From a virus (taxonomy: Duplodnaviria > Heunggongvirae > Uroviricota > Caudoviricetes): DNA of 4,051 bases. The notes under the pieces were generated by a model. It was not told the origin of the DNA, did no database searches, and worked only from the letters and a program-made list of their open reading frames with translations. The DNA lies in the IMG/VR virus record IMGVR_UViG_3300029590_000195, positions 1 through 4,051 of that record. One strand, 5' to 3'. Below are positions 1-4,051 of the stretch, piece after piece. The position numbers were made by a program, and so were the translations under genes. Each line of letters begins with the position of its first letter. The first letter of the stretch is position 1.

Positions 1-1137
1 GTTGGTAACGCCAAAGCGCGCTCTACGGCGCTGGCGAACAGCAACGCGAGCGTGTTCACCATCAACTACGATAACCTTGTCTGGCTGGTTGAAGAATTGG
101 GAGAACGATGGCCGTTCGGTACTGTCATTCCAGATGAAAGCACCCGGCTAAAATCCTTCCGGCTGCGAGGTGGTGGTAAGCGCGCGGCGGCGCTGGGCAA
201 AGTGGCGCACAAGTATGTCCGGCGCTGGATAAATCTCACCGGTACGCCAGCACCGAACGGCCTGGTAGATTTGTGGGGACAATCGTGGTTTGTGGACCAG
301 GGGCAACGTCTCGGGCGCACTTACGGCGCGTTTACCTCACGCTGGTTTAATTCGATACAGTTTCCGGGACAGAGCTGGACTAAACTGGAGCCTTTTGCTC
401 ACTCACAGGGTGAAATACAGCGAGCATTAGCCGATGTGACCCTCTCGCTGGATGCGGCCGACTGGTTCGATATCAAAGCCCCCATCCATAACGTAATCCG
501 CGTGGATATGCCGCCGAAGGCCCGTCAGCAGTATCGTGAAATGGAAAAGGAAATGTTCCTCGAGCTGAATGGCGAAGGCATCGAAGCACCTAACGCCGCG
601 GCAAAGACACTGAAATGTCTTCAAATCGCCAGTGGCGCAGTATACACAGACGACACCGGAAGTTGGTCAGAACTGCATGACACCAAACTACAGGCGCTGG
701 ACAGCATACTGACCGAAGCAGCTGGCGCACCTGTGCTGGTTGCTTATCACTGGAAACACGATCTTGAACGCTTGCTTAAAGCATTCCCTCGCGGTCGTCA
801 CCTCGACCAGGATCCACAGACACTGCGCGACTGGAATTCCGGAAAGATTCCTGTTCTCTTTGCACACCCAGCCAACGCGGGCCACGGCCTGAACATGCAG
901 GACGGCGGAAATATACTGGTATTTTTCTCACACTGGTGGGACCTGGAGCAATATCAGCAAATTATTGAACGCATCGGGCCAACCCGGCAGATTCAGGCCG
1001 GACACAACCGCCCGGTGTTCATTCACCACATTATCGCCGCCGACACTATGGACGAAATGGTGATGGAGCGGCGCAACTCAAAACGAACAGTGCAGGACAT
1101 CCTGCTCGATGCCATGAAAAAGAGAGGTATAGCATGA
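1..1137 (+). CDS. SNF2-family (SF2) helicase, 5'-partial: the frame is open to the window's left edge, so the N-terminal part with Walker A lies upstream
   Basis: Frame 1 has no stop from position 1 to the TGA at 1135-1137; the track's GTG at 52 is probably internal. The translation carries SNF2 motifs in order: WPFGTVIPDESTRLKS (motif II, DEST in place of DEAH), INLTGTPAPNGLVDLWGQSWFV (motif III, LTGTP), and ERIGPTRQIQAGHNRPVFIHHIIAADTMDEMVMERR (motifs V-VI, resembling RAHRIGQ...TIEE). No Walker A is in the window, consistent with truncation. Confidence 0.8.
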   Translation, partial: VGNAKARSTALANSNASVFTINYDNLVWLVEELGERWPFGTVIPDESTRLKSFRLRGGGKRAAALGKVAHKYVRRWINLTGTPAPNGLVDLWGQSWFVDQGQRLGRTYGAFTSRWFNSIQFPGQSWTKLEPFAHSQGEIQRALADVTLSLDAADWFDIKAPIHNVIRVDMPPKARQQYREMEKEMFLELNGEGIEAPNAAAKTLKCLQIASGAVYTDDTGSWSELHDTKLQALDSILTEAAGAPVLVAYHWKHDLERLLKAFPRGRHLDQDPQTLRDWNSGKIPVLFAHPANAGHGLNMQDGGNILVFFSHWWDLEQYQQIIERIGPTRQIQAGHNRPVFIHHIIAADTMDEMVMERRNSKRTVQDILLDAMKKRGIA

Positions 1138-1334
1138 GCGAGAAACCCGACGATTTACTCACCCCGGATGAAGTATGCCAAAAGTTAGGTATTACACAGA
1201 AAACGCTATGTGAGTGGAATATTAAGCATCGTCATCGGGCTATCCTGGCTCCAATTCGTTTCAGTGCAAAAGTAGTTCGTTATGAGCGCCGAAATGTCGA
1301 CGCTTTTATTCAAAAGTGTCGCAGCCAGTATTAA
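1134..1334 (+). CDS. Small HTH_17 / AlpA-type DNA-binding protein, likely excisionase or recombination directionality factor
   Basis: 66-aa ORF whose ATG overlaps the helicase stop (ATGA at 1134-1137), suggesting translational coupling. LLTPDEVCQKLGITQKTLCEW...VVRYERRNVDAFI matches the helix-turn-helix pattern of Xis/AlpA-family proteins. Sits immediately next to the integrase. Confidence 0.7.
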   Translation: MSEKPDDLLTPDEVCQKLGITQKTLCEWNIKHRHRAILAPIRFSAKVVRYERRNVDAFIQKCRSQY

Positions 1335-2728
1335 CCTCGCCGCCGTAGCAATGCAACCTGCGCAAGTATGCTCCGCTCGTGAGCCTCGAAAGCTTCGCGC
1401 TTCAACGCAATATCTTCCTGCAAAATCTCATCAGAAAAGTCGTAATGTTCTGCCATCGGGTCATCTGACTTGCTGGAGTGGTGAAGGCAAAGGAGGCTGA
1501 TTTCCCTTCGGTCTGATCGGGAATAGCCTCTTTCCTTCATCAAGGCAATAACATTGCTCTTAAAGAATTTACGGCACATCGTATTAAATGCACCGTCTTT
1601 CCCTTTAACAGTCCCATCATGTTTTATTCCTTTTACAGCCCCATCCGGGCTGTATGTTTTCACTAGCTTATCCAGTGATCGTTTTGAAAATGGCTGCATT
1701 GGATCACGCGGCTGCAAAAATACATAATCCCTGTTGCACTCAGGAACTGAATCACGCCATGCTTTCTGCTCGTCGATAATCCGCCGGATCTCCGGCGTTA
1801 TTGGCAGGCGGAAAGCCTTTTGTGTTTTCATAGCCCCTCGCATGCCGATAACCCCTTCAGGATAAACAATTTCGCCAGTCTCCTCCTGAACGTAGTCCCA
1901 GCGCAGGTTATGGACATTAATCGGACGAACGCCGGTGATGATCATGAAGCGAACAGCATTCTTCTGGTGTACAGAGGTGCAGGCGGCAACATTGAGCCAG
2001 AGCCGGGCGATTGACTCAATATCGGTAAAAAGCCGTGTGGGGGTGGGTTTCTGTACGCGGGAGGAAACATAATCATCTGGCAGACTGGCGGCAACATTGC
2101 GGCCATTGCAAAGAGTAGGTGCGCAGAACTTCCAGAACCGACGGAGCTCGGCAAACAACTCCAGGGCGTTATTGTTCGAGCGAGTGGCGATCCACTCGTC
2201 CAGCACTTCCACCAGCCGATTGTATGTTACGTCGCTGAACACCTCGCGCTCGCCGAACGTGGCTTTAATCCGGTCGATACGCACCCCGTAGGTTGTGAAA
2301 CTGTCCGGGCTCAGCTTCTGCCGGGCTACTTTAGCTTTGAGGTCATCCCGGTACATTTCCAGCGCTGCATGTACGGACTCCGCCCGCAGTCCACCGTCAG
2401 CCATACCTAGTGCTTTTTCGCGCGCCAGCTGGATAGCGAGCTCCGGCCACTCGCCGAGCTTTTTACCTTTGAGGCCCATCTTTTTTGGAAACTCGGCGTA
2501 AAATGTAACCTTACCGGCTTTGCTGAAATCGATACGGAGATAGTTCTCTTTTTCGTATTTGGAACGGCGAGCCACGCCGGAAGCAGCGAGGATGATTTTG
2601 GCGGCAGCAACACAGATTTTCATGTGTGCGCTGGTATAGGGGGGTTTACAGGCGTCCCATTTTTCAGATGCGGCTAAAACATCGTCATTATTGGGGCTAT
2701 CCGGATTATGTGTTACAGTGCGCGGCAT
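1331..2728 (-). CDS. Tyrosine-type site-specific integrase (phage/island integrase), divergent
   Basis: Long minus-strand ORF (track: 1331-2734 from a TTG). The first ATG is at 2728, preceded by AAGGA (rc of 2735-2739) at about 6-nt spacing; a further in-frame ATG at 2623 has no obvious SD. Translation has an arm-type N-terminal region (YLRIDFSKAGKVTFYAEF...KLGEWPELAIQLAREKA), a box I Arg (ITGVRPINVHNLRWDYV) and a C-terminal LCLHHSSKSDDPMAEHYDFSD with candidate catalytic His and Tyr. Stop codon overlaps the stop of the convergent small HTH gene (TTAA at 1331-1334). Confidence 0.85.
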   Translation of the reverse strand: MPRTVTHNPDSPNNDDVLAASEKWDACKPPYTSAHMKICVAAAKIILAASGVARRSKYEKENYLRIDFSKAGKVTFYAEFPKKMGLKGKKLGEWPELAIQLAREKALGMADGGLRAESVHAALEMYRDDLKAKVARQKLSPDSFTTYGVRIDRIKATFGEREVFSDVTYNRLVEVLDEWIATRSNNNALELFAELRRFWKFCAPTLCNGRNVAASLPDDYVSSRVQKPTPTRLFTDIESIARLWLNVAACTSVHQKNAVRFMIITGVRPINVHNLRWDYVQEETGEIVYPEGVIGMRGAMKTQKAFRLPITPEIRRIIDEQKAWRDSVPECNRDYVFLQPRDPMQPFSKRSLDKLVKTYSPDGAVKGIKHDGTVKGKDGAFNTMCRKFFKSNVIALMKERGYSRSDRREISLLCLHHSSKSDDPMAEHYDFSDEILQEDIALKREAFEAHERSILAQVALLRRRG

Positions 2729-2740
2729 TCTCAATCCTTA

Positions 2741-2756
2741 TCTGCGTAGGCGCAGA
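2741..2756 (-). promoter_or_regulatory. Short perfect hairpin/palindrome (TCTGCG-TAGG-CGCAGA) immediately upstream of the integrase SD; candidate operator or leader structure
   Basis: 6-bp perfect inverted repeat with 4-nt loop read directly from the sequence, located 2 nt upstream of the putative integrase SD on the minus strand. Confidence 0.3.
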
Positions 2757-2933
2757 AAACAAGCTCACACATACAAGTCTTTTCTACGGGACAAAATGCA
2801 ATGTGTTGCGGTTTTGTGTTGCTGGACTGAGTTTATCAAGGTTAAATACACTGGATCAACATACAGTAAGTGAATGACAGTAAAGCATACAAACTCGATA
2901 CAACTTACTGATTTTAAAATAATTTAATGGTAA

Positions 2934-3200
<267 letters not shown>

Positions 3201-3203
<3 letters not shown>

Positions 3204-3229
3204 TATTCTACTCTGGAAGTAGAGTATTA
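3201..3229 (+). terminator. AT-rich hairpin starting at the yfhL stop codon (TAATATTCTAC-TCTGGAA-GTAGAGTATTA); possible weak terminator or RNA structure
   Basis: 11-bp stem with one T/G position and a 7-nt loop, followed by a U/A-rich stretch. Low GC makes it a weak terminator at best. Confidence 0.25.
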
Positions 3230-3345
3230 ATTATATTACTGGGAAGCCTTAACGCCATTATATTTATTTAATTGATGACATTAGCATAATCATTCACTAA
3301 GTTAATTTATATAGTATCTGCCCAGACACTTATTTATAGTTATTA

Positions 3346-3379
3346 AAGGTGCGTCCGACTGGTTCACCGGACGCACCTT
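3346..3379. terminator. Strong perfect hairpin between convergent yfhL and shoB; probable shared 3'-end structure or terminator
   Basis: AAGGTGCGTCCG (3346-3357), 10-nt loop, CGGACGCACCTT (3368-3379): a 12-bp perfect stem. It lies 18 nt downstream of the shoB stop on the minus strand and about 140 nt downstream of yfhL. Flanking runs are A/T-rich but there is no clean U-tract on either strand. Confidence 0.55.
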
Positions 3380-3396
3380 AAGTACGTTTCCTTGTG

Positions 3397-3477
3397 TTAT
3401 AAGAACAGAAGGATCAGCTGTAAAACAGCAATGATGATTTTGATGACCCGTTTAATCAGGTATCGGCAATCAGTCAT
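3397..3477 (-). CDS. shoB: Type I toxin ShoB, small hydrophobic membrane peptide (26 aa)
   Basis: Minus-strand translation from ATG (rc of 3475-3477) gives MTDCRYLIKRVIKIIIAVLQLILLFL, stop TAA (rc of 3397-3399), matching the E. coli ShoB peptide as I recall it. SD AAGGA lies 7 nt upstream (rc of 3485-3489). Absent from the ORF track because it is under 60 aa. Confidence 0.9.
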   Translation of the reverse strand: MTDCRYLIKRVIKIIIAVLQLILLFL

Positions 3478-3552
3478 TCGTTTTTCCTTAAACAAGGAAT
3501 GCAGCCATTCAGATTAGCCCTTACATCTCCCCAAAACTGAACGTGCGAGTTA

Positions 3553-3571
3553 TTGAGGGTGCATGCTGCAC
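3553..3571. repeat. Copy 1 of an exact 19-nt direct repeat (TTGAGGGTGCATGCTGCAC), in the shoB 5' leader; target site for OhsC
   Basis: Exact 19-mer shared with 3801-3819; the extended 23-nt match has one mismatch. On the minus-strand shoB transcript it reads GUGCAGCAUGCACCCUCAA, complementary to the + strand sRNA copy. Confidence 0.85.
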
Positions 3572-3663
3572 TCCACACCAGAGCTTTGACGACACCACTC
3601 GTTTCAATGGGGGAATTCTGTGGCATGGTGTAAAGCACAGCAAAATCTTCAATAACGAAGCCA

Positions 3664-3693
3664 ATTTTAATGTACTTACGAATTGGCGGTCAC
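3664..3693 (-). promoter_or_regulatory. Candidate sigma70 promoter for shoB (minus strand): -35 GTGACC, 18-bp spacer, -10 TAAAAT
   Basis: Read on the minus strand: -35 at rc 3688-3693, -10 at rc 3664-3669. A start near 3656 would give a transcript of roughly 310 nt ending at the 3346-3379 hairpin, in line with the long-leader shoB mRNA described in the literature. Motif-only prediction. Confidence 0.25.
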
Positions 3694-3762
3694 GTTAATC
3701 TTTCCATCAATATTGCTTTCTTCGTAAAGGCTCGAGTTTTTATGCTAAAGATTGCAAGTTGC

Positions 3763-3792
3763 TTGTAAAAGATAAGTACACTGATCCATAAT
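3763..3792 (+). promoter_or_regulatory. Candidate sigma70 promoter for ohsC: -35 TTGTAA (3763-3768), 18-bp spacer, -10 CATAAT (3787-3792)
   Basis: Good hexamers positioned so that transcription would start around 3799-3800, right at the 5' end of the 19-nt repeat copy 2. Confidence 0.4.
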
Positions 3793-3800
3793 CGCTGTTG

Positions 3801-3819
3801 TTGAGGGTGCATGCTGCAC
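3801..3819. repeat. Copy 2 of the exact 19-nt direct repeat (TTGAGGGTGCATGCTGCAC), within ohsC
   Basis: Identical 19-mer to 3553-3571, about 250 bp away. Confidence 0.85.
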
Positions 3820-3842
3820 AAAATTAAAGTTAAAAAGTAAAA

Positions 3843-3871
3843 CCCCCGTTCCTTACCAGTTCGGGGGTTTT
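3843..3871. terminator. Bidirectional rho-independent terminator (CCCCCG, 13-nt loop, CGGGGG, flanked by AAAA upstream and TTTT downstream)
   Basis: GC-rich 6-bp stem 3843-3848 / 3862-3867 with a T-run after it on the + strand (terminates ohsC) and, because of the upstream A-run, a T-run on the - strand as well (terminates the minus-strand gene whose stop is at 3898-3900). Confidence 0.8.
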
Positions 3872-3897
3872 ACTTTTTAAAGAGAACGGTATTATTT

Positions 3898-4051
3898 TTA
3901 ACTTTCAATAATTACCGTGGCACAAGCATAGTGCCGCTCATCTGCCAGCGTTACATGCATATTTGCAACGCCCAGCTTTTCCGCCAGTTTTAATGCCTCG
4001 CCCCATAGCCGTAGCCGTGGTTTGCCGAGCTCATCATTGAATACTTCAAAT
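3898..4051 (-). CDS. 3' end (last 50 codons) of a minus-strand chromosomal gene running off the right edge; product not identified
   Basis: Minus-strand frame open from 4050 down to TAA (rc of 3898-3900): ...[50 protein letters not shown]. Followed by the bidirectional terminator. By synteny with E. coli K-12 this may be the gene neighbouring shoB/ohsC (I recall yfhH or pgpC in this region), but I cannot confirm from 50 residues. Confidence 0.45.

Follow-up and report, generated by a model that had tools for sequence, protein, structure and literature searches.

The DNA analysed here, referred to as the window, is a stretch of 4,051 nucleotides, and the features assigned to it are collected in Table 1. 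Frame 1 is open from nucleotide 1 to the TGA at 1135-1137, which gives 379 codons when read directly from the sequence. There is no start codon for this gene within the window, indicating an ORF cut at its 5' end of which the C-terminal 378 amino acids are encoded here. The product is a helicase, and its gene is followed by a small helix-turn-helix (HTH) gene and by a tyrosine integrase gene (int) on the opposite strand. The HTH and int genes are convergent and overlap by 4 nt, the TTAA at 1331-1334 holding both stop codons. Beyond int the window contains yfhL, shoB, and the end of acpS.

Table 1. Features of the window, with positions in nucleotides of the 4,051-nucleotide stretch.
Feature	Position	Strand	Details
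SNF2-family DNA helicase/translocase gene, 3' 82%	1..1137	+	378 codons plus stop of a 463-aa protein
Motif II (Walker B) DEST, followed by RLKS	133..144	+	D45-E46-S47-T48, gat gaa agc acc
Helicase/HTH junction	1122..1137	+	SD-like GAGAGG 1122-1127 in the helicase 3' end; ATGA 1134-1137
66-aa HTH gene, probable excisionase/recombination directionality factor	1134..1334	+	HTH_17, phrog_4745, phrog_66
Tyrosine integrase	1331..2734	-	Pfam Phage_integrase 6e-7, 29.8 bits, cut-off 27.1; RefSeq tyrosine-type recombinase/integrase
Prophage/host junction (int-proximal att)	2953..2990	.	in the yfhL 5' end; 18-bp core AATTGTGATATGTGTGAA at 2973-2990

Genomes with 98-99% identity to the window supplied the sequence upstream of it. 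In locus L001, from the RefSeq genome that matches best (E. coli, NZ_AP042574.1, 98.8% identity), the full-length helicase gene occupies L001:19746-21137 (1392 nt, 463 aa), and its product differs from the protein encoded in the window at 5 of 378 residues. The first-pass annotation had placed the N-terminus of the helicase beyond the window, in agreement with this length and with the missing start. Helicase motif I lies outside the window and motifs II-VI lie inside it. The window fragment is without most of the SNF2-rel_dom domain and by itself gives only a sub-threshold match to Helicase_C in Pfam, and the full-length gene from the near-identical genome was used instead.

Assignment of the full-length protein to the SNF2 family, which had been proposed from the window alone, is borne out by Pfam, by alignment to Snf2, and by structure comparison with Foldseek. 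The match to Pfam SNF2-rel_dom (PF00176) has an E-value of 9.6e-12 and a score of 45 bits against a cut-off of 24.9, and PHROG 62 (phrog_62, 'DNA helicase') is matched over residues 1-461 at an E-value of 4.4e-156. The ORF is not a chance reading, because 7900 database proteins match it at E<=1e-10. In HMMER the protein aligns to yeast Snf2 at 4e-11, with LTGTPAPNGLVDLW of the helicase opposite LTGTPLQNNLPELW of Snf2. The ATPase motifs GMGKT, DESTRLKS, LTGTPAPN, SAGHGLN, and QQxxERxxxxRQ are aligned to the Snf2 motifs and are invariant in alignment A1, in which the invariant residues include G33, G35, K36, T37, D133, E134, S135, T136, G169, T170, and P171 as well as G382, H383, G384, Q407, Q408, R412, R417, Q418, and G422. 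An AlphaFold (AF2) model of P0002, a homologue with 94% identity, has a pLDDT of 85.7 and a pTM of 0.79 and displays the two-lobe SNF2 fold with helical protrusions; its top 50 matches in the PDB are all SNF2-family ATPases, among them CHD4, ISW1, INO80, SsoRad54, and Rad54, with E-values of ∼1e-21 and TM-scores of up to 0.72. The phage helicase thus has in common with the cores of Snf2, ISWI, INO80, and Sulfolobus SsoRad54 the two-lobe RecA fold and the SNF2-specific helical insertions, and its LTGTPAPNGL aligns with LTGTPLQNNL of the eukaryotic and archaeal SNF2/Rad54 cores. Identity to these cores is ∼18%, and chromatin-targeting or accessory domains are absent. The protein is a minimal SNF2 core, consisting of two RecA lobes with helical insertions and no extra domains, and unlike its eukaryotic and archaeal counterparts it would by analogy have naked phage DNA as its substrate.

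Motif II differs between the two groups, ending in S-T in the phage helicase and in G/A-H in the eukaryotic and archaeal SNF2/Rad54 cores. In the HMMER alignment IPDESTRLKS of the helicase stands opposite IIDEGHRMKN of Snf2, and DEST is therefore truly motif II; DESTRLKS corresponds to the SNF2 signature DE[AG]HR[IL]KN. The fourth position of DEST lacks the His or Asp of the canonical DExH and DExD boxes, and this departure could mark an ATPase-dead or decoupled SNF2 protein having a structural or regulatory role only. The first-pass annotation had likewise called DEST an unusual variant that might or might not retain full ATPase coupling. Among homologues DEST is instead the norm. It is present in 120 of 121 close homologues (66-94% identity). 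An exhaustive HMMER search gave 18,158 representatives of 50%-identity clusters at E<=1e-3, and motif II was tallied in the best 150 of these (39-94% identity, mostly 39-60%), 140 of which could be aligned across the motif. DEST is the commonest form in these 140 representatives (65), followed by DESS (23), DEAT (11), and DEAS (7); DES[ST] accounts for 88 of the 140, and neither DEAH nor DEGH occurs in any of them. The homologue of a Staphylococcus phage has DELS.

These comparisons weigh heavily against loss of catalysis. Both the catalytic D and the catalytic E are present, S or T at positions 3 and 4 is normal for the family over the 39-94% identity range, motifs I, III, V, and VI are invariant, and the whole site is strictly conserved in thousands of phage genomes, pointing to purifying selection for catalysis. 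An ATPase-dead or decoupled protein is extremely unlikely. As judged from sequence comparison, DEST is the normal motif II of PHROG 62-type phage helicases and bears no sign of lost ATPase coupling.

Some relatives are considerably longer than the window helicase. Among the 150 best cluster representatives (P0121-P0270), 27 have at least 700 aa, and for many of the long ones the match to the query is split into two stretches, the pattern expected of intein insertions. In two of them 'HN|CT' is aligned with motif II, which suggests that an intein is inserted at the Walker B site itself.

In a Megablast search of 5426 complete E. coli genomes the yfhL-acpS part of the window is found everywhere and at least 80% of the window in only 156 genomes, and the window therefore carries an accessory element. 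Homology to E. coli K-12 starts at window position 2953, and the 18-mer that forms the core of the int-proximal junction recurs at the other prophage end (L002:2340-2357). Read from these junctions, the prophage lies within the 5' end of yfhL rather than next to it. Prophage insertion at yfhL has been published before (PMC3603311, PMC12029490). At this site yfhL stays intact, with a phage-supplied start, MSLLITKR..., replacing the native MALLITKK... (window 2943-2990; L002:2311-2357), and the gene is presumably under phage-derived upstream sequence.

The element in L001 is a complete temperate phage in which the helicase is last in its replication block. On the helicase strand, from upstream to downstream, the genes encode a LexA-like repressor, two small ORFs, DUF2800, DUF2815, Nmad5, a family-A DNA polymerase (PolA), ANR, DUF4406, a small PD-(D/E)XK nuclease, and the SNF2 protein. 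The SNF2 gene is followed by HTH, int, and yfhL in both L001 and L062 (E. coli STEC1590). L062 likewise has DUF2800, DUF2815, DNA polymerase, ANR, DUF4406, VRR-NUC/PDDEXK, and SNF2 genes in one orientation, and its other arm contains repressor, cro-like HTH, VapE, Q, lysis, and head genes. The opposite arm of L001 contains a cro-like HTH gene, a VapE primase/helicase, Q, lysis genes, terminase, and head genes. Pfam supports DNA_pol_A, DUF2800/PDDEXK_1, Enc34_ssDNA-bd (DUF2815), and VapE in this block. The small nuclease matches Pfam VRR_NUC at 1e-3 and 19.5 bits, below the curated cut-off of 23.8, and phrog_93 'endonuclease' at 1.5e-31. The early block is interrupted by two short reverse-strand ORFs. 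A 236-aa reverse-strand ORF at L001:18997-19707(-) between VRR-NUC and SNF2, has no match in Pfam, PHROG, or PADLOC, and the block is not strictly uninterrupted.

The VRR-NUC/SNF2 gap and the site after PolA are variable cargo slots; the former holds Arc/Arc/Rha regulators in STEC1590 (L062:18132-19696) and the latter a TIR-like domain protein in phage vB_EcoM-606R2 (L002:38874-41286). The STEC1590 element, with the same SNF2-HTH-integrase end and the same PolA/VRR-NUC module (L062 3113-4348 and 19740-22725), is a Stx2b-converting prophage at yfhL that carries stxA2b/stxB2b between Q and the lysis genes; in L001 this slot is free of stx. The GenBank record ON470579.1 (L002, 'Escherichia phage vB_EcoM-606R2') contains the host genes tadA, pgpC, and yfhH at 1-2254 and ends at the helicase, and its appearance is that of a mis-trimmed prophage region from which xis and int are missing, not of a packaged phage genome. 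The replication module of L001 also includes an Nmad5 'nucleotide modification' protein (15120-15758) and the DUF4406 protein (18433-18732), which hint that nucleotides or DNA may be modified in this lineage of phages; Nmad5 homologues are also present in relatives from Xenorhabdus, Providencia, and Morganella.

The same gene order extends far beyond these prophages. A synteny scan that took a single genome from each species yielded 58 loci, most of them in genera of the Enterobacterales and a few in other bacteria, and counts were restricted to the 48 loci having at least 5 kb upstream of the helicase. In these 48 loci the upstream region contains PolA in 44, VRR-NUC in 41, DUF2815 SSB in 36, and DUF2800 in 36, and the order PolA, VRR-NUC, SNF2 is kept in 41 of the 48, in other bacterial species. 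In Staphylococcus phage phiSa2wa the order is PolA ... VapE, VRR-NUC, helicase. In tblastn 1634 of 50,697 phage records contain the helicase, and coverage is at least 80% in 1536 of these; the hosts include Salmonella, Escherichia, Streptococcus, Staphylococcus, Bacteroides, and Pseudomonas. The helicase also occurs in the strictly lytic Jersey-, Chi-, and Dhillon-like phages. The same replication module has been described in Enterobacter phage Enc34 (PMC5686142) and in Streptococcus Phi1207.3 (PMC4260502), and linkage of PolA and SNF2 is common in viromes (PMC6302109); SNF2 is not discussed by Kazlauskas et al. 2016 (PMC4889955).

The first-pass annotation had set the helicase outside the int/xis module and had named replication as one option, but regarded the choice among replication, defence, and something new as undecidable from the window and proposed reading leftward. 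Its first two points agree with the extended locus, in which the helicase closes a PolA/VRR-NUC replication block. Read in the near-identical genomes, the region upstream of the helicase is a standard phage replication block (L001 and L062) with VRR-NUC and polymerase, and the VapE primase lies in the opposite arm. This block, the placement in PHROG 62, and the conserved synteny decide the question in favour of replication, this being the outcome that the first-pass annotation had named as a refutation; a reading as something new is not supported. Positions 1-1137 are accordingly read, with a probability of about 0.9, as the distal part of an SNF2-type helicase gene that is the last gene in the replication block of a temperate phage in E. 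coli yfhL.

The defence option, that the SNF2 protein is a prophage-borne anti-phage component resembling DrmD of DISARM, ZorD of Zorya, or DpdE of Dpd, draws on the frequent presence of defence islands near prophage ends and on matches in PADLOC to DpdE (2.4e-12), ZorD (6.3e-11), and DrmD (1.1e-5). These matches are confined to the generic SNF2 N-lobe (residues ∼20-200), which the phage helicase has in common with all three proteins; the defence models are 750-1280 positions long. The NCBIfam defence models score 14-15 bits against cut-offs of 950-1500, or ∼1% (DrmD, NF038318, 14.2 bits against 950; ZorD, NF041790, 14.9 bits against 1500), and the phrog_62 match is better than the defence-model matches by more than 140 orders of magnitude. 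DrmD, ZorD, and DpdE are 2-3 times larger than the 463-aa helicase, have extra domains, and need partner genes, whereas the helicase has no nuclease or other accessory domain and the partner genes are absent from its locus. The genes annotated in L001 and L062 within 20 kb upstream of the helicase, and those annotated downstream of it, include no DUF1998, PLD, or methyltransferase partner, and the 20 kb upstream contain no DrmA/B/C/M, ZorA/B/C, or Dpd partner. Moreover, the helicase is kept in strictly lytic phages, where a host-defence role makes no sense. The likelihood of a defence function is close to negligible, and replication is retained as the function of the block that the helicase closes.

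At its 3' end the helicase gene is tightly joined to the HTH gene. Its TGA at 1135-1137 overlaps the HTH start ATG at 1134-1136, as the first-pass annotation had reported, with GAGAGG six nt upstream of the ATG, and an identical 4-nt overlap is annotated in the RefSeq entry for STEC1590. The HTH protein matches Pfam HTH_17 at 1.3e-5 and 25.8 bits, marginally below the cut-off of 27, phrog_4745 'DNA binding protein' at 3.6e-27, and phrog_66 'excisionase and transcriptional regulator' at 7e-6. Annotation of the HTH gene is inconsistent: it is unannotated in L001 and elsewhere named 'helix-turn-helix transcriptional regulator' or 'AlpA family transcriptional regulator'. Of the 58 loci, 5 have the HTH type or the integrase type of the window, and each of these 5 has both. 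This co-occurrence supports the 66-aa HTH protein as the cognate directionality factor of the integrase and as its probable excisionase/RDF.

The 4-nt overlap with its internal SD, together with the retention of this arrangement in every inspected E. coli genome and in five further genera that have this cassette, might be taken to mean that the helicase and the HTH/excisionase form a dedicated pair, in which the helicase would aid excision or couple it to the onset of replication and the ATGA overlap would reflect required stoichiometric co-expression. The wider set of loci argues otherwise, as the HTH and integrase types of the window are limited to the five helicase loci named above, and the HTH gene tracks the integrase and not the helicase. 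In other loci the gene after the helicase is DUF4224, PrtN/PyocinActivator, AlpA, a lambda-type Exc, another HTH_17 protein, or an unknown, and unrelated small genes (with an ATGA overlap in ∼22 related loci, counted from the per-locus listing) or host genes directly take the place of the HTH gene. In lytic phages the helicase occurs without any xis or int. Since the downstream gene is interchangeable among relatives, a dedicated pairing is rejected as very unlikely. Within 3.5 kb downstream of the helicase, 30 tyrosine-integrase ORFs are found from ∼45 loci, and the host genes beyond the cassettes are pdxJ, uvrC, folD, cysS, icd, and sbcB. The replication block has the helicase as its conserved last gene, and the int/xis cassette that follows can be exchanged. 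Overlapping stop and start codons are generic in compact phage operons, and the ATGA overlap, so far as the sequences indicate, reflects the usual dense packing of such operons and not a particular partnership of helicase and Xis.

By analogy with SNF2 enzymes, the helicase would hydrolyze ATP and translocate on double-stranded DNA. Its membership in the SNF2 superfamily and its VRR-NUC neighbour suggest that helicase and nuclease probably act together to remodel and resolve branched replication or recombination intermediates, with VapE as the likelier replicative helicase-primase. Because the helicase gene ends the early block, it adjoins the integration cassette, and with its stop codon overlapping the start of the excisionase-like HTH gene, the excisionase probably shares transcription and translation with the early replication genes once the prophage is induced, as the gene spacing suggests. 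The gene int runs convergently and presumably has a promoter of its own. The HTH/int overlap leaves no intergenic room for a terminator; since there is no such space, read-through from the early operon would be antisense to int. A terminator-like hairpin lies within int at 1634-1654 (+), and such matches do not rise above the shuffled background, the promoter and terminator scan having given counts no higher than in shuffled sequence (8 against 5.7 expected and 6 against 4.4).

This layout resembles that of the lambda pL operon, which runs through recombination genes and then xis/int. As in lambda, the early block on the repressor-proximal arm appears to end at an excisionase next to att, and by analogy with pL, which reads into xis, Xis would be expressed here on induction. 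The two differ in that int is convergent in the window prophage and co-directional in lambda, and in that the block contains a PolA-type replication module here and exo/bet/gam in lambda.

That the minimal SNF2 ATPase has a role other than assisting replication is also very improbable; it might, for example, be part of a phage-specific fork-reversal/resolution machine with VRR-NUC, or it might strip phage DNA of host proteins or defence factors. If such a role were true, the position of the gene directly before xis would time its activity to prophage excision or in-situ replication.

The closest known proteins are the PHROG 62 helicases of siphophage replication modules. They have the same size (∼460 aa), match the profile over their full length, and have the same DE[SA][ST]xLK motif II, and their neighbours are, as here, PolA, DUF2815 SSB, DUF2800, VRR-NUC, and VapE/primase; examples are found in Enc34, in Chi-like and Jersey-like Salmonella phages, in Staphylococcus phiSa2/2638A, and in Streptococcus Phi1207.3 (orf25). 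There is no substantial difference between the window copy and these proteins, the window copy being in a temperate E. coli phage and adjoining a yfhL-specific int/xis cassette. The helicase is already known, as a routinely annotated phage DNA helicase whose module has been described in many phages. A full-text literature search on phage SNF2 helicases returned genome-annotation papers and comparative surveys only, with no enzymology or genetics. We know of no PHROG 62-type phage SNF2 member that has been characterised biochemically or genetically, and this gap in enzymology is general, covering the very widespread phage SNF2/VRR-NUC pair.

The helicase gene itself has little weight as a discovery, and its value lies in the correction of the defence flag and of the description of DEST as unusual. 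DE[SA][ST] is the usual Walker B of PHROG 62-type phage helicases, and in enterobacterial prophages an SNF2 gene next to int/xis is not to be marked as a defence candidate.
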